This document shows positions 1 to 64,000 of a DNA stretch of 64,000 nucleotides, piece by piece. Within the stretch, counting starts at the first letter, position 1. The number at the start of each line of letters is the position of its first letter. The stretch lies in IMG/VR virus record IMGVR_UViG_3300042691_015660; one strand, given 5' to 3'. The stretch comes from a virus. Made by a program: the position numbers and the translations under genes. The notes under the pieces are model-generated. The model saw nothing but the letters and a program-made list of their open reading frames with translations, did no database searches and had not been told where the DNA came from.

Positions 1-660
1 AGTGAAAGTGCTTGGTGCTGCTTTACATGTCAATGGTTCTGTAGCACAAAACTGAATAATGAAAACTGCGGATTGATCTGTAACGTACAAAATAGTCACT
101 GTGTATACATGTGCGGATGTACACCAAGTTATATCTATCCAATGTGTTGCTATGCTAACTGCTGGGGATCACCATGCTGTGTAGCTGAAATGTGTGGCGG
201 AAACTATCGTACAGGACCACAACCTCATATTGCTAGAGGATTTGGTGGTGAAATTAACTGCTGCGGACATTTTAGCTGCGTGGCATTTATGGCCTGTAAT
301 CCAAATAATCCTTGTTGTATTACATCATATATTCCCGGACCTGCAGGTATGTTCAGCAGAGATGGTGTAGTTTTAGCTGTTTCTCATGAATATAATAACG
401 AATTTAGTAACTATAGTGGTCAAGGTCGTCATCAGCATAACTTTATGGTCAGTGCTGTAAGTCGTAATCCAAGCCAAGGTATACCATGGGCGTACTGCTG
501 GGGCTTTGGCGGCGGCTGTGGCTGTTACGAAGATTCAGGCTGTTATGCGTATGTTCCTCCAGGACATGGTGGTCACAATGCTGTATTTGAAGCAGGTGTA
601 AGAGACCAAGGCGGCAAAGGTGGAAATGCTGCAGTTAGAATTAAATTTATTGCGAGTTAA
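1..660 (+). CDS. Cys/Gly-rich putative virion (tail-fibre-associated) protein, paralog 1, 5'-truncated by window edge
   Basis: Frame is open from base 1 (SESAWCCFTCQWFC...); shares GPAG, NEFSNxSGQG, CGCYE and GGxxAVRIKF motifs with the next two ORFs. Confidence 0.75.
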   Translation, partial: SESAWCCFTCQWFCSTKLNNENCGLICNVQNSHCVYMCGCTPSYIYPMCCYANCWGSPCCVAEMCGGNYRTGPQPHIARGFGGEINCCGHFSCVAFMACNPNNPCCITSYIPGPAGMFSRDGVVLAVSHEYNNEFSNYSGQGRHQHNFMVSAVSRNPSQGIPWAYCWGFGGGCGCYEDSGCYAYVPPGHGGHNAVFEAGVRDQGGKGGNAAVRIKFIAS

Positions 661-663
661 TTA

Positions 664-1659
664 ATGCCAACGTCATTTACATCATTAGTTAGAGAAAGAT
701 TAGCTCAAGCTTTATTCGACGAAGAAAATCTTGAGCAAGGTAAAATTTGGATGTTCTCTGAACCTAATGTGAGAACCAAACAGTTTTGCTGCGTATGCTG
801 GCAAGCACCGTGTTGTGGTTGTGTAGTATTAGAAGTGTGGGGAGCAGGTGGCAGTGGTGCTCGTATGTGCTGTTGCGGCGGAGGCATTCCAGGTAATGCC
901 GGTGCTTATTCACGTAAGTGTTTTTGTGTACAAAGAGGTTGCTCGATCACAGGCTGTGTAGGGTTTGCCTGCGGTAACGCAGATGCTCTATGTTTTAGAG
1001 GTTGTAGCGAACCAACAGGCGTTTGCTGGTTTGGTAACGGCACCGCAGGATGTATCTGCGCTCAAGGCGGTCGTGGCGGCGCTAGTGTGTGCTCAACGGG
1101 TACTAGTTTATTCTGCTGTTTCTTCTTTTTTGGATACTGTGGAACACTAATTAATAGTAATTGTGGAGTTATTTGTAATTTTGGAGCAGGCGCCAACGGT
1201 GTCACAATCGCCAGTTGTTGTGCTCAAGCCTATGGCGGCGATGTAAATTGTTTTGGAAAATTCAGTTGTGCCGGATTCTACGGATGCTTGCCAAATTGTG
1301 TGTGTAGTCAAGTATATATGGTCACAGGACCTGCTGGATATTTTGGAACAGATGGTACCACATTACAATTTGGTACAGAAAATGATAACGAGTTTAGTAA
1401 CTGGTCTGGACAAGGTCACATGCAGTATATTCATGCGATGAATGTCGCCGGAAGAAATCCTGGACAAGGAATTCCAACAGAAAGTAAGTGTTGGACAGGC
1501 GGACGCAGTTGCGGTTGTTATGAAGCTCAAGGATGTATTGCTTGGCATCCACCAGGATTTCCAGGAATGGCTCCAAGTCCATGTGCTAACGTAAGAGATC
1601 ATGGAACACGTGGCGGCCCAGGTGCTATCAGAATTAAATTTATTGCGAGTACAGCATAA
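664..1659 (+). CDS. Cys/Gly-rich putative virion protein, paralog 2
   Basis: 331 aa with 37 Cys (counted); EVWGAGGSG...GGPGAIRIKF brackets typical of phage glycine-rich fibre domains. Confidence 0.75.
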   Translation: MPTSFTSLVRERLAQALFDEENLEQGKIWMFSEPNVRTKQFCCVCWQAPCCGCVVLEVWGAGGSGARMCCCGGGIPGNAGAYSRKCFCVQRGCSITGCVGFACGNADALCFRGCSEPTGVCWFGNGTAGCICAQGGRGGASVCSTGTSLFCCFFFFGYCGTLINSNCGVICNFGAGANGVTIASCCAQAYGGDVNCFGKFSCAGFYGCLPNCVCSQVYMVTGPAGYFGTDGTTLQFGTENDNEFSNWSGQGHMQYIHAMNVAGRNPGQGIPTESKCWTGGRSCGCYEAQGCIAWHPPGFPGMAPSPCANVRDHGTRGGPGAIRIKFIASTA

Positions 1660-2651
1660 TGCCAGTAACATTGACATCATTAGTTAAACAAAGATCTAAC
1701 TCTAATTGGGAAGGAGATATATCCGAAACCAATCTAGAAAAAGGACAAATTTTTGTATTTTCTCCTGGTAATGTGAGAACACCTTTTTGCGGTGGATTTT
1801 GTTGGCGTGCTCCTGGAACTGGTTGTGCTGTAATAGAAGTTTACGGAGCTGGCGGAAGTAGTAGTCGTATGTGTTGTTGCGGGTGGGGTATGCCTGGAAA
1901 CGCAGGTGCTTACGCTCGAAAATGTATATGTGTTACTGCCGGATGTTATGTCACTGGACAAATTGGCTTTAGTTGCGGTAATGCTGATACAATGTTCTTT
2001 AGAGGGTGCTCAGAAGCGACCTGTATTTGTTGGTTTGGTAATGGAACCAACGGGTGTATCTGCGCACAGGGCGGCCGTGCTGGCTGTAGTATTTGTGCTA
2101 CAGACGGTAACTGTGGCGGTTATTGCTGTTACAGATCAGTAGGCTATTGCGGAACTAACAATGGCATGGGTAATGGCATGGGTACTATATGTAATATAGG
2201 TACTACACAGAATTTTATAGCAACTGCCGTAGGCGGTGATTTAAATTGCTGCGGCGGAATAAGCTGTGTGACATTTAGTTGCAGTTGTCCAACTGCTTCT
2301 GGTCGTTGCTGTTATATGGTACATGTTCCAGGACCAGCAGGCGTATGGAGCTGTTGTAATACTCCGTATATTAGCTATACATTTACTGATGATGCTATGG
2401 AAGCTCCTATTCCAGGACAAGGCCTACATGGACTCATCGTAGGACTAAGTACTAGTCGTAATGGCACTAAAGGATCGCCTCATCCTTATAACTGGCGTTC
2501 AGATCGTATTTGCGGTTGTTATGAATCTACAGGATGTGTTCCTTATGTTCCGTACGGTTGGGGAGGCGCAGGACTTGCGTTCTGTGGCGATGTTAGAGAT
2601 AACGGAGTACGCGGTGGCCAGGGTGCTGTTAAGATAAGATTCTTTAGTTAA
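1659..2651 (+). CDS. Cys/Gly-rich putative virion protein, paralog 3
   Basis: Collinear with paralog 2 (NLEKGQI, EVYGAGGS, RMCCC, FRGCSE, CICAQGG, CGCYE); TAATG stop/start coupling. Confidence 0.75.
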   Translation: MPVTLTSLVKQRSNSNWEGDISETNLEKGQIFVFSPGNVRTPFCGGFCWRAPGTGCAVIEVYGAGGSSSRMCCCGWGMPGNAGAYARKCICVTAGCYVTGQIGFSCGNADTMFFRGCSEATCICWFGNGTNGCICAQGGRAGCSICATDGNCGGYCCYRSVGYCGTNNGMGNGMGTICNIGTTQNFIATAVGGDLNCCGGISCVTFSCSCPTASGRCCYMVHVPGPAGVWSCCNTPYISYTFTDDAMEAPIPGQGLHGLIVGLSTSRNGTKGSPHPYNWRSDRICGCYESTGCVPYVPYGWGGAGLAFCGDVRDNGVRGGQGAVKIRFFS

Positions 2652-2665
2652 TAACAGGAGTATAA

Positions 2666-3295
2666 ATGCGTAAATTTTTTACGTTTAAGATATCAGACGA
2701 ACCGTATAAAACAACTACTAATTTGAATAAAACTGTAGATGCTATATATGAAGGTCCAAAATTTTTAGCATTATGTATAGATATTTCAACAAATGAAATA
2801 AAATACATTGCAAGATCAGGAGAAACTGAAGAAGAACTTCAGTTAACTAACCTAATTGACGATGATCCTAATACCGAATTTATTGTTTTAGATGCTTCTG
2901 TCAAAACATTTGAAGCGGCATATCTTACAGGATATTACACTCATGATCCTATTCCGGATCATATAGAAACATTGCCAACTGGTGAAACTTGGACTTACAC
3001 ATTTTCCGGCGGCGGTATAACTCAGAATTATTTTGGTCAAGATATGTTTTACGTAAACGGAGAATTTACTACTCCTCGGTTTAGGGAACACGCTATAACA
3101 AGAGAAACTATGTTTTCGGGCATACAGAATACTATCAATATGATAAACAGTTCTTTAGCAAACAATGATTATAAACCCGAAGAACAACAAGCCATAGAAG
3201 AATACAAATCGTGGCTTAGTAATTTAGAAACTACTTATCCAAATATAGATCATTGGAAATTACCATTTCCGCCCAGTCCTCCAAGAATTTATTAA
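2666..3295 (+). CDS. Hypothetical protein, possible tail-fibre assembly chaperone
   Basis: AGGAG SD; follows fibre-like genes; C-terminal helical Y..WL..L...Y...W..FP pattern resembles fibre-assembly proteins. Confidence 0.5.
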   Translation: MRKFFTFKISDEPYKTTTNLNKTVDAIYEGPKFLALCIDISTNEIKYIARSGETEEELQLTNLIDDDPNTEFIVLDASVKTFEAAYLTGYYTHDPIPDHIETLPTGETWTYTFSGGGITQNYFGQDMFYVNGEFTTPRFREHAITRETMFSGIQNTINMINSSLANNDYKPEEQQAIEEYKSWLSNLETTYPNIDHWKLPFPPSPPRIY

Positions 3296-3299
3296 TCTC

Positions 3300-3328
3300 T
3301 TGACTCTTAATTAGTCTGGCGCTATTAT
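3300..3328 (+). promoter_or_regulatory. Sigma70-like promoter TTGACT-N17-TATTAT
   Basis: -35 at 3300-3305 and -10 at 3323-3328, upstream of the GT gene; overlaps inverted repeat 3313-3355. Confidence 0.5.
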
Positions 3329-3371
3329 ATTAAAAGATATATAATACGCTAGACTTTTTTACGAGGATTAA

Positions 3372-4310
3372 ATGACTAGATCCAAAGCATTTTTTATCAA
3401 TGGCGGCGCTGGCCGTGTCATCTGTGCGATTCCTGCTCTTGAAAAATACGAACAAGAGTCCGGCGACAAAGATTTTGTCATCGTCTGCGAAGGCGGTACA
3501 GACTTGTTCAAAGGACACCCAACATTAGATGACAGAACTTACGATGTCTGGCACAAAAACTTGTTCAAAGAAAAGATCCGAGATAGAGATGTAGTAAGTC
3601 CAGAACCTTATAGAATTTGGGAATACTATAATCAACATTGTAGTCTAGCGCAAGCGTTTGATATTGAAATTAACAAACAAGGTGTTAGAGAATTGCCTAA
3701 ACCAAATTTATTCTTGTCTAAGGAAGAAATGCTACATGGAAGACAAGTAGTTACCGAAATTAAAAAAACGTTAAAAAAAGAAAAATCGATAGTATTTCAA
3801 CCTTTCGGAAGAGGAATTCAATATATAGATGAAAGTTTTGTAGATCCTACTAGCCGAAGTATTGAGTATAAAGATGTAAAAGCATTAATTAGAAAATTAC
3901 AGGAAAATGGATATGCTGTAATTATGATGAGCGAATTAAAACTAGACCTTCGTGAAGAAAAATATAAAGATGATGTAGCAGCGCCTGAAAATGTTGGGCT
4001 AAGACAATGGGCGGCTATTATCAAGTACGCAGATCATTTCTTTGGTTGCGACAGCGTAGGGCAACATTTAGCTTATGCCATGAATAAGACATCCACAGTA
4101 GTTCTTGGTTCAACATATCCTATTAATGTTTCTTATCCTAATGTAAGTACTTTTAATATTTTAGATATGGGCGAAGAAACTAGAGAATACAGTCCAATAA
4201 GAATAGCACCAGATGAAAGAGTTGATCGTAAACATGAGCATATTATGAGTATGACTCCGGATATTCATGACTATGTGATTAATACAATTTTAGGAAAAAT
4301 AGAAAAATGA
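3372..4310 (+). CDS. GT-B fold glycosyltransferase, GT9 (heptosyltransferase)-like
   Basis: N-terminal GGAGRVICAIP; C-terminal LRQWAAIIKYADHFFGCDSVGQHLAYA matches the GT9 DSxxxHxAxA motif; GAGGA SD. Confidence 0.7.
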   Translation: MTRSKAFFINGGAGRVICAIPALEKYEQESGDKDFVIVCEGGTDLFKGHPTLDDRTYDVWHKNLFKEKIRDRDVVSPEPYRIWEYYNQHCSLAQAFDIEINKQGVRELPKPNLFLSKEEMLHGRQVVTEIKKTLKKEKSIVFQPFGRGIQYIDESFVDPTSRSIEYKDVKALIRKLQENGYAVIMMSELKLDLREEKYKDDVAAPENVGLRQWAAIIKYADHFFGCDSVGQHLAYAMNKTSTVVLGSTYPINVSYPNVSTFNILDMGEETREYSPIRIAPDERVDRKHEHIMSMTPDIHDYVINTILGKIEK

Positions 4311-6127
4311 CACTAGAGATACCAACAATAAATCTAAAAACAGGCTGGGTGGCAGCTATCGCTAGGGGCCATAATGCAGGAGTATGCCTACTTAAAGACG
4401 GAGAAATTGTTTTTAGCATAGAAGAAGAAAGATTAAGTAGACAAAAGTACGACGGCGGCCCTTATGCTAGTATGATGAAGATTTTAGAATATACAGATAA
4501 AATCGATTATCTTGTTATAGCGCATACTCAATCTTTACAAACTACAGCCGGTCGTGTGGATTATACTGGCGACGATGTCTATACTGGCTTGGCACGTAAA
4601 TTAAATTTAATTGATCGTAAAGCAAACTTACATAATCATCCGCAAGTAGTAGATTTTAGCTATATGCATCACAAACTTCATAGTGCTTGTGCTTTTTATC
4701 GAAGCGGGTGGACTGATGCTGTTAGTCTCATAGTTGACGGCGCTGGTACATTTATTCAAATACAATACGGAAATAATCCTATGACTATATGGGAAGTAGA
4801 AAGTATTGTAGATTGTGAATATCCTGCTAATTTTAAAACTCTATACAAACATTATGGAACCTTAGAACCAGTTCCCGGTATTCATTGGGAACAACTAGAA
4901 TCTGATAATTTTGGAGAACCAGGTCAATACCATGAAGCGCATCTAACTGATCGTGCTGGAATTGTTAAGGTCTATGAAGGAGTAACAGAATATTGTGGAT
5001 TTAGCAGTATTGAAGCAGGAAAAACTATGGGGTTATTTCCGTACGGAAAAGAAAATTCTTTTATTCCTAAATTGTTCGACACTAGCTCTAAAATTCCATT
5101 AAGTAATCGAAATTTAATTGTGCCTAATTACCCAAACGGATCAAAAGTTAATTCAGAATTATTTGAATTTTTAGATGAAAAAATTTCCGAAGATACTCCC
5201 GACGTCACTTATCTTCAAAGTCGTAGAGATCTTGCGTATGCTGTACAGACACAAACACAAGAGCAAGTGCTAAGACTAATTCGGAAAGCTGTAGAGATGA
5301 CCGGAAAAAATCGCGTGGTAATTAGCGGAGGATATGGATTAAATTGTGTAGCTAACTATTGGTATCTTGAACAATTGAAAGACGAAGGAATTGAAATTTA
5401 TGTAGAGCCTATTAGTAATGATGCTGGCACAGCCATGGGAGCAGCTTTATTATTTTGGCACGATGTTACTAAGAATTCAGAAATACAAAAACTAGATACA
5501 TTATATTTAGGACCTAAATACAAATATTCAGAAAAAGAAATTCTAGAAAAAGTGAATTATGCCGGCGGTGAAGTAATAGATGCCACTTATGAAGATGTAG
5601 TTGAATTATTATCGAAGAAGAATATTGTCAGCATGTTCCAAGGACGTAGTGAAAACGGCCCACGAGCACTAGGTAATCGTAGTATTCTGTTCGACCCAAC
5701 ATTTAAAGATGGTAAAGATTTTGTAAACATGGTTAAACGTCGAGAATACTTCCGTCCATTTGCTGGTACTATTTTACAAGACAAGGTACACGAATGGTTT
5801 GATCTTAGAGGCATGGATGAAAGTCCTCATATGATGTATGCTGTAAACTGCCAACCTGGTGTAGCAGAAAAAATACCTAGCGTAATACATGTAGACGGTA
5901 CTTGTAGAATCCAAACCGTTACACGAGAGCAAAACGCTCATTTCTACAACCTGATAGATGCTTTCTACACAAAAACAGGAATTCCTATCTTGTTTAATAC
6001 CAGCTTCAATTTAGGCGGTGATCCGTTAGTTGAAACCCTGGACGATGCTATTAGCACACTAATACGCAGCGATATCGAGTTTTTGTTCCTCCCAGAGTAC
6101 GGAAAATTAATAAAAATTTCTAACTAA
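4307..6127 (+). CDS. O-carbamoyltransferase, NodU/CmcH/TobZ family, full length
   Basis: GHN..EEERLSRxK, HHxxH, DGxG, GGxxLNCVAN, DAGTAMG, GPRALGNRS, KRREYFRPFA, HVDGTCRIQTV and NTSFN motifs. Confidence 0.93.
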   Translation: MTLEIPTINLKTGWVAAIARGHNAGVCLLKDGEIVFSIEEERLSRQKYDGGPYASMMKILEYTDKIDYLVIAHTQSLQTTAGRVDYTGDDVYTGLARKLNLIDRKANLHNHPQVVDFSYMHHKLHSACAFYRSGWTDAVSLIVDGAGTFIQIQYGNNPMTIWEVESIVDCEYPANFKTLYKHYGTLEPVPGIHWEQLESDNFGEPGQYHEAHLTDRAGIVKVYEGVTEYCGFSSIEAGKTMGLFPYGKENSFIPKLFDTSSKIPLSNRNLIVPNYPNGSKVNSELFEFLDEKISEDTPDVTYLQSRRDLAYAVQTQTQEQVLRLIRKAVEMTGKNRVVISGGYGLNCVANYWYLEQLKDEGIEIYVEPISNDAGTAMGAALLFWHDVTKNSEIQKLDTLYLGPKYKYSEKEILEKVNYAGGEVIDATYEDVVELLSKKNIVSMFQGRSENGPRALGNRSILFDPTFKDGKDFVNMVKRREYFRPFAGTILQDKVHEWFDLRGMDESPHMMYAVNCQPGVAEKIPSVIHVDGTCRIQTVTREQNAHFYNLIDAFYTKTGIPILFNTSFNLGGDPLVETLDDAISTLIRSDIEFLFLPEYGKLIKISN

Positions 6128-6134
6128 TCCTACA

Positions 6135-6184
6135 AATTCTGCCAGTATAACGATATGCTAAATATAGTTAATATTGGCAGAATT
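6135..6184 (+). promoter_or_regulatory. Inverted repeat enclosing a TAAATA late-promoter motif, ending 2 nt before ATG 6187
   Basis: AATTCTGCCA 6135-6144 pairs with TGGCAGAATT 6175-6184; TAAATA at 6159-6164 lies in the loop. Confidence 0.6.
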
Positions 6185-6186
6185 AC

Positions 6187-7311
6187 ATGTTAAACTTTCC
6201 TAGTTTTTTTGATCAAGGTGTCCATTCTACACTACGGTTAAAACCCGGTGTTAACTGGTCTCATAAAGGGCAATGGGTACAAATTTATAGTTCATTAAAT
6301 GTTGAAATTGACCGCTGGTACATTGGCGACTTTTCTAGCGTTTCTTATCAGGTTACAATAGAGTACGATAGTCACACAAAAGAAACTGTAAATTTATCAG
6401 TAGTTGCTACACAAAATAGTGTAAATTTAATAGACTACGGAAGAATTGGTACATTAGGTAAAATAGCAGATTTTTCAATTGACATTAATGACAGTTACGT
6501 ATCATTAAGAGCGAATCCAAGTCATATATCATATGACGGAGCACGAGTAATTTTTATTGCCGACTATGCTGAATCTATAAGTAGCCCTGTAGCAGCTTCT
6601 ATAACTAAAACAATTCAAGAAAGTAAATTTTATTCAGAATACGGATTTCAGACATCTGGATTTACTGTTGCCAATGGTACACTAAATGTAAATTCGTTAA
6701 ATTCTACAAACTTAACAGTAGGAACAAGCTTAACAGTAATTGGCGGAATTGTTACAATAACCAGCTCAGGCGGTGTAGGAAATATAGATAATGTAATAAT
6801 AGGAAGCATAACTCCAAGAGACGGAACATTCGTAGATTTGACCTCTACTAACACAGCATTTTTATCTGATGTGTTTGTAAACGGAAACGTTAATGCGAAT
6901 GCGTACGACAGCATAATAGATTTATCCCCAACAGGAAACGGAACACTTACCATTAATCCAAGTGTAGCGGGATCTATTAATAATATGACTATTGGTCTTA
7001 CTACTCCTAGACCCGCTACATTTACAATAACAAATACAACTTCATTAGTAAGCACTACAGGAACAATAACAACTTTAAATAGTACTAATGGTACTATAAC
7101 TACTTTAAATAGTACTACAGGAAATATTACTACAATTAATTCTACAACTATTACAGCAACAAACGTGACTATCAATAATAATTTAACAGTTGATAATGTT
7201 ACAGCAGACGAAGTTACAATTAATAATGCGCCTTCGGGCCCAAACAAAGCAACAAGAAAAGACTATGTTGACGCCACAGCAGCAGCATTAGCCATAGCAC
7301 TTGGCGGATAA
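6187..7311 (+). CDS. Virion structural / fibre protein with Thr-Asn-rich repeats
   Basis: GxIxNxxIG beta-repeats, GTITTLNST repeats, C-terminal ATRKDYVD..AAALAIALG motif common in phage fibre proteins. Confidence 0.65.
   Translation: MLNFPSFFDQGVHSTLRLKPGVNWSHKGQWVQIYSSLNVEIDRWYIGDFSSVSYQVTIEYDSHTKETVNLSVVATQNSVNLIDYGRIGTLGKIADFSIDINDSYVSLRANPSHISYDGARVIFIADYAESISSPVAASITKTIQESKFYSEYGFQTSGFTVANGTLNVNSLNSTNLTVGTSLTVIGGIVTITSSGGVGNIDNVIIGSITPRDGTFVDLTSTNTAFLSDVFVNGNVNANAYDSIIDLSPTGNGTLTINPSVAGSINNMTIGLTTPRPATFTITNTTSLVSTTGTITTLNSTNGTITTLNSTTGNITTINSTTITATNVTINNNLTVDNVTADEVTINNAPSGPNKATRKDYVDATAAALAIALGG
7060..7149 (+). repeat. Degenerate 30-bp tandem repeat x3 (GTITTLNSTN-like)
   Basis: ggaacaataacaactttaaatagtactaat / ggtactataactactttaaatagtactaca / ggaaatattactacaattaattctacaact. 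Confidence 0.75.
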
Positions 7312-7322
7312 CGGAGAACTAA

Positions 7323-10300
7323 ATGGCAAAGAAAAGAATTCAAAATTATGTATTTTTACCAGGTACCGCTAGTAGCAGTAATGCTTATCCTAATGCGTAT
7401 ACTTTACTTGTTAATAATAAATCTTTTATACAAAAAGAAGCTAATACTTACATTAGTAATAGTATAGCTACAGACACTGCGATTAATTTGAATCCTAACG
7501 CAATTGGATTATTAACTAACAATAAAGAATTTTTAAAGAAAGAAATTAGAGCGTACATAGCAGCTAGAGTAGCAGCTAGTAACGGTCCTTTCGCAGGCTA
7601 TACATATGATGCCGACAAGTGTGAAAGAGATGTTGGGTATGTCATTGATGCTTATATTTACGATTTAAGATACGGTGGTAATGAACAAATACGATATGTA
7701 GCAGAACAATATTGGTTAGGCGGTACTCCCCAAGTAGACGGAACCAGACAAGCAGAAATTTGGGCGCATACTAAGCTAAGAGATATTATAACCAAATATG
7801 TTTTTACTAGAAGTTTGTATCCTACAGAACAAGTAGCAGGAGTAGTTCAAAGCACAGTTGGTTCTGATGCTGAAACACACATGCAGCAAAGATTAAGTTC
7901 CTTATCAGAGGTACTACTAGATGTCATTACTAATGGATTAAGTGTTCTTGAAACTACTAATCTATACCCTAATGCTGCTAGTCTATTAACTAGAAATAAA
8001 GAATTCCTCAAAGACGAAATTACAGCATGGATAGCGACACAAGTAGCAGGAAATATTGCTCCATTTGTAGGGTTTACTTACGACGCATCTAAATGTAAAA
8101 GGGATGTTGGATATGTTATTGAAGCTTACATTTCAGATTTAAAAAACGGCGGAACAGAAAAAACAAGAGAAGCTGCTCAACAATATTGGTTAGGAGGAGT
8201 AGCTCAAGTAGACGGATCTAGAGCAGCCGAAGTAGCAGCACATACAAAACTAAGAGATATTATCGATGATTTTATCTTAGCAAAACTTCCTTATACTAGT
8301 GCGCAGAATCCAGTAGTTACTACTCAAGATGTATCTGGTAGTACTGCTGAAGCAGGAACTACGACTATTATTGCTACACTAGCTAGTGTTGTTATTAATA
8401 CCATTAATTCAGGCCTTATTGCTCTAACAAATTTAAATTTATATCCTAACGCTGCAACCTTATTAACTAACAATAAAGAATTCCTCAAAGACGAAATTAC
8501 AGCATGGATAGCGACACAAGTAGCAGGAAATATTGCTCCATTTGTAGGGTATACATATGACGCTGTTAAATGTAAAAGAGATGTAGGATATATTATTGAC
8601 GGATATATTTACGACATACGTTATGGAGGGAAAGAAGGAACTAGAGATTCAATAAGTCAATATTGGGTTGGTACTACTGCACAAGTTGACGGTAATAGAC
8701 TTCCAGAAGTAGCTGCGCATACTAAATTACGTGATATTATTAATAATAATATTTTACCTAAAGTAGCTTATAGCAGTGTTCAAAGTCCTGTTACTAGCAC
8801 ACAAAATCTGTCTGGATCAGCAGCTGAATCCGGCGTAACAGCAATAATAACCAGTCTAGCAAGTGTCGTTACTAGTGTAATAACCAACGGTCTAAATAGT
8901 TTACCTTTAGTACCAATTACTCAAAGTCTGCGAAACTTTTCGGGTTACGTGTATGACACTAGTAAATGCGAAAGAGATATCGGATATGTATTAGACGCTT
9001 ATGCCAATGATTTGCGATTTGGTGGAAATATAGAAACACGATTTGTAGCAAGTAGATACTGGGAATCGGGAGTTCCGCAAGTCGACGGCGACAGACGTCC
9101 GGAAATTAAAACTCACGAGTTTATTAGAGATTTAATTAATAGTTACATTTTTCCGCAGATTGCTTACACTCCCTTACAAGTTATAGTTTCAAGATACACA
9201 AATAATGGTATTACATATGAAACTGCTGCTAGTTCAAGAATTTATAATTTAGAAAATATTCTTACCACTGTGATAGAAAACGGTTTGTCTAGTATACCAG
9301 CAAGAAGTAACGGTGTAACGCAAATTAAGGTACAAGGAAAAATTAATCTTGAAGAAATACTATTAATTACTAATACAACTAATAATGAAATTCTTTATAA
9401 TTTTAGCAGCGCCGATTACGGAGCTGTAGTAGATTATTTTGACACATACAATAGTAACGGATTTAGTAGAGATGACGATTATCCAGCATTTCTCCAAACA
9501 GCAGATTATGTAACTACAATTACATTAGATATTGATACCAGTACTTGTAGTTCTTCGGATGATATACAAATTTTTGTAGAAAAGAACGAAATGACCATAC
9601 GTCCTTGGGACTTTGGTACAGATGCTATTGAACGTATGCGTGTAGCAACACCACAGTCTATGCTTGATGCTGACTTTGAATACGGGCTACAACCAACAAA
9701 ATGGCAAGCTATTGGATTGCTCAGACAATACCCAAGCGTATATGAAATTCCAGGAACAGATACTGCAGTTTCGACTGTAGTTACAGATGCCAGCGTAGGG
9801 ACAGGAAATGTTGGTGCTAGTTTGATTACAGTTACTACAGCAGGCCCACACGGTTTTACAGTAGGAACTCCGATTACAATTAAAGCACTAGCTAACACTA
9901 TCACTGGGTTCAGCAGAGCAGAAGGTACTTTCTTGGTCAATACTGTACCGACTTCTTCAACGTTTACTTACTATAGTGCTAGTAAAGTCGGAACATCAAA
10001 CGGTCAAGTTTTGGCTACTGCTTATACACAATTAAGAAAAGCTTCTTTTTATACAGGAGCTAGTTTAGGAACTCCTTCTTTTAGCATATATAGTCCAGGA
10101 AGTGCTGGAACAATTACTTCAGAGTTCATTACTACATCCGGGTCCGATCAAATAGCATTTATAGGAACTCCTCCTAGTATTGGTGCCCCGCTAACAGCTT
10201 CTGGAATTAATCCTGGAACACAGGTAACTGGTGTTGTTGGATCTGGCGGTGTAGCAGTACAGACTGGCGCTGCTTCTAGTGCTATAATAGGTGATACTAC

Positions 10301-13300
10301 TATAGAAGTAGAAAATGCCTCTGGTATTCTAGAAGGCATGGGTATCGATAATGGAACTGGAACAGCTATTTTTGTAACTGGCATATCAGGAACTACTGTT
10401 AGTTTAAGTGCTCCATTAGCTGCGCCTAAGATTGGTTCATCAGAAGTTTATACAGGCTTATCAGCTACACTTACTAATCCAATTGGTTCAGGTGCGACCT
10501 TTAACTTTGCTAGAGTAAACGGATCATATCAATATGTAGGTGTTGCTAATGGAGGATCGAACTATCTAGTAGGTGATAGAGTAAGAATTCTAGGAAGTCT
10601 ACTAGGCGGTAGTGATACTACAAACGATATTACTATTACAATTTTAAGTGTAGATAGCGGCGGGTCGGTTGCTAATGTTGACAGTTCGATTCCTATTGCA
10701 TTTTCAGGAACAAGTGTAAATGGATCAATAACCTATAGTCCTGTAAGTCAATCGACTACTACAGGATCAGGTATTAATAGTACTTGGAATGTAGTCAGAA
10801 GTGATACAGGAGATTCTTCAGCAGGCTTGTATTCTGTAACTAATATTAATCCAGGTAGTAATTTTAATCCTGGAGATCAAATTGTTATTACAGGCGATCT
10901 GCTAGGAGGATCAACACCTGAAAATGATTTGTTTATAAATGTTCAAACAGTGGGCGGGTTGGGAGAAATTTTAACATACGGAACATTGGGTAGTGCCTTA
11001 GGAACCGACACAGTGTTTACTAATTTGTCATGTAGTAATCTTTCTCATTCAGGAGTAGGCGCAGTATTTACAGTTTCTAGATTTGCAGGAGCGTATACTG
11101 CTACAATAACAAGTGGCGGCAGCAACTACAAAGTTGGCAATGTGCTAACTATCACTGGTAGCTCAGTTGGCGGAACAATACCAACTAATAACCTAACAAT
11201 GACTGTTACTCAGATAGACGGTGGAACTGGAGCCATTCAACTTGTGTTAGAATCAGGTAATGCTATATCTGGAAGTGTACTTGACTTTATTTCAGCAATA
11301 TCTTTGAGTGAAGTTACCATAGGAACTATAGCAGATGCTACTTCGATAGCGTATGCTGCTATTGCCGGTATTCAAGTAGATTTTACTACAGCACACGGAT
11401 TGGTTCCTGGAGCTAGCATCACTACATCTATTAATAGTAATGGAACTAATCACGGATATGCGGCAGGCCCATTTTTTGTAGAAAGTGTTCCAACACCAAC
11501 AAGAATTCGTTACACAGCAAGAACCAGCGGAACAATAGATACATCGACAATATCACTTACAGGAACGGTATACACACGATCAGATGCATACTTTATACAT
11601 AGGCCCTACGACGGCGGCGTACAGTTAGGAACTGGTGGTCCGCAGCATGGTGCTCAAGCAATTCGTATGAGTAAAAAATACATTCGTTATCAGTCAGGTA
11701 AAGGAGTAATGTACACTACTGGTGCGTTGTTTGCTCCTAGTTATGATTTACAAAGTTTAACAGCAACAGGAACTAGTATTGGTTCATACATCACCGTGGT
11801 CACCGATGATGTAGATCATGGATGCCAGATCGGCGGAGTAATCAAAATTAAAGGAGTTGTTACTTCTGGATATAACGGGGAGTATACTGTTACTGATATT
11901 ATTAATGAAAGACAATTTAGAATACAAGCACAAACTGTGTTAGGAAATGTCTATGCTACTCTATCAGGTCAAGCACAAATGAGTCTTGTGCGTTGGCACG
12001 GAGCTACTGTAAGGGCCGGCACGTTTGATGAACAAAATGGAATTTTTTGGCAATATGATGGTCAGACTTTAAGTGTTGGTAGAAGAACTAGTACATTCCA
12101 ATTAGCAGGCACAGTTAGTATAACTAGAGATACAAATTTAATTACAGGTACAAACACTAGATTTAGAGATCAGTTAAGTGCCGGCGATAAGATTGTTATT
12201 AAAGGCATGACTCATTGTGTTGCTAGTATAGACAGTCAAACAAGTATGACAGTGACTCCTGATTATCGAGGAGCTGTAGACGCAGTTAACAGCAAACTAT
12301 GTAAAGTTGAAGACATAATTATACCTCAGGACCAATTTAATTTAGACAGATTAGACGGCAATGGACCTAGCGGATATAATGTAGATACATCCACTATGCA
12401 GATGATTGGAATTCAATATACTTGGTATGGTGCGGGATTTATTGATTTTATGTTAAGAGGTAGCGACGGTAATTATGTTTTTGTTCACCGTATTAGAAAT
12501 AGTAATACTAATACTGAAGCTTATATGCGAACTGGTAACTTGCCGGTTAGATACGAAGTTATTAATGAAGGAGCCAGAGATAAATTAGCTAGTTCTATTA
12601 CATCTTCACAAACAACGATTCCGTTAACAGATGCTACCAACTTTCCAAACGAATCCGGAGTAGTATTAATAGATAACGAACTTGTTGCCTTTACAGGAAA
12701 GAGTGGAAATACACTAACAGGATGTACGAGAGCAGCACCTATGACTAATTTTGTAGCAGGAGCATCAAGAACATTTACAGCTGGGTCTGCAAATTCACAT
12801 GAATATAATACTGGAGTAGTGCTTGTTTCTAATACAGTAAGTCCTATTATTAGTCACTGGGGTAGTGCGTTCTTAACAGACGGAAGGTTCGACGAAGATC
12901 GCGGCTACTTGTTTAACTATGCTGCTACAAACGTTAGTATTTCGACAACTAAAAGAACAGCTTTTCTTATTAGACTAGCACCTAGTGTGAGTAATGCGAT
13001 TGTAGGAGATTTAGGGGAACGTGAGTTACTAAATCGTGCGCAATTGTTACTAAAGGGTATTGAAATTACAGCAGATAGTGGTACCGGCGGTATCGTTGTA
13101 GAAGGTGTACTAAATCCACAAAATTATCCCGTTAGCCCGTCAGATATTTCTTGGTCTGGATTACAAGGATCAGCACAAGGTGGCCAACCAAGTTTTAGTC
13201 AAATCGCACCTGGCGGTTCGGTAGTCTGGAGTTCAGCAGGCAGTACTTCTGCTACAGCTACTACATTAACATTTCCTACAGGATCTATTACAGCCAGAGC

Positions 13301-14024
13301 ATTAAGTTGGCGTAGTAACAGAAGCCTTCAAAACAATGAAAATTATTTTGCGATTACAGAATCTGATAGGAATACATATATAAGTCAAGGACTAGCAGTG
13401 GGTGACAGAATTAGTGGTACTGGTATTCCGGCTAATGCTACTATCACACAAATAAGTTTCTGGTACAATGACGGTGTATTAGGGCCTCTTTGGTTCGTAG
13501 CAATGAATCAAAATGCTAATCAAAACGTAGCTGGTAATTCTACGTTAACTGTAACTAAAGCTTACAATACTACTAATACATCTGTGTTGTTCTTCCAAAG
13601 CGCAAGTTGGGTTTCTTCTGGAGCAACAACTGGTACTGAAGTAGACGATAATACAAAATACCCAGGCGGTACTTTTGTGAGCAGTGCTAATGTTCAAAAT
13701 TATTTTGGCACATCCTACTATCGTGTAACATTTAATCAGTCTAGTATTGGCTCAGCTTTTGTTCCTGGAACTACCACACTACAGTTTAAATTTGGTATTC
13801 CGCCTTATGCGCAGCCTGGAGAAACTGTATTTTCATTCGTTGCTGGTCCGGGAACAACTAGTGTACTAGACTTAAGCGAACTTAAAGAACTTACAAATAC
13901 CACACTAGGCGGAAGAGGAACTTATCCTAACGGACCTGATGTACTAGCTATTAATGTGTATAAGGTAACCGGAGCAGCGATTAATTCTAATATTGTTTTA
14001 CGTTGGGGCGAAGCTCAAGCTTAA
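7323..14024 (+). CDS. Very large virion structural / tail fibre protein (2233 aa)
   Basis: GGAG SD; four N-terminal KCxRDxGY helical repeats; many G/S/T-rich beta modules (GGSNYxVGD, TTxPHG..G..I.I). Confidence 0.75.
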   Translation: MAKKRIQNYVFLPGTASSSNAYPNAYTLLVNNKSFIQKEANTYISNSIATDTAINLNPNAIGLLTNNKEFLKKEIRAYIAARVAASNGPFAGYTYDADKCERDVGYVIDAYIYDLRYGGNEQIRYVAEQYWLGGTPQVDGTRQAEIWAHTKLRDIITKYVFTRSLYPTEQVAGVVQSTVGSDAETHMQQRLSSLSEVLLDVITNGLSVLETTNLYPNAASLLTRNKEFLKDEITAWIATQVAGNIAPFVGFTYDASKCKRDVGYVIEAYISDLKNGGTEKTREAAQQYWLGGVAQVDGSRAAEVAAHTKLRDIIDDFILAKLPYTSAQNPVVTTQDVSGSTAEAGTTTIIATLASVVINTINSGLIALTNLNLYPNAATLLTNNKEFLKDEITAWIATQVAGNIAPFVGYTYDAVKCKRDVGYIIDGYIYDIRYGGKEGTRDSISQYWVGTTAQVDGNRLPEVAAHTKLRDIINNNILPKVAYSSVQSPVTSTQNLSGSAAESGVTAIITSLASVVTSVITNGLNSLPLVPITQSLRNFSGYVYDTSKCERDIGYVLDAYANDLRFGGNIETRFVASRYWESGVPQVDGDRRPEIKTHEFIRDLINSYIFPQIAYTPLQVIVSRYTNNGITYETAASSRIYNLENILTTVIENGLSSIPARSNGVTQIKVQGKINLEEILLITNTTNNEILYNFSSADYGAVVDYFDTYNSNGFSRDDDYPAFLQTADYVTTITLDIDTSTCSSSDDIQIFVEKNEMTIRPWDFGTDAIERMRVATPQSMLDADFEYGLQPTKWQAIGLLRQYPSVYEIPGTDTAVSTVVTDASVGTGNVGASLITVTTAGPHGFTVGTPITIKALANTITGFSRAEGTFLVNTVPTSSTFTYYSASKVGTSNGQVLATAYTQLRKASFYTGASLGTPSFSIYSPGSAGTITSEFITTSGSDQIAFIGTPPSIGAPLTASGINPGTQVTGVVGSGGVAVQTGAASSAIIGDTTIEVENASGILEGMGIDNGTGTAIFVTGISGTTVSLSAPLAAPKIGSSEVYTGLSATLTNPIGSGATFNFARVNGSYQYVGVANGGSNYLVGDRVRILGSLLGGSDTTNDITITILSVDSGGSVANVDSSIPIAFSGTSVNGSITYSPVSQSTTTGSGINSTWNVVRSDTGDSSAGLYSVTNINPGSNFNPGDQIVITGDLLGGSTPENDLFINVQTVGGLGEILTYGTLGSALGTDTVFTNLSCSNLSHSGVGAVFTVSRFAGAYTATITSGGSNYKVGNVLTITGSSVGGTIPTNNLTMTVTQIDGGTGAIQLVLESGNAISGSVLDFISAISLSEVTIGTIADATSIAYAAIAGIQVDFTTAHGLVPGASITTSINSNGTNHGYAAGPFFVESVPTPTRIRYTARTSGTIDTSTISLTGTVYTRSDAYFIHRPYDGGVQLGTGGPQHGAQAIRMSKKYIRYQSGKGVMYTTGALFAPSYDLQSLTATGTSIGSYITVVTDDVDHGCQIGGVIKIKGVVTSGYNGEYTVTDIINERQFRIQAQTVLGNVYATLSGQAQMSLVRWHGATVRAGTFDEQNGIFWQYDGQTLSVGRRTSTFQLAGTVSITRDTNLITGTNTRFRDQLSAGDKIVIKGMTHCVASIDSQTSMTVTPDYRGAVDAVNSKLCKVEDIIIPQDQFNLDRLDGNGPSGYNVDTSTMQMIGIQYTWYGAGFIDFMLRGSDGNYVFVHRIRNSNTNTEAYMRTGNLPVRYEVINEGARDKLASSITSSQTTIPLTDATNFPNESGVVLIDNELVAFTGKSGNTLTGCTRAAPMTNFVAGASRTFTAGSANSHEYNTGVVLVSNTVSPIISHWGSAFLTDGRFDEDRGYLFNYAATNVSISTTKRTAFLIRLAPSVSNAIVGDLGERELLNRAQLLLKGIEITADSGTGGIVVEGVLNPQNYPVSPSDISWSGLQGSAQGGQPSFSQIAPGGSVVWSSAGSTSATATTLTFPTGSITARALSWRSNRSLQNNENYFAITESDRNTYISQGLAVGDRISGTGIPANATITQISFWYNDGVLGPLWFVAMNQNANQNVAGNSTLTVTKAYNTTNTSVLFFQSASWVSSGATTGTEVDDNTKYPGGTFVSSANVQNYFGTSYYRVTFNQSSIGSAFVPGTTTLQFKFGIPPYAQPGETVFSFVAGPGTTSVLDLSELKELTNTTLGGRGTYPNGPDVLAINVYKVTGAAINSNIVLRWGEAQA
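7995..8550 (+). repeat. Exact 79-bp direct repeat (7995-8073 and 8472-8550)
   Basis: aataaagaattcctcaaagacgaa...ccatttgtagggt is identical in both copies; offset 477 bp (159 codons). Confidence 0.9.
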
Positions 14025-14467
14025 AGACTGTCGATAATGTCAGTTATAGTTTGGATCTTAGTTTGTATAATTTTATTACGCAGACTAAGATCCAATGCTT
14101 TGTGTAAAGGTTTAGGTGGTGAGGTGATAGTAAACCACCCCCAAGAACTGTGCTCATTACTTAATAGAGGCACAAATTCTGTAGGTACTACACAAAAAAA
14201 TGTATGAAAATTGAACATACTGTCATTACTGACAAAACGTTCTAAAGGAATAGTTTTTTTTATTTCTGGAAGGTATCCAAGTTCTTCTTCAATTTCTCGT
14301 TGAAGCCCTTGCCAAGCAGTTTCTCCAGATTGATTCGTACCACCAACTAACCCCCAATGACCCGAATGTTTGCCTGTATTTTTTTGAAGTAATAAAAATC
14401 GACGTGTGTCTTTCGAGCAAATCAACGCACCAGAACAGTCTACTAATTCTATAGCTCTAGTCTCCAT
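14021..14467 (-). CDS. NUDIX hydrolase
   Basis: Nudix box GG.....GETAWQGLQREIEEELG. Confidence 0.9.
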   Translation of the reverse strand: METRAIELVDCSGALICSKDTRRFLLLQKNTGKHSGHWGLVGGTNQSGETAWQGLQREIEEELGYLPEIKKTIPLERFVSNDSMFNFHTFFCVVPTEFVPLLSNEHSSWGWFTITSPPKPLHKALDLSLRNKIIQTKIQTITDIIDSL

Positions 14468-16041
14468 TGTCCCTTCTTATATTCGCCTTCAAATGATTTA
14501 ACCCAGCTTACACCGTTCCATTTATACTGTGTTAGTGTATACATATTTGTCTGATAAAGCAACTGGTCTGAGCTTTCTTTTGCTGAAAATACTATATGCC
14601 ATTTAGATCCATCCCACTCAATAATGTCATTAGCATCTGCTATAAAATCGCTGTTATCGGAATTTTTCCAAGCATCTGGACCGTCTTGATTTAAATTTAA
14701 TTTGTAAGTTACTGTACTGCCAATCGGAATAGCTGTTGGGGTAACTAGATAGTATATACCGTTGTTATCTGTTCCGCTGGCTGAGGTAAAAGTACCGTCT
14801 ACATAAAGTTCGTGACTGTTAACTAAATCAAATTCTATACCTGTGTTTATTCTTTTAGAGCTATTACTAGTTACAAAAGTATCTATGACACCTCCACCAA
14901 TACTTTCTAAAATTAGATACCTAGTTCCTATATCAGGATCTAAGCCCGAGCCATTAGGACCATTTTTTGTTGGATCAATTATAGCATCAAACGATCCCCA
15001 ACTAGTCGACAATCTACTAGGACCTTCTATCATATCATTAGTTGGAAAAGTATCCTCGTCCCAGTTTGAAACCATTATAGTTTCATCTAATGGATTTAAA
15101 CTTAGATATCCTACTACCTCACTACCATCAAATTGTAGTAAGTAAAGTTTACTTAACCCTGCTTGATATTTTCCTGGACTTTGATCTAGTATCACTCGCC
15201 AATTTAACCAAGGACCTGTAGTTCCTCTGTTGGTAATTTTAACATTGGCTTGTTCTACTAAAATATCGAAGTTTCCAATAGTAACTTTATCTTGAGACAT
15301 TACATCACTAAATGTAACCGACCCGGTACCTAAATCCATTCCGAGTCCTTCGATATACGAAAGGTCTCCAGAAATACCGCCAAACACACTAGATACTACC
15401 TTAGTAATTACTCCTAGTTTTTTTACTTTGATAGGAGGACTTAGATAGATAGGTGTTTTTAAATTTAATGTAGCAATATCTATTGAAATATTTGTACCTT
15501 GTGGCACGGATCTACTACTAAAAGTAACATCTTCTAACTCTACTACCGTCAAACTAGCCCAATCGACATAATTATCTGTAGTCTGTATTTCTAGACTAGG
15601 ATTAAAAAAGGTCAGTATTTGTTCTAAAATTTGTAACTTTTGATCTGTGCTAGTACTCCATATATCTACTTTAACTGTAAGTGTAAAAGGAGTAGGCATT
15701 GGTCGTTCAATTGTAAAACTTTGCCCTGGACTACTATTATATTGATTTGTGTCAGTGTCTATATCGCGTTCTCTAATATTAATTTTTCCTACAAAAGAAG
15801 CATCTGACAATCTACTTCGATCTAAATCTAAATCAGAAATATATACAGCAATCCTTGGAGCACTAGATAACGTGTTTTCGCTGTTTTGATTTACAATATG
15901 AGCTGCCTGTCTATCAGCATCACCATACATTACAGGTACTCTCACAATAGTACCATCACTATACTTAACAGTAAAATTACTTAATAATCTAATTATTTGT
16001 AGAAGATATCGTCTTACTTGTCCATCGTAAAAATGCAACAT
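14449..16041 (-). CDS. gp15: Tail sheath stabiliser / tail terminator, T4 gp15-like, with C-terminal extension
   Basis: N-terminal HFYDGQVRRY...RVPVMYG and P.P..L...IW......QILEQI..FFNP pattern; adjacent to neck genes. Confidence 0.75.
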   Translation of the reverse strand: MLHFYDGQVRRYLLQIIRLLSNFTVKYSDGTIVRVPVMYGDADRQAAHIVNQNSENTLSSAPRIAVYISDLDLDRSRLSDASFVGKINIRERDIDTDTNQYNSSPGQSFTIERPMPTPFTLTVKVDIWSTSTDQKLQILEQILTFFNPSLEIQTTDNYVDWASLTVVELEDVTFSSRSVPQGTNISIDIATLNLKTPIYLSPPIKVKKLGVITKVVSSVFGGISGDLSYIEGLGMDLGTGSVTFSDVMSQDKVTIGNFDILVEQANVKITNRGTTGPWLNWRVILDQSPGKYQAGLSKLYLLQFDGSEVVGYLSLNPLDETIMVSNWDEDTFPTNDMIEGPSRLSTSWGSFDAIIDPTKNGPNGSGLDPDIGTRYLILESIGGGVIDTFVTSNSSKRINTGIEFDLVNSHELYVDGTFTSASGTDNNGIYYLVTPTAIPIGSTVTYKLNLNQDGPDAWKNSDNSDFIADANDIIEWDGSKWHIVFSAKESSDQLLYQTNMYTLTQYKWNGVSWVKSFEGEYKKGQWRLEL

Positions 16042-17336
16042 TATAAATCTGCCTTAGGTCTAAGTGCTTTAGATAAGCTTTGGCGCTCTGGAACAGTTTC
16101 GCCATCAATAGTTATTGTGTTTGTATTATTAACAAATTCAGTTTTAGCAGACTTTCTAGTATCAATATTGGTCATAGTCATTCTTACATTATCTTCTCGT
16201 TTAACCCATCTTGCCCCGTTAAATCTGAATAGTCTATTAGGCATAAAATCAGTTCTTAAAAAATAATCTCCTTCTCTAGTAGTAGTAGGAAATTGTGTAC
16301 CGTGACCAAAATCTACGCCATTTTCAGGCAATCCGTCGCCTAACAAGTACCCGTTGTATCCTGAACGAATAGGTCGCTCGTGTATTCTACTAGAATCCAA
16401 AACCGTTGAACTAGCGTCCTCGTCAGTGATATCTGCTGTAGTAAGAGAAGGTTTGCCATCTTCATCTGTAGCCAATGTATAATACGATCTAGTATCGTAA
16501 CCGCTCTTAGGAGCATCTGCTTCTGCTTGAGCAATAATAGCATCGTTAATTTCTATATTTTTATTAAATGTACTTAATAATTCTTGTAAAGTATTTCCGC
16601 TATAGACACTAAAATAACTAACATTAGTAGGATCGTTTCCTGTTGTTGAATTTGTTACAGTATAAAGAACTCCTTGATACCTTACTATTTCCCCAGCGTT
16701 ATATGTCCTATCAGGATCATAATCTCCAGCATAGTTTGCGTCTTGATCTGTAGGACGTTTAAGTATATCTGCATACTGTTGCGTGTCAGAAATTTTCTTT
16801 AATTTTAATCTATAAAGGTGTGGCCACCAGGTCATACTAAACCCTTCAGCTGCTCGATTTACATCCTCGACGACAAAAAATCTAGGCATTGCTTTATCGT
16901 AATTGTTTAAAGCAAATTGATCTTTTAAATGAGGAAGTTCTAAAACATCTCCTGCTATGGGTTTTCTTCCTGTAATAGTTACAAAATCGTTTATATGAAC
17001 AGTCATATAAACCATGTCGTTATCTAAAAACAATCCAAATTGACTCAGGTTAAAATCTAAATCTTGTACTTGATAATGCCCACGTATTCTGTAAATGTCT
17101 TCGCTATACTTTCTGTCACGATTTTCTAAAAATAGAAGATCCTGTATATTTGTTTCTTTTATAACATCGTAGTGCGGCTGATCTGCTGTAGCCTGATCTA
17201 CAGGAGTATTTTGCGGCCCTAGATATTTGTGTAAGTACACATCCGTACCGCCAACAGTAAACATTTCTCTTATTTGGCGGTCTATAAACTTATAATCGTG
17301 CCCTTTTTCAGGGCGGAATAGTGATATACGTGGCAT
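16041..17336 (-). CDS. gp14: Neck / head-closure protein, T4 gp14-like
   Basis: LSQFGLFL and P..GDVLELP motifs; sits between gp13-like and gp15-like genes. Confidence 0.65.
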   Translation of the reverse strand: MPRISLFRPEKGHDYKFIDRQIREMFTVGGTDVYLHKYLGPQNTPVDQATADQPHYDVIKETNIQDLLFLENRDRKYSEDIYRIRGHYQVQDLDFNLSQFGLFLDNDMVYMTVHINDFVTITGRKPIAGDVLELPHLKDQFALNNYDKAMPRFFVVEDVNRAAEGFSMTWWPHLYRLKLKKISDTQQYADILKRPTDQDANYAGDYDPDRTYNAGEIVRYQGVLYTVTNSTTGNDPTNVSYFSVYSGNTLQELLSTFNKNIEINDAIIAQAEADAPKSGYDTRSYYTLATDEDGKPSLTTADITDEDASSTVLDSSRIHERPIRSGYNGYLLGDGLPENGVDFGHGTQFPTTTREGDYFLRTDFMPNRLFRFNGARWVKREDNVRMTMTNIDTRKSAKTEFVNNTNTITIDGETVPERQSLSKALRPKADL

Positions 17337-17343
17337 AGTACAA

Positions 17344-17359
17344 TATTTAGCGATAAATA
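17344..17359. promoter_or_regulatory. Back-to-back late-promoter motifs TATTTA-gcga-TAAATA
   Basis: Minus-strand TAAATA at 17344-17349 and plus-strand TAAATA at 17354-17359 in the 38-bp divergent gap. Confidence 0.65.
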
Positions 17360-17374
17360 CTACGGGAGATACGA

Positions 17375-18154
17375 ATGCCAGCTAATGAAATAGGAAGCAC
17401 TAATCCACAAGAAGTAAAACAAAAAGTATACGATTACTGTCGTGTTATGTTAGGCGATGGTATGATAGACGTGGAATTAGACCCAATACACTACGAAACT
17501 GCTTTAGAAAAAGCTTTAACTAAATTTAGGCAACGTAGTCCTAATAGTGTAGAAGAAAGTTATGTATTTTTAACTCTAGAAAAAGACAAAAATGATTACG
17601 TCTTGCCCCAGGAAATTGTAAATGTTCAAAGTGTTTTTAGAAGAACTCTAGGATCTAGAACAGGGGGAGGTACAGGTACAAATTTTGAGCCTTTTAATCT
17701 AGCATACACTAATACATATCTACTTAACAGTACAATGTTAGGTGGAATAAGCACTTATTTTTTGTTTGCAGGGTATCAGGAAATGGTTGGTAAAATTTTT
17801 GGTAGTTATATAGAATTTCAGTGGATTCCTACTAGTAAAGTTTTAAGGATACTACAACGTCCTTTTACCGAAGGTGAAGTTATCATGATGAGATGTCAAA
17901 ATTATCGTCCTGATTACACAATTATTGAAGACTATCTAGCTAAACAATGGATAAAAGATTATACTCTAGCTACATGTAAATTAATGCTAGGAGAAGCACG
18001 TAGCAAGTTTGGCGCTATTGCCGGTCCAGGCGGGTCCGGTCAACTTAATGGCGGAGATTTAAAATCTGCTGGTAAGGAAGAAATTGAAAAACTCGAAAAA
18101 GAGTTAGAAACATTAGTCGCAGGCGGCACCGGCTATACATTTATTATTGGCTAA
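17375..18154 (+). CDS. gp13: Neck / head-tail adaptor, T4 gp13-like
   Basis: YCRVMLG..MIDVEL, WIKDYTLA..K..LGEARSKF..IAGPGG..LNG motifs. Confidence 0.85.
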   Translation: MPANEIGSTNPQEVKQKVYDYCRVMLGDGMIDVELDPIHYETALEKALTKFRQRSPNSVEESYVFLTLEKDKNDYVLPQEIVNVQSVFRRTLGSRTGGGTGTNFEPFNLAYTNTYLLNSTMLGGISTYFLFAGYQEMVGKIFGSYIEFQWIPTSKVLRILQRPFTEGEVIMMRCQNYRPDYTIIEDYLAKQWIKDYTLATCKLMLGEARSKFGAIAGPGGSGQLNGGDLKSAGKEEIEKLEKELETLVAGGTGYTFIIG

Positions 18155-18155
18155 T

Positions 18156-18512
18156 ATGAAAGTTTACGAAATTATAAGCGAAGCAAAAGAGAAGAAAATA
18201 TCCAAAGCTATGAGAGCCAGTGCGCCACACGCCAAGCAATATGATACTATCGATCAATACTATGGCATGTATAGATTTGGAATAGCAATGGCAGGGTCTC
18301 CTGACAAAAAGACACCTACCGAAGGTCCAGCTAAAGACGTACCTGCTGTTTGGATGTACAGTAAAGGCGACGAAGAAATTGTCAACAAAGCCGAATCTAA
18401 TCAAGGAATTTCGGGCAAAACTATAGTTAAACGTGGACCAAGTGAAGAGTTAAAGTCAGTTAACAAAGTCAGTCCTGTCCCGTCGCGTAAGACAAACAAA
18501 TATGGTGTCTAA
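18156..18512 (+). CDS. Hypothetical, probable internal head protein
   Basis: ATG at 18156 just after the gp13 stop; N-terminus MKVYEIISE resembles T4 capsid-targeting sequences. Confidence 0.6.
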   Translation: MKVYEIISEAKEKKISKAMRASAPHAKQYDTIDQYYGMYRFGIAMAGSPDKKTPTEGPAKDVPAVWMYSKGDEEIVNKAESNQGISGKTIVKRGPSEELKSVNKVSPVPSRKTNKYGV

Positions 18513-18517
18513 TTTAG

Positions 18518-18546
18518 TTGACACTTTAGACAAAATAATATAAATT
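18518..18546 (+). promoter_or_regulatory. Sigma70-like promoter TTGACA-N17-TAAATT
   Basis: Perfect -35; followed by AGGAGG SD of the dNMP kinase. Confidence 0.55.
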
Positions 18547-18564
18547 ATAGCACTAGGAGGTGCT

Positions 18565-19245
18565 ATGATAGTAGGATTTATAGGTTTCATTGGATCGGGC
18601 AAAGATACTGCCGCAGATTATCTCGTTAATTTCCACGGTTTTAGAAGAGACAGTTTTGCTGCTACATTGAAAGATGCTGTAGCTAATGTATTCGGCTGGG
18701 ACAGAACACTGTTAGAAGGGCGTACTAAAGAAAGTAGAGAATGGCGAGAACAGCCTGATGAATGGTGGTCAGAACGTTTAGGCAAGCCAATTACTCCTCG
18801 ATATATTTTACAGTACTGGGGAACAGAAGTTTGTCGTAATGGATTTCATAATGATATATGGATTGCTAGTTTAGAAAACAAGATTCGAAAAACTCACGAT
18901 AATGTTGTTATCACCGATGTTAGATTTCCTAACGAAATTAAATCAATTAAAAGTGCTGGCGGAAAAGTATTCAGAATTAAACGAGGCGCTGATCCAGACT
19001 GGTATGACGATGCGTTAGCACATAATCAAGGCCCTACTAATATGCGGTGGGCATTGAGTAAAATGCACTTAAACGAAGCTAAAATACATGCCAGCGAATA
19101 CAGCTGGGTAGGCAATAAACACATTGATGCCGAAATAGACAATAACGGAACTATAGACGATTTATACAATCAACTTAGAAATCAGGTTGAAGATCGCCTT
19201 GACGCCATAGAACGCCCTCTTTATGTAGGACTCTCTGACAGTTAG
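18565..19245 (+). CDS. Deoxynucleoside monophosphate kinase (T4 gp1-like)
   Basis: GFIGSGKDT P-loop, FAATLKD, R..LQ.WGTE, DVRFPNE, HASE. Confidence 0.92.
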   Translation: MIVGFIGFIGSGKDTAADYLVNFHGFRRDSFAATLKDAVANVFGWDRTLLEGRTKESREWREQPDEWWSERLGKPITPRYILQYWGTEVCRNGFHNDIWIASLENKIRKTHDNVVITDVRFPNEIKSIKSAGGKVFRIKRGADPDWYDDALAHNQGPTNMRWALSKMHLNEAKIHASEYSWVGNKHIDAEIDNNGTIDDLYNQLRNQVEDRLDAIERPLYVGLSDS

Positions 19246-19516
19246 CACACACTGTTTTAAGATTTACTGGACGGCTGTTAGTTAAATTGCCGTCCACATG
19301 AAAAACATTAAACTGTTCTTTGTGTTTACTCTTATATCCACATTTGTCACAAATTAATTTTTGCCTGTAGCCGTCCTTGTACCACTTAGGTACTCCGTGA
19401 GCAGTTCCACCATGTTTAAGACATATCTCACACTTTTTGCGATAATAGGTCTTTCCATTCTTAACATAGTTAACAGCAGCAGGTCTTAAATTACAAATAC
19501 ACAAAGGTCTAGTCAT
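19175..19516 (-). CDS. Zn-finger / HNH endonuclease-like protein
   Basis: CxxC pairs and HVDGNLTN..PVNLKTVCANC; start reassigned to ATG 19516, 5 nt from a minus-strand TAAATA. Confidence 0.7.
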   Translation of the reverse strand: MTRPLCICNLRPAAVNYVKNGKTYYRKKCEICLKHGGTAHGVPKWYKDGYRQKLICDKCGYKSKHKEQFNVFHVDGNLTNSRPVNLKTVCANCQRVLHKEGVLWRQGDLQPDF

Positions 19517-19624
19517 AAAAATATTTATACTGGACCTTTTTGTCCCCTTTTCTTTAAGGCATAAGTAGCCAATTTTGCGTTTTTCCAATAAATAATAGTA
19601 GAACACCAAATTAGGAGATGCAAG

Positions 19625-22600
19625 ATGGCATTAAGTTCACCAGGCGTAGAAGTCAAAGTTATTGACGAATCTTTTTACACTCCAGCTGAACCTGGAACAA
19701 CACCATTAATTATTGTTGCTTCAGCGGAGAACAAATCTAACGCGGCAGGCACTGGAATCGCTCCAGGCACAACTAAAGCTAATGCCGGAAAAGTTTACTT
19801 ACTAACTAGCCAGAGAGATTTAGCAGATACTTTTGGAGATCCGATCTTCAAAACTGATGCTGGTAATAATCCTATCCATGCTGGCGAACAGAACGAATAT
19901 GGATTACAAGCAGCATATAGTTTGTTAGGAGTCAGTAATCGTGCTTTTGTAGTACGTGCCGATATTGATTTATCACAATTAGATGCTAATACAGATCCTC
20001 CAATCGCTTTACCTTCTAACGGCACACATTGGATGGATACCAGTACTACATTGTTTGGTATTTTTGAATGGAACGGTGCTCCAATTAGCACCACAGGCGG
20101 TCAAAAATTTGCCAATAAAGTTCCCTTAGTAATCACTGATTCAACTAAAGTTGATCTTTCTACAGAAGGTCCTTTGGGTAGTATTGGTGCTATTGGCGAC
20201 TATGCCGTTGTGATGACAGATGTAGATTCAGATACACCTGCTTTGACAACCAGTCATCCAGGCACATTATGGTATAAAAGTAAAGGGAACCCTAACTCAG
20301 GTGTTCCAGCAGGCACATGGGTCAATGTAGGCAGTGAAGATTGGCACAAATCTATCGCTGTGGTAGCAGGAACAGTATCTAATCCAGCATTCACAGCAGG
20401 CGACAATTTTTATATTAACGGTGTATTAATTACTGCCAGCGGAACTACTGTTAGCAGTTTAGCCACAGATATTAATAATGCGTTTGGAGTAGGGGCTGGT
20501 CCTATCTATGCTCAAGCATATAATAATAAATTAGAAATTTATACTAATGGCATGGCATCAAGTGGGGGCGACAGTACACAATCTAATGCTGTTATTATTG
20601 CTGCTGGTACTCAAGGAGTTTTAGTTGCTGCTAGTGTTGCATCAAGTTCCTTAGGTATCAAAACAGGCACATATTATGGTGCTAAAATGCAGATTAGTAA
20701 ACACACTGAAGTTCCTCAGTGGAAAAGTAATACTACAGGACCTCGTCCAACTGGATCTATCTGGGTTAAAACTACAGAGCCTAATTTAGGAGCACGATGG
20801 AGAGTTAAACGTTGGAATGCATCTACTGAAGCATGGGTAGCTGTAGAATCACCGATCTATTTAAATGGGCATGAAGCACTCTTTAATTTAGATAAAGCTG
20901 GAGGCGGTACAAATCTTTCAACTGGTGCGTTATACGTTCAAGCAAATTATACCGAAGATAGTGGCACTGATGCTACACCTATGTTAGGTAATTTTAAAAT
21001 TTTTAGAAGAGCAGCAGCCGGAGAATGTTCAATCGTAAGTGCAAAAATCACAGCTTCTACATTTACTAATGCTACTAGTTATACTTTTAGAATTGCTGAA
21101 AGTTTAGTAGGAACTAGTGTATTAGGCGACTACGATGAAGATGGCACATATAGCTTCAAGACAGTAAGCTTCCAAGGTGCTGGCGCAGCAGATGATAATG
21201 CTACACGAGTAGCAACTGCTGTTAATGCTGCTGGATTCAGAAATATTGTAGCAAGTGTTGATAGCCAAAATCGTTTAGTAATTTCTCATACAAGGGGCGG
21301 CGATTTCAGACTAACAGAAGGAACAAATACTCCGTTAGTTGACATGGGATTCACAGCTTATGATTTCGAACCTAGTAATAATACATTCGGTACAGGTACC
21401 GCTAATCTATCAGATGCTCCTGCTGGGGATCCGCTACATGATTTTGTAGCCAGTTTATGGCATCCTTTAGTTTATGTTTCTAACGGTGATGCTCCAGGCA
21501 GTTTGACAGATGACGGACGTTTGTGGTACAGTAGTGTAATTGACGAGATTGATATTATGATTCACGATGGCAGTGATTGGGTCGGTTATCGATCAGCTAC
21601 TGCTCCGTACTTTGCTAACGGCACCGATCCAAATGGTCCAATTGTAGGCGCCACTGTTCCTGAAACACAAAGTGATGGCACAGCATTAGTAACTGGAGAT
21701 TTATGGATCAGTACTGATGACATCGAAAACTTCCCTCAAATCTACAGATTTAATAATGAATTAACTGCTCCAATTACAAAACGTTGGGAATTGTTAGATA
21801 AAACAGACCAAAGTACAGAAGATGGTGTTTTATTCGCAGATGCTCGTTATAACACAGCTGGAGCGAATAGTGATGAAGCAGGCACTATTGTAGATTTATT
21901 ATCTAGTGACTATGTAGATCCAGACTGCCCAGACCCTGCTTTATACCCAAGAGGTATGTTGCTATGGAATCTACGTCGTAGTGGTTTCAATGTAAAACGT
22001 TTTGTTAGAAATTACGTCGACATCGCTGCTGATAATCCAAGATCTGGTGAAGCAATGGAAGCATACTATCCACATCGTTGGGTTACATCTAGCCCAAATC
22101 AAGGAGACGGATCTGGCAGCTTTGGTCGTAAAGCACAACGGTCTATTGTAGTTAAAGAACTACAAGCCACAGCTAATGCTAACCAAGATATTAGAGACGA
22201 TGAAAGTAGAATCTTTAATCTAATTGCTTGTCCAGGTTATCCAGAGTTAATTGGGGAAATGATTAGCTTAAATTATGATAGAGGCTTAACAGCACTAGTT
22301 ATTGGAGATAGTCCGGCTAGATTAACTCCTGATGCTACATCGTTACTAGCATGGGGTTCAAATCAAAGACTAGCTTTCGAAGATAACGACTTAGGAGCTG
22401 TGAGTTTTGACGAGTACATGGCAATGTTCTATCCATGGGGCTTCACTAGCGACAATTTTGGTAACAATGTAGTTGTTCCTCCAAGTCATATGATTTTACG
22501 CACGATTGCGTTAAATGATCAGGTTGCTTATCCTTGGTTTGCTCCAGCAGGTATTCGTAGGGGCGGTATTACTAATGCTACTGCGGTAGGCTATGTTGAT

Positions 22601-23071
22601 AGTCAAGAAGGCGAATTTAGATCAGTCGCTCTAAACGTAGGACAACGTGATACACTATACGAACAAAAAATTAATCCAATTACTTTCTTAACAGGAACAG
22701 GATTAGTTAATTATGGACAGAAAACTCGTGCTAAAGGCGCTAGTGCTCTTGATCGTATCAATGTAGCTCGTTTAGTAATCTATCTACGCAGTCAATTAAA
22801 CAAATTAGCTAAACCATATATCTTTGAACCTAATGATAAACTTACACGCGATGAAATTAAACTAGCAGCAGATAGTTTATTGTTAGAATTAGTAGGTCAA
22901 AGAGCGTTATATGATTTTGTAGTTGTCTGCGATGAAAGCAACAACACTCCAAGTAGAATTGATCGTAACGAGTTGTATCTTGACATCGCAATTGAGCCAG
23001 TTAAAGCAGTTGAATTTATCTATATTCCATTACGCTTAAAGAACACTGGCGAAATAGCAGCGTTAGGTTAA
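19625..23071 (+). CDS. gp18: Contractile tail sheath protein, T4 gp18-like, enlarged
   Basis: LSSPGVEVKVIDES N-terminus; PWFAPAG.RRG, LY...INPI, GQKT, RINVARL, FEPND, P.KAVEFIYI. Confidence 0.95.
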   Translation: MALSSPGVEVKVIDESFYTPAEPGTTPLIIVASAENKSNAAGTGIAPGTTKANAGKVYLLTSQRDLADTFGDPIFKTDAGNNPIHAGEQNEYGLQAAYSLLGVSNRAFVVRADIDLSQLDANTDPPIALPSNGTHWMDTSTTLFGIFEWNGAPISTTGGQKFANKVPLVITDSTKVDLSTEGPLGSIGAIGDYAVVMTDVDSDTPALTTSHPGTLWYKSKGNPNSGVPAGTWVNVGSEDWHKSIAVVAGTVSNPAFTAGDNFYINGVLITASGTTVSSLATDINNAFGVGAGPIYAQAYNNKLEIYTNGMASSGGDSTQSNAVIIAAGTQGVLVAASVASSSLGIKTGTYYGAKMQISKHTEVPQWKSNTTGPRPTGSIWVKTTEPNLGARWRVKRWNASTEAWVAVESPIYLNGHEALFNLDKAGGGTNLSTGALYVQANYTEDSGTDATPMLGNFKIFRRAAAGECSIVSAKITASTFTNATSYTFRIAESLVGTSVLGDYDEDGTYSFKTVSFQGAGAADDNATRVATAVNAAGFRNIVASVDSQNRLVISHTRGGDFRLTEGTNTPLVDMGFTAYDFEPSNNTFGTGTANLSDAPAGDPLHDFVASLWHPLVYVSNGDAPGSLTDDGRLWYSSVIDEIDIMIHDGSDWVGYRSATAPYFANGTDPNGPIVGATVPETQSDGTALVTGDLWISTDDIENFPQIYRFNNELTAPITKRWELLDKTDQSTEDGVLFADARYNTAGANSDEAGTIVDLLSSDYVDPDCPDPALYPRGMLLWNLRRSGFNVKRFVRNYVDIAADNPRSGEAMEAYYPHRWVTSSPNQGDGSGSFGRKAQRSIVVKELQATANANQDIRDDESRIFNLIACPGYPELIGEMISLNYDRGLTALVIGDSPARLTPDATSLLAWGSNQRLAFEDNDLGAVSFDEYMAMFYPWGFTSDNFGNNVVVPPSHMILRTIALNDQVAYPWFAPAGIRRGGITNATAVGYVDSQEGEFRSVALNVGQRDTLYEQKINPITFLTGTGLVNYGQKTRAKGASALDRINVARLVIYLRSQLNKLAKPYIFEPNDKLTRDEIKLAADSLLLELVGQRALYDFVVVCDESNNTPSRIDRNELYLDIAIEPVKAVEFIYIPLRLKNTGEIAALG

Positions 23072-23086
23072 TAAAGGAAAAATAAA

Positions 23087-23692
23087 ATGGCAATTACATC
23101 ATTAAACAGATTTACAGTGCCGCTATCCGGCGGAGAAACACAAGGCACATTGATGCCAAAACTAAAATATCGTTATAGAATATTTTTCGAAGGTTTTGGC
23201 GCCACTGGGTCTAACTCGGAATTAACCAAGCAGGTCCAAACTGCTTCTAGACCTAACGTTAGTTTTGCTCCGCAAACTATTGATGTTTACAACAGTAAAA
23301 TTAACTATGCGGGTAAACACACATGGGCTCCTATTGCGGTTACATTGCGTGATGACGTAACAGGTGAAGTTAGTAGACGTATTGGCGAACAGTTACAGAA
23401 ACAATTTGACTTCTTAGAGCAAAGTTCTGCTGCTAGTTCTAGTGATTACAAATTCACAATGAGCATTGAAATGTTAGATGGCGGTAACGGAACTGCTGTT
23501 AGACGTTTAGAGCGTTGGGAATGTTATGGATGCTTTATTGTAAGTGCTAACTATCAGTCACTAAGTTATTCTGAAGCAACACCACAAACAATCGACTTAA
23601 GTATTCAAGCTGACAACTGTATACTAGTACCAGCAGGAGACGGAAGTCCAATCTTTGCTGTAGCAGGACGAGCGTTAGGTACATTGGCTTAA
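23087..23692 (+). CDS. gp19: Tail tube protein, T4 gp19-like
   Basis: Directly after the sheath; PKLKYRYR, AGKHTW.PI.VTLRDD and W...GCF pattern. Confidence 0.8.
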   Translation: MAITSLNRFTVPLSGGETQGTLMPKLKYRYRIFFEGFGATGSNSELTKQVQTASRPNVSFAPQTIDVYNSKINYAGKHTWAPIAVTLRDDVTGEVSRRIGEQLQKQFDFLEQSSAASSSDYKFTMSIEMLDGGNGTAVRRLERWECYGCFIVSANYQSLSYSEATPQTIDLSIQADNCILVPAGDGSPIFAVAGRALGTLA

Positions 23693-23694
23693 TA

Positions 23695-23722
23695 AAAAAA
23701 GCAGCGGAAACGCTGCTTTTTT
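23695..23722. terminator. Rho-independent terminator, potentially bidirectional
   Basis: aaaaaaGCAGCG-gaaa-CGCTGCtttttt. Confidence 0.9.
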
Positions 23723-23770
23723 ATAGGTTTTTATTAACTACGCAGTTAATACTATTAGATAAATATTTTT

Positions 23771-24844
23771 ATGTCCTCAAAACACTTCGGTCAATTTATA
23801 AGCGGTTTAACCAATCCTAAAGGAATCATGGGGGATTTTCGCCACGCTGCGAGATTATTTACCGATGACAATTTAAGATTAGCTCCTAAACAAAAATTTC
23901 AATTTCATTGTGTGTTTAGTATAAACAACAATGCCTTAAAGACTATTAACTTATCTGAAAGACATAAAAATGAAATTAACATGTTGGTTAAGTCAGCAGA
24001 ATTACCTAAATTTAGTATAACAACTGACATAGCTAATCAATATAATAGAAAAAAAGTCATACAAACAAAATTAGAATATCAGCCTGTTTCTATTAAGTTT
24101 CATGATGATAACTTAGGAGTGGTAAGAACTCTGTGGGAAAACTACTATGCTTATTATTACGCTGACAGTATAAGTGCTAAATTTCCTGGGGCTTATAATA
24201 GAACAGCGATGCTGAATTATAGCCATATTAGAACTCCATTTGGTTTTGATAATAATAGTTCCTATCCATTTTTTAATAAAATAACCATTTATCAAATGGC
24301 AAAAAAATTCTGGAATAGCTATACCTTAGTTAATCCAGTTATCACTAATTGGAATCACGATAGTTTGGATTATAGTGGAGCTGCTCCTAGTGAGCAAGGT
24401 ATGACATTAGCATACGAAGCAGTATATTATGAAAACGGCCAAGTGAGACAAAACGATCCTCCAGGTTTTGGTTTAGAACACTACGATACAGTGCCAAGTC
24501 CATTAACATTAGCAGGTGGCGGCACACGATCACTATTTGGACAAGCTGGTGTACTAGCTGGCGCTGATGCTGTGTTTGGAAACGTATCAAGGATGTTAAC
24601 TAATCCTCAAGAACTAACTCTAGGAAATATTCTTAGCACTGCTGTTCTTGCTACAAATACATACAACAATGCTGGCAAATTAAGTAACAGGGGCGTATCA
24701 GCAGAAATTACTGGTATCGCTACTGGAGCATTAGGTCGAGTTGCCAATCAAGGAATTAGCGGAGTTAAGGGTACATCCTTTCCTATATCAGATCCAGGGG
24801 GAGGGTCTACTCCTGCTGCGTCACGTAACTTAACAGGAAGATAA
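23771..24844 (+). CDS. Tail-tube-fold baseplate protein (gp48/gp54-like)
   Basis: VKSAELPKF...Y.PVSIKFHDD tube-fold pattern; TAAATA-N5-ATG start. Confidence 0.55.
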   Translation: MSSKHFGQFISGLTNPKGIMGDFRHAARLFTDDNLRLAPKQKFQFHCVFSINNNALKTINLSERHKNEINMLVKSAELPKFSITTDIANQYNRKKVIQTKLEYQPVSIKFHDDNLGVVRTLWENYYAYYYADSISAKFPGAYNRTAMLNYSHIRTPFGFDNNSSYPFFNKITIYQMAKKFWNSYTLVNPVITNWNHDSLDYSGAAPSEQGMTLAYEAVYYENGQVRQNDPPGFGLEHYDTVPSPLTLAGGGTRSLFGQAGVLAGADAVFGNVSRMLTNPQELTLGNILSTAVLATNTYNNAGKLSNRGVSAEITGIATGALGRVANQGISGVKGTSFPISDPGGGSTPAASRNLTGR

Positions 24845-24845
24845 T

Positions 24846-25220
24846 ATGAACGTCAACGGAAATCTGCCTCCTTCTGAATCATCAGATAGCGCAGAAGAAG
24901 TAAGAAATTTTTTCGATAAATTTTTTACGCACGAAATGACATTCCCAGCAGCACAGATAGATGCTGTTGTTGGATTCTTTTTAAAAAGAGGCTTTCAAGA
25001 TCAATCAGCAAAAAGTACGGCTATTATAATTTTAACTCAATGTAGAATAGATAATATAAATCCTTTTGTAGTCGTTGATACTCTAAAAAAACTTGACGAA
25101 ACACAATTAGGGGAAGTTGTTACTCAGATAATGAATTTATACAGAGAAAAAACTTCAGCATTAGGCTATAAAACACAAATTATAGAAGAAACTTTCGAAA
25201 GCCGCAATATAGCACAATGA
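24846..25220 (+). CDS. Hypothetical protein
   Basis: 124-aa ORF packed in the structural operon. Confidence 0.6.
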   Translation: MNVNGNLPPSESSDSAEEVRNFFDKFFTHEMTFPAAQIDAVVGFFLKRGFQDQSAKSTAIIILTQCRIDNINPFVVVDTLKKLDETQLGEVVTQIMNLYREKTSALGYKTQIIEETFESRNIAQ

Positions 25221-25654
25221 GTAAGTTTGCTAACGGAAAATTTACATTAACTAATCCGGACAAGTATGTAGGAAATCGACAACCTACTTATCGCAGTAGT
25301 TGGGAATTTCACTTTATGAGATTCTGTGACAAAGACCCAAGAATTCTTAAGTGGGCTAGCGAAGCTGTTAAAATTCCTTATAAAGATCCGTTTACTGGCC
25401 GTAATACTGTATATGTTCCTGACTTTTTTATTCAATATGCAGATAAGAACGGAACAATGCAAGTAGATTTAATTGAAGTAAAACCGCAAAGTCAAACACT
25501 AATTGAGAGGGCAGGAAAAAATCGAAACAACCAATTACAATGGGCTAAAAATCAGGTCAAATGGAGAGCTGCCCAAAGTTGGTGTAGTAGACAAGGTATA
25601 AAATTTAGAGTACTAACTGAAAATGATTTATTTGTAAATGGTCGTCTAGGATAA
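25217..25654 (+). CDS. gp4: Head completion nuclease, T4 gp4-like (TnsA-like PD-(D/E)xK)
   Basis: NPDKYVG, YRSSWE, WASE, YVPDF, IEVKP, KW.AA..WC. Confidence 0.88.
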   Translation: MSKFANGKFTLTNPDKYVGNRQPTYRSSWEFHFMRFCDKDPRILKWASEAVKIPYKDPFTGRNTVYVPDFFIQYADKNGTMQVDLIEVKPQSQTLIERAGKNRNNQLQWAKNQVKWRAAQSWCSRQGIKFRVLTENDLFVNGRLG

Positions 25655-25662
25655 GTAAGAGT

Positions 25663-26136
25663 ATGAAAAAGTTAGAAGAAATACTAAACTTACCTGAAAG
25701 TAAAAAGATTATTAAAAAAGAAGAGAAAGAAAAAGCAGCAGAAGCGGCTCAGCCTTTACTTAGAGATATTGGTGAATTTGATAAAATAGCTGCTGCCCTG
25801 CCTCAGGTTAAAGGGCTAGGTGATATTAGCGATAAAGAATTCGATGAGTTAGCCCAACGTGCTACAGATGCGTTCGATGACTTAATGGATTTAGGTATGA
25901 ACGTAGAAGCAAGGTATTCAGGACGAGTATTTGAAGTGGCTAGCACTATGCTGAAAAATGCTATTGATGCAAAAGCAGCTAAAATAGACAAAAAATTAAA
26001 GATGGTCGAACTTCAGCTTAAAAAGCAGAAGATTGATCAAGACTCCAAAGTTGACAATGATACAGATATTACAGGTACAGGAGTTATTATATCCGATCGT
26101 AATAGTCTAATTGAAAAACTTAAGAGTATGAAATAA
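25663..26136 (+). CDS. Putative terminase small subunit (gp16-like)
   Basis: Helical R.FEVA..MLK motif resembles T4-like gp16; near the large terminase; TAAGTA-N5-ATG start. Confidence 0.5.
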   Translation: MKKLEEILNLPESKKIIKKEEKEKAAEAAQPLLRDIGEFDKIAAALPQVKGLGDISDKEFDELAQRATDAFDDLMDLGMNVEARYSGRVFEVASTMLKNAIDAKAAKIDKKLKMVELQLKKQKIDQDSKVDNDTDITGTGVIISDRNSLIEKLKSMK

Positions 26137-26157
26137 ATATAGTATCGGGATTTACAC

Positions 26158-26784
26158 ATGAAATCATATAAAGAATATCTAATAGAAAGTACAGAAGAGA
26201 AAAAATACTCTTTTAAAATTAAAATTGCGGGCAATTTACCCGAGCACTTTGAGGACGCTGCTAAAGCAGCTCTCCAAAAATATCAAGTATCCTCTTTCAA
26301 TAAAGGAAAGACTACTCCAATTCAAGCTAAATTGGTAGATTTTCCTACTCTAGAAAATATGGAAGTTACTGTATTTGAAATTGATTTAGATTATCCAACT
26401 ACTAGTCAAGTTCTTACATCGTATGTTTCAGAACATACTGGAGTAGATCCTTGCTGTATTCGTGTTAGAAGTCTAAAAGAAGAGGAAGAAGCTGAATTAA
26501 ACGCACAAAATTTAATTGATACTAACAAAGAATCATTATTAACTAAAGATTATGCTAAAGAAAATAATCAAAACTTAGTAGGCGATAAACATGTAGCAAG
26601 TTTTCTAAAAGAATTATCAAAAACAAGTAAAGAATATCAGCCTACACAATATAAAGGTGTTAACGAAAAGATCTTGGCTAAGTCATCACCAAAAGAAAAA
26701 ACATCAACAACTGATAAAGTTGGCCCTGCTAAAAGTGTCTTAAAAGGACTATCAGGTAACCCTAATCCAAGAAAAGGAAAATAA
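26158..26784 (+). CDS. Hypothetical, probable internal head protein
   Basis: N-terminus MKSYKEYLIE closely resembles the T4 capsid-targeting sequence MKTYQEFIAE; TAAATA at 26134. Confidence 0.6.
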   Translation: MKSYKEYLIESTEEKKYSFKIKIAGNLPEHFEDAAKAALQKYQVSSFNKGKTTPIQAKLVDFPTLENMEVTVFEIDLDYPTTSQVLTSYVSEHTGVDPCCIRVRSLKEEEEAELNAQNLIDTNKESLLTKDYAKENNQNLVGDKHVASFLKELSKTSKEYQPTQYKGVNEKILAKSSPKEKTSTTDKVGPAKSVLKGLSGNPNPRKGK

Positions 26785-26785
26785 A

Positions 26786-27421
26786 ATGGACTTTAAAGAA
26801 TTAATGGCTCGCATGGCCGAATTAGATCAACCAGTACAAGAATCAGACAAAGCTGCTAAAGACTATGATGGCGATGGAGAAGTCGAATCAGGAAAAGACG
26901 AGTACATGGGTTCCAAAGATAAGGCTATTAAACAAGCCATGGGTAAAAAAGACGAAAGTCTGGATCAGTTAGTAGACGAAGTCCAACAAGAGATGGATGA
27001 GTGCGGTATGAGTCCTATGAGCATGCCTAGTATGAACAAACAACAAGATAATGTCAGTATGAATATTAGCATGAATGGTTCAGGCAGCGGCGGCATTAGA
27101 GATTTAATGGATATTCTTCGTAATCTTGAAAAAGACGGGTTTGATGATAGCCATAACGACCATAACGACCATGATGACGGATTAGATTTGAAGATCGGTA
27201 GTCCGGCCTTGATGATGAAAAAAGAACCAGTGTTAGGTGATGAATACGCTAATAGTCCAGATGTACAGATGGGACAAGGCAACTTTCCACAAGATACAGG
27301 CAACGACTTACATCATCCTAAAGGATCTTATCCTGCTGTTGCTGGCGGCGATAATCCTATGGCTCTAGAAAATATTGTTTCTCGATTAGATAGACTATAT
27401 AAAGAAGTAAGAGAGAAGTAA
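26786..27421 (+). CDS. Acidic hypothetical protein, probable prohead-core or internal protein
   Basis: AGGA SD; D/E/M-rich; DYDGDGEVES (DxDGDG) motif. Confidence 0.6.
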   Translation: MDFKELMARMAELDQPVQESDKAAKDYDGDGEVESGKDEYMGSKDKAIKQAMGKKDESLDQLVDEVQQEMDECGMSPMSMPSMNKQQDNVSMNISMNGSGSGGIRDLMDILRNLEKDGFDDSHNDHNDHDDGLDLKIGSPALMMKKEPVLGDEYANSPDVQMGQGNFPQDTGNDLHHPKGSYPAVAGGDNPMALENIVSRLDRLYKEVREK

Positions 27422-27439
27422 TAGTGTAAACAGGCACTC

Positions 27440-27465
27440 AAACCGGGCGGTATGCCCGGTTTTTT
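27440..27465 (+). terminator. Rho-independent terminator
   Basis: aaaCCGGGC-ggtat-GCCCGG followed by a T run. Confidence 0.85.
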
Positions 27466-27480
27466 ATTGTAAATAATATT

Positions 27481-29079
27481 ATGGCAAGCAAAAGTTTAGA
27501 TGGTGTTTTAACTAAGAAAGCACATACAAAAGAAACATTTACTGAGTTACAAATTCAAGATTTGTTAGCATGTGCTAACGACAAAGACGGATACCACTAT
27601 TTTACAAGAAATTTCTTTTACATACAGCACCCAGTAAAAGGAAAAATGTTGTTTGTTCCTTTCGCCTATCAAGAAAAGCTTTTAGACGCATATCACGGAC
27701 ACAGATTTAACATAAACATGCTACCTAGACAAATGGGTAAAACTACCTGCGCTGCCGGATATTTGTTATGGTATGCTATGTTTCACCCTGATCAGACTAT
27801 ATTAATTTCAGCTCACAAGTATACAGGATCGCAGGAAATTATGCAGCGTGTGCGATACGCTTACGAACTATGCCCAGATCATGTTCGCTGTGGTGTTATT
27901 AACTATAATAAAGGTAGTATTGAATTCGATAATGGTAGTCGTATTATATCTACTACAACTACTGGCAATACAGGTCGTGGTATGTCTATATCATTATTAT
28001 ACTGCGACGAGTTTGCGTTTGTGCCTCCTAATATCGCTGACGAATTCTGGACTTCAATTTCTCCAACACTGGCAACTGGTGGTAAAGCAATCATTACCAG
28101 TACTCCTAACAGCGACGAAGATACATTTGCTACAATATGGAAAGAAGCAAACAAAAAATTTGATGAATTTGGAAACGAGCAAGACGTAGGTACTAATGGA
28201 TTTTTTCCTTTTACTTGTAAATGGGACGAGCATCCTGACAGAGATGATGCATGGGCTGTACAAGAACGAAGCAGAATTGGTGAGGAAAGATTCCGTAGAG
28301 AATATAATTGCGAATTCTTAATTTACGATGAAACACTAGTTAGCAGTATATGTCTGGCAGGGTTAGAGGGCAAAAGTCCTATAATGAATATGGGACAAAC
28401 TAGGTGGTATAAAAAACCTGACGGTGACCATATCTATGCCATTGCATTAGATCCAAGTTTAGGTACAGGAGGTAATAGTGCTGGTATTCAAGTTTTTGAA
28501 TTACCTAATTTTGTTCAGATAGCAGAATGGCAGCATAATTTAACACCTATACAAGGACAAGTGCGTGTTCTTAAAGAAATCTTAAAATATATTCAAGATG
28601 AAATAGGTGACGAAAATAGTAGGAATATTTATTGGAGCGTAGAAAACAATACTGTTGGCGAAGCGGCTCTTGTTTGTATTAGAGACATAGGGGAAGAAAA
28701 TTTTCCAGGACTATTTGTAAGCGAACCAATACGCAAAGGCCATGTGCGTAAGTTTCGTAAAGGCTTCAATACTACTCACAATAGTAAAATTTCTGCCAGT
28801 GCTAGGTTAAAATATCTAATAGAATCGGGTAAAATGACCATTAATAGTAAGCCCTTAATCTCCGAATTAAAAGCATTTATAGCTAAAGGGATCACATTTA
28901 AAGCAAAAGAAGGTGAGCAGGACGATCTAGTAAGTGCTTGCTTGCTTGTTGTAAGGATGAGTCAAGTGCTAGCAGATTGGGATTCTAGAGTTTTCGACAA
29001 TTTTAGCAGTAATGAAAGCTTATCTGATGAAGATTTTGAGCTACCAATGCCTATTTTCATTTCCTCTAGCATAGGATAA
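27481..29079 (+). CDS. gp17: Terminase large subunit, T4 gp17-like
   Basis: PRQMGKTT Walker A, LLYCDEFAF Walker B, ITSTPN, F.REY.CEF, nuclease DPS and DDLV. Confidence 0.96.
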   Translation: MASKSLDGVLTKKAHTKETFTELQIQDLLACANDKDGYHYFTRNFFYIQHPVKGKMLFVPFAYQEKLLDAYHGHRFNINMLPRQMGKTTCAAGYLLWYAMFHPDQTILISAHKYTGSQEIMQRVRYAYELCPDHVRCGVINYNKGSIEFDNGSRIISTTTTGNTGRGMSISLLYCDEFAFVPPNIADEFWTSISPTLATGGKAIITSTPNSDEDTFATIWKEANKKFDEFGNEQDVGTNGFFPFTCKWDEHPDRDDAWAVQERSRIGEERFRREYNCEFLIYDETLVSSICLAGLEGKSPIMNMGQTRWYKKPDGDHIYAIALDPSLGTGGNSAGIQVFELPNFVQIAEWQHNLTPIQGQVRVLKEILKYIQDEIGDENSRNIYWSVENNTVGEAALVCIRDIGEENFPGLFVSEPIRKGHVRKFRKGFNTTHNSKISASARLKYLIESGKMTINSKPLISELKAFIAKGITFKAKEGEQDDLVSACLLVVRMSQVLADWDSRVFDNFSSNESLSDEDFELPMPIFISSSIG

Positions 29080-29087
29080 ATATTACT

Positions 29088-31142
29088 ATGGATATGAATC
29101 TAAGCTTAATCGCCAACGAATTGTTCGCTAAAATTAGGACACAGTTTCCTAGTATAGAACTAGAGGACGAAAAGTCTGACCCTACAGATGAACCGGCCTT
29201 AGCACGAAAATTTAAATTTGATTTTAAGAAAAAACATTTAGATTTAGGATCAATAGAAATTGATATATCAGAAGACGACGGAATGGTCGTGTTGTTTAGT
29301 AACGATATTGTATCAGATCAGCCCGATCGTGTAAAAAAACTATGGTTTAATTTTGTACGTGAGTTAAGAGAATTTGCTAAACAGAAATTTTTGAATTATC
29401 AAATTAGAGACATTGGCTTAAATCAATTAGACAAAAGAGATGGAGAAACGCAAATGACCGAAAGTAAGTTATGGGGAACCAGCAAAACCAGTTATCAAGA
29501 TTTAGGCGAAACAAAAATTATTATTAAGCACACACAGCCTGTGAATCTTAATTTACCTGCTGGAAGAACTATGCATATTGAAAGTATTTTCATTGAAAAT
29601 GATCAAGGGGAGCGTTTCCGTTATCCATATAAACACCTTAATGGCGCCAGAGCACTTGCCCAGCATGTAGGTCATGGCGGAACTAGTTATGATGATATAG
29701 GTACACATATTATTGGACTCAGTGAAGAAATGAGCAAATTAAAAATGTTCAAATCTTACGTCGAACGAAATTCGATGGTATCAGAGGCTATGAGTGACAT
29801 TAATAGTAAAGTGATGGAAAGAATACAAGAAGTTAAAAAAGAAATCCATAATTTACAAAAAAGTTCATACTACAAAGAATTTGCCGAATCATTTACAGGC
29901 AAGTCGAACGAAGAAATCCCAGAAGAAATTATTAACGACTGGGTAGATCGATTAACCATTAAAACATTTAACGAAGAACTAAAAAATGTATTCCCTTATA
30001 TCTATAAACTCGTAGGAGAAGACAATATACCAATTAAAGTTATTAATCCTGAAGATATTGGTGGAGTAGAGATAACAGATACTACTGAACAAATCCAAGA
30101 CGAAATTGACGAATTAGTAGACTTCGAAGGATATCTCAATCGACTAGTCGGTGAAACAGTAGATATTTTTAGTAATGATGAAGATCAGCAAGCAGAAGCG
30201 GTACAAAAATTGAATGACTTAGTAGGACAAGAATTTCCAGTAGGTCCAGACGGTAGTAATGCTGTAGAAAGTCTTAAAGACATTATTAATGATGATGAGC
30301 TGTTCGATATCTTTAAAGAATTAGCAGATGTAAGTCCTGAAAGTGATGTACGACCTATACTTAAAGATTATATTAAAATTAAAGACGAAGAAAACGATAC
30401 AGATATCTTAAGTAAAGTCAATTTTCCAGAAGGTGGGGAAACACAAGCGGAACCAGCACCAGCAGAAGAACCAGCACCAGAAGCACCAGCACCAGAAGCA
30501 CCAGCACCAGAAGCACCAGCTGCTCCTCCAGCTATGCCGATGACACCAGGTGTAGCTATGCAAGAAAATATTAAGCGTGTAATCGAAAAAGCAAAGAAAG
30601 CAGGAATGACAGCCGAAGATACTTTTACTCTATTTGGCGAAGAAGTCACATTAGGTGATGCTATTCAACGTGTTGGACTAGATTTAAATGAATTCTTCGG
30701 AGACGGTTATAAAGACAGCGGAGACGAAGTAGTTGAGTTCGTTAAGAGTATGTTTGACGAAGAAGGGAATTCGCCAAAAGGTCCAACTGGTGTATTAATT
30801 AGCGTCGAAAAGAAATTCGGCGAAGAAGCACTAGATAAAGCCAAGAGTGTAATGAATGAGCTAATGACACAGGCAGAAATGAAACGTATTCAAGAACTAG
30901 CAGGCCAAGTTCCAGATCAATCTTCTAACAAAAATGATTATATGGATCGAACACCATTAAAAGCAAATTCTAAAGCTAACGGTAATTATATGGATAATAA
31001 ACCTGCCCAATCAGGCAGCAAAGCAGGAATAGTACCAGCAGGACAATCAGCTCAACCATCGGGACAATCAAAAATAGTTAATACTAAGGACGATTTCGAA
31101 GAAGGAATTGATGCAATGTTGAGAATTGCTGGTTTACGATAA
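29088..31142 (+). CDS. Large acidic hypothetical protein with a Pro/Ala/Glu linker, likely virion or head associated
   Basis: 684 aa; (APEAP)n linker; R..ELAG and LRIAGL motifs; TAAATA-N5-ATG start. Confidence 0.6.
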   Translation: MDMNLSLIANELFAKIRTQFPSIELEDEKSDPTDEPALARKFKFDFKKKHLDLGSIEIDISEDDGMVVLFSNDIVSDQPDRVKKLWFNFVRELREFAKQKFLNYQIRDIGLNQLDKRDGETQMTESKLWGTSKTSYQDLGETKIIIKHTQPVNLNLPAGRTMHIESIFIENDQGERFRYPYKHLNGARALAQHVGHGGTSYDDIGTHIIGLSEEMSKLKMFKSYVERNSMVSEAMSDINSKVMERIQEVKKEIHNLQKSSYYKEFAESFTGKSNEEIPEEIINDWVDRLTIKTFNEELKNVFPYIYKLVGEDNIPIKVINPEDIGGVEITDTTEQIQDEIDELVDFEGYLNRLVGETVDIFSNDEDQQAEAVQKLNDLVGQEFPVGPDGSNAVESLKDIINDDELFDIFKELADVSPESDVRPILKDYIKIKDEENDTDILSKVNFPEGGETQAEPAPAEEPAPEAPAPEAPAPEAPAAPPAMPMTPGVAMQENIKRVIEKAKKAGMTAEDTFTLFGEEVTLGDAIQRVGLDLNEFFGDGYKDSGDEVVEFVKSMFDEEGNSPKGPTGVLISVEKKFGEEALDKAKSVMNELMTQAEMKRIQELAGQVPDQSSNKNDYMDRTPLKANSKANGNYMDNKPAQSGSKAGIVPAGQSAQPSGQSKIVNTKDDFEEGIDAMLRIAGLR
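30471..30520 (+). repeat. 15-bp tandem repeat ccagcaccagaagca x3.3
   Basis: Exact copies at 30471, 30486 and 30501; encodes PAPEA. Confidence 0.9.
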
Positions 31143-31191
31143 ATGGCAAAATAAGTCAAAAAAATCTGTTATTTCTCTTGTAAGACTAAAT

Positions 31192-31223
31192 AAAAACGCA
31201 TACAATACAACGTATGCGTTTTT
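31192..31223 (+). terminator. 12-bp perfect inverted repeat with T tail upstream of gp32 (terminator or leader structure)
   Basis: AAAAACGCATAC-N8-GTATGCGTTTTT. Confidence 0.6.
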
Positions 31224-31283
31224 TGTTTTAGTGGGTACTAGAACAAACTAAAGGCAAATATAGGCTAACAATAGGAGATAACC

Positions 31284-32243
31284 ATGGCAACTTTAGCTGA
31301 AATTAGAGCAAAATTAAAAGAGCAAGAAACCCGCAGCAGCGGCGAATCAAAAGGCGGAGATAATTCAATCTATCCGTTCTGGAACTTAAAAGAAGGTTCC
31401 GAATCTACAGTACGTTTCCTTCCAGACGGCAATAAAGATAATACTTTTTTCTGGGTAGAACGTTCCATGATCAAACTTCCTTTCGCAGGAATTAAAGGTC
31501 AAACAGAAAGTAAACAAGTCACAGTCAATGTTCCATGTATGGAAATGTATGGCGAAACTTGCCCCATCCTTAGTGAAGTCCGTGGCTGGTTTAAAGATCC
31601 TAGTCTCGAAGCACAAGGTCGTAAATATTGGAAAAAACGTAGTTATATCTTCCAAGGCTTTGTTGTCGAAGATGGTCTGAAAGAAGACGGTAAGCCAGAG
31701 AATCCAATTCGTCGATTCATAATTGGCCCACAAATTTTTCAACTGATTCGTTCAGCTCTGTTAGATCCAGAGATGGATGATTTGCCAACTGACGCTGTTA
31801 ACGGTGTCGACTTTAAACTAATCAAAACTAGTAAAGGCGGTTATGCTGACTATAGCACATCTAAGTGGAGTCGTCGTAGTCGTCCATTAGATGATAAAGA
31901 AGCAGCAGCATTAGAAGCACATGGCTTATTCGCATTGAAAGATTACTTGCCAAAGAAACCCACTGATGTAGAAATTAAAGTAATCAAAGAAATGTTTGAG
32001 GCTAGTGTCGACGGTGAGCCATTTGATATGGATCGTTGGGGGCAGTATTTTAAACCAGCAGGTACAAGTCAAGTAACCGGTGATCCTAATACTGCTAAGA
32101 CAGTGTCTAAAGCATCTGACGATGAAGTATATGACGACGAACCGGCTACTACACAATCTACAAGCAAACAAGAATCTTCAACATCTACATCTAGTAGTAA
32201 GGCAGAAGATATTCTTGCTATGATTCGTAACCGTCAAAAATAA
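31284..32243 (+). CDS. gp32: Single-stranded DNA binding protein, T4 gp32-like
   Basis: VRFLP, C.....CP, YWKKRSY, G.DF.L.K...GYADY..SKW, acidic/Ser tail; AGGAG SD. Confidence 0.9.
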   Translation: MATLAEIRAKLKEQETRSSGESKGGDNSIYPFWNLKEGSESTVRFLPDGNKDNTFFWVERSMIKLPFAGIKGQTESKQVTVNVPCMEMYGETCPILSEVRGWFKDPSLEAQGRKYWKKRSYIFQGFVVEDGLKEDGKPENPIRRFIIGPQIFQLIRSALLDPEMDDLPTDAVNGVDFKLIKTSKGGYADYSTSKWSRRSRPLDDKEAAALEAHGLFALKDYLPKKPTDVEIKVIKEMFEASVDGEPFDMDRWGQYFKPAGTSQVTGDPNTAKTVSKASDDEVYDDEPATTQSTSKQESSTSTSSSKAEDILAMIRNRQK

Positions 32244-32281
32244 TTAAGTATAAGTAGAGTGTCTCACTTTACTTTATAATT

Positions 32282-33040
32282 ATGGATTGGAAACGAATCG
32301 AAGAGGCGCAATGGAAATTGCGCCAACATCCCTTAACAGCTAGACAAAGTATTGGTTGCCTTGAAGATTTAAAGGTCTTCATGGAAAACCATGTCTATGC
32401 TGTTTGGGATTTCATGTGTTTAACAAAACAACTTCAAAAGCATCTGGCTCCTAGTGGTAGTCCATGGATTCCGAAGTATTCGGGCGAGTCTCGAAGATGG
32501 ATAAATGAAATCGTATTAGGAGAGGAAAGCGATATTGCGTTTGACGGTAACGGTTATCTAAGTCATTTTGAATCATACATAGCAGCAATGGATGAAATAA
32601 AAATAGACACATCATGGATAAAAAACTGGCCTACTTTAGTTGATACTATCGGCTGGGATAACGCATTAAAGCATCCTCGTGTACCGAAACCAGCACAGTA
32701 TTTTATGACACAAACAAAAAGTTTTATAGACAGTGATAAACCATGGATTGTATGTGCTGCTCTTGCGCTAGGTAGAGAAGATTTACTACCAGAGCAATTT
32801 AATTCTGTATTAATTCAATTAAATGGTGCTGAAATTCCGTCGACTATTTTTAAATGGTATCTTGCCAGACATGTGGAAATTGATAGTAATGAACATGGAC
32901 CCGCTTCTAGAAAATTATTAGATGAGTTATGTGAAAAAAACCCTATCCGAGAACAAGAAGCAACGGAAGCAGCGTTATTAGCTATTAAGGCAAGAGAAAA
33001 ATACTGGGATTTAATTATTCAATTAAATTATACTACATAA
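32282..33040 (+). CDS. DUF3050 heme-oxygenase-like diiron oxidase (HDO superfamily)
   Basis: FMENHVYAVWDFM, INEIVLGEESD, SHFESY, GREDL and YLARHVEID..EHGP ligand motifs. Confidence 0.85.
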   Translation: MDWKRIEEAQWKLRQHPLTARQSIGCLEDLKVFMENHVYAVWDFMCLTKQLQKHLAPSGSPWIPKYSGESRRWINEIVLGEESDIAFDGNGYLSHFESYIAAMDEIKIDTSWIKNWPTLVDTIGWDNALKHPRVPKPAQYFMTQTKSFIDSDKPWIVCAALALGREDLLPEQFNSVLIQLNGAEIPSTIFKWYLARHVEIDSNEHGPASRKLLDELCEKNPIREQEATEAALLAIKAREKYWDLIIQLNYTT

Positions 33041-34461
33041 TGGCAAATGTAATTCTTTATAGTCAAATAGGCCACAGACCAATGATTTGGAGGCCTATTG
33101 CGTGTTATACATTAGCTAGGTGGATAGAAGAACACGGGTATACTTGTCAAGTTATAGAATTTACTCATCTTTTTAGCCCAAGAGAACTTATCGAATATAC
33201 TGAAATGTTTATAGATAAAGACACCTTACTCGTAGGTGTTAGTAGTACTATGTGGACTAATTATGATGCTAATTTATTAATGAGACACGCTGCTATCAAT
33301 GTTCCAGAAAATATAGATGTGGCTATTAAAGAAATTAAATCAAAGTATCCTAAAATTAAAACTGCTATTGGCGGAGCTGGACAATATGTAAAAGGAACAA
33401 AGATTTTTGATTATCATGTGGTAGATCATTTTGGAGAAAACAGTTTATTAAAAATTTTAGACGAACTAACTAAAAAAAGTATATCGACAAAATTACAACG
33501 TAAAAATTTCTCAATTGAACATCAAAGATTTGTTTATAAAGACCATGATTGTGTATTACCAGGAGAATGTTTACCTATAGAGTGGGGCAGAGGTTGTATT
33601 TTTCAATGTCCTTTTTGTAGAGATCCTAATTTAGGAAAACGTCCAGGAACAGACGAAAAAGATATTAGTTTAATGATAGATGAGTTCACTGAGATGTATG
33701 AAAAGTTTGGTACAACGTCTTACTATTTTTTAGATGAAACATTTAATGCTAATACAGACAGGTTAGAAAATTTGTTAAAAGTTTATGATAAACTACCTTT
33801 TAAATTAGAATTTCTTAGTTATAATAGAGCAGACTTACTAGATAAAAATCCTCACACTCAAGAAATTTTACATAATTGCGGGCAACGAGGAGCATTATTT
33901 GGAATAGAAACATTTCATACCGAAGCAGCAAAAGCTATCGCTAAACCATGGAGTGCTAAAAGAGGAAAAGACTTTCTTATCGAGATACAAGAAAAATGGA
34001 AAAACACTCACATCGATTGCCACTTTATAGCAGGATTACCTGGAGAGTCTGAAGAACATTTATTTTCTACAGCAGAGTGGCTTAAACAATCAAATTTAGG
34101 ATTTTTTTGGTTCATACCTTTATTATTAAATCATAATGAAAGGTATGGAGTTTGGGAAAAAAATTCTTTAAAAGAAGGAGTTACTTGGCCTGATCCTAAT
34201 TACAATTTACATTGGGAAAGAGGTGATTGGTCCTGGATTAAAGCGTATAATGTGTCAGCGAAACTTAATAGATATGTAGATGCGCAGTCTCGAATGGCTA
34301 TGTGGAGTTTAGGCCCAATTAAGACATTAGGATTAGATTTTGATAATATAGTAAACAAATCGTTTAATGAAATTTTTGATCAAGCAGGAGATTTATATGA
34401 TCATGAGGAAAGACTTTTCGATCACTACAAAGAACTATTAAAGTCACAGGCAGGTAGATAA
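33040..34461 (+). CDS. Radical SAM enzyme with N-terminal B12-binding-like domain
   Basis: GRGCIFQCPFC (CxxxCxxC), FLDETFN, GIETF, FIAGLPGE; N-terminal P.....LA......G....VI.F; TAATG coupling to the HDO gene. Confidence 0.88.
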   Translation: MANVILYSQIGHRPMIWRPIACYTLARWIEEHGYTCQVIEFTHLFSPRELIEYTEMFIDKDTLLVGVSSTMWTNYDANLLMRHAAINVPENIDVAIKEIKSKYPKIKTAIGGAGQYVKGTKIFDYHVVDHFGENSLLKILDELTKKSISTKLQRKNFSIEHQRFVYKDHDCVLPGECLPIEWGRGCIFQCPFCRDPNLGKRPGTDEKDISLMIDEFTEMYEKFGTTSYYFLDETFNANTDRLENLLKVYDKLPFKLEFLSYNRADLLDKNPHTQEILHNCGQRGALFGIETFHTEAAKAIAKPWSAKRGKDFLIEIQEKWKNTHIDCHFIAGLPGESEEHLFSTAEWLKQSNLGFFWFIPLLLNHNERYGVWEKNSLKEGVTWPDPNYNLHWERGDWSWIKAYNVSAKLNRYVDAQSRMAMWSLGPIKTLGLDFDNIVNKSFNEIFDQAGDLYDHEERLFDHYKELLKSQAGR

Positions 34462-34470
34462 TCAATTACT

Positions 34471-34499
34471 TTGACAGGCAACAATTATTAATTTAATAT
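34471..34499 (+). promoter_or_regulatory. Sigma70-like promoter TTGACA-N17-TAATAT
   Basis: Perfect -35 upstream of uvsX; AAGGA SD follows. Confidence 0.55.
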
Positions 34500-34518
34500 T
34501 ATATAAAGGAAAAAAAAT

Positions 34519-35568
34519 ATGGCAAAAGCATTCGACTTAACAAAATTTCGCAAAACACTCACAAAGAGTATTGATGGTCTCGGTGTAGGGTTCAATGATC
34601 CTACAGATTGGATTAGCACAGGAAATTATGCTCTAAACTATCTAATTAGTGGCGATTTTAATAAAGGAATCCCATTAGGTAAAGTAACTGTGTTTGCTGG
34701 TGAATCAGGAGCAGGCAAAAGCTATATCTGTTCTGGTAACATTGTAAGACACGCACAAGAGCAAGGTATCTATGTTATTCTAGTTGATAGCGAAAATGCT
34801 CTTGATGAAAAATGGCTTCATGCTCTAGGAGTTGATACGAACGAGGATAAACTCTTAAAACTGAACATGGCAATGATTGATGATGTTGCTAAGACAATTA
34901 ATGAGTTCATGAAAGAATATAAGACTATGGAAGATCGTCCAAAAGTTTTATTTGTTATTGATAGTTTAGGAATGTTACTTACGCCTACAGATGTTAATCA
35001 ATTTGAAGCAGGAGACTTAAAAGGTGATATGGGTAGAAAGCCAAAGGCACTTACGGCGTTGGTTCGTAACTGTGTTAATATGTTTGGTAGTGCTAATGTC
35101 GGTCTTATCGCTACAAATCACACGTATGCTAGTCAAGATATGTTCGACCCTGATGATAAAATTTCAGGTGGACAAGGATTCATTTACGCAAGTTCTATCG
35201 TGGTTGCCATGAAAAAACTTAAACTTAAAGAAGATGAAGACGGCAATAAGATTTCAGAAGTTCGTGGTATTCGTGCTGCTTGTAAGGTAATGAAAACACG
35301 TTATGCTAAACCTTTTGAAAGTGTACAAGTTAAGATTCCTTATGAAACAGGTATGAATCCTTATAGTGGGCTAGTAGACTTATCTGAAGCAAAAGGCTTA
35401 CTTAAAAAGGATGGAAATAGACTCTCATTCACTACAAATGATGGAGAAATTATTAAATATTATCGCAAAGAATGGGAACGTAACGACGAAGGATGTTTAG
35501 ATAAAGTTATGGCAGACTTTGCTAATTATAAACCAACTGGAATCGAGGAGCTAGTAGAAGATGAATGA
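34519..35568 (+). CDS. uvsX: RecA-like recombinase UvsX
   Basis: GESGAGKS Walker A, DSENA, VIDSLG, DMG, NHTY, SGG. Confidence 0.95.
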   Translation: MAKAFDLTKFRKTLTKSIDGLGVGFNDPTDWISTGNYALNYLISGDFNKGIPLGKVTVFAGESGAGKSYICSGNIVRHAQEQGIYVILVDSENALDEKWLHALGVDTNEDKLLKLNMAMIDDVAKTINEFMKEYKTMEDRPKVLFVIDSLGMLLTPTDVNQFEAGDLKGDMGRKPKALTALVRNCVNMFGSANVGLIATNHTYASQDMFDPDDKISGGQGFIYASSIVVAMKKLKLKEDEDGNKISEVRGIRAACKVMKTRYAKPFESVQVKIPYETGMNPYSGLVDLSEAKGLLKKDGNRLSFTTNDGEIIKYYRKEWERNDEGCLDKVMADFANYKPTGIEELVEDE

Positions 35569-35806
35569 AAATCAGATTGCCGACATCTGGATGTTATTCA
35601 AAGAATATTTAGATAAAAAGACAATGGATCTAGCAGCAGAAAGATATATTGATTTATTAGCAGATCATGGTGTGAGCGATAAGGTAATACAGAACGCCAG
35701 CGGGTTCGACGACTCATTAGATGACGCCATTTCATACTATATGGACGAAGAGCCTGATGAAGATGAATATGACGAAGATAATTGGGATTATGACGACGAA
35801 GATTAA
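35561..35806 (+). CDS. Small acidic hypothetical protein
   Basis: GAGGAG SD; D/E-rich tail; between uvsX and uvsY. Confidence 0.7.
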   Translation: MNENQIADIWMLFKEYLDKKTMDLAAERYIDLLADHGVSDKVIQNASGFDDSLDDAISYYMDEEPDEDEYDEDNWDYDDED

Positions 35807-35808
35807 AC

Positions 35809-36261
35809 ATGTGGTATTCTAAAGTAAGTAAAGATATATCGTATATTCCTGACGCTGTAGCGTATTTTGAAGTCGAATTATTGGCAGCAAAAAATGATAG
35901 CCGCATAGCGGGAAATATAGAAAAGGCAGCTGCCAATATGCCTGGAATTGTGGAACAACGATATAGTCAACTTCAAGAAATTGAAGCTATATTAGAATAT
36001 CTTAATATAGAATTGCGCCGTTTGAAAAGTCAGCATTTCCGTAAATATCTTGAGAATTATCAAAGAGCGTTGAGCTCGCGGGATTGCGAGAAGTATGTTG
36101 ATGGTGAAGCAGACGTAGTTGATTTTGAAAAGATTATCAACGAGTTTGCTTTACTACGTAACAAATGGCTAGGTATAACGAAATCACTAGATATTAAACA
36201 GTGGCAATTAAGTAATATTATCAAATTACGTGTAGCCGGAATGGAAGACGCATCTTTATAA
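35809..36261 (+). CDS. uvsY: Recombination mediator UvsY-like
   Basis: Helical; YVDGEAD and K.LD.KQWQLSNIIKLR.AG C-terminus; synteny with uvsX. Confidence 0.78.
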   Translation: MWYSKVSKDISYIPDAVAYFEVELLAAKNDSRIAGNIEKAAANMPGIVEQRYSQLQEIEAILEYLNIELRRLKSQHFRKYLENYQRALSSRDCEKYVDGEADVVDFEKIINEFALLRNKWLGITKSLDIKQWQLSNIIKLRVAGMEDASL

Positions 36262-36279
36262 ACCAATATAAATATCAGC

Positions 36280-37044
36280 ATGAAAAAAATAGTGCTGATA
36301 ACTGGTGGGTTTGACCCTGTCCATTCTGGACACATTTCTTATATTCAATCTGCGAAAAAATTAGGAGATCTACTTATAGTAGGTGTAAACTCCGACGAAT
36401 GGTTAACTCGTAAAAAGAAACGGCATTTTATGCCTTTAATAGAACGTGCTAATATTATTCGTAATATAAAAGGAGTTGATTTCGTAATCGACTTTAATGA
36501 TAACGATGATACAGCCAAACATGCTATATGGATGGTGCGACAAAGTTATCCTACAGATCAAATTATTTTTGCCAACGGCGGTGACAGAACAAAAACAAAT
36601 ATTCCAGAAATGGACTTTCTGGATAAAAAATTGGAATTTGTTTTTGGAGTAGGAGGTGAAGATAAAAAGAATTCAAGTTCTTGGATTTTAGAGGAATGGA
36701 AAAGTCCTAAAACAGAACGTCCTTGGGGATATTATCGTATACTTCACGAAAACGGTAAAGAAGTTAAAGTTAAAGAATTAACTGTAAATCCAGGTCAATG
36801 TTTAAGTATGCAAAAACATGAACATCGAGCAGAGCATTGGTTTATAGTAGAAGGAACTGCCGAAGTTTATACTATTAATAGAAGTTCAGATCATGAATTA
36901 CTAGGTATATTTCATAAACATCAAAGTTTACACATTAAAAAAACAGAATGGCATCAGTTATGTAATCCTATTGACACACCTTTGAAAATAGTAGAAATTC
37001 AATACGGTAACGATTGTAAAGAAGAGGACATAGAAAGAAAATGA
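36280..37044 (+). CDS. Cytidylyltransferase (TagD/RfaE-II-like) fused to a type II mannose-6-phosphate isomerase-like cupin
   Basis: GGFDPVHSGH, GVNSD, FANGGDR; C-terminal ERPWG, LSMQKH.HRAEHW, EIQYG. Confidence 0.88.
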   Translation: MKKIVLITGGFDPVHSGHISYIQSAKKLGDLLIVGVNSDEWLTRKKKRHFMPLIERANIIRNIKGVDFVIDFNDNDDTAKHAIWMVRQSYPTDQIIFANGGDRTKTNIPEMDFLDKKLEFVFGVGGEDKKNSSSWILEEWKSPKTERPWGYYRILHENGKEVKVKELTVNPGQCLSMQKHEHRAEHWFIVEGTAEVYTINRSSDHELLGIFHKHQSLHIKKTEWHQLCNPIDTPLKIVEIQYGNDCKEEDIERK

Positions 37045-38666
37045 AAGTATACGTAGGTTGGGATAGTAGAGAAGATATTGCTTATCAAGTATGTAGGAAT
37101 TCGATTCTAAGAAGAAACGAAAACGTAGAAGTAATTCCTTTAAAACAAGATGAATTGAGAAAATCGGAAATCTATACAAGAGAAGTAGATCCTTTAAGCT
37201 CAACCGAATTTACTTTCACAAGATTTTTAGTGCCGCATTTGATGAATTACCAAGGATGGGCAGTATTTGTAGACTGTGATTTTGTTTTCATAGAAGATAT
37301 TCAAAAACTTTTTAATATGACTCACAACCAAGATTATGCAGTTATGGTAGTTCAACATGAATATAATCCTACAAACACTGTTAAAATGGATGGAAAAACG
37401 CAACATGTTTATCCAAGAAAAAATTGGAGTAGTATGATTTTGTTTAATTGCGATCATCCTTCTAATAAAATACTAACTCCTGACGTAGTTAATAAAGCTT
37501 CCGGAGCATATCTTCATAGATTTCAGTGGTTAAAAGATGAAGAAATAGGAGCACTCAGCCAAGAATGGAATTGGTTAGTAGGGTGGTATAAAGAACCCGA
37601 TCATGGTAAACCTAAAGCTATTCATTATACAGAAGGCGGCCCGTGGTTTCCTAATTACATGCACTGCGAGTATGGTGCTGTATGGATGGAGGAAAAACAC
37701 AAATACGTGGAATCGATTAAAAATCCTCCACCTCCACCTAGTCCTTATGAATTAGTTCCAACAGAGATTAAAGAAGTATTTGATAGTATTTTAAAATATA
37801 GAGTAGACTCTTCAGGCGACTATTATAAAACAACTCAAGACACATTGATAGAAAAAATTAAAAGTATTGAAACTTCTAATGTTTTTTCTACAGATTCAGA
37901 ATATAGATATGAAAGAAAAGGTATGGACTACGACCCAATTTTACAGAATTTTATTTTAGGCGCTGGCGGACAGATTAGTACCTGGGATAAAATCGAAAAC
38001 ATAAAAGCTCCTGTTGTTCTAAGGGGTATCACTAAAAGAAAACAAATGGCTGCTTGTCGAGAACAAGGTAGAGATTTTTATTATATCGACACAGGATATT
38101 TTGGAAATGCACGTAAAAAATTGTATCATAGGATAACTAGAAATTCTATGCAAAACATCGGCCCAGTGATAGACAGACCAGCAGATCGATATGATGCGAC
38201 GGGAATTAGTTTAACTAAATTTAGACCAGGAAGTAAAATTTTAATTTGCCCTCCAAGTGCTAAAGTTATGGTGTATTATAATTTAGACTTAGAAGAATGG
38301 ATGAAAGAAACTGTTGATACTATTAAAAAATACACAGATAGAGAAATTGTAATTAGACTTAAAAAGCCTAGATCAGAGCGTGTACACAACGACACAATGG
38401 CTATGGCACTTACCCAAGATATACATTGTATGGTTACATTTAACAGTATTGCCGCTACAGAAGCCTTATTACTAGGTAAACCTGCTTTCACTTTAGGACC
38501 AAATGCTGCCCAAAGTTTATGCTTATCCGACTTGAGTCAAATAGAGAAACCATATATTCCTACATTAGATGAAGTTCATCGATGGGCGTGTCATTTAGCC
38601 TATTCTCAGTTTACCGAAAACGAAATGAGAACAGGTGTAGCATGGAGAATAGTCAGTGAAACATGA
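37041..38666 (+). CDS. GT-A glycosyltransferase fused to a KpsS/Capsule_synth-like domain
   Basis: STEFTFTRFLVP, DCD, YPRKNWSS, HYTEGGPW; C-terminal YYIDTGYF...NSIAATEALLLGKP. Confidence 0.8.
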   Translation: MKVYVGWDSREDIAYQVCRNSILRRNENVEVIPLKQDELRKSEIYTREVDPLSSTEFTFTRFLVPHLMNYQGWAVFVDCDFVFIEDIQKLFNMTHNQDYAVMVVQHEYNPTNTVKMDGKTQHVYPRKNWSSMILFNCDHPSNKILTPDVVNKASGAYLHRFQWLKDEEIGALSQEWNWLVGWYKEPDHGKPKAIHYTEGGPWFPNYMHCEYGAVWMEEKHKYVESIKNPPPPPSPYELVPTEIKEVFDSILKYRVDSSGDYYKTTQDTLIEKIKSIETSNVFSTDSEYRYERKGMDYDPILQNFILGAGGQISTWDKIENIKAPVVLRGITKRKQMAACREQGRDFYYIDTGYFGNARKKLYHRITRNSMQNIGPVIDRPADRYDATGISLTKFRPGSKILICPPSAKVMVYYNLDLEEWMKETVDTIKKYTDREIVIRLKKPRSERVHNDTMAMALTQDIHCMVTFNSIAATEALLLGKPAFTLGPNAAQSLCLSDLSQIEKPYIPTLDEVHRWACHLAYSQFTENEMRTGVAWRIVSET

Positions 38667-39582
38667 TAATGTCTATGATGTTGTTGTGTATCTTAGTAGT
38701 GTGTTGAACATAGCTAAACATCCAAAAAAATTTAGTTGTTTAAATTCATTTGCCGAAGGAGTCAGACGTACAGGTCATACTGTGCATGTTGAAACTCAAT
38801 ATAGATATACTCCTAGCAGATTAGCAGTAATACTAGGATGGGTTACACAAGATAAAAACACACCTAATATACTTTTGCGTCAACAAATTGTAGATAATCA
38901 AGCCCGTCGCGGAAATCATACTATGTGTATTGATGCCAATTGTTGGAAGTATATTGATACACAAAATCAATTTTTAAGATATAGTATCGGCGGCCCTTTT
39001 TATGATCAAGCAGAATATGCTAATCATAATTCTGGTCCAGAAAAGTGGAATAATATTCAATCTACATTAAATCTTCAAATGAAACCCTGGCGTGCTAAAG
39101 GAAATCACATTTTAGTTTGTATGCAACGAGATGGCGGATTTAGTATGAAAAATCTTGATCCAATACAATGGTTAGCTAACAAATTAGTTGAACTAAGACA
39201 ACATACTACTAGAAGCATTGTAATTAGACCTCATCCAGGAAAGCCTCAAGATTTTAGTAAATTCGTCGATCCTTATAATAATATTTCAGTAATCGATAGT
39301 TCAACTATTCCTTTAGTACAAAGCTTACATAAATCTTGGGCAGCAGTGTTTTTTAATAGTTCAAGTGCTGTAGCAGCAGTATGCGAAGGAATTCCTATTT
39401 TTATCGATGATAAAAGTTGTGTAGCATGGGACGTTGCTAATAAAAGTATAAGCGATATAGAAAAACCGCAGATGTTTGATAGAGATCAGTGGATATGGAA
39501 TTTATCTGCTGCCCATTGGACAGACGAAGAAGGATCTGCTGGTGATATCTACAAAAAATTTATACCTTACCTTGGTATTTAA
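38656..39582 (+). CDS. KpsS/KpsC (Capsule_synth)-like GT-B protein
   Basis: ILVCMQ..., IRPHP, NSSSAVAAVCEGIP. Confidence 0.65.
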   Translation: MKHDNVYDVVVYLSSVLNIAKHPKKFSCLNSFAEGVRRTGHTVHVETQYRYTPSRLAVILGWVTQDKNTPNILLRQQIVDNQARRGNHTMCIDANCWKYIDTQNQFLRYSIGGPFYDQAEYANHNSGPEKWNNIQSTLNLQMKPWRAKGNHILVCMQRDGGFSMKNLDPIQWLANKLVELRQHTTRSIVIRPHPGKPQDFSKFVDPYNNISVIDSSTIPLVQSLHKSWAAVFFNSSSAVAAVCEGIPIFIDDKSCVAWDVANKSISDIEKPQMFDRDQWIWNLSAAHWTDEEGSAGDIYKKFIPYLGI

Positions 39583-40216
39583 GCACCCAGTCTTTATTAA
39601 AAGTTTCTACGACCTTATAATCCCAAGATTCTAAAATCTTTACAGATGGTAAATCAGCCATAGCATCTTTATACTCATGTTTTTGTTGTTCTATAACTAA
39701 AACTGGTTTGTTTCTCTTAATTGTTTGTTCGGCACCATGAAGTATATCTTCTTCGAGGCCCTCTACATCAATTTTTATAAAATCTATATCATTAAAATTG
39801 AAACTGTCTAAAGTTTTTAATGGAATCGTACCTTTTCCGTAACTGTTTTTGTCTACATGTGTATGTCCGGTATTTCCGTGAACAACATTCATGTTTATAT
39901 AAGATTCTTCTTTGCCTAAGGCTGTTTGGTACATAAAATAATTTGATTTTTTTACATTTTTACGAAAACATTCTATAAATTCACTCACCGGCTCAAATGC
40001 GATGACTTTTTCAAAAGAATTTACTAAATCGCAACTCCATAATCCTACATTGGCGCCAATATCCAAACAAACTCTTTTCTTTTCGCACAACGAGATAGCA
40101 GCATCTCGTGCCTTCCACTGATATCTTAAAATTCCTTCTTTTTTTAAACTTTTTTCCAGCAATCTTGGAAAATGATCATCGTAATCTGGAAACCAGAAGC
40201 CATGTGATTCTTTCAT
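39560..40216 (-). CDS. FkbM-family SAM methyltransferase
   Basis: LDIGANVG, AFEP, IKIDVEG.E. Confidence 0.9.
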   Translation of the reverse strand: MKESHGFWFPDYDDHFPRLLEKSLKKEGILRYQWKARDAAISLCEKKRVCLDIGANVGLWSCDLVNSFEKVIAFEPVSEFIECFRKNVKKSNYFMYQTALGKEESYINMNVVHGNTGHTHVDKNSYGKGTIPLKTLDSFNFNDIDFIKIDVEGLEEDILHGAEQTIKRNKPVLVIEQQKHEYKDAMADLPSVKILESWDYKVVETFNKDWVLKYQGKV

Positions 40217-40830
40217 ATTAATTTAATCTCCACTGTACTTCTCTTTTTACCCCGAGGTATGATATTATTAACAACTTCGAATCCGTCAACACCTATAAAA
40301 TGGCCTATAACACCTTTAGACCTCAAATCTAACACTATTCTTGTGTTTTCATGACTGTGTTTTAACATCAAATCACGATACACCTTAACAGGGTAGTGAT
40401 GACCACAACTTAACCAAGATGTAATTAAATCAAATTTAATATTTTCTGGTATTTGTATATTGTTACAATCGATTAAGTGATAATTTTCAGTACCAAATTC
40501 TTTTAACTTTTGATCTAAGTAATCTAATCCATGATAAAACAACAAATTAGCCGAATCTACGTTCCATTTACCATAACTTGCTGTTCCTGGCTTTTGGAGA
40601 TTAGCAGTATTATCGCCGTCGATTAGATATAGCTCACAATTATATTTTTGTTGAAAAAATCTTGACTCCCAGGCGAATCCGCACCCTATATCTAAAATAT
40701 TTTTTATCGGCTGATTTAGATATTGATCAACTAATTCAAAATTTCTTTGTCTTTTTGCGATGTAACTGGGCGAAGTCCATTTTCTCGTCCAGGCTTGACT
40801 ATCATTCCCATCTATTCTGTGTTCGTTCAT
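40213..40830 (-). CDS. Class I SAM methyltransferase
   Basis: ILDIGCG, FDLITSWLSCGHHYP; start set at ATG 40830 (ATGA overlap with upstream stop). Confidence 0.8.
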   Translation of the reverse strand: MNEHRIDGNDSQAWTRKWTSPSYIAKRQRNFELVDQYLNQPIKNILDIGCGFAWESRFFQQKYNCELYLIDGDNTANLQKPGTASYGKWNVDSANLLFYHGLDYLDQKLKEFGTENYHLIDCNNIQIPENIKFDLITSWLSCGHHYPVKVYRDLMLKHSHENTRIVLDLRSKGVIGHFIGVDGFEVVNNIIPRGKKRSTVEIKLI

Positions 40831-41633
40831 TTCCAATATCCTTCGTGTCTGTCAACTACTAAGTCTGTCGCGAGACTTTTACCATATTCTTTGCGTTTTC
40901 CTTTCAAATGATCAAGATATGCTCCCCAGGCACTGTTAATTAGTGGGTGCCCTTCGCCTGTTATAAGATCTTTTGACCAATCTACCTCTGTTAAAGGTTG
41001 TAATTTTCTAACCGCATCGAATACAAAACTATCATGCCACTCATCTAACTGAAAAATTCCATTTTCTGCGTCGTCATAGTACTGTTGAAATTGATTTAGG
41101 AAGTTTCTAGTGTGTTGGCTAGTCAAGTTCATTGAGTATAAACCACATTCACTAAATTTGCCACCTCGACCAAGAAAACATAAGTCGGAATTATTAGGAA
41201 TTAATGAATCTAGCACAATTTCGGTCACTGGACTATGACAAATCATATCAGCATCCATCCAAATTAAAATATCTGCTTCGCAATTCGTAGCGCAATGAAA
41301 AATACTATAAACTTTGTGACTAAATCTCACAGCATCCCATTTGAATCCTTTACCGGCATCGCGTCTTTTACTTCTCACAGGGTCTTGACTGACATCCCCG
41401 TTGGCTTTAGGAACATTTTTCCACTTATTTTTAAAATTTACTAGTGATTGACTTGAAGCATGTAAATCTCTTACAATAAGATTAGGAGCAGATTCGGAAA
41501 TTTCGCAATCTTCAGCATATACATAAAGATTTATGCTCGCAGGCCAGGAACGAAGATACGTTTTTATAAATTTTTGAGCATATTGCTCGTATCCTTTGGC
41601 ATGAAAAGTTGTTACAACTGCATATTTAGGCAT
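40827..41633 (-). CDS. GT-A nucleotide-diphospho-sugar transferase
   Basis: VVTTF, RFSHKVY, WMDAD (DxD), ECG, EWHDS, HLKG; GAGGA SD. Confidence 0.75.
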   Translation of the reverse strand: MPKYAVVTTFHAKGYEQYAQKFIKTYLRSWPASINLYVYAEDCEISESAPNLIVRDLHASSQSLVNFKNKWKNVPKANGDVSQDPVRSKRRDAGKGFKWDAVRFSHKVYSIFHCATNCEADILIWMDADMICHSPVTEIVLDSLIPNNSDLCFLGRGGKFSECGLYSMNLTSQHTRNFLNQFQQYYDDAENGIFQLDEWHDSFVFDAVRKLQPLTEVDWSKDLITGEGHPLINSAWGAYLDHLKGKRKEYGKSLATDLVVDRHEGYWK

Positions 41634-41671
41634 GTGATCCTCGTTAAATACATATATTACTTATCTTACAA

Positions 41672-42520
41672 ATGAAACTATCAATTTTTCCTCGCTTCGG
41701 CGCTCAAAATTCGAAATCAGTATTTGCTGCCTTCGAGCAAGGTGCTAAAAAACTTGGTCATGAAGTGGTCGAACATGATATAACTGCTGATGTTATGGTT
41801 ATATGGAGTGTGCTTTGGCACGGCAGGATGGCAGCAAATAAACAAATATGGGACCAGGCAAAAAAATTAGGCAAGTCGATAATTGTTCTCGAAGTAGGGT
41901 GTCTTAATCGAGGTACAACATGGAAAGTTGGCTTACATCATGTTAATAACAACGGATACTTTGGCCCATCGAATTCTATTATATCCGACAGGTCAAGAAA
42001 ATTAGGTGTACATTTAAAATCCTGGACTATGAAAGGTACTAACATTTTAATTTGCGCTCAGCACACTAAAAGTGAACAGTGGTCGTTAATGCCTTCCCCT
42101 ATAGACTGGTTAAAAACTACCATCGACACCATCAAACACCATACAGACAAGCCCATTGTTCTCAGACCACATCCTAGGGATTGGCAATGGGCAGCAAATT
42201 TTTCCTATAAAGATGTAATTGTTAAGATGCCTAAACAGCTACAAGGAACATACGACGATTTTGATTTCGACGCCGACCTAAAAAACGCTTGGGCTGTGGT
42301 AAATCCTAGCTCTAATACCGGAATTTTAAGTATAATCGATGGTGTACCTGCTTTTGTAACTCATGCTAGTCTAGCTGCTTCCGTAGGCAATCTAGATTTT
42401 TCTTATATAGATTCGCCCCAAAGACCAAGACGAGAAGAATGGCTGGAATGGTTGTGTCATACCGAATGGACTGTAGAGGAAATAGCTTCTGGTGTACCTT
42501 TAAAAAGACTTTTTCGATAG
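41672..42520 (+). CDS. KpsS/Capsule_synth-like GT-B protein
   Basis: ILICAQ, LRPHP, SSNTGILSIIDGVP; paralog of 38656..39582. Confidence 0.65.
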   Translation: MKLSIFPRFGAQNSKSVFAAFEQGAKKLGHEVVEHDITADVMVIWSVLWHGRMAANKQIWDQAKKLGKSIIVLEVGCLNRGTTWKVGLHHVNNNGYFGPSNSIISDRSRKLGVHLKSWTMKGTNILICAQHTKSEQWSLMPSPIDWLKTTIDTIKHHTDKPIVLRPHPRDWQWAANFSYKDVIVKMPKQLQGTYDDFDFDADLKNAWAVVNPSSNTGILSIIDGVPAFVTHASLAASVGNLDFSYIDSPQRPRREEWLEWLCHTEWTVEEIASGVPLKRLFR

Positions 42521-42523
42521 AAG

Positions 42524-42553
42524 TTGACAAACAACTATTAATTGTTTTATAAT
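42524..42553 (+). promoter_or_regulatory. Sigma70 promoter TTGACA-N18-TATAAT
   Basis: Both hexamers are consensus; ATG follows 6 nt after the -10. Confidence 0.75.
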
Positions 42554-42559
42554 AACTAA

Positions 42560-43735
42560 ATGAAAACAGTAGATTCTTTTTTACAAGATATCATAAAAAA
42601 TAATTTTTATCAACCAGACATTTTATGGGAAAATAAAGATAAAAAAATATTGGAAAGTTTGGGTCATCAATTAAAAAATGGAGTATTTTTAACTGAGAAC
42701 CAAGGAAATCTTTTACTTAAAATTTTAACTGACTACAGGGATAAGTTAGAAAAATCTACAACCTCAAGTTTGTTATTTCTTGAATCACCATTATGGTCAA
42801 AAGAATTTAGGCTTCTCGATATTGTCAAAACAATTTTCTTAAAAAAATCTGATTTTTCTGAAATTTTTATAGAATTTAGTTATAATAAAAAAATTAAAGA
42901 GAAGTTATTCAGCCTAACAAAGAGTGTGTATGGAAGTATTGTTCATCATAAAAATAATCTTTATTCCGTACCATTAACTGAAAATAATATTTGCTTGTTA
43001 GTAGATACCTTCAAAGAATACGGATTTAAATTCGATGAAAAACTTATAAATTTTTATAAAGAAATCGAAGAAATTAAAAGTAAGTCAGCAGTTACTTTTG
43101 ATATTACAAAAACAACTAATGTTAGATTACTAGAACAATTACAAGAAGAAATAGGATCAAACAATATATCTTCTACTATATTTTTACATGACAGAAAATT
43201 GAAATTTCAATACGCTTATACTCAGGTTTTAGAAGAAAATTCTTTAAAAGGATTGATTGCGAAAAGATCGGACGTTGATGTTTATATTAATTCCAATTCC
43301 TATTCTTTTAAAGATGTATTATCGGCTATAGTTGATTTACAAAGATTTCCTTTATTGATAATCTTTGATTATTATCGTCCTGACTTTTGCAAAAAACTAT
43401 TAGATCAAATCCGTCAAACATTTGTTGATTTAGATATTAAAGAAAAAGTAGGAATTTATTTTCGATTAGATAATAATCTGAATCAAGATTTCAATACAAG
43501 AATAGCAGATCTTGGTTACAACACCTATCTTGATTCAGATACACAGCTAGTAGGTCTTTCCAATAAACAATTGCCAAAATTTCTTGTTAAAGAAGGTTGG
43601 AAACCTAAAGCAGTTTTATGTTTTTCCCCAAGCTTCAAAAATACTAAAATTAATTCGTATTGTGACTCAGTAGATTTAAAAATTTGTTATTCAGAAAACA
43701 AACCTGTATCAGGATTTGATTATGCCATTATGTAA
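42560..43735 (+). CDS. Hypothetical protein upstream of uvsW
   Basis: 391-aa AT-rich ORF; no recognisable motif. Confidence 0.65.
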   Translation: MKTVDSFLQDIIKNNFYQPDILWENKDKKILESLGHQLKNGVFLTENQGNLLLKILTDYRDKLEKSTTSSLLFLESPLWSKEFRLLDIVKTIFLKKSDFSEIFIEFSYNKKIKEKLFSLTKSVYGSIVHHKNNLYSVPLTENNICLLVDTFKEYGFKFDEKLINFYKEIEEIKSKSAVTFDITKTTNVRLLEQLQEEIGSNNISSTIFLHDRKLKFQYAYTQVLEENSLKGLIAKRSDVDVYINSNSYSFKDVLSAIVDLQRFPLLIIFDYYRPDFCKKLLDQIRQTFVDLDIKEKVGIYFRLDNNLNQDFNTRIADLGYNTYLDSDTQLVGLSNKQLPKFLVKEGWKPKAVLCFSPSFKNTKINSYCDSVDLKICYSENKPVSGFDYAIM

Positions 43736-45188
43736 ATTAATTATAAAAGACGAAGTGAATATCAAATTAGAAGGATTACCTGTTGATATTAGACGAAAAT
43801 TAGTTAATAAATTCAAGTACATAGATCCTACCGCACGATATAGGCCTGCGTATCAACTAGGAAGATGGGACGGATCTGTGACTCTATTTGGCATGGGCGG
43901 TAATGGGTATATTAATCAATTACCTACTATTTTGTCTGTATTAGAAGACTCAAATTACGAAATAGAAGAAATACAAGATTTAAGAACTCCTTTAAAATTA
44001 AATTTTACCAAAGTAACAAATACATACTGGGCAGATCAAGGTAAAGTATGGGGATCAGGTCATAGATTCGAGGGCGAGTCTATAATGCTACGTGACGATC
44101 AAGTAGAAGTTGTTAATAGATTTATCGAAAATCCCCAAAGTCTACAGGAAGTAGCGACTGGAGCAGGTAAAACTATTATGACAGCAACCTTAGCTCAATT
44201 GTGTGAACCTTATGGTCGAACTATGATAATAGTTCCTAATAAAAGTTTAGTAGAACAGACAGAAGAGGATTTTCAACTTGTAGGGTTAGATGTTGGAGTA
44301 TATTATGGCGATAGAAAAGAACTAAACAAAACTCACACTATATGTACATGGCAAAGTTTGAATATATTAGATAAAAAAAGTAAAAATAATGAACACGAAA
44401 TAGTAACACTAGCTGAGTTTTTAGACGGTGTTCAATGTGTTATGATAGATGAAGTTCATATGGCCAAAGCCACAGTATTAAAAAACTTATTGACACAAAA
44501 TTTTTGTAATGCTGCTATACGCTGGGGATTAACAGGAACTGTTCCTAAAGAAGACTACGAATCGGAAATTATTTTTGCTAGTATAGGTCCTGTGGTAGGA
44601 GGTATTACAGCTCACGAACTACAAGAATTAGGAGTATTAAGTAATCTACATGTTAATGTTCTTCAATTATTTGATTTACCTGAATTTAAATCATATACCG
44701 AGGAATTAAAATATCTAGTTACAAATAAAGAAAGGATGAAATATATTTCATCAACAATTAAGAAAATTTCCGAAACTGGTAACACCTTAGTTTTAGTGAA
44801 CAGAATAGACACAGGAAATTTTTTAATAGAAAATTTAGAAGAAGCAGTTTTTATTTCTGGAGAGGTAAAAACAAAAGATAGAAAGGAAGAATATAAAGAA
44901 CATGCTACTAGTGATAAAAAGATTACTGTGGCGACTTACGGTGTGGCCGCTGTTGGCATTAATATTCCTAGGATTTTTAATCTGGTCCTTCTGGAGCCCG
45001 GAAAAAGCTTTGTCCGCGTTATACAAAGCATTGGGCGAGGCATTCGAAAAGCAGAAGACAAAGATTTCGTACAAATCTGGGATATTACGAGCACCTGTAA
45101 GTACGCAAAGAAACACCTTACGGAACGAAAAAAGTTTTACAAAGAAGCTAAGTATCCGTTCACGCTTGAGAAAATAGAATGGAATTAA
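43722..45188 (+). CDS. uvsW: SF2 DNA helicase UvsW-like
   Basis: WDG, LRDDQ, ATGAGKT, DEVH, GLTGT, QSIGRGIR; start moved to ATG 43722. Confidence 0.92.
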   Translation: MPLCKLIIKDEVNIKLEGLPVDIRRKLVNKFKYIDPTARYRPAYQLGRWDGSVTLFGMGGNGYINQLPTILSVLEDSNYEIEEIQDLRTPLKLNFTKVTNTYWADQGKVWGSGHRFEGESIMLRDDQVEVVNRFIENPQSLQEVATGAGKTIMTATLAQLCEPYGRTMIIVPNKSLVEQTEEDFQLVGLDVGVYYGDRKELNKTHTICTWQSLNILDKKSKNNEHEIVTLAEFLDGVQCVMIDEVHMAKATVLKNLLTQNFCNAAIRWGLTGTVPKEDYESEIIFASIGPVVGGITAHELQELGVLSNLHVNVLQLFDLPEFKSYTEELKYLVTNKERMKYISSTIKKISETGNTLVLVNRIDTGNFLIENLEEAVFISGEVKTKDRKEEYKEHATSDKKITVATYGVAAVGINIPRIFNLVLLEPGKSFVRVIQSIGRGIRKAEDKDFVQIWDITSTCKYAKKHLTERKKFYKEAKYPFTLEKIEWN

Positions 45189-45189
45189 A

Positions 45190-45696
45190 ATGCAAATATT
45201 AACATTAGACAACAAATCCTTTGATTTAAATAATTTACCAGACGATGTAGACGAGAATATGAGATTTAGCGTATTAGATAACAGTGATGCTGTCAATCCA
45301 GACTTTTTCTTTGTTCCGTTAATATTTTTAGAAAGTTTTAATGCTCCTGCTATGGTATTAAAAATTGGCAACGACGAAGTTACAATGCCTATTGATTGGA
45401 GCATCGCAGTGGGCGATAGTAGCAGTAGTAGTGAAATAGAAATTCTGCCTTTGACTAGCTTAAACGATAGAGGCTTCGAAGCATTCTGCTTTAATCCGCT
45501 AAGTAGTTTTAGAATAGAATTTAAGCCAATAGAGATAGTTAATTTCTATAACGATGTAAAGTGGTATTTTCCTAAAATGAAAAATGGACAATTATTAACC
45601 GTGCCTCTTAATAATAAAGAAAAACCCTTATGTTCTTACTTTGTCAAAGAAATAAGTAGACAAAGTGAAATTGTACTCTTATCTAAAATATTATGA
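45190..45696 (+). CDS. Hypothetical protein
   Basis: 168-aa ORF coupled to uvsW. Confidence 0.65.
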   Translation: MQILTLDNKSFDLNNLPDDVDENMRFSVLDNSDAVNPDFFFVPLIFLESFNAPAMVLKIGNDEVTMPIDWSIAVGDSSSSSEIEILPLTSLNDRGFEAFCFNPLSSFRIEFKPIEIVNFYNDVKWYFPKMKNGQLLTVPLNNKEKPLCSYFVKEISRQSEIVLLSKIL

Positions 45697-46460
45697 ATAA
45701 AAAAATAGCGATAGTAACAACATTCAGCGACGCCGGTTACGAGGATTACGGTAAACTTTTTTTAGAATCTTGTAACAGATATTTAAATCCATTAATAGAA
45801 GTTATTGTTTATAAAGATAATGTAGACATACCAGCGCAAAAAAATACTAGAATTTTAAATTTAGAATCTAGTATTCCTGATCTGACAGAATTTAAAAAAA
45901 GAAATAGTTTTAGAGATGAAACAAATATTAAGTTTCAATATCAGTCAGTAAGATTTAGTCATAAAGTATATGCTTTGTATCATGCTGCTACTACCACAGA
46001 CGCTAGATATTTAATTTGGTTAGATAGTGACACCGAACTTTATGATTCAGTAAGTCCAGAATATTTTAGAAAATTCTTGCCAGAAGGAATGTTTGTAGGA
46101 TATCTAGGTCGAGGAGGCGAAGCTTTTAGCGAATGTGGATTTATGATATATGACTTACACCATCCATATACTAGAGATTTCTTTGATAAATTTAAATGGT
46201 ATTATGACACCGATGAGTTATATAAGTTACGGGAATGGCATGATAGTTTTATTTTTGATGTAGTCAGAAAAGAATTTGAAAGTACTGGAAAAATTGTAAC
46301 TGTAAATTTAAGTTCTCATGTAAATAAACATCACTTTAATGCTGTGTTAGATGGATACATTATGCACTTAAAGGGCGATAGAAAACATAAAAGAGCCAAA
46401 ATGATGGAAAAAGCTATGAGAAGGAAGGGAGAACTAGCAAAAGTTAAACCTTCCTGGTAA
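45693..46460 (+). CDS. GT-A sugar transferase, paralog of 40827..41633
   Basis: IVTTF, RFSHKVY, WLDSD, SECG, EWHDS, HLKG. Confidence 0.75.
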   Translation: MNKKIAIVTTFSDAGYEDYGKLFLESCNRYLNPLIEVIVYKDNVDIPAQKNTRILNLESSIPDLTEFKKRNSFRDETNIKFQYQSVRFSHKVYALYHAATTTDARYLIWLDSDTELYDSVSPEYFRKFLPEGMFVGYLGRGGEAFSECGFMIYDLHHPYTRDFFDKFKWYYDTDELYKLREWHDSFIFDVVRKEFESTGKIVTVNLSSHVNKHHFNAVLDGYIMHLKGDRKHKRAKMMEKAMRRKGELAKVKPSW

Positions 46461-47243
46461 CTACATTTGATATTCTTCAACCATTTCTACTATACTAGTG
46501 CCATTATTAAACTCTTCAGGAAGAAATTGACTCCATGCTACGTGTTCAAGCCATTTGGATCTGTCAGGCAATTCTATGTTATTAATCTTGTTCAAGTCCG
46601 TGCCCATTAGTAGGCTTGATATAGTGTAATCGATAGTATAGGCAGGATATCCTAACATAATAGCTTCGCAACAAGCCATAGTTCTTTCTCCTATTACTGC
46701 GTGACATCCCGCTAGATCATCTTGAAATGTTTGCCATCTACTAGGATTTTTACCACCAGGTTTTCTTCGCCATTTTATTGGACCATCCCAAATATTTTTA
46801 ATCTTTTGAGTAAACTCTGGTTGCCAATTACAAAATTCTATACCTGTTCTTTCTGTAAATGTACCTGGGTGCGGTTCTATTAACAAGATATATTCGCCTC
46901 TTTGTTTTTTCCATTCTTGTATAGATGGGCTTAACGTATACAGTCTTGAATAAGGCGGTGTTCTAAATTTTATATTATGACTACCGTTATAAGTGACACG
47001 TCTAGTGTTTCTCCGAGGTAAATTATGTCCCCAGTAACCGTAATCTATTTCTATATAATTTAGCCCTCGTTCCACCCACTGTTTCACAGGTGATCGAAAA
47101 CTAGGCCAGACTGATAATAGTATATAATCTTCAGGAACTTCTTTGATAGTGTTGAATTTGCGGGCTCCTATTTTTTCCCAAGGAACCACTAACCACTCAA
47201 ACCCTCTTTCTAACGTTTCTAAACAAATGGCATATTTTTTCAT
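46461..47243 (-). CDS. Divergent KpsS/Capsule_synth-like protein
   Basis: IDYGYWG, RVTYN, ACCEAIMLGYP and W..HVAWSQF shared with the C-terminal domain of 37041..38666. Confidence 0.6.
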   Translation of the reverse strand: MKKYAICLETLERGFEWLVVPWEKIGARKFNTIKEVPEDYILLSVWPSFRSPVKQWVERGLNYIEIDYGYWGHNLPRRNTRRVTYNGSHNIKFRTPPYSRLYTLSPSIQEWKKQRGEYILLIEPHPGTFTERTGIEFCNWQPEFTQKIKNIWDGPIKWRRKPGGKNPSRWQTFQDDLAGCHAVIGERTMACCEAIMLGYPAYTIDYTISSLLMGTDLNKINNIELPDRSKWLEHVAWSQFLPEEFNNGTSIVEMVEEYQM

Positions 47244-47288
47244 AATATAATGTACGTATAAATATTTATTTTAAAATAAGGGTATATT

Positions 47289-47636
47289 ATGAAAGCAGGC
47301 AAAGTTTGGGGTCAAACAGAACTATTAGAAGCCAACGGTGTCATGGAGTTTCACAGAATTGACATTAAAAAAGGCGGCGTATGTAGTCAGCATAAGCATC
47401 AATTTAAATGGAACGGATTCTATGTAATCACAGGTAAACTAATTATCCGTGTTTGGAAAAATGATTATGAACTAACTGACGAAACTATACTAGGTCCTGG
47501 AGACTACACTAAAGTTGCTCCTACTGAATATCATCAGTTTGAAGCACTTGACGATACAATTGCTCTTGAACTGTATTGGGCAGAATTTGATCACAGCGAC
47601 ATTCAACGCCGTGATGCAGGGTTTGTAAAGAAATGA
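47289..47636 (+). CDS. Cupin (sugar isomerase-like)
   Basis: KVWG, CS.HKH..K...FYV..G, YHQFEA. Confidence 0.8.
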   Translation: MKAGKVWGQTELLEANGVMEFHRIDIKKGGVCSQHKHQFKWNGFYVITGKLIIRVWKNDYELTDETILGPGDYTKVAPTEYHQFEALDDTIALELYWAEFDHSDIQRRDAGFVKK

Positions 47637-48316
47637 AAAAAATTGGAAAGTGGTTTGTTCCAGATGAAGAAAACTTTTCTGAGACAATTTCTGCAGTAAA
47701 AAGCGAAAACTGGTCTTGTAAACGACCCCTTGAAATATCTTTCAAATACGTTAAAAGATTTCATAAAGCTATAGATGTAGGAACATGGATTGGCGACAGT
47801 ACTAAAATTATTCAACAAAGATTTTATAAAACTATTGGGTTTGAGGCAAATAACGAGGTATTCAATTGTTGTAAGAGAAATTTAATAAATTTTAAAAACA
47901 TCACTTTAAATGAAATTGCGTTGAGTAATAATAATAAAGATAAAATATTTTTCAACGGAGTATCTACATTTTCAGGATGGGTTAATACATTAAGTGAAGA
48001 AAAAGTTAACGAATGGGGATTATACCATGTAGTTAAAAACAAAGGAAAAGTTAAATGCAGATCTTTAGACAGTTTTAATTTTAGAGGAGTTGATCTTCTA
48101 AAATTAGATGCAGACAGCCACGAAGGATACATTATCCAAGGAGGTCGAAAATTTTTTCAAAGAAATAATCCTGTGATATTATTGGAATATAAGCCAAAGG
48201 TGTTGAGACGTCAGAACGAAATTATGCCCGATCCGATGGAGCAGTTAGAAAAAATTGGTTACACAATAATTGAAAAAGTAGGATCTATTGATTATATATT
48301 AACAAGAAATTTATGA
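47633..48316 (+). CDS. FkbM-family methyltransferase
   Basis: AIDVGTWIG, GFEA, LDSF, LKLDADSHE. Confidence 0.8.
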   Translation: MKKIGKWFVPDEENFSETISAVKSENWSCKRPLEISFKYVKRFHKAIDVGTWIGDSTKIIQQRFYKTIGFEANNEVFNCCKRNLINFKNITLNEIALSNNNKDKIFFNGVSTFSGWVNTLSEEKVNEWGLYHVVKNKGKVKCRSLDSFNFRGVDLLKLDADSHEGYIIQGGRKFFQRNNPVILLEYKPKVLRRQNEIMPDPMEQLEKIGYTIIEKVGSIDYILTRNL

Positions 48317-49029
48317 AAGTATTATTTACATTTAACAGAAATGACACTACATCATTAATCTGTTTACAAAATTGGTTAGAAATTTTTAAAGACTACGACA
48401 TAACCATCGTATGTGATCTATACAATGTATCAAAAGATCCTACACCTGCTTATCTAGCAAATATGCCTTTTAATTTTACAGTTATTAATACTAATTACAA
48501 ATTAGGGGAAATCTTACCTTTTAAAGCTAGAAAAAGAATGCAGGCTAGTGCTAAATTAACCTGTTTCGAACAAGCCAAACCTTACAGTCATTTTTGGATG
48601 GTAGACGCAGATGACACAATGTTTTTAACTAGAGATTATTCACAAGTTAAAGAAAAAATTAAACGTGTTGAGAAACTAAGTTTAGAAAAAGATTTTGATG
48701 GACTTAGTTTAGATTTTTATAGAGAAACTAATCACGATCATTGGAGTTTTGGATTAAGTTTTTTAAAAAGTAATATAAATTTTGATTTATTTAAACAAGT
48801 AACTCCGGAAGATACAGACGTTACTCCAGGATTAACTAAAAATTTAGATAGCTGGTTTGACATATTAAGAAGAAGAAAAATTCTAAAATTAGAAAGTTAT
48901 GTTTTTGACAATATACCATTTCAACATAATGTAAATCCTATGTCTGCTCCTATGCATGGTATATACTTATGGAATAATCGTATTCTGAATGGAGTTGGAC
49001 CTTTAAAATCAGATGTAATTAGTATATGA
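48313..49029 (+). CDS. Putative GT-A glycosyltransferase
   Basis: FWMVDADD DxD motif; sugar-gene context. Confidence 0.5.
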   Translation: MKVLFTFNRNDTTSLICLQNWLEIFKDYDITIVCDLYNVSKDPTPAYLANMPFNFTVINTNYKLGEILPFKARKRMQASAKLTCFEQAKPYSHFWMVDADDTMFLTRDYSQVKEKIKRVEKLSLEKDFDGLSLDFYRETNHDHWSFGLSFLKSNINFDLFKQVTPEDTDVTPGLTKNLDSWFDILRRRKILKLESYVFDNIPFQHNVNPMSAPMHGIYLWNNRILNGVGPLKSDVISI

Positions 49030-50537
49030 ACAATTTACACATAATAGTACAAGCAGGCGGCCGGGGAAGTAGACTACGACATCATACATGGAACAAACCC
49101 AAATGTCTCGTTAGTGTAAGAGGAAAACCCTTATTATATTATTTGTTTGAAAAATTTCCTCAGGCACATTTTCATATTATTGGAGATTATCTGTTTGATC
49201 AATTAGAGAAGTATCTTCAAACAAATGATCCGGGCGTGGAATATACACTTATACATTCTACTGATAAAGGTACTTGCTCAGGCATTGCCCGGGCGTTATC
49301 AACTATACCTAAAGATAGCGAACTTATTTTAACATGGAGCGATTTAATTATTGGATCCTTGCCGCAATGGCCTGATACGGCATTACCTGTTATTTGTACT
49401 ACTAGAGCATTCACATGTCGCTGGACTTATCAAAATAATATATTAATTGAAGAACCTGGATCAGAAGGTATAGCAGGAATTTTTTATTTTAAACGTGCCG
49501 AATATTTTCCTGAACCTCCAATTCAAGGCGAGTTTGTTAAATGGGTAAGTAAAAATATTTTAAAATTTGAAATATTAGAATGTAATGACTTAGAAGAGCT
49601 AGGCGATTTTACTACTATTGAAACACAAAATGATAGATCCGGTTTCAGTAGATTTTTTAATGAAGTAAAAATTTTAGAAACAACTGTTGAAAAACGTGCC
49701 ATAGATCCTAATTATTCTCATTTAATAGATAAAGAACAGGATTGGTATAAAAGTGTTAAAGACTTGGGATTCAGAAGAATTCCTAAAATACATTCAAGTG
49801 TACCGTACATAATGGAAAGAATAGTAGGACATCATGCCTATCAAATGGAAGATCTTACAGATAGAGAACGTAGAGCATTGCTAGCAGACTATCTCGATGC
49901 TCTTACACACTTACATGATTTAGGTACAGAAGATGCTGATTTAATAGATGTAAAAGAAACATATATTAATAAGACTGTAAATAGAGTAAACAGTGTGAGT
50001 AAGTTGATTCCTAATTTTGATCAGCCTGCATTAACAGTAAATGGGACAAAATGTAAAAACATTTTTCATGAAAAAAATCAATATTTACTACAAGAAATTT
50101 ACAAAATTCTTGAACCTAAATATTTCACTCCAATACACGGTGATCCTACCTTTAGTAACAGTATTATTGATAGGAATTTACGTGTTTGGTTTATCGATCC
50201 TCGCGGATATTTTGCTAAACCTGGTATTTGGGGAGACCCAATATACGATTTCGCTAAAGTTTATTATTCTGCAATTGGCGGATACGATGCGTTCAATCGC
50301 AGAAAGTTTAAATTAGTAATCGATTCTGAAACAGCCGAAATCTTAATGGAAGAATCAAAGTTCACTAAAGCAGGCCAAGAAATTTTTAAAGATTACTTTG
50401 GCAACGATCTAAAGAAAATAGAAATATTACACGGACTAATATGGTTAGCTCTAAGCGGATATGCTAAAGACGATATCGATAGTGTCATTGGTAGTTTTTA
50501 CTTAGGTTTATACTATTTAGAAAGAGGCATGAAGTGA
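49026..50537 (+). CDS. Sugar/choline-phosphate nucleotidyltransferase fused to an APH/choline-kinase-like phosphotransferase
   Basis: QAGGRGSRL...KPKCL N-terminus; HGDPTFSN and FIDPRG kinase motifs. Confidence 0.85.
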   Translation: MNNLHIIVQAGGRGSRLRHHTWNKPKCLVSVRGKPLLYYLFEKFPQAHFHIIGDYLFDQLEKYLQTNDPGVEYTLIHSTDKGTCSGIARALSTIPKDSELILTWSDLIIGSLPQWPDTALPVICTTRAFTCRWTYQNNILIEEPGSEGIAGIFYFKRAEYFPEPPIQGEFVKWVSKNILKFEILECNDLEELGDFTTIETQNDRSGFSRFFNEVKILETTVEKRAIDPNYSHLIDKEQDWYKSVKDLGFRRIPKIHSSVPYIMERIVGHHAYQMEDLTDRERRALLADYLDALTHLHDLGTEDADLIDVKETYINKTVNRVNSVSKLIPNFDQPALTVNGTKCKNIFHEKNQYLLQEIYKILEPKYFTPIHGDPTFSNSIIDRNLRVWFIDPRGYFAKPGIWGDPIYDFAKVYYSAIGGYDAFNRRKFKLVIDSETAEILMEESKFTKAGQEIFKDYFGNDLKKIEILHGLIWLALSGYAKDDIDSVIGSFYLGLYYLERGMK

Positions 50538-50890
50538 TACCTTTTAACTTATCAGAACTTGCTCATACTTGGTTTATTGATTTAGATGGTACTGTTATCC
50601 GACATAATAGTCATCTAACTGAGCAAGATGAATTACTACCTGGTGTTAAAGAATTTTGGAATAAAATTCCACTAGAAGATTGTATAGTAATAACTACTGG
50701 AAGATCAAATGAATATAAGAGTAGTACGTTGGCATTTTTAAATTTACACAATTTGCGTTATGATCATGCCTTATTTGAACTACCTTTAGGAGAAAGGATA
50801 GTTGTTAATGACATTAAACCTTTAGGATTAAAAACAGCTATAGCATGGAATGTAGAAAGAGATAAAGGATTTAATAATGATAGTAACTGA
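50534..50890 (+). CDS. HAD-superfamily phosphatase, capless
   Basis: FIDLDGT, TTGR, VND. Confidence 0.85.
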   Translation: MIPFNLSELAHTWFIDLDGTVIRHNSHLTEQDELLPGVKEFWNKIPLEDCIVITTGRSNEYKSSTLAFLNLHNLRYDHALFELPLGERIVVNDIKPLGLKTAIAWNVERDKGFNNDSN

Positions 50891-51416
50891 CGAATATGCT
50901 AAACAACTACAACAAATGCATCAAAAACACAGTATCGGATTTGGTGTAGAACCTCCTTCGAAATTAGTAGAGGTTATTAATCAGAACAGTATACAAAGTA
51001 TACTAGACTACGGTTGCGGTGAAGGAAATATGATGAATAAAATTCAAGAATTATTTCCGAATATAAAAATATACGGATATGATCCGGGAGTAAAAAGATT
51101 TAGTTCAATTCCGGAAAAAACTGATCTAGTATATAGTGCCGATGTTCTTGAACACTTTGAGCCTGAATTTATTGATGAAGGATTAAGAAAAATATTCGCC
51201 ATAGCTCCAATCCATTATCATAATATTGCCTGTCATCCTGCTAAAAAAACTTTGCCCGACGGAAGAAACTGCCATCTTATCGTAGAACAACCTAACTGGT
51301 GGTTAGAAAAGATCAAATCTGTCCTTGACCCTAGTTACAAAATTGTATACACTAATGTTTATCACACTTATCGTAAAAAACGACAAGGAACACATTTAGA
51401 AATAGTTATAAAATAA
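50877..51416 (+). CDS. Class I SAM methyltransferase
   Basis: LDYGCGEG, GYDP, DVLEH, H......WW. Confidence 0.88.
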   Translation: MIVTDEYAKQLQQMHQKHSIGFGVEPPSKLVEVINQNSIQSILDYGCGEGNMMNKIQELFPNIKIYGYDPGVKRFSSIPEKTDLVYSADVLEHFEPEFIDEGLRKIFAIAPIHYHNIACHPAKKTLPDGRNCHLIVEQPNWWLEKIKSVLDPSYKIVYTNVYHTYRKKRQGTHLEIVIK

Positions 51417-51700
51417 TGGGATCACTTAAACCAGGAGTAACTTATATCTATGAGAGTAATGGCGACGAAGTATATGCTCGTGAATTCGGAAAAACAGAAC
51501 GTAAATTGATTGGTTACAAGTATCAAATGGAAAATAAACCAGACCCTCGTACTAGCGACGGTAGACCATTACACGATCACTTAATGGAGGATAAACTATG
51601 GGGCGAAATTCGCCGAGCAGCGAAAACCAATAAGTCTTTACAAAAGGCTCTGGATCGTGTTAAAATACTGTATAGACTTAGTAAGGACGATCCTTTGTGA
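51416..51700 (+). CDS. Hypothetical protein
   Basis: 94-aa translationally coupled ORF. Confidence 0.65.
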   Translation: MGSLKPGVTYIYESNGDEVYAREFGKTERKLIGYKYQMENKPDPRTSDGRPLHDHLMEDKLWGEIRRAAKTNKSLQKALDRVKILYRLSKDDPL

Positions 51701-52209
51701 CAGATCAATATTATAAAAAATTTAAAATTCAATCAACATCTATAGCAACCATTGCCCCATCATTAGTTACTGCTAATTTATGGGCAAAGCAGTACGGGTT
51801 AGATATCATGGTCGTGTCAGATGAAATATGGTATAATGAACCGTTACTAAGAATTATTAATCAAAAATTCCCAATAGAGATAGGATTTATTATTAGAATA
51901 CCTCCGAATACAATTTACAATTGGCATATTGATGGCACTAGAGCAGCCGGTATTAATTTAAAATTATCGGGCGATAGTGTCAGTCATACTATGTTTGGAG
52001 AAAAAGTAGACGACTGGAATGACAAGTTTACAGAATTAGATTATGAATTTAAAAACTTTTATCTGTTTAATACACAAACTAAACATAGTGTAATCAATTT
52101 TAGCAGCTATAGATATCTTTTTACTGTACAATTTTCTCAGACAAAAGATGAAATTTCATACCAAGAAATTTACAATTGGTGTAACAGTGAAGGATTATTC
52201 GATGAGTGA
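51697..52209 (+). CDS. Putative Fe(II)/2OG-type (AspH-like cupin) oxygenase
   Basis: WHID (HxD) ... FNT...HSV.N facial-triad pattern; GTG start overlaps upstream stop. Confidence 0.55.
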   Translation: MTDQYYKKFKIQSTSIATIAPSLVTANLWAKQYGLDIMVVSDEIWYNEPLLRIINQKFPIEIGFIIRIPPNTIYNWHIDGTRAAGINLKLSGDSVSHTMFGEKVDDWNDKFTELDYEFKNFYLFNTQTKHSVINFSSYRYLFTVQFSQTKDEISYQEIYNWCNSEGLFDE

Positions 52210-52678
52210 TAAAATTGAATTGAAAGAAAAATTAGCTGCTGTAGATATGAATGTTAAAGGTCTTTGGGATGAATTAACAGATAATCAACAAAAAAGTCTT
52301 AAAAATGAATTCTTTCTGTTGAACAGATATGTCAGTAATGTAAAAACATCAAACTCGGAATTACAAGAACATTTTTTACTTACTGTTAACGAATACTTCA
52401 ATAAAAACTGGGCAGACTTACAAAAACATCCTAAATTGCTTTGGCAATTGTTATGTCTTTGTAGCCACGAAAGTAAAAAATTATTTTATCATGAATGGAT
52501 AGGTTTCAAACAAAAGAAGTCGTCCAACAAAGTGATTAAATTCTTATCCGAAATTTATCCTAATAGAAAAATGGATGAATTGGAATTATTGTCAGTTATA
52601 ACTACAGAAAAAGAATGTAAAGAGTTAGCTAAATTACACGGTTACGACGATAAACAAATCGAAAAATTGTTTAAATGA
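52202..52678 (+). CDS. Clamp-loader small subunit-like (T4 gp62-like)
   Basis: FLLNRYVS, N.Y.N, HP.L.W.L, WI..K pattern; start reassigned to ATG 52202. Confidence 0.45.
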   Translation: MSDKIELKEKLAAVDMNVKGLWDELTDNQQKSLKNEFFLLNRYVSNVKTSNSELQEHFLLTVNEYFNKNWADLQKHPKLLWQLLCLCSHESKKLFYHEWIGFKQKKSSNKVIKFLSEIYPNRKMDELELLSVITTEKECKELAKLHGYDDKQIEKLFK

Positions 52679-53367
52679 TTTTGGAAAGAACTAATATCTA
52701 TATTTGCGAATATTGTAAATCAAAGTTTACCAGAGAAAAAACTTTGATGATTCATATGTGCGAACAAAAACGTAGATATATTATGAAAGAAGAAAAGCAT
52801 GTACTAATTGGTTATCATGCTTTTAATAACTTTTTTCAATTTGTACAAAAAAGTAATACAGTTAAGACATATGATGAATTCGCTCGTAGTCCTTATTATA
52901 ATGCGTTTGTAAAGTTTGGCAGTTTTGTAAACAACACCAATCCTTTATATCCAGATAATTTTATAGATTGGACTGTTAAAAGCGGAGTAAAATTAGATCA
53001 CTGGTGTAGGGATGAACTTTATGAAAAGTATGTGTTAGAACTCATTCATACAGAAAGTGTAGAAACAGCATTAGAACGCAGTATTAAAAATATGACAGAT
53101 TGGGCTATAAAAAATAATAGCTCGTGGGATCATTATTTTAGATACGTCAGTACAAACAGAGCGGTTTATGATATAAAAGACGGTAAAGTAAGTCCTTGGT
53201 TAGTGTTAAATTGTGACAGTGGTAAAAAACTGTTATCTGAGCTGCTTGACGAACAGCTGAATTCTATAAGTAATATTATAGACCCTCAGGTCTGGAAGAA
53301 AAAGTTTAAACAACAAAAAACAGATTTAGAGTTTGTTAAACAAGTGGTCAAGGAGTCCACATTATGA
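52675..53367 (+). CDS. Hypothetical protein with N-terminal C2HC zinc finger
   Basis: CEYCKSKF.RE.TL..HMC. Confidence 0.65.
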   Translation: MILERTNIYICEYCKSKFTREKTLMIHMCEQKRRYIMKEEKHVLIGYHAFNNFFQFVQKSNTVKTYDEFARSPYYNAFVKFGSFVNNTNPLYPDNFIDWTVKSGVKLDHWCRDELYEKYVLELIHTESVETALERSIKNMTDWAIKNNSSWDHYFRYVSTNRAVYDIKDGKVSPWLVLNCDSGKKLLSELLDEQLNSISNIIDPQVWKKKFKQQKTDLEFVKQVVKESTL

Positions 53368-53546
53368 GCGAAAATATCATCGGAGCATCAGCAGAATTAA
53401 GTATGCAGATTATTGTAAGTGAGAAAGATTCTTCAGTATATGTTAAATTAGAAGGATTCGAAGATTTAGATGACGCAGAACAGTATGCAGAATATTTAAA
53501 CAAAAATTTACCGTTATTATTATTTGAAACTACAATCATACAATAA
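53364..53546 (+). CDS. Small hypothetical protein
   Basis: AAGGAG SD; ATGA and TAATG couplings on both sides. Confidence 0.65.
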   Translation: MSENIIGASAELSMQIIVSEKDSSVYVKLEGFEDLDDAEQYAEYLNKNLPLLLFETTIIQ

Positions 53547-54127
53547 TGCCAGATATCGATATAGATTTTTCCGACAGAGACAAAGTACTCGAACATTTTA
53601 AACATGTTGCTGCTTCAATCAAAGAAGCAGATGGCACTTTAAAAAAACACAACACTGGTATCTATTGTACTAATATTCCACATAACCCAGCAACAGGATT
53701 AAGCAATATTGATTATAAAGAAGCAGAAGAACGAGGGTACTTTAAAATTGATTTTTTAAATGTTAACATTTATAAAGATATAAAAAATGAAGAACATTTA
53801 ATAAGATTAATGAATACAGAGCCTATTTGGGAATTATTAGAAGAAGATGAATTTACAGACTTACTCTTCCATGTAAATGGTCACGGTAATATATTAAGAG
53901 CTATGAAACCTAAAAGTATAGAAGAACTAGCTGCAGTACTAGCTATGATTCGCCCGGCTAAGAAGAAATTGATTGGAAAAGATTGGAAGAAAGTTATGAA
54001 GTATATTTGGGTCAAACCGGATAATGATGAATACTACTTTAAGAAAAGTCATGCTATCGCTTATGCTACAGCAGTAGTGGTTCAGATGAATCTGATTTGT
54101 GAAAGTATAAGTTACGAATTTGGTTAA
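53546..54127 (+). CDS. dnaE: Miniature family C DNA polymerase (DnaE alpha palm/fingers fragment)
   Basis: PDIDIDF, H.TG, FKIDFL, LAMIRP, YYFKKSHAIAYA. Confidence 0.85.
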   Translation: MPDIDIDFSDRDKVLEHFKHVAASIKEADGTLKKHNTGIYCTNIPHNPATGLSNIDYKEAEERGYFKIDFLNVNIYKDIKNEEHLIRLMNTEPIWELLEEDEFTDLLFHVNGHGNILRAMKPKSIEELAAVLAMIRPAKKKLIGKDWKKVMKYIWVKPDNDEYYFKKSHAIAYATAVVVQMNLICESISYEFG

Positions 54128-54501
54128 CGTTTAGGTGTTCTTACTAGTTGAACACTTTTACGTTTAACACGTTTTAGTGTCAAATTCATCAGATTAACTA
54201 CCGGTCCTAGAATTATGCGAACATCTTTACTATTAAATGTTTTAATTGCGTATCTATAAGGTTCGATTTCTTTTCGACAGAAAATACTGATAGGAACCTG
54301 TCTATTAGATTCCCACCACCAAATTTCGCCTATTTCTAGCAGTCCTGACTTATCTTCCGGAGTTTTAATTACTCCTAGATCAAAAAAGCTGGTAACATGC
54401 TGATCCTGATTGATTATTATCCCAACGTATTCATTTTCGCCATAATGAAGTACTGAAATAAAAGGTAATTGTTCTTGTATGTTTTCTCTTAATTTCGCCA
54501 T
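54124..54501 (-). CDS. Hypothetical protein
   Basis: 125-aa ORF with WWWESNR motif. Confidence 0.65.
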   Translation of the reverse strand: MAKLRENIQEQLPFISVLHYGENEYVGIIINQDQHVTSFFDLGVIKTPEDKSGLLEIGEIWWWESNRQVPISIFCRKEIEPYRYAIKTFNSKDVRIILGPVVNLMNLTLKRVKRKSVQLVRTPKR

Positions 54502-54525
54502 AAATACAGTTGAGATTTAAATCAA

Positions 54526-55341
54526 ATGCAAAAAATTTCATCTTATTTATATTCAAATAGAATTTCAGTGGTTGCTGATTTGGCATCTTACCCTGTGGAG
54601 TGGACATCTGTGTATCAACGAAACATTAAAATATACAAGGGCATGAAAAATACCGTAGAATTCGATATTAGAAATGCCGATCAAAAACGTATCAATATAA
54701 ACAGTTATAACTTGAAGTGTCTTATTATGGACACCTTTAACAAAGAAGTGTTAACAGTAGACGTTGATCCTGTGCCTAATACCGTAGGATTGGCCACAAT
54801 GACAATTTATGCTCAAGACATAGGATATATCAGTCCGCAATTTTTAAAATATACACTGTATATTCTAGGAGAAAATGAACATAAAAGTCCATTATACGGA
54901 GATACACAATTTGGAATCGGCGGCATCATTGAGTTAAAATCTGGAGTAGTTCCTGAACTTCCAGATCCTCAAATTGTAGACAACTTTGTATATCTAATAG
55001 ATGATACTACTCCAGGCAATTATGTTTATACGTATGTTAGCGACTCCGTTGAAGTTAACCCAAGGAATGACATTAACGATCAGCATAGTATTAAATTAGA
55101 ATTTTGGCCTGATACGTTTAATGCTACGGTTACTGTACAAATTACCAACGATGTAGTAGTAAGTGCTGCCACAGAATGGAATGATTTAGAGACGTTCAAT
55201 ATTACGAGTTCTACTGATAGGGTAACAAAAACCTACAATGAAATCACCGACTATAGTAACAATATTGGTTGGCTAAGGATCAAATATATTCCTGACACAG
55301 GAAACACCGGAAAAATTGACAAAGTATTAGTATTCTCGTAA
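54526..55341 (+). CDS. Hypothetical beta-rich protein, possibly virion (BppU-like N-terminus)
   Basis: IYKG..NTVEF.I.N.DQK pattern; TAAATA at 54501. Confidence 0.5.
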   Translation: MQKISSYLYSNRISVVADLASYPVEWTSVYQRNIKIYKGMKNTVEFDIRNADQKRININSYNLKCLIMDTFNKEVLTVDVDPVPNTVGLATMTIYAQDIGYISPQFLKYTLYILGENEHKSPLYGDTQFGIGGIIELKSGVVPELPDPQIVDNFVYLIDDTTPGNYVYTYVSDSVEVNPRNDINDQHSIKLEFWPDTFNATVTVQITNDVVVSAATEWNDLETFNITSSTDRVTKTYNEITDYSNNIGWLRIKYIPDTGNTGKIDKVLVFS

Positions 55342-55344
55342 AAT
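55316..55344 (+). promoter_or_regulatory. Sigma70 promoter TTGACA-N17-TAAAAT
   Basis: Lies in the 3' end of the upstream gene; primase ATG (55351) follows 6 nt after the -10. Confidence 0.7.
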
Positions 55345-55350
55345 GTGTTT

Positions 55351-56310
55351 ATGAGTGTAATCATAGACACAGTACATACCTTTTTGCCTCCGAAACGTAA
55401 ACATACGCCTAGCGGATGGATTAGTTTTGATGCTGTCTGTTGTAACGATGACAGAGGCAGAGGTGGAGCAATATTCAAAGGCGATACTGTAACCTATCAT
55501 TGCTTCAATTGTCAGTTCAAAGCTAGCTGGCAACCAGGTAGATCAATAAGCATAAAGTTTCAAAAATTACTAAGACTGTTAAATGTACCAGACGATCAAA
55601 TAACTAGATGTAGTTTTGAAGCATTACGACTAAAAGAATCTGTAGAAACTACAGAAGTAAAAAGTCTTATACCAATTCTTCACACTAAAGAATTGCCATT
55701 AAATTCTGTATTACTTAAAGAAAATCTAGATGATCCCGCATGTCATCCTGTTCTCGAATACATTTATAGTCGGGGTCTAAATATTAATAGTTATGATTGG
55801 TATTGGACTTCTGAGGAAGGATTTTCTAACAGATTAATTATTCCATTCTATCATCAAAAAAGAATTGTAGGATACACTGCTAGATTAATACGCGACGGTA
55901 AGCCTAAGTATATTAGCGATCAAACTCCGGGTTATGTGTTTAACTTAGATAATCAGCACTGGCATAGAAAATTTGCTGTACTATGCGAAGGTCCTTTGGA
56001 TGCTATTAGTATTGACGGTATGGCTATGCTAGGCAGCGAACTCAGTGCCAAACAACACTTATTAATCAGCAGATTACACAAAGAAATTATAGTCGTTCCA
56101 GATAGAGATCACGAAGGTCCAAAGATTGTTAAACAGGCAATTGAGTATGGGTGGAGTGTAAGTTTTCCTGAATGGGACTCCGATATAAAGGACGTAGCAG
56201 ACGCAGTAAAACGATATGGTAGACTGTTTACATTATACAGTATCTATAAAGCTAAAGAGTCAAACGCACTAAAGATTGAATTGTTATCGAGAAATTGGTT
56301 TAAACAATGA
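55351..56310 (+). CDS. gp61: DNA primase, T4 gp61-like
   Basis: Zn ribbon (CC...YHCFNC), IIPF...GYTAR, KY, EGPLDA and PDRD TOPRIM motifs. Confidence 0.9.
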   Translation: MSVIIDTVHTFLPPKRKHTPSGWISFDAVCCNDDRGRGGAIFKGDTVTYHCFNCQFKASWQPGRSISIKFQKLLRLLNVPDDQITRCSFEALRLKESVETTEVKSLIPILHTKELPLNSVLLKENLDDPACHPVLEYIYSRGLNINSYDWYWTSEEGFSNRLIIPFYHQKRIVGYTARLIRDGKPKYISDQTPGYVFNLDNQHWHRKFAVLCEGPLDAISIDGMAMLGSELSAKQHLLISRLHKEIIVVPDRDHEGPKIVKQAIEYGWSVSFPEWDSDIKDVADAVKRYGRLFTLYSIYKAKESNALKIELLSRNWFKQ

Positions 56311-56399
56311 AAAAATTATACTATCAAATAAAAAATTGGTGGTTACTAAGAAAACGTCTTAAACAACAACGTAAAAAGGATCCATTTATATACAAATGA
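56307..56399 (+). CDS. 30-aa basic micro-protein ending DPFIYK (not in ORF track)
   Basis: MKKLYYQIKNWWLLRKRLKQQRKKDPFIYK; ATGA overlaps at both ends exactly fill the primase-carbamoyltransferase gap. Confidence 0.75.
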   Translation: MKKLYYQIKNWWLLRKRLKQQRKKDPFIYK

Positions 56400-57355
56400 T
56401 CAATTGGGGAATAAATGCACTTAATCACGATGCCAGCATCGCAGTGTTCGACAGCTTAGATTTAATCGATCATAAACTAAGTTCCGAATTTAGTGGCATT
56501 CGTGGCGACTTTTATTTAGATAAAAGATTGATTGAACACTGTAAACAATACGGCGAGCCAGGTATGATTTTTTGGTACGAACGTCCATGGCTTAAAAAAT
56601 CTCGACAGCTATGGGCAGGGCAATATAAATCAGCTTTTGACATAGAAGATGTTCCTAAAAGGTATCTTAAAAAACAAAATCTTACAGCATCTATTATATA
56701 CACTAGTCATCATCACAGTCATGCTGCTGCTGGGTATTATACCAGTCCATTTGAAAATGCTGCTGTGGTTGTATTAGATGCTATAGGAGAGTGGGAAACT
56801 TGTACTATATGGCATGGGAAAGGAGACAACTTAACTAAAGTTTGGAGTAGAAACTATCCAACTAGCATAGGACTTTTTTACAGTGCCTTTACTGACTTAA
56901 TTGGATATACTCCTGTTAAAGAAGAAAATCTTCTTCAAAAACTTAGTATTAAAGGAGACCCTGATATGTATTATCATGATGTGTCAAACTATTTTGATAA
57001 TACATTGAATCTAAAATATAATCTACATAAAGGTGTGACAAATTGGCCTTACAATTTTGAAATGAAAGAACAAGATAAAGCAGATATAGCTGCTGCTGTT
57101 CAACGTGTATTTGAAGAACAAGTAGATAAAATAATGATACTAGCACAGACAATTACAGGCAGTCGTAATCTTGTGTATATGGGAGGTTGTGCGTATAATA
57201 CATTATACAACGATTTTCTAGTTAAAAAATGGAACAAGATTTGGAGTATAAAATACCCCGGAGATGCCGGCAGTGCGATTGGTACTGTACTAGCACATAC
57301 TAAACAAAAAATAACATATGACTATCCAGTCAATCATATAACTATTAAACTATGA
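56396..57355 (+). CDS. Carbamoyltransferase, N-terminal (Kae1-like) domain only
   Basis: HDAS, HH.SHAA.GY..SPF, DAIGE, GGCAYN, PGDAGSAIG; lacks the C-terminal GPRALG/RPFA/NTSFN domain. Confidence 0.85.
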   Translation: MINWGINALNHDASIAVFDSLDLIDHKLSSEFSGIRGDFYLDKRLIEHCKQYGEPGMIFWYERPWLKKSRQLWAGQYKSAFDIEDVPKRYLKKQNLTASIIYTSHHHSHAAAGYYTSPFENAAVVVLDAIGEWETCTIWHGKGDNLTKVWSRNYPTSIGLFYSAFTDLIGYTPVKEENLLQKLSIKGDPDMYYHDVSNYFDNTLNLKYNLHKGVTNWPYNFEMKEQDKADIAAAVQRVFEEQVDKIMILAQTITGSRNLVYMGGCAYNTLYNDFLVKKWNKIWSIKYPGDAGSAIGTVLAHTKQKITYDYPVNHITIKL

Positions 57356-58770
57356 CAACAAGACAAAACGCAGATTACGGACACGATATACAAAAATTAT
57401 ATTTGGAAATGATGCTCAGCGACGCAGAAACATTTGTACGCTGTCAAAGCATCTTCGACTATGAACTGTTTGATAGAAAGCTTCAAGACACTGCTAGATT
57501 TATCGCTAACTATGTAACTGAACACAGTGTGTTACCCACATATGAAATGGTTAATGCTGCTACACATATTAATTTACAACCACATAATAGTTTAAGAGAA
57601 GAACACTTTGATTGGTTGCTTGGAGACTTTGAAACATTTATTAGACATAAGGGTCTAGAACGTGCTATTCTTAAAAGTGCAGACTTATTAGAAAAAGGCG
57701 AATATGGTCCTGTAGAAGATTTAGTCAAACAAGCAGTACAGATCGGATTGACTAAGGACATGGGCACCGACTACTTTGAGGATCCTCGTGCTCGATTACT
57801 GCGCATCAAAGATAAAAATGGACAGATGGCCACAGGATGGCCTACTATGGATAAGAGACTGTTTGGAGGGATGAATAGAGGGGAACTCAATATCTTTGCT
57901 GGCGGCTCGGGTGCGGGTAAAAGTTTATTCTTAGCTAATTTGGGCGTTAATTGGGCGTTACAAGGTCTTAATGTAATATATCTAACATTGGAACTTAGTG
58001 AAGAATTAGTTAGTATGCGTATTGATAGCATGGTTACAGAAATTCCTACTAGAGATATTTTTAAACAGATAGACGAAGTAGAAATGAAAGTTAAAGTTAT
58101 CGGTAAGAAAGCAGGCACATATCAAGTCAAGTATATGCCTAGTGGTAAAACAACTAACGACATCCGAAGCTATCTTAAGGAATATGAAATTAAACTAGGA
58201 CGTAAAATAGATATACTGCTAGTAGATTATTTAGACTTACTTATGCCTCATAGTAGAAAGATCAGTGCGGAAAACTTGTTCGTTAAGGACAAGTATGTGT
58301 CAGAAGAACTACGTAATCTAGCAATGGAAAAACAATGTGTACTGGTCACAGCAGCACAGTTAAATCGAGGCGCAGTAGAAGAAGTAGAATATGATCATAG
58401 CCATATCTCAGGCGGTTTAAGTAAAATACAAACAGCTGATAATGTGTTCGGTATCTTTACTAGTCGTGCTATGCGTGAACGAGGAAAATATCAAATCCAA
58501 TTAATGAAAACACGTAGCAGTAGCGGCGTAGGTATGAAAATTGATTTAGACTTTGATATTGATACACTACGTATCACAGACCCAGGCGAAGAAGGACAAA
58601 CTGAAAACGAACAGACAGCTAGTCGCAGCAGCAGTATCCTTAATAATCTACAACGTAATAGTACAGTCAGTGATGACCCTACAGAAGGCCGGAGTGCTCC
58701 TAAAAACGTACAAGTCGAAAGTACTAAACTAAGACAACTACTTAATAATTTTAATACCGACGATTTATAA
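57352..58770 (+). CDS. gp41: Replicative DnaB-like helicase, T4 gp41-like
   Basis: GGSGAGKS, LELSE, VDYLDL, AQLNR, K.R. Confidence 0.93.
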   Translation: MTTRQNADYGHDIQKLYLEMMLSDAETFVRCQSIFDYELFDRKLQDTARFIANYVTEHSVLPTYEMVNAATHINLQPHNSLREEHFDWLLGDFETFIRHKGLERAILKSADLLEKGEYGPVEDLVKQAVQIGLTKDMGTDYFEDPRARLLRIKDKNGQMATGWPTMDKRLFGGMNRGELNIFAGGSGAGKSLFLANLGVNWALQGLNVIYLTLELSEELVSMRIDSMVTEIPTRDIFKQIDEVEMKVKVIGKKAGTYQVKYMPSGKTTNDIRSYLKEYEIKLGRKIDILLVDYLDLLMPHSRKISAENLFVKDKYVSEELRNLAMEKQCVLVTAAQLNRGAVEEVEYDHSHISGGLSKIQTADNVFGIFTSRAMRERGKYQIQLMKTRSSSGVGMKIDLDFDIDTLRITDPGEEGQTENEQTASRSSSILNNLQRNSTVSDDPTEGRSAPKNVQVESTKLRQLLNNFNTDDL

Positions 58771-58806
58771 TTGAGTGAATCTTTCTATTTCATAATAAAT
58801 AAAATT

Positions 58807-59232
58807 ATGATAGAACCTGAGTACTACCGCGTGTGGTTCGAAGTCATAGACCATAGCAAGAAAAAATACGGTTGGCCGATCCCTTCCTATATAGAACAGT
58901 ACCTTAGTGCTGTCTTAGCCAACTACACTGACAAGCCTGATTGGCAACCCGAGTCTACTTGGGCAGAGACGCTGTTACAGTTACAATCAGCACAGGCTGC
59001 AAAAATCCTAGGCGATCAAGCCTTGTTTGCTGCTGTTATATTTCCTAACATGCTGAATCGTAAAGGAATCTCAGAGCAGTACTTCCACAGCATAGGGCGC
59101 AGCAGTTACAATCGCGCCACGCAGATCAATGCTGAACTGTTTGGCACCATGAGCCAGCATTTTAGCTATCTAGCGCACTGTCTACAACAATGTGTGCGAG
59201 ACAACCCCCAGATAGAATGGCACAAACAGTAA
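58807..59232 (+). CDS. Hypothetical protein
   Basis: Start reassigned to in-frame ATG 58807 (TAAATA-N5-ATG). Confidence 0.6.
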   Translation: MIEPEYYRVWFEVIDHSKKKYGWPIPSYIEQYLSAVLANYTDKPDWQPESTWAETLLQLQSAQAAKILGDQALFAAVIFPNMLNRKGISEQYFHSIGRSSYNRATQINAELFGTMSQHFSYLAHCLQQCVRDNPQIEWHKQ

Positions 59233-59296
59233 ATACTTAGAGCGTACAATTTGGAGCGATTATGTCAGCACGGTGCTGGAGTCCGGGAGCGAAACC

Positions 59297-60079
59297 GTGG
59301 ATCCATTAACACTTTTTGCCTTAGCCAACGGAGCCGTACAGGCTGTCAAAAAGGGTTGCGAACTTTACAAAGAAATCAAGAGTGCTGCTGGGGATGTCAA
59401 AGACGTCCTTAAAGATCTTGATGACCAATTCCACAACAAATACAAAGATCGTGCTCCTACCATTGCGGAAAAAAATCAGTTCATCCAAGAAAAAAATCGT
59501 ATCATCGAGCTTAACAAAAAGGGCGGTGAAACTACTAATATCTATACAGAAATTGGTCAGCAGTTAGGAGCTTATTTTGACAATTACTATAAATGTCTAG
59601 CAGTATTCGAAGAAGAAGAACGACGTAGTAAAACAGAAGTATACCATGGTGAAGATAGTCTAGGCAAACGTGCTCTACAACGTGTGTTACTGAAAAAACA
59701 GCTAGAACACATGAGTCAAGAACTGCGCGAAATCATGGTCTATCAAAGTCCTCCAGAACTAGGAGCATTATGGACTGACGTAGAAGCTATGATGAAAACT
59801 GTGGGCAAGGAACAAAGTGTAGCAATTGGTATAGAAATGCGACGACATGCAGAACAGACTAAGATCAGAGCACGTCGTAGGAAACGCCTTCAATACAGAA
59901 TTCTATGCTGGACCAGTAGTAGTATAGGTGTAATCTATCTGGTTTGGTTAATATGGGCCGTGGTACAAATACGTATAGATAATAATCCTGAACTAGGGCG
60001 TTGTCTTATACCTAAAGGACAGTGGCCTTACGAGCACTATAATAATTTAAAGTGGATAGACTGTGAGCAGATTAAATAG
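59297..60079 (+). CDS. Coiled-coil protein with C-terminal transmembrane helix
   Basis: GGGAG SD before GTG 59297 (MDPLTLFALANGAV); basic RRRKR then hydrophobic IGVIYLVWLIWAVV; two distal Cys. Confidence 0.7.
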   Translation: MDPLTLFALANGAVQAVKKGCELYKEIKSAAGDVKDVLKDLDDQFHNKYKDRAPTIAEKNQFIQEKNRIIELNKKGGETTNIYTEIGQQLGAYFDNYYKCLAVFEEEERRSKTEVYHGEDSLGKRALQRVLLKKQLEHMSQELREIMVYQSPPELGALWTDVEAMMKTVGKEQSVAIGIEMRRHAEQTKIRARRRKRLQYRILCWTSSSIGVIYLVWLIWAVVQIRIDNNPELGRCLIPKGQWPYEHYNNLKWIDCEQIK

Positions 60080-60093
60080 ACAGAGGATTTAGT

Positions 60094-60180
60094 ATGTGGA
60101 TGAATTTATTAGTTATTGTGTTAGCCTTGATAGTAGTAGCCGTATTTGTATGGCTGTTAGAGGAAAATTATGACGACTGA
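60094..60180 (+). CDS. 28-aa single-TM micro-protein (not in ORF track)
   Basis: GAGGA SD; MWMNLLVIVLALIVVAVFVWLLEENYDD. Confidence 0.55.
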   Translation: MWMNLLVIVLALIVVAVFVWLLEENYDD

Positions 60181-60409
60181 CAGTGAAGATCCTAAGAACG
60201 CCTTAGATAAAATGAAGAAAGAAATGGCTAAGAAAAAGGCCAAGCTTACGGTACCCGCAGACTTTCTAGACAATGCCAAGAGCTATGATGACAAGCTGAC
60301 CTTGGTCAAGATCCTTAGTGAAAAAGAAAAGCAGCGTGTGGTTCTGCTGTTCAAGAAGATGATACAGAGTGGTATAGAAGAAGAAAACAAAAAGAAAGGT
60401 TTAAAATAA
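60170..60409 (+). CDS. Small Lys-rich hypothetical protein
   Basis: GAGGA SD; 79 aa. Confidence 0.65.
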   Translation: MTTDSEDPKNALDKMKKEMAKKKAKLTVPADFLDNAKSYDDKLTLVKILSEKEKQRVVLLFKKMIQSGIEEENKKKGLK

Positions 60410-60492
60410 TGGATACTATAGATTTGTTTATACTGTTAGCCTTAGTGGGTATGATTTTATATTATGTGGTCAATGTGGGACCTTTCGAATAG
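60409..60492 (+). CDS. 27-aa single-TM micro-protein (not in ORF track)
   Basis: TAATG coupling; MDTIDLFILLALVGMILYYVVNVGPFE. Confidence 0.5.
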   Translation: MDTIDLFILLALVGMILYYVVNVGPFE

Positions 60493-60546
60493 CCCGCAGT
60501 CGCGCAGCGCACAGCGCAGCAGTCCCGGTAAGCCATAAATACTACC

Positions 60547-61398
60547 ATGAAGATCCAAGAAATCATACAAGAATACGATGCCACAGATCAGCAGATACGC
60601 TATCGCAAACCTAACTTTGACTACGACACACTGCAGAACAAAGGAGAACGTGACAGCGACCAGGCCTTGAACAAGGGTGTACAACCAGGCTGGTACAGTG
60701 GCGGGCAGACTAATCCCCGTGATCCGCACGAGTTCATTAAGAAGCCACATCTTACTGCTAAACTGGATAAAGATGCTTACTACAAGTACGTTATGGAAAT
60801 ACGTGAACTCAAGCAGCAGGGCTATCACAATCCTTTCTTTCCACAGGTCTATAACATAGACATTACACAAGATCCCAAGGGTAATCAGCGTCCACGTTAT
60901 CGTATAGAAAAACTACAGCAGGGCGATAGCTTTCCAGCTAGAACACTTATAGGCCTGTATGAACGCCTGTTCAACGACGAGTTTGATCAGCGTAATCTAG
61001 AAGGCGTTAGTAATCGATCATATGCAGTATGGAGAGAAATAGCTAATCAGGTCAATCGTGCTGTGGAACGCAGTAACTATACTAACATACGCGATGATCA
61101 ATTAATGGAAGCATTGGTATTGATAGATCGTATTGTACAGGAAAATCCAGATTGGAATGTGGACCTACATGTAAACAATATCCGTGTACGCGGCAGTAGT
61201 GTAGGTCCACAGCTGGTGCTCATGGATCCAATCAGTGATGGTGGTGCCAGTATACCAGACTATGACGATATCAAATCTGGTCCACGTAATAACCAAATGA
61301 TGCCTCCACCGCCTCCGGACACACCAAAGAAGCAGACTGGTCTAGGCACACTGCTAAAGCGTAAGTTGGACCAAAAAGATCAAGACTCTTCGGCTTGA
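60547..61398 (+). CDS. Atypical protein-kinase-like fold protein with capsid-targeting-like N-terminus
   Basis: FPQVY, IEKL, DLHVNNI catalytic loop, LMDP; MKIQEIIQE; TAAATA-N5-ATG start. Confidence 0.6.
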   Translation: MKIQEIIQEYDATDQQIRYRKPNFDYDTLQNKGERDSDQALNKGVQPGWYSGGQTNPRDPHEFIKKPHLTAKLDKDAYYKYVMEIRELKQQGYHNPFFPQVYNIDITQDPKGNQRPRYRIEKLQQGDSFPARTLIGLYERLFNDEFDQRNLEGVSNRSYAVWREIANQVNRAVERSNYTNIRDDQLMEALVLIDRIVQENPDWNVDLHVNNIRVRGSSVGPQLVLMDPISDGGASIPDYDDIKSGPRNNQMMPPPPPDTPKKQTGLGTLLKRKLDQKDQDSSA

Positions 61399-61652
61399 AC
61401 ACCTGCTATACCACCAACACCTGCAACAGCTTCCACTGGTGATTTATAGGTAGTCTCATGATCGATATTCATATGAAACGTACCAGCTGTACGTTCAGCG
61501 TCAGTCATAGGTAAAGGATCACGTGGCGGAATGCCTTCTACCACTGGCGGTGGTGGCGCATTCGGTGGTGTAATACCGTTGTTAAACACAGGTAATTCCG
61601 GTTCTTGAGCTGCGTCGACTGCAGGTTCTGGTACAGTATATTCTGTTGACAT
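61380..61652 (-). CDS. Pro-rich hypothetical protein
   Basis: AGGAGA SD before ATG 61652 (MSTEY...); minus-strand TAAATA at 61670-61675. Confidence 0.6.
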   Translation of the reverse strand: MSTEYTVPEPAVDAAQEPELPVFNNGITPPNAPPPPVVEGIPPRDPLPMTDAERTAGTFHMNIDHETTYKSPVEAVAGVGGIAGVQAEES

Positions 61653-61707
61653 AATAGTCTCCTTTTGCATATTTAACATAAATATTCTGGTTTGATAAAG
61701 GATAACG

Positions 61708-61893
61708 ATGACTGAAACACACACTAGAACTATGGTGCGAGCTGTTGTTTGGAGAATAATAGCCACATTGGTAACAGCAATTTGGGCAGGATGGAGCGGA
61801 GCTATTATGGCTAACATTGTGCTCACTGTACTACACTATGTGCATGAACGTGCTTGGTTAAAGATCAAGTGGGGACGAGTTCACGATTCTTGA
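61708..61893 (+). CDS. DUF2061-like small membrane protein
   Basis: ETH.RT...AV.WRIIAT and Y.HER.W.KI.WG. Confidence 0.75.
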   Translation: MTETHTRTMVRAVVWRIIATLVTAIWAGWSGAIMANIVLTVLHYVHERAWLKIKWGRVHDS

Positions 61894-62735
61894 AAGTACT
61901 TGGTATAAACACGTCGAGCAAAATTACTATGATGAGTCACACTGGGATGCATGTCATTTTCTGCTGGTGGAATACTGGGATCGTGTATTACAGTACAAAG
62001 GTCATGATCCACTGGTAGGGTATACCAAGTGTTAGGATCGGGTATGATATATGGATCACGTAGCGATGGTGCGAGTTCAGATCTAGCAGATTCAAGCTGC
62101 AGATCATATGCTTCGGGTTCTACACTGAGATGTATGACACGAGCACCCGTGGCTCTAAGCAGGCCATCAGTGGCAGCAAGCAGGATTAGATTGTTGTAAA
62201 AACGATTATACACGCCCATGGGATCCAAGGCCAACTGTGCTGTTTGATGTATGTGATCATAAATTAGTTGATCCGCATGATCCGTGCTGTTGTCCGAAGG
62301 ACTGAGGCCAAAAAATTTATTAAACCCTTTGGTCACTGTGCGCCATCCCCAATTGGTATCAATCATGCTGCAGAACGGTACTGTGGTTCTAGCGGGCCAC
62401 TGTAGGCTTAGTCTACTGAGATATGTCCACATGACTATGACTGTGTCTGTGGGTTGTATTGTGGGAGCAGCTAGTACACACTGTCGTGCTATCTGCTGGA
62501 AGCAGGCGCCGCGACGAGCATGATTCTCAACAGGAATACTGAGTTGATTGGCTAGTACATTGGGCCAAGCGTACAGACTGGGTTCGTATATGTGAATACT
62601 GGTCCAATGAATTCCTTGATCATGAACTTCCTGATCGGAAAGTGGTTGCCCTTGTGCGTTCACAGCGGGACGAACCACATCTGGAAGCGCAAATCCCTGT
62701 GTTATACTGCAGCCGAATGTATGTAATGTAGTCAT
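61881..62735 (-). CDS. SGNH/GDSL-like hydrolase or acyltransferase
   Basis: FGCSITQG block I, N.A..GA block II, C-terminal DMHP; TAAATA-N5-ATG on minus strand. Confidence 0.7.
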   Translation of the reverse strand: MTTLHTFGCSITQGFALPDVVRPAVNAQGQPLSDQEVHDQGIHWTSIHIYEPSLYAWPNVLANQLSIPVENHARRGACFQQIARQCVLAAPTIQPTDTVIVMWTYLSRLSLQWPARTTVPFCSMIDTNWGWRTVTKGFNKFFGLSPSDNSTDHADQLIYDHIHQTAQLALDPMGVYNRFYNNLILLAATDGLLRATGARVIHLSVEPEAYDLQLESARSELAPSLRDPYIIPDPNTWYTLPVDHDLCTVIHDPSIPPAENDMHPSVTHHSNFARRVYTKYFQES

Positions 62736-62962
62736 ACGATTATTTACTGTGTGCGAACAAGTGGGGCATAAAAAGTGAGTGCTAGCAGAAAATGGGTCCT
62801 ACAGGTATTAAAAAATTGCTGCGCGAAAATTTTAAAATAGCTACTATTTCCTCTCGGGGTGGTGATTTTACTCCGGTACCATTTGTAAAAGTAACAATAT
62901 AAAATAAAAATATATACCTCCCCACCCCGACCATTCTCGAAAAAATTTCTCAACCTCGAGAG

Positions 62963-63057
62963 AAAAAAAATCCCCAGCACCGGGAGCGAATCGGACACTG
63001 GGGATAAGATGGGCCACGATGGCCCTTACTAGTATGCTGGTTGGGAGCGAATCAACC
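62963..63057 (-). ncRNA. Candidate structured 3'-UTR / small RNA: three hairpins, two with identical AUUCGCUCC loops, ending in a U8 terminator
   Basis: Plus-strand stems ATCCCCAG/CTGGGGAT (62970-63005), GGGCCA/TGGCCC (63011-63025), GGTTG/CAACC (63039-63057); A8 at 62963-62970. Confidence 0.5.
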
Positions 63058-63882
63058 GCGGCGCATACAGGTAACCTCTGCTACACTCTGCCACTTATTA
63101 GGAAAGCTCTTACGCAGGTCTGCTATCTTAAGCACAGTACGCAGTGACAGCTCACGTAGCTTCTTCTTGTTATTGTCTATAAAGCTGACTAGCTCAGCTT
63201 GTTCTTCTGTAGTAAACTCATAGTCCATGAGCATGCCGTCTTCTATGATCTGTTCAATACGCAGCATCTTCTCGCGCTCTGTATCAATAGTAAGATCCAA
63301 GTAGTGGCAACGACTCTCCAGTGCTGCCAAGTGATCCTGTAGCTTCTTGCTGCGTACATTCTCAAACTTGATGTTGGTGATAAAGATAGCACCGCCCTTA
63401 AACTCAAAGCTGTTGGGTGCGCCCTGATCACGCAGCAGTCTGCTGTCTGTGTTCCAATGTATGGTACGCTTCTTGCTGCTGTCCAGTGCTGCTTTCAAGA
63501 TGTTCAAGCTGAGCTCATCCTGTAGCACACTGTCGCAGTCATCAAACACTAGAATAGACTTGGCATCCTTGTACTCATATAACTTTGAATACAAGCCTAG
63601 GGCACTCATAGCACCTTTTACCACTTCATACTTTTTCAGCTTGCTGTTGTTGGCCACAGTGGCCATCAAGTCATGCTTGCTGAGTACTTCTTCTACACCA
63701 AAGCTCTTGCCCACTCCTGGAGGACCCGTCACAATCATAGCACGTACATCACCCTTCTTAACAGCACGAGTCATGTCGTTCAGTATCTCAAAACGCTCAC
63801 GCAGGCGTTCCTTGATCTGTTCATCAGTTTCTGTTTTGGGCTTGTTCAGCTTGGGGATTTCAAAGTTCATTGTGTGTTTCAT
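63052..63882 (-). CDS. AAA-family P-loop ATPase
   Basis: GPPGVGKS Walker A, LVFDDCD Walker B, ITN sensor, SRC arginine finger. Confidence 0.85.
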   Translation of the reverse strand: MKHTMNFEIPKLNKPKTETDEQIKERLRERFEILNDMTRAVKKGDVRAMIVTGPPGVGKSFGVEEVLSKHDLMATVANNSKLKKYEVVKGAMSALGLYSKLYEYKDAKSILVFDDCDSVLQDELSLNILKAALDSSKKRTIHWNTDSRLLRDQGAPNSFEFKGGAIFITNIKFENVRSKKLQDHLAALESRCHYLDLTIDTEREKMLRIEQIIEDGMLMDYEFTTEEQAELVSFIDNNKKKLRELSLRTVLKIADLRKSFPNKWQSVAEVTCMRRG

Positions 63883-63946
63883 GTCAGCTCCGCTCTGTTG
63901 GTAAGTGTGTAATATTGCTAGACACTATTGCTAATGTCTAGTGTAT

Positions 63947-63975
63947 ATTATAACTTAGATAAAGCTGTCTGTCAA
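63947..63975 (-). promoter_or_regulatory. Consensus sigma70 (early) promoter TTGACA-N17-TATAAT
   Basis: TGTCAA 63970-63975 and ATTATA 63947-63952 on the plus strand; drives the ATPase gene. Confidence 0.85.
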
Positions 63976-64000
63976 TCTCTTATTAGCAATATCTTTGGCC

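Follow-up and report, generated by a model that had tools for sequence, protein, structure and literature searches.

The window, a stretch of 64,000 nucleotides of viral DNA (IMG/VR record IMGVR_UViG_3300042691_015660), carries on its plus strand a gene for a DUF3050/HamA-type oxidase (positions 32282..33040, 252 amino acids), which is followed by a radical SAM gene (rSAM; 33040..34461, 473 amino acids, plus strand). Both genes were identified as open reading frames with a Pfam match. The stop codon of the oxidase gene and the start codon of the rSAM gene have one base in common, which lies inside a TAATG overlap read from the plus strand at 33038..33042. This TAATG coupling had been described in an earlier note on this DNA and the reading frames were found exactly as given there. 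Upstream, the pair is flanked by a gene for a gp32-type single-stranded DNA binding protein (31284..32243, plus strand; phrog_1192, E 2.5e-60; PF08804) and downstream by the gene of the UvsX recombinase (34519..35568, plus strand; phrog_97, E 1.7e-69; PF00154). UvsY is also among the flanking genes, and the gaps on either side of the pair measure 38 and 57 bp. In the 57-bp gap before uvsX, we located the best plus-strand sigma70-like match of the region (34471..34499, TTGACA-17-TAATAT, 10/12). The earlier note had assigned uvsX a promoter of its own. This site is a candidate for it, but it is a consensus match only and there is no surplus of sigma70-like matches across the region (20 seen vs. 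21 expected).

The window originates from a jumbo phage of about 360 kb, in the lineage of which gp32 and uvsX became separated by insertion of the cassette. The gp32 and uvsX genes are direct neighbors in PA5oct and contig L177, which confirms that the pair interrupts the gp32-uvsX-uvsY block. A 477-amino acid ORF located between gp32 and uvsX of PA5oct is an insertion splitting the PA5oct uvsX, and it was ruled out as rSAM homologue (BLASTP E 0.59, no Pfam match). Identity with the recently reported amoC-phages was rejected as well, since none of 5 related viral records contained AmoC. Genome-wide statements rest on a complete relative (G001), which is syntenic with the window at 70-75% nucleotide identity.

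The oxidase matched the DUF3050 profile (PF11251) over positions 2-233 of 233 (E 1.8e-69; 234.4 bits, cut-off 22.2), and at the sequence level it matched the HamA crystal structure 9VWB (E 1.2e-43, 34% identity). Its AF2 model (pLDDT 93.9) was superimposed by Foldseek onto 9VWB with a TM-score of 0.85 and an rmsd of 2.2 Å, and the next matches were CADD, HrmI, PqqC, UndA, and BesC. According to this model, the phage protein is a helical heme-oxygenase-like bundle, and its initial assignment to the heme-oxygenase-like oxidases (HDOs) is borne out by both profile and fold. The metal-ligand positions were mapped by alignment to E84, H96, and H199 of HamA. Here, we found that the E, H, E, HxxxDxxxH ligand set (E81, H95, E166, H197, D201, H205) is invariant in 42 family members. 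Thus, all six canonical positions are present and the ligands are intact, as had been read from the sequence before. H37, R165, and R238, which are substrate/co-substrate residues in HamA, are also invariant. A dN/dS ratio of 0.08-0.12 indicates purifying selection on the gene. Di-iron chemistry can only be inferred for the phage protein, since HamA was reported to be a mono-iron, 2-oxoglutarate-dependent enzyme (PMC12522199), and the literature disagrees between mono-iron (HamA, PMC12522199) and di-iron (other HDOs, PMC13108848). Neither an NRPS (PvfC/HamD) nor an AurF-like N-oxygenase (PvfB/HamC) was detected next to the phage DUF3050 gene, the neighbors of which are gp32 and UvsX. A role in bilin or heme oxygenation, prompted by the heme-oxygenase-like fold, was rejected because the full di-metal ligand set is present and because the complete relative already has a bilin reductase gene with that of a canonical heme oxygenase (PF01126, E 5.6e-20) next to it.

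The second enzyme matched the Radical_SAM profile (PF04055, E 2.3e-10; 41.3 bits, cut-off 29.5), and its CxxxCxxC motif (C186/C190/C193) is invariant in 59 sequences. When its AF2 model (pLDDT 94.1) was aligned over residues 1-451, Z-scores of 21-22 were obtained for OxsB, TsrM, and CysS, with OxsB as top VIA match (Z 21.8). The B12-independent AprD4 (Z 21.0) and MiaB/RimO (Z 19-20) scored within 1-2 Z units of the B12 enzymes. The auxiliary Fe-S cysteine triad of MiaB/RimO is absent, and the only invariant cysteines of the rSAM are those of the radical SAM triad. Over the same residues, OxsB, TsrM, CysS, TokK, and MgmA (Z 16-22) appear to share with the modelled phage enzyme an N-terminal Rossmann-like domain, the CxxxCxxC barrel and a C-terminal helical domain, but the phage rSAM is only 12-15% identical to them. 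The B12-binding profile PF02310 was not detected in this rSAM by profile search. It was detected in the distant homologues P0058, P0060, P0064, and P0066, and residues G66, S68, G111, and G112 are conserved in the family. For the B12-type assignment of the earlier note, the model supports the class-B (cobalamin-type) label at the architecture level only, with AprD4 scoring as well as the B12 enzymes, and it is from this architecture that we infer the use of cobalamin.

All NCBIfam matches of the rSAM stayed far below the cut-off (best 65.5 bits vs. 600). The weak sub-threshold matches included PhpK, the ladderane-lipid rSAM, HpnJ, and RiPP C-methyltransferases, and at the NCBIfam cut-offs none of the named B12-rSAM equivalogs (PhpK, ladderane-lipid rSAM, HpnJ, BzaD, MCR glutamine methylase) was reached. 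Like its partner, the rSAM is under purifying selection (dN/dS 0.07-0.12). Its family is essentially viral; the nearest ESM Atlas clusters were 100% viral and the family was found in more than 500 viral stretches. No match was obtained in a tblastn search of 50,697 cultured-phage records or in a sequence search of the PDB. The genomes of this lineage carry elsewhere a 55%-identical rSAM paralogue.

The gp32-DUF3050-rSAM-uvsX order recurs in about 20 close relatives. The relatives L020 and L029-L033 kept DUF3050 and lack the adjacent rSAM; the pairing is not strictly obligatory at the gp32-uvsX locus, since some close relatives have lost this rSAM copy. In other contexts, the pair was found with DUF3050/rSAM identities of 49%/40% (L063), 44%/28% (L064), and 42%/31% (L072). 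Outside the clade of the window protein, the rSAM family directly adjoins DUF3050 in 16 of the 39 non-redundant viral DUF3050 groups, and three gene orders occur across viral groups. Whenever a member of the rSAM family was located within 8 kb of a viral DUF3050 in the sampled loci, the two genes were adjacent and never merely nearby, and same-strand junctions in other clades were overlapping or near-abutting (4-nt overlap to 2-nt gap). Viral DUF3050 genes stand almost always beside radical SAM genes (about 110 IMG/VR stretches), and 48 of the 83 groups of the rSAM family have no DUF3050. The pair was also detected in two bacterial genomes; JmjC-type cupins are present at both of these loci and two AsnB-like genes at one of them.

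On the rSAM tree, the DUF3050-adjacent enzymes form three well-supported, deeply diverged clades of viral contigs. The adjacency label required 5 changes compared with a mean of 24 after shuffling, and so few changes were reached in none of 500 shuffles. The DUF3050 tree mirrors the rSAM clades and separates all viral rows, along with the only 2 bacterial rows that are linked to an rSAM, from the 74 bacterial rows without this link. A Rosetta-stone search for a DUF3050-rSAM fusion yielded none among 5 longer DUF3050 proteins, which is weak negative evidence. The two genes thus do co-occur elsewhere (three viral clades and two bacterial genomes), and the functional linkage proposed in the earlier note is borne out by co-occurrence and co-diversification in the three deep viral clades. 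The best explanation is that DUF3050 and rSAM constitute one functional cassette, which jumbo phages carry and move as a unit. Since the pair recurs and co-evolves as a unit in more than 100 large viral genomes, it represents a real, undescribed viral chemistry module. Our literature searches yielded no paper on the pairing of DUF3050 with an rSAM, in agreement with the earlier statement that no phage system with this pair has been described.

Most of the remaining viral DUF3050 genes are located beside a different radical SAM trio of the SPASM type. This sister clade comprises 14-17 groups, in which DUF3050 comes after three SPASM/Fer4_12 radical SAMs, and it includes ORF076-080 of the Ralstonia phage RP12. 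The RP12/RP31 protein, the only DUF3050 in the 50,697 cultured-phage records, resembles the window protein (35% identity) and its gene stands directly beside radical SAM genes, but the partners are the three SPASM/Fer4_12 enzymes and a 382-amino acid protein, with no class-B-type enzyme. We rejected the RP12 SPASM enzymes as homologues of the window rSAM; only the cluster motif is common to both. The published paper on RP12 contains a single mention of radical SAM.

The complete relative encodes 2 ACPs, AcpS, a Rieske protein, a FabA-like dehydratase, a ketosynthase, and 6 FA_desaturase paralogues, and it contains 8 radical SAM matches. DUF3050 is present as one copy per genome, beside one of the eight rSAMs. 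The lipid/ACP island, at 229-242 kb of G001, is located more than 200 kb from the pair in the complete relative and is known from this relative, not from the window. In IMGVR_UViG_3300027782_004013, a DUF3050-rSAM-rSAM2 arrangement lies within the island, between its 435-amino acid gene and two desaturases. In L064, the pair is flanked by FA_desaturase genes on both sides, and in L154 it is adjoined by FA_hydroxylase and SDR genes, with ThyX also adjacent. One paralogous rSAM is directly followed by a PP-binding protein. For the wider rSAM family (paralogues without DUF3050), FA_desaturase genes were found within 8 kb at 16 of 37 loci, in up to 8 copies. No FA_desaturase enrichment was found near the DUF3050-linked pairs (4 of 44 loci), and 3 of the 5 control viral records without the class-B pair also carried FA_desaturase. 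The commonest context of the pair in clade II is primase/helicase. Six clade-II groups have the order DUF3050-rSAM-primase-x-x-DnaB helicase, and a PRPP synthetase gene is located upstream in two of them.

HDO and radical SAM enzymes are sources of unusual reactions, such as forming N-N bonds or olefins and methylating unactivated carbon or phosphorus. To our knowledge, neither superfamily is known as a viral tool, and no mention of phage was found in the 2026 reviews on HDOs and on B12-radical SAM enzymes that we searched. OxsB is a class B radical SAM that needs its partner OxsA, an HD-domain protein encoded beside it, and UndA (HDO) and UndB (FA_desaturase family) carry out the same oxidative chemistry on fatty acids. 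The HDO or FA_desaturase neighbors of the viral rSAM family may parallel these systems, although OxsA has no homology to the phage oxidase. The oxidase itself is related to HamA, PvfA, and MgoB of the ham, pvf, and mgo clusters (Burkholderia, Pseudomonas), with which it shares the PF11251 'HamA_HO-like' assignment, the fold, the metal ligands, and the proposed co-substrate residues. In the bacterial clusters, however, these proteins cooperate with an NRPS and an AurF-like N-oxygenase in processing carrier-bound valine (PMC12522199, PMC11659414). The phage oxidase groups in a viral clade of its own, well removed from the Pseudomonas loci, and its partner is a radical SAM.

We propose that the two enzymes would act sequentially on the same substrate, possibly as a complex. 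The rSAM would functionalize an unactivated carbon, with cobalamin-dependent methylation as the most likely reaction, and the oxidase would perform an O2-dependent oxygenation, desaturation, or decarboxylation. The substrate might be supplied by the phage's own ACP/AcpS/ketosynthase/FabA-like/fatty-acid-desaturase island. As to its class, we tentatively suggest a hydrophobic acyl or aminoacyl group that is either lipid-bound or tethered to a phosphopantetheine carrier. For such a substrate speak the relationship to HamA, which oxidizes valine while it is bound to the carrier domain of an NRPS (PMC12522199), the structural neighbors CysS and TokK, which were crystallized with pantetheinylated substrates, the pair inside the ACP/ketosynthase/FabA/desaturase island of one relative, and the weak NCBIfam matches to lipid B12-rSAMs (ladderane, HpnJ). 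Against it stand the DNA recombination genes that surround the pair in the window, the lack of FA_desaturase enrichment near DUF3050-linked pairs, and primase/helicase as the commonest context in clade II. Altogether, a lipid or carrier-bound substrate is favored by the context over the signal, anti-defence compound, nucleotide, or protein that had been considered in the earlier note. The whole reading (one cassette, sequential action, carrier- or lipid-bound substrate) is the best explanation we can offer, although our confidence in it falls somewhat short of even; the relatives that lack the rSAM beside DUF3050 and the missing fusion protein argue against it. We are more doubtful about a further-reaching version, in which a virus-specific HamA-like oxidase and a cobalamin-type rSAM (SPASM in the sister clade) form an obligate partnership, possibly a complex, that joins oxygen-dependent with radical chemistry on one substrate and yields, in the course of infection, a new class of phage-made compound (a lipid, a cofactor, or a metabolite for signalling or anti-defence). 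Should the two enzymes act on a lipid or a carrier-bound acyl group, these phages would remodel host membranes or make their own metabolites by a largely self-encoded pathway. The virus-specific DUF3050 clade and the rSAM family offer a defined starting point for testing what jumbo phages can do metabolically, and the phage pair may help to settle the debated function of the HamA/PvfA family.

Among the alternatives, modification of a peptide or protein (a virion protein or a RiPP-like product) appears unlikely. By analogy to PqqE/PqqC and the MCR-modifying B12-rSAMs, the rSAM might methylate or cross-link a residue that the oxidase would hydroxylate or oxidize. The sister DUF3050 clade follows SPASM/Fer4_12 rSAMs, a type usually acting on peptides, the best structural matches of the rSAM include MgmA and TsrM, and PqqC is a fold neighbor of the oxidase. 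The JmjC-type cupins and AsnB-like genes at the bacterial loci and the weak matches to RiPP C-methyltransferases point in the same direction. However, a precursor-peptide ORF would not fit beside the pair in the window, where the gaps are 38 and 57 bp, neither an RRE nor a peptide-binding domain was detected, and the wider rSAM family associates with desaturases, not with peptide machinery. The place of the pair among replication and recombination genes might also be explained by modification of a nucleotide or of phage DNA (a hypermodified base or sugar), which we regard as quite unlikely. Two independent clades have the pair among DNA-metabolism genes (gp32/uvsX; primase/DnaB in clade II), but such a place among early genes is typical of any early-expressed accessory gene, and the pair lacks a conserved transglycosylase, kinase, or DNA-binding partner. 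PRPP synthetase in two clade-II groups and ThyX in L154 would fit this possibility, whereas elsewhere the gene neighborhood is lipid-like or mixed. The top VIA match was OxsB, an enzyme with deoxyadenosine phosphates as substrates, but the Z-scores fail to separate it from TsrM, AprD4, and CysS.

It is also conceivable, but very unlikely, that DUF3050 is an accessory to radical SAMs, which consumes O2 or repairs and loads metal centers and thereby shields oxygen-sensitive clusters in an aerobic host. Viral DUF3050 adjoins both class-B-like and SPASM radical SAMs, which are unrelated subclasses, and radical SAM genes are unusually numerous in these phages, as the 8 matches in the complete relative indicate. 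Nevertheless, the single DUF3050 of each genome serves as neighbor of one of eight rSAMs, it co-diversifies with three particular rSAM clades and is absent from 48 of 83 groups of the family, the HamA substrate/co-substrate residues H37, R165, and R238 are invariant, and bacterial homologues work without rSAM partners. Finally, the two genes might be unrelated accessory genes without functional link that share a common insertion hot spot. We disfavor this scenario as scarcely credible. DUF3050 does occur without the rSAM in some relatives, and rSAM paralogues occur elsewhere without DUF3050, but the two genes have remained adjacent in three deep clades, in three gene orders and in many contexts, both trees contain mirrored clades, and stop/start overlaps between the two genes are common.

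The cassette consists of two plus-strand open reading frames, a DUF3050 oxidase gene (gene 1, 32282-33040, 252 aa) and a radical SAM gene (gene 2, 33040-34461, 473 aa), joined by a plus-strand TAATG overlap (33038-33042) in which the stop of gene 1 and the start of gene 2 have one base in common. It is flanked by a gp32-type SSB gene upstream (31284-32243; phrog_1192, E 2.5e-60) and by uvsX (34519-35568; phrog_97, E 1.7e-69) and uvsY (35809-36261; phrog_231) downstream, with gaps of 38 bp on the gp32 side and 57 bp on the uvsX side. The latter gap contains TTGACA-17-TAATAT (34471-34499, plus strand), the region's top-scoring plus-strand sigma70-like match; across the region as a whole, such matches were not in excess. 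At the DNA level, the window resembles PA5oct-, RaK2- and Atu_ph07-like jumbo myoviruses, with a similarity of about 67% across gp32 and uvsX. The entire window is syntenic, at 70-75% nucleotide identity, to the initial 61 kb of G001 (UViG_3300042350_002797), a related genome of 364,554 bp and 100% CheckV completeness, which makes the window's phage a jumbo phage with a genome of about 360 kb.

In PA5oct and in a 207-kb related contig (IMGVR_UViG_3300044701_003953, 71-8753), gp32 and uvsX are direct neighbours, which identifies the cassette as an insertion. The contig carries a lone DUF3050 gene about 5 kb downstream, past uvsY and a cytidylyltransferase-like gene; the position of the oxidase gene within this block thus varies between lineages. 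PA5oct uvsX is itself split (NC_071039.1, 3970-6976): an 81-aa ORF (gp276) corresponding to UvsX residues 1-65 (74% identity) is followed by a 477-aa ORF without Pfam match (gp275) and by the remaining UvsX (gp274). Here, gp275 looks like an insertion within uvsX, either a mobile element or intron-like.

Profile search identified gene 1 as a full-length DUF3050 protein (PF11251, E 1.8e-69; HamA_HO-like in newer Pfam naming), as the earlier note had proposed. MgoB, PvfA and HamA, which are encoded in the mgo, pvf and ham clusters, belong to this family (PMC3298696, PMC11659414). HamA (9VWB), its sole solved member, matched gene 1 with E 1.2e-43, and the AF2 model of gene 1 (pLDDT 93.9) superimposed on it with a TM of 0.85 and an rmsd of 2.2 Å; CADD, HrmI, PqqC, UndA, RohS and BesC were the next structural matches. 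The metal ligands, previously described as intact, are indeed so: E81, H95, E166, H197, D201 and H205, which make up the classical 3-His/3-carboxylate ligands known from heme-oxygenase-like di-metal oxidases, were invariant in alignments of 18 and of 42 members. The same is true for H37, R165 and R238, the counterparts of HamA residues proposed for 2-oxoglutarate binding. HamA was reported to be a mono-iron, 2OG-dependent enzyme oxidising N-hydroxy-valine tethered to the HamD carrier domain (PMC12522199) and UndA was also initially seen with one iron (PMC13108848), so that we keep both a mono- and a di-metal centre for gene 1. Although gene 1 belongs to the DUF3050/HamA family, it is not part of a pvf/ham-type cluster. 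Rare longer DUF3050 proteins (P0203, 557 aa, NCBI source; P0202) are apparent fusions with ketopantoate hydroxymethyltransferase (PF02548) or DUF420, or gene-calling artefacts; our fusion search of five longer DUF3050 proteins yielded no DUF3050-radical SAM fusion.

Gene 2 encodes a radical SAM protein (PF04055, E 2.3e-10), in which C186, C190 and C193 were invariant among 59 homologues. All NCBIfam matches were sub-threshold and all involved B12-binding radical SAM families: PhpK (65 bits vs. a cut-off of 600), ladderane-lipid radical SAM, HpnJ, BzaD and MCR glutamine methylase. For the confident AF2 model (pLDDT 94.1, pTM 0.91), Foldseek ranked TsrM, OxsB, CysS, MgmA and TokK at the top. VIA-align Z-scores of residues 1-451 were 21.8 for OxsB, 21.2 for TsrM, 20.6 for CysS and 20.5 for MgmA, compared with 21.0 for the B12-independent AprD4 and 19-20 for MiaB/RimO. 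A MiaB-type auxiliary cluster was ruled out because the N-terminal domain lacks conserved cysteines. Thus, gene 2 has a class B radical SAM architecture, yet it fits no named equivalog. The former designation as B12-type is correct for the predicted architecture (fold matches with OxsB, TsrM and CysS), but cobalamin is only a putative cofactor, since AprD4 scores like the B12 enzymes and PF02310, found in some 30%-identical homologues, was undetected in gene 2 itself.

The order gp32-DUF3050-radical SAM-uvsX-uvsY was found in about 20 close-relative IMG/VR and metagenome contigs. Other genomic settings of the pair involve more distant homologues, with oxidase/radical SAM identities of 49%/40% (L063), 44%/28% (L064, convergent) and 42%/31% (L072). 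Our IMG/VR profile scan detected the radical SAM family in at least 524 stretches and DUF3050 in 110. When we counted the viral DUF3050 groups outside the window's clade (39, non-redundant at 90%), 16 had a same-family radical SAM gene directly adjacent, in three gene orders (oxidase first, radical SAM first, convergent), and at none of the 39 was such a gene within 8 kb but non-adjacent. Same-strand pairs mostly overlapped or abutted. In the radical SAM tree (83 groups), DUF3050-adjacent enzymes formed three well-supported clades (9/11, 16/17 and 4/4 rows), and the adjacency label changed 5 times vs. 24 expected by shuffling, which was matched in 0 of 500 shuffles. In the DUF3050 tree (120 rows), these three clades were recovered again together with a SPASM-linked one, and a branch with a support of 87 separated all viral sequences from 74 bacterial sequences without radical SAM neighbours. 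dN/dS was 0.07-0.12 for both pair genes vs. 0.03-0.11 for gp32 and uvsX. Taken together, these data clearly contradict the possibility, raised in the earlier note, that the genes never co-occur elsewhere: the pair recurs in three deep clades with concordant trees. We conclude that this viral enzyme pair is genuine, conserved and co-evolving, that its members come from known superfamilies, and that their functional coupling is highly probable.

Among the 80 bacterial species genomes that were closest, just two carried the pair, with DUF3050 branching inside the viral group. These are predatory-type bacteria, a Bdellovibrionaceae MAG (L214) and Enhygromyxa salina DSM 15201 (L215, 3631-11835), and a JmjC-type cupin is present at both loci. 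The Enhygromyxa pair has a GC of 0.62 vs. 0.67-0.69 in its surroundings and is preceded by two AsnB-like genes.

Coupling has its limits. In six close relatives (L020, L029-L033), the radical SAM gene is cleanly missing with gp32-DUF3050-uvsX kept. A 55%-identical paralogue, which could stand in for the lost copy, is located at 263.0-264.4 kb of G001, followed by a second class-B-like radical SAM gene and a GATase-like gene. On contig UViG_3300027782_004013, one DUF3050 gene abuts a radical SAM gene of this paralogue type and rSAM2, suggesting an ancestral DUF3050-rSAM-rSAM2 trio from which the gp32-uvsX cassette derived via duplication. A role of DUF3050 as helper of radical SAM enzymes is disfavoured by the clade-specific co-diversification.

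Literature searches yielded no paper on phage DUF3050 or on its pairing with radical SAM enzymes, in line with the earlier statement that no such phage system is known to be described. None of the seven papers found to mention DUF3050 concerns phage, nothing relevant was found for jumbo phage and radical SAM, and a 2026 review on B12 radical SAM enzymes mentions neither phage nor virus. The combination has not been described before, and its function is open to testing.

The two enzymes would act consecutively on one substrate, for which an acyl or carrier-bound compound is our leading, albeit tentative, candidate from gene context. G001 encodes two ACPs, a phosphopantetheinyl transferase (AcpS; PF01648, E 6.6e-20), a Rieske protein, a FabA-like dehydratase, a ketosynthase and, genome-wide, six FA_desaturase paralogues, all at 229-242 kb (L055, L056) save two of the desaturases; several unknown proteins and tandem FA_desaturases are also seen in this stretch. 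In UViG_3300027782_004013, the trio lies inside this ACP/ketosynthase/FabA/desaturase island, between its 435-aa gene and the two desaturases. Desaturases flank the pair on both sides in L064, FA_hydroxylase and SDR lie beside it in L154, and a paralogous radical SAM gene directly precedes a PP-binding protein gene. FA_desaturase genes (up to eight copies) occur within 8 kb at 16 of 37 radical SAM loci without DUF3050. HamA, CysS and TokK act on phosphopantetheine-linked substrates, which is consistent with a carrier-bound substrate. However, desaturases were not enriched beside DUF3050-linked pairs (4/44 loci) and were present in control viral records too, which argues against a lipid or carrier-bound substrate.

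Gene context would also be compatible with modification of DNA or nucleotides: the window's cassette is surrounded by genes for replication and recombination, six clade-II groups share the order DUF3050-rSAM-primase-x-x-DnaB helicase (PRPP synthetase upstream in two of the six), and ThyX adjoins the pair in L154. Modification of a peptide or protein is suggested by the SPASM partners of the sister DUF3050 clade, the JmjC and AsnB-like neighbours at the bacterial loci and the analogy to PqqE/PqqC, but the gaps beside the pair in the window are too small for a precursor ORF.

The SPASM context was found in 17 of the 39 viral groups (L157, L163, L172, L178, L179, L185 and others), which have three SPASM/Fer4_12 radical SAMs and a 356-aa protein as partners, and in Ralstonia phages RP12 and RP31. 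The gene order is a 322-aa protein, the three radical SAMs, the 356-aa protein, DUF3050, a 110-aa ORF and large ORFs without Pfam match. RP12 ORF076-080 (L002, 1-5732) show the identical arrangement, and loci of this type were the sole DUF3050 carriers among 50,697 cultured-phage records.

In viral contig IMGVR_UViG_3300042484_002676 (L120, about 8-9.5 kb of the locus), a radical SAM paralogue lies amid eight FA_desaturase-family genes within 8 kb, so that membrane di-iron enzymes are extremely expanded there. The 257-272 kb island of G001 (L003, L057) encodes two class-B-like radical SAMs, a GATase-like protein, two FA_desaturases, PstS, a phosphate porin, a canonical heme oxygenase and a ferredoxin-dependent bilin reductase; judged from the latter two genes, this phage could make its own bilin.

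Follow-up and report, generated by a model that had tools for sequence, protein, structure and literature searches.

The window analysed here, a 64,000-nt stretch of DNA from the IMG/VR virus record IMGVR_UViG_3300042691_015660, belongs to an uncultured giant T4-like phage. A megablast search gave zero matches and a close cultured relative was not found. The locus described in the following consists of an AAA ATPase gene on the minus strand, three hairpins at its 3' end and a membrane protein gene on the plus strand (Table 1). The best GenBank phage match of the ATPase is that of PA5oct (49% identical), in which another CDS lies directly after the ATPase gene. The perfect promoter upstream of the gene supports the initial annotation, which had placed the hairpin loops on a sigma70-driven early transcript. 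For the membrane protein, suggested initially to be a possible lysis or toxic protein, Pfam, PHROGs and the ESM Atlas returned nothing. Its GTG at 59297 is the true start, because relatives begin with M-D-P-L-T at a homologous ATG.

Table 1. Features of the locus and their positions in the window (SD, Shine-Dalgarno region; uORF, upstream open reading frame; tag, extended SD containing GGAGCGA).
Feature	Position	Strand	Basis and remarks
Putative late-type promoter core TAAATA, before membrane gene	59230..59235	+	Read from sequence; likewise before the gene in many relatives
Partial tag GAGCGUA at leader start	59240..59246	+	Sequence; GAGCGAA in L081, L084, L094
Tag 1, GGAGCGA, SD of uORF	59253..59259	+	Predicted loop duplex -13.0 kcal/mol
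15-codon uORF overlapping main start	59262..59309	+	Kept in L081, L084, L094-96
Tag 2, CCGGGAGCGAA, SD of membrane gene	59283..59293	+	Predicted loop duplex -16.7 kcal/mol
Membrane protein gene, 260 aa, GTG start, C-terminal transmembrane segment	59297..60079	+	Sequence analysis
U8 tract of intrinsic terminator	62963..62970	-	Sequence and terminator scan
Hairpin 3, terminator stem, AUUCGCUCC at tip (62983-62991)	62970..63005	-	Fold, terminator scan, relatives
Hairpin 2, GC-rich spacer GGGCCA-UCG-UGGCCC	63011..63025	-	Fold
Hairpin 1, loop AUUCGCUCC (63044-63052)	63036..63059	-	Fold; kept in relatives; closing helix covaries
AAA ATPase gene, 276 aa, T4 NrdC.10-like, phrog_1250	63052..63882	-	Gene-family searches
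SD region of ATPase, GAGCGGAGC, degenerate tag	63887..63895	-	Predicted duplex with loop -10.3 kcal/mol
ATPase-leader 5' stem-loop, CUAGACA / UGUCUAG	63918..63941	-	Stems covary in L001, L006; loop kept
Sigma70-type early promoter of ATPase, TTGACA-17-TATAAT	63947..63975	-	12/12 consensus match

Rechecking of coordinates located GGAGCGAAT on the plus strand at 62983-62991 and 63044-63052, the latter copy sharing bases with the stop codon of the ATPase gene (TGA, 63054-63052, minus strand). Folded as RNA, the minus strand from 63060 to 62955 forms three hairpins with -37.4 kcal/mol (z = -3.35), a stability reached by 1 of 200 shuffled sequences. Hairpins 1 and 3 leave the same 9 nt unpaired in their loops, so that the identical loop claimed to occur twice on this transcript was recovered both by coordinates and by folding. 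Hairpin 3, also found independently by a terminator scan, is followed by the U8 tract at which the transcript had been proposed to end; lying on the sense strand at the gene end, and with a like arrangement in relatives, the two have the features of an intrinsic (Rho-independent) terminator. The plus strand of the hairpin region folds almost as well (-36.9 kcal/mol), therefore the assignment of the hairpins to a strand rests on gene orientation and the U-run rather than on energy. The sequence of hairpin 2 differs in L001, L005 and L006, yet its pairing persists. No Rfam family matched the hairpin RNA at E <= 1. For a small RNA such as the one of ~95 nt considered initially, no promoter or processing site of its own was found, and no sigma70-like site lies where the ATPase gene ends.

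Relatives support the proposal of a functional RNA both by loop conservation and by stem covariation. We compared 80 IMG/VR relatives with an ATPase 73–97% identical (clade 1), and found G-AUUCGCUCC-C in 80/80, on the ATPase sense strand and 4 to 206 nt past the stop codon. Loop copies per locus number two in the window and one to three in relatives; about 75 of the 80 have two, at varying distances and on covarying stems, and the sequence around the loops is unconserved. In the 3-bp closing helix, 95.6% of cells are paired and 24 double changes occur, compared with 3.2 in shuffles, none of 500 shuffles reaching the observed value. In 91 of 123 sequence contexts the loop stays single-stranded. 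The hairpin element is thus under strong selection. A conserved asymmetric internal loop, GUAAGY, lies beside many of the loop copies. Further hairpin copies in whole contigs were considered and rejected, the extra GATTCGCTCCC matches being ordinary tags of genes on the opposite strand.

The initial annotation had described the loops as partners of the membrane-gene leader, with GGAGCGA present twice, an uORF and an 11-nt exact match, all of which hold at the coordinates given in Table 1: CCGGGAGCGAA at 59283-59293 is identical to 62980-62990. The proposed complementarity of the loop to both SD regions likewise stands; for tag 2 it runs from the loop of hairpin 3 into the 3' arm of the apical stem. 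Among the 84 start regions in the window, which give a background of -4.0 +/- 2.7 kcal/mol for the loop duplex, this leader is the best predicted target and the only tagged one, and it is unusually unstructured (z = +2.28). A canonical 16S tail of the E. coli type, possibly not that of the host, is predicted to bind the two leader SDs with -7.6 and -7.1 kcal/mol. Pairing of the extended tag with this tail was rejected as an explanation, since only GGAG pairs (-7 compared with -13 to -17 kcal/mol with the loop). In an alignment of eight divergent lineages (A2) GGAGCGA is the sole invariant block upstream of the membrane-gene start. The lineages keeping the uORF (L081, L084, L094-96) are those with a GTG or TTG main start. 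GGAGCGA occurs seven times in the window, 2.64 being expected, a number reached by 0/100 shuffles; four of the seven lie within two non-coding stretches of together about 380 nt, a clustering spotted post hoc. The three exact copies of GGGAGCGAA are all those in the window.

The SD of the ATPase gene itself ranks third among the 84 start regions, with a predicted loop duplex of 7 bp including one G-U pair. It is degenerate in the sub-lineage of the window; over the relatives, GGAGCG or longer is found in 52 of 55 distinct ATPase start regions and a tag of at least 7 nt in 42 of them.

The tag is not confined to these two genes. GGAGCGA(A) is the commonest extended Shine-Dalgarno sequence of sigma70-driven early genes in clade 1. 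In an unbiased count over non-redundant promoter-proximal leaders the top k-mers were AGGAGCGA (196/484) and GGAGCGAA (146/484), and 182 of 688 GGAG-type SDs carry GGAGCGAA, where about 3 are expected. Tags are spaced 5–8 nt from the start codon and occur at SD spacing on the sense strand only. Whole contigs contain GGAGCGAA 8–15 times, compared with 0–2 for the control, clustered in an early array which ends at the hairpins. In relatives the tagged set usually includes the site of the ATPase itself and a few late envelope genes, and late genes carry tags of 11–14 nt such as CCGGGAGCGAAUC. Early tags are weaker in the sub-lineage of the window; in its member G001, GGAGCGAA is read in 2/16 and GGAGCG in 7/16 leaders. 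The original idea of one RNA with one target is therefore too narrow. In many relatives, moreover, the loops are kept and the membrane gene lacks a tag (e.g. L006/L105).

Loops outside clade 1 are lineage-specific. Clade 2, whose ATPase is 56% identical, has a single hairpin showing the loop UUUG(U/A)UAGCUCCUUU, no CGAA tag and no extension beyond GGAGC. Its ATPase SD matches its own loop over 7–11 nt, with lineage-specific extensions in L188 and L234; own SD-loop pairs exceeded shuffled ones in all but 1 of 2000 permutations, a figure uncorrected for relatedness. The contig L647 carries three UUGCUCC loops, and 10 of its 17 leaders read GGAGCAAA and 0/17 GGAGCG. Of the two other loop types (UAGCUCCUUU and UUGCUCC) only the latter is accompanied by a matching tag change, in this one contig. 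In clade 3 leaders are rich in GGAGCA(C), a matching hairpin is found within 6 kb at almost no locus, and the ATPase gene is usually followed by another ORF. Taken as seed complementarity to start regions, the tag is enriched and invariant in the membrane leader and the loops vary by lineage, with a matching tag change in L647 only. A GGAGCAAA tag was also seen on a late small-membrane-protein gene in several fragments, whose contigs are without the ATPase region. Variant twin loops (GTCGCTCCC, TTTGCTCC and GATTGCTCCC...TTGCTCCC) were discarded, since among the matches listed there were only unrelated ones, with no ATPase nearby.

On balance we favor the interpretation that the 3'UTR is an anti-SD RNA acting in cis and in trans to damp translation of tagged mRNAs. 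The monocistronic early ATPase mRNA would end in a 3'UTR presenting two UUCGCUCC hairpin loops, the second on top of the terminator, and these would base-pair with ribosome-binding sites bearing the private extension GGAGCGAA. In the clade the targets would be many sigma70-driven early genes, usually the ATPase itself and a few late envelope-protein genes; in the window the tagged late gene would be the 260-aa membrane gene, with one tag for a coupling uORF and another for the main start. Pairing would cover the SD and lower translation initiation, and may also create substrates for RNase III. The RNA would thus control its own message in cis and the tagged set in trans; early translation would be damped or stopped, and tagged late proteins kept back, as long as a stable 3' fragment persists. 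Conservation, covariation, complementarity and enrichment are observed, whereas pairing in the cell, repression and the role in timing are what we infer from sequence. The stoichiometry of one 3'UTR facing many tagged mRNAs would be unfavorable unless the 3' fragment accumulates, and 8 or 9 bp inside a 9-nt loop would be sterically demanding. Also speaking against this interpretation are the weak early tags and degenerate ATPase SD in the sub-lineage of the window, the relatives with loops but an untagged membrane gene, the near absence of matching hairpins in clade 3, the lack of an extended tag in clade 2 and the restriction of the third tag/loop pair to one contig.

Alternatively, the loops may be sites for an RNA-binding protein which controls, for example, how the ATPase message terminates, is read through or persists; their match to SDs would then serve no pairing function. 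Protein operators typically have invariant loops on variable stems, the conserved GUAAGY internal loop flanks many copies, and the first base of the loop, A, is invariant without a preferred U opposite it in early tags. An invariant 9-mer would, however, include the complement of the top 8-mer tag by chance with a probability of roughly 3e-5 (not corrected post hoc), two other lineages also have anti-SD loops, with a matching tag change in L647, and a candidate protein was not identified. We consider this explanation rather unlikely.

Of about the same low probability, if slightly lower, is a purely cis-acting element as in icaR, whose loops would have the ATPase mRNA's own SD as their only partner, for autoregulation or stability, all other tags being by-products of shared promoter-leader cassettes. 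The element always lies behind the ATPase gene, which has its own promoter, and the ATPase start is tagged more consistently (7 nt or more in 42/55) than early leaders generally. Even clade 2, lacking a general tag, has an ATPase SD which matches its own loop, including the extensions in L188 and L234. But two or three loops per 3'UTR exceed what one SD needs, and in the lineage of the window the ATPase SD is degenerate while the loops are perfectly kept. Dozens of unrelated early genes moreover keep the tag, as do late genes, with matches of 11–14 nt, and it forms the only invariant block in membrane-gene leaders of divergent lineages.

It is quite improbable that the RNA activates its targets, either by shielding tagged SDs from nuclease or by docking on the ribosome as a private anti-SD which favors tagged phage mRNAs. 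Between the loop GAUUCGCUCC and the 16S 3' tail GAUCACCUCC, 7 of 10 positions agree (read by eye), the tag pairs poorly with the canonical tail, and it marks highly expressed early genes with strong promoters; such a mechanism nevertheless has no known precedent, and occlusion of the SD is the simpler outcome of pairing. It is hardly credible that a single DNA-binding protein, of phage or host, recognizes every GGAGCGA(AT) copy as duplex DNA, as had been offered initially for the four copies in the window, which do share one DNA strand and lie in non-coding DNA. The stems around the loops covary, which implies a single-stranded structure, the copy in hairpin 3 forms the tip of an intrinsic terminator, tags precede start codons by 5–8 nt and are on the sense strand, and tags and loops are strictly opposite in orientation relative to transcription.

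If the favored interpretation of a cis- and trans-acting anti-SD RNA applies, it may be part of a wider system of RNA addressing, although we regard this extension as somewhat doubtful. A private SD extension of 3–4 nt would mark chosen messages, namely the early regulon and a few late envelope genes, and the loops of an early 3'UTR would serve as the anti-tag. The result would be a translational timer working across the genome, comparable to T4 RegA/RegB but made of RNA, which shuts down early synthesis and holds tagged late membrane proteins until the RNA decays. Our literature search found no publication describing a lytic phage which gives a whole temporal gene class a private ribosome-site tag, with the anti-tag on an early transcript. 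If it works as proposed, the system would show how giant T4-like phages apparently without RegA and RegB time translation, represent a natural case of orthogonal SD addressing and offer a small, transferable means, with an 8-nt tag and a hairpin, to switch gene sets.

Bacteria are known to have sRNAs and 3'UTRs which pair with SD sequences. The C-rich-loop sRNAs of Gram-positive bacteria (RsaE/RoxS, RNAIII hairpins) use unpaired loops to pair with G-rich SDs of several mRNAs and repress initiation. The phage loops likewise face G-rich SD regions of several mRNAs, but those sRNAs target ordinary SDs of host regulons, whereas here specificity would come from the 3–4-nt CGAA extension, and one phage contig has another extension together with another loop. 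In kissing interactions of the P1/P7 c4 antisense RNA and OxyS-fhlA type, two loops pair with two leader sites, one of which covers the ribosome-binding site, comparable to the two loops and two tags in this window. c4 is processed from the transcript of its own target and controls a single operon; in contrast, the hairpins are encoded 3 kb from the membrane gene and on the other strand, and there is no sequence or Rfam relationship.

The proposed post-transcriptional control at ribosome-binding sites of a whole early-gene class in a T4-like phage recalls RegA, a translational repressor, and RegB, a GGAG endonuclease, which are proteins (PMC1702504, PMC3014915). The RegB/S1 target consensus GGAGRAYARAA disfavors C at positions 5–6 (PMC1702504), whereas the phage tag has C at position 5. 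Neither RegB (PF10715) nor RegA (PF01818) was detected in five whole contigs of relatives, where the search controls also matched nothing, so that absence is unproven. With the consensus avoiding C and no homologue detected, we rejected a RegB-type cleavage tag.

The Cuckoo or CcsR (alpha-r14) sRNAs of Alphaproteobacteria have two to four adjacent hairpins with the same anti-SD-like loop on variable stems (PMC4615179). The phage element shares the repeated identical loop motif on variable stems, with two copies in the window and one to three in relatives. Those sRNAs are stand-alone bacterial RNAs with the motif CCUCCUCCC, complementary to generic SDs, while the phage RNA, without an Rfam match at E <= 1, carries AUUCGCUCC, complementary to a private tag. 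In the icaR mRNA of Staphylococcus aureus an anti-SD in the 3'UTR pairs with the SD region, blocks the initiation complex and makes a substrate for RNase III (PMC3868564). Similarly, the ATPase message of most relatives carries both partners, an anti-SD in the 3'UTR and its own SD; in the window this SD is degenerate. The phage case, set in a lytic giant phage, differs from icaR in that its motif is displayed twice in hairpin loops, one of them in a terminator, and matches a private SD extension common to many other genes.

Genes for a DnaB-type helicase and for an AAA ATPase of the T4 NrdC.10 / phrog_1250 family lie at the right end of the window, a stretch that comes from an uncultured giant T4-like phage. 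No close relative was found among GenBank phages. Directly 3' of the ATPase stop codon three hairpins are predicted in the minus-strand RNA (folding energy -37.4 kcal/mol, z = -3.35), for which no match was found among Rfam families. The initial annotation had proposed that two of them expose the same 9-nt loop, AUUCGCUCC, towards two GGAGCGA sites in the leader of a membrane gene, and all its coordinates are correct.

Features of the ATPase and membrane-gene regions in the window
Feature	Position	Strand	Description
AAA ATPase gene	63882-63052	minus	
ATPase promoter	63975-63947	minus	perfect TTGACA-17-TATAAT
ATPase leader stem-loop	63918-63941	minus	7-bp stem, CUAGACA-UUAGCAAUAG-UGUCUAG
Hairpin 1	loop 63044-63052	minus	GGUUG-AUUCGCUCC-CAACC
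Hairpin 2		minus	GC-rich spacer
Hairpin 3	loop 62983-62991	minus	long terminator stem with tip CCG-AUUCGCUCC-CGG, then U8
Region past U8	62860-62960	minus	hairpin UCUCGA...UCGAGA; G-rich block CGGGGUGGGG
Membrane-gene leader		plus	follows late-type TAAATA motif
First leader tag		plus	GGAGCGA, SD of 15-codon uORF
Second leader tag		plus	CCGGGAGCGAA, SD of main start
Membrane gene, 260 aa	start GTG 59297	plus	about 3.7 kb from the hairpins
Small-ORF cluster	60095-60493	plus	just past the membrane gene
Single-transmembrane ORF, 28 aa	60095-60181	plus	
Single-transmembrane ORF, 27 aa	60410-60493	plus	
TAAATA-ATG	60535-60549	plus	5-6 nt apart
TAAATA-ATG	62733-62751	minus	5-6 nt apart

We compared the element in the 80 best of hundreds of IMG/VR relatives, whose ATPases are 73-97% identical. 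G-AUUCGCUCC-C is present on the ATPase sense strand in 80/80, 4 to 206 nt past the stop codon, with two copies in about 75 relatives, three in one and one in four; as a rule the last copy forms the terminator tip. The sequence around the loops is not conserved, the pairing is. Among 60 distinct copies the three loop-closing base pairs are formed in 95.6% of cells, and C-G, U-A and G-C all occur as closing pairs. The closing helix carries 24 double changes as compared to 3.2 in column shuffles, a value reached by none of 500 shuffles, and the signal collapses in slid controls. Of 123 arbitrary 61-nt contexts, 91 have the nine loop bases unpaired and G-C-closed in the minimum-energy fold. Together with the covarying closing pairs, this marks the hairpin element as a single-stranded structure under selection whose loop is invariant.

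Further structures flank the gene. The stem of the ATPase leader stem-loop covaries around a retained loop in two related loci (CUACACA/UGUGUAG in L001, CUAGGCA/UGCCUAG in L006), and may serve to stabilise the 5' end or be another regulatory hairpin, confined to the window's sub-lineage. Past the terminator, the G-rich block is able to pair with a stretch some 60 nt beyond it, CCACCCCG, and is seen again in L001, L005 and L007.

GGAGCGA occurs seven times in the window (2.64 expected), and four of these copies lie in two short non-coding stretches, the hairpin region and the leader of the membrane gene. This leader is the only start region in the window bearing the tag, as we call the extended Shine-Dalgarno (SD) sequence GGAGCGA(A). 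It is also the start region predicted to pair best with the loop, and is unusually unstructured (z = +2.28). No block upstream of the membrane-gene start other than GGAGCGA is invariant in the eight divergent lineages compared, and the overlapping uORF is retained in exactly those lineages with a weak GTG or TTG main start. Its retention precisely there suggests that uORF and membrane gene are translationally coupled, which would give a reason for two tags, both SDs needing cover. The membrane gene is untagged in many relatives that retain the loops, and no recognisable family was found for the window's membrane protein. The gene's 60-nt leader contrasts with two sites at which TAAATA lies so close to the ATG that nearly leaderless or leaderless late mRNAs are implied. 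The two short transmembrane ORFs past the gene enclose a Lys-rich 79-aa ORF, together forming a small membrane-peptide cluster.

The caution that GGAGCGA also occurs elsewhere holds and proved decisive, as the tag is widespread on early leaders of relatives. Upstream of the ATPase these phages have a series of small early genes, each preceded by a sigma70 promoter of its own and a CA-rich leader of roughly 25 nt; for the window's phage this early array lies past the end of the window. Across 484 non-redundant leaders of this type the top 8-mers are AGGAGCGA (196) and GGAGCGAA (146), the tag being placed 5-8 nt upstream of the start codon. GGAGCGAA accounts for 182/688 GGAG-type SDs in these loci, where about 3 are expected. 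Whole contigs contain just 8-15 copies (control 0-2), concentrated in the early array, whose end is marked by the hairpins, and the ATPase's own start region contains GGAGCG or longer in 52 of 55 distinct cases. The CGAA extension is unable to pair with a 16S tail of the canonical E. coli type, as assumed for the host. For the window's two tags the predicted duplexes with the loop reach -13.0 and -16.7 kcal/mol, compared to -7.6 and -7.1 with this tail, which may not be the host's. Judged by tag enrichment, the unpaired CGAA and these energies, the loop exactly complements a private ribosome-binding-site extension. A sequence similar to the tag, GGGGAGCGAACAGG, forms the 5' strand of helix 24 in many bacterial 16S rRNAs, and the loops might conceivably pair with host pre-rRNA as well.

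Other late genes of relatives bear tags of 11-14 nt, such as CCGGGAGCGAAUC, whose complementarity to the hairpin continues into its apical stem. These genes all encode envelope proteins: a DUF4337 membrane protein, a small transmembrane protein (phrog_18771), a CsgF-like secreted protein and a Ser/Thr/Asn-rich secreted protein. Among close relatives the phrog_18771 leader carries GGAGCGAA or GGAGCAAA, and some of these genes are leaderless (loci L385, L386, L390, L398; contigs G006-G010). Contigs with GGAGCAAA nearly lack GGAGCGAA (2 matches in 510 kb), the ATPase region lying outside these fragments.

More distant lineages were also analyzed. In 80 loci of a second clade (ATPase 56% identical) the CGAA tag is absent, and a single hairpin with variable stems and the loop UUUG(U/A)UAGCUCCUUU follows the ATPase, separate from the terminator. 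The ATPase SD here always contains GGAGC, and its match to the loop of the same locus spans 7-11 nt, extended in a lineage-specific way in L188 and L234. Shuffled SD-loop pairs equalled or exceeded the true ones in 1 of 2000 permutations, a test that ignores relatedness. Seven loci of this clade (L196, L227, L232, L237, L245, L252, L253) lack the GCUCC hairpin and show another conserved hairpin just past the ATPase stop codon, with variable stems and the loop CAAUGUCAAUAAGU. In the third clade, L647 shows (A/G)UUGCUCC as the loop of three hairpins, and its early leaders contain GGAGCAAA in 10/17, GGAGCA in 15/17 and GGAGCG in 0/17 cases. Compared to the window's clade, the G of the tag is altered, and so is the pairing loop base. 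In most of this third clade another ORF directly adjoins the ATPase downstream and no hairpin matching the tag was found within 6 kb, while leaders are rich in GGAGCA(C); as far as these loci can be read, the clade speaks against a simple tag/anti-tag picture.

The most economical reading of these data would be RNA-RNA pairing, in which the 3'UTR loops pair with tagged start regions and occlude the SD. We lean towards an anti-SD RNA damping tagged mRNAs both in cis, on the ATPase message itself, and in trans, on the tagged gene set. The 3' fragment would then be stable, pairing would take place in the cell with repression as its effect, and late envelope proteins would be timed by it. That the loops instead serve as operator for an RNA-binding protein appears unlikely, and a purely cis interaction quite unlikely. 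Activation by the RNA is very improbable, and we give hardly any credence to the tag copies being DNA sites.

Full-text searches found no paper on such a tag/loop system in phages. RegA and RegB homologues were not detected in five whole contigs of relatives, a search whose controls were likewise without matches, and the tag's defining C is one that the RegB/S1 target consensus avoids (PMC1702504). The proposed cis action of the 3'UTR on its own message resembles icaR (PMC3868564). Action in trans, on the tagged set, would resemble that of C-rich-loop sRNAs and of the multi-hairpin Cuckoo RNAs (PMC4615179). Functionally, the loop-tag system would occupy the place of T4 RegA and RegB.
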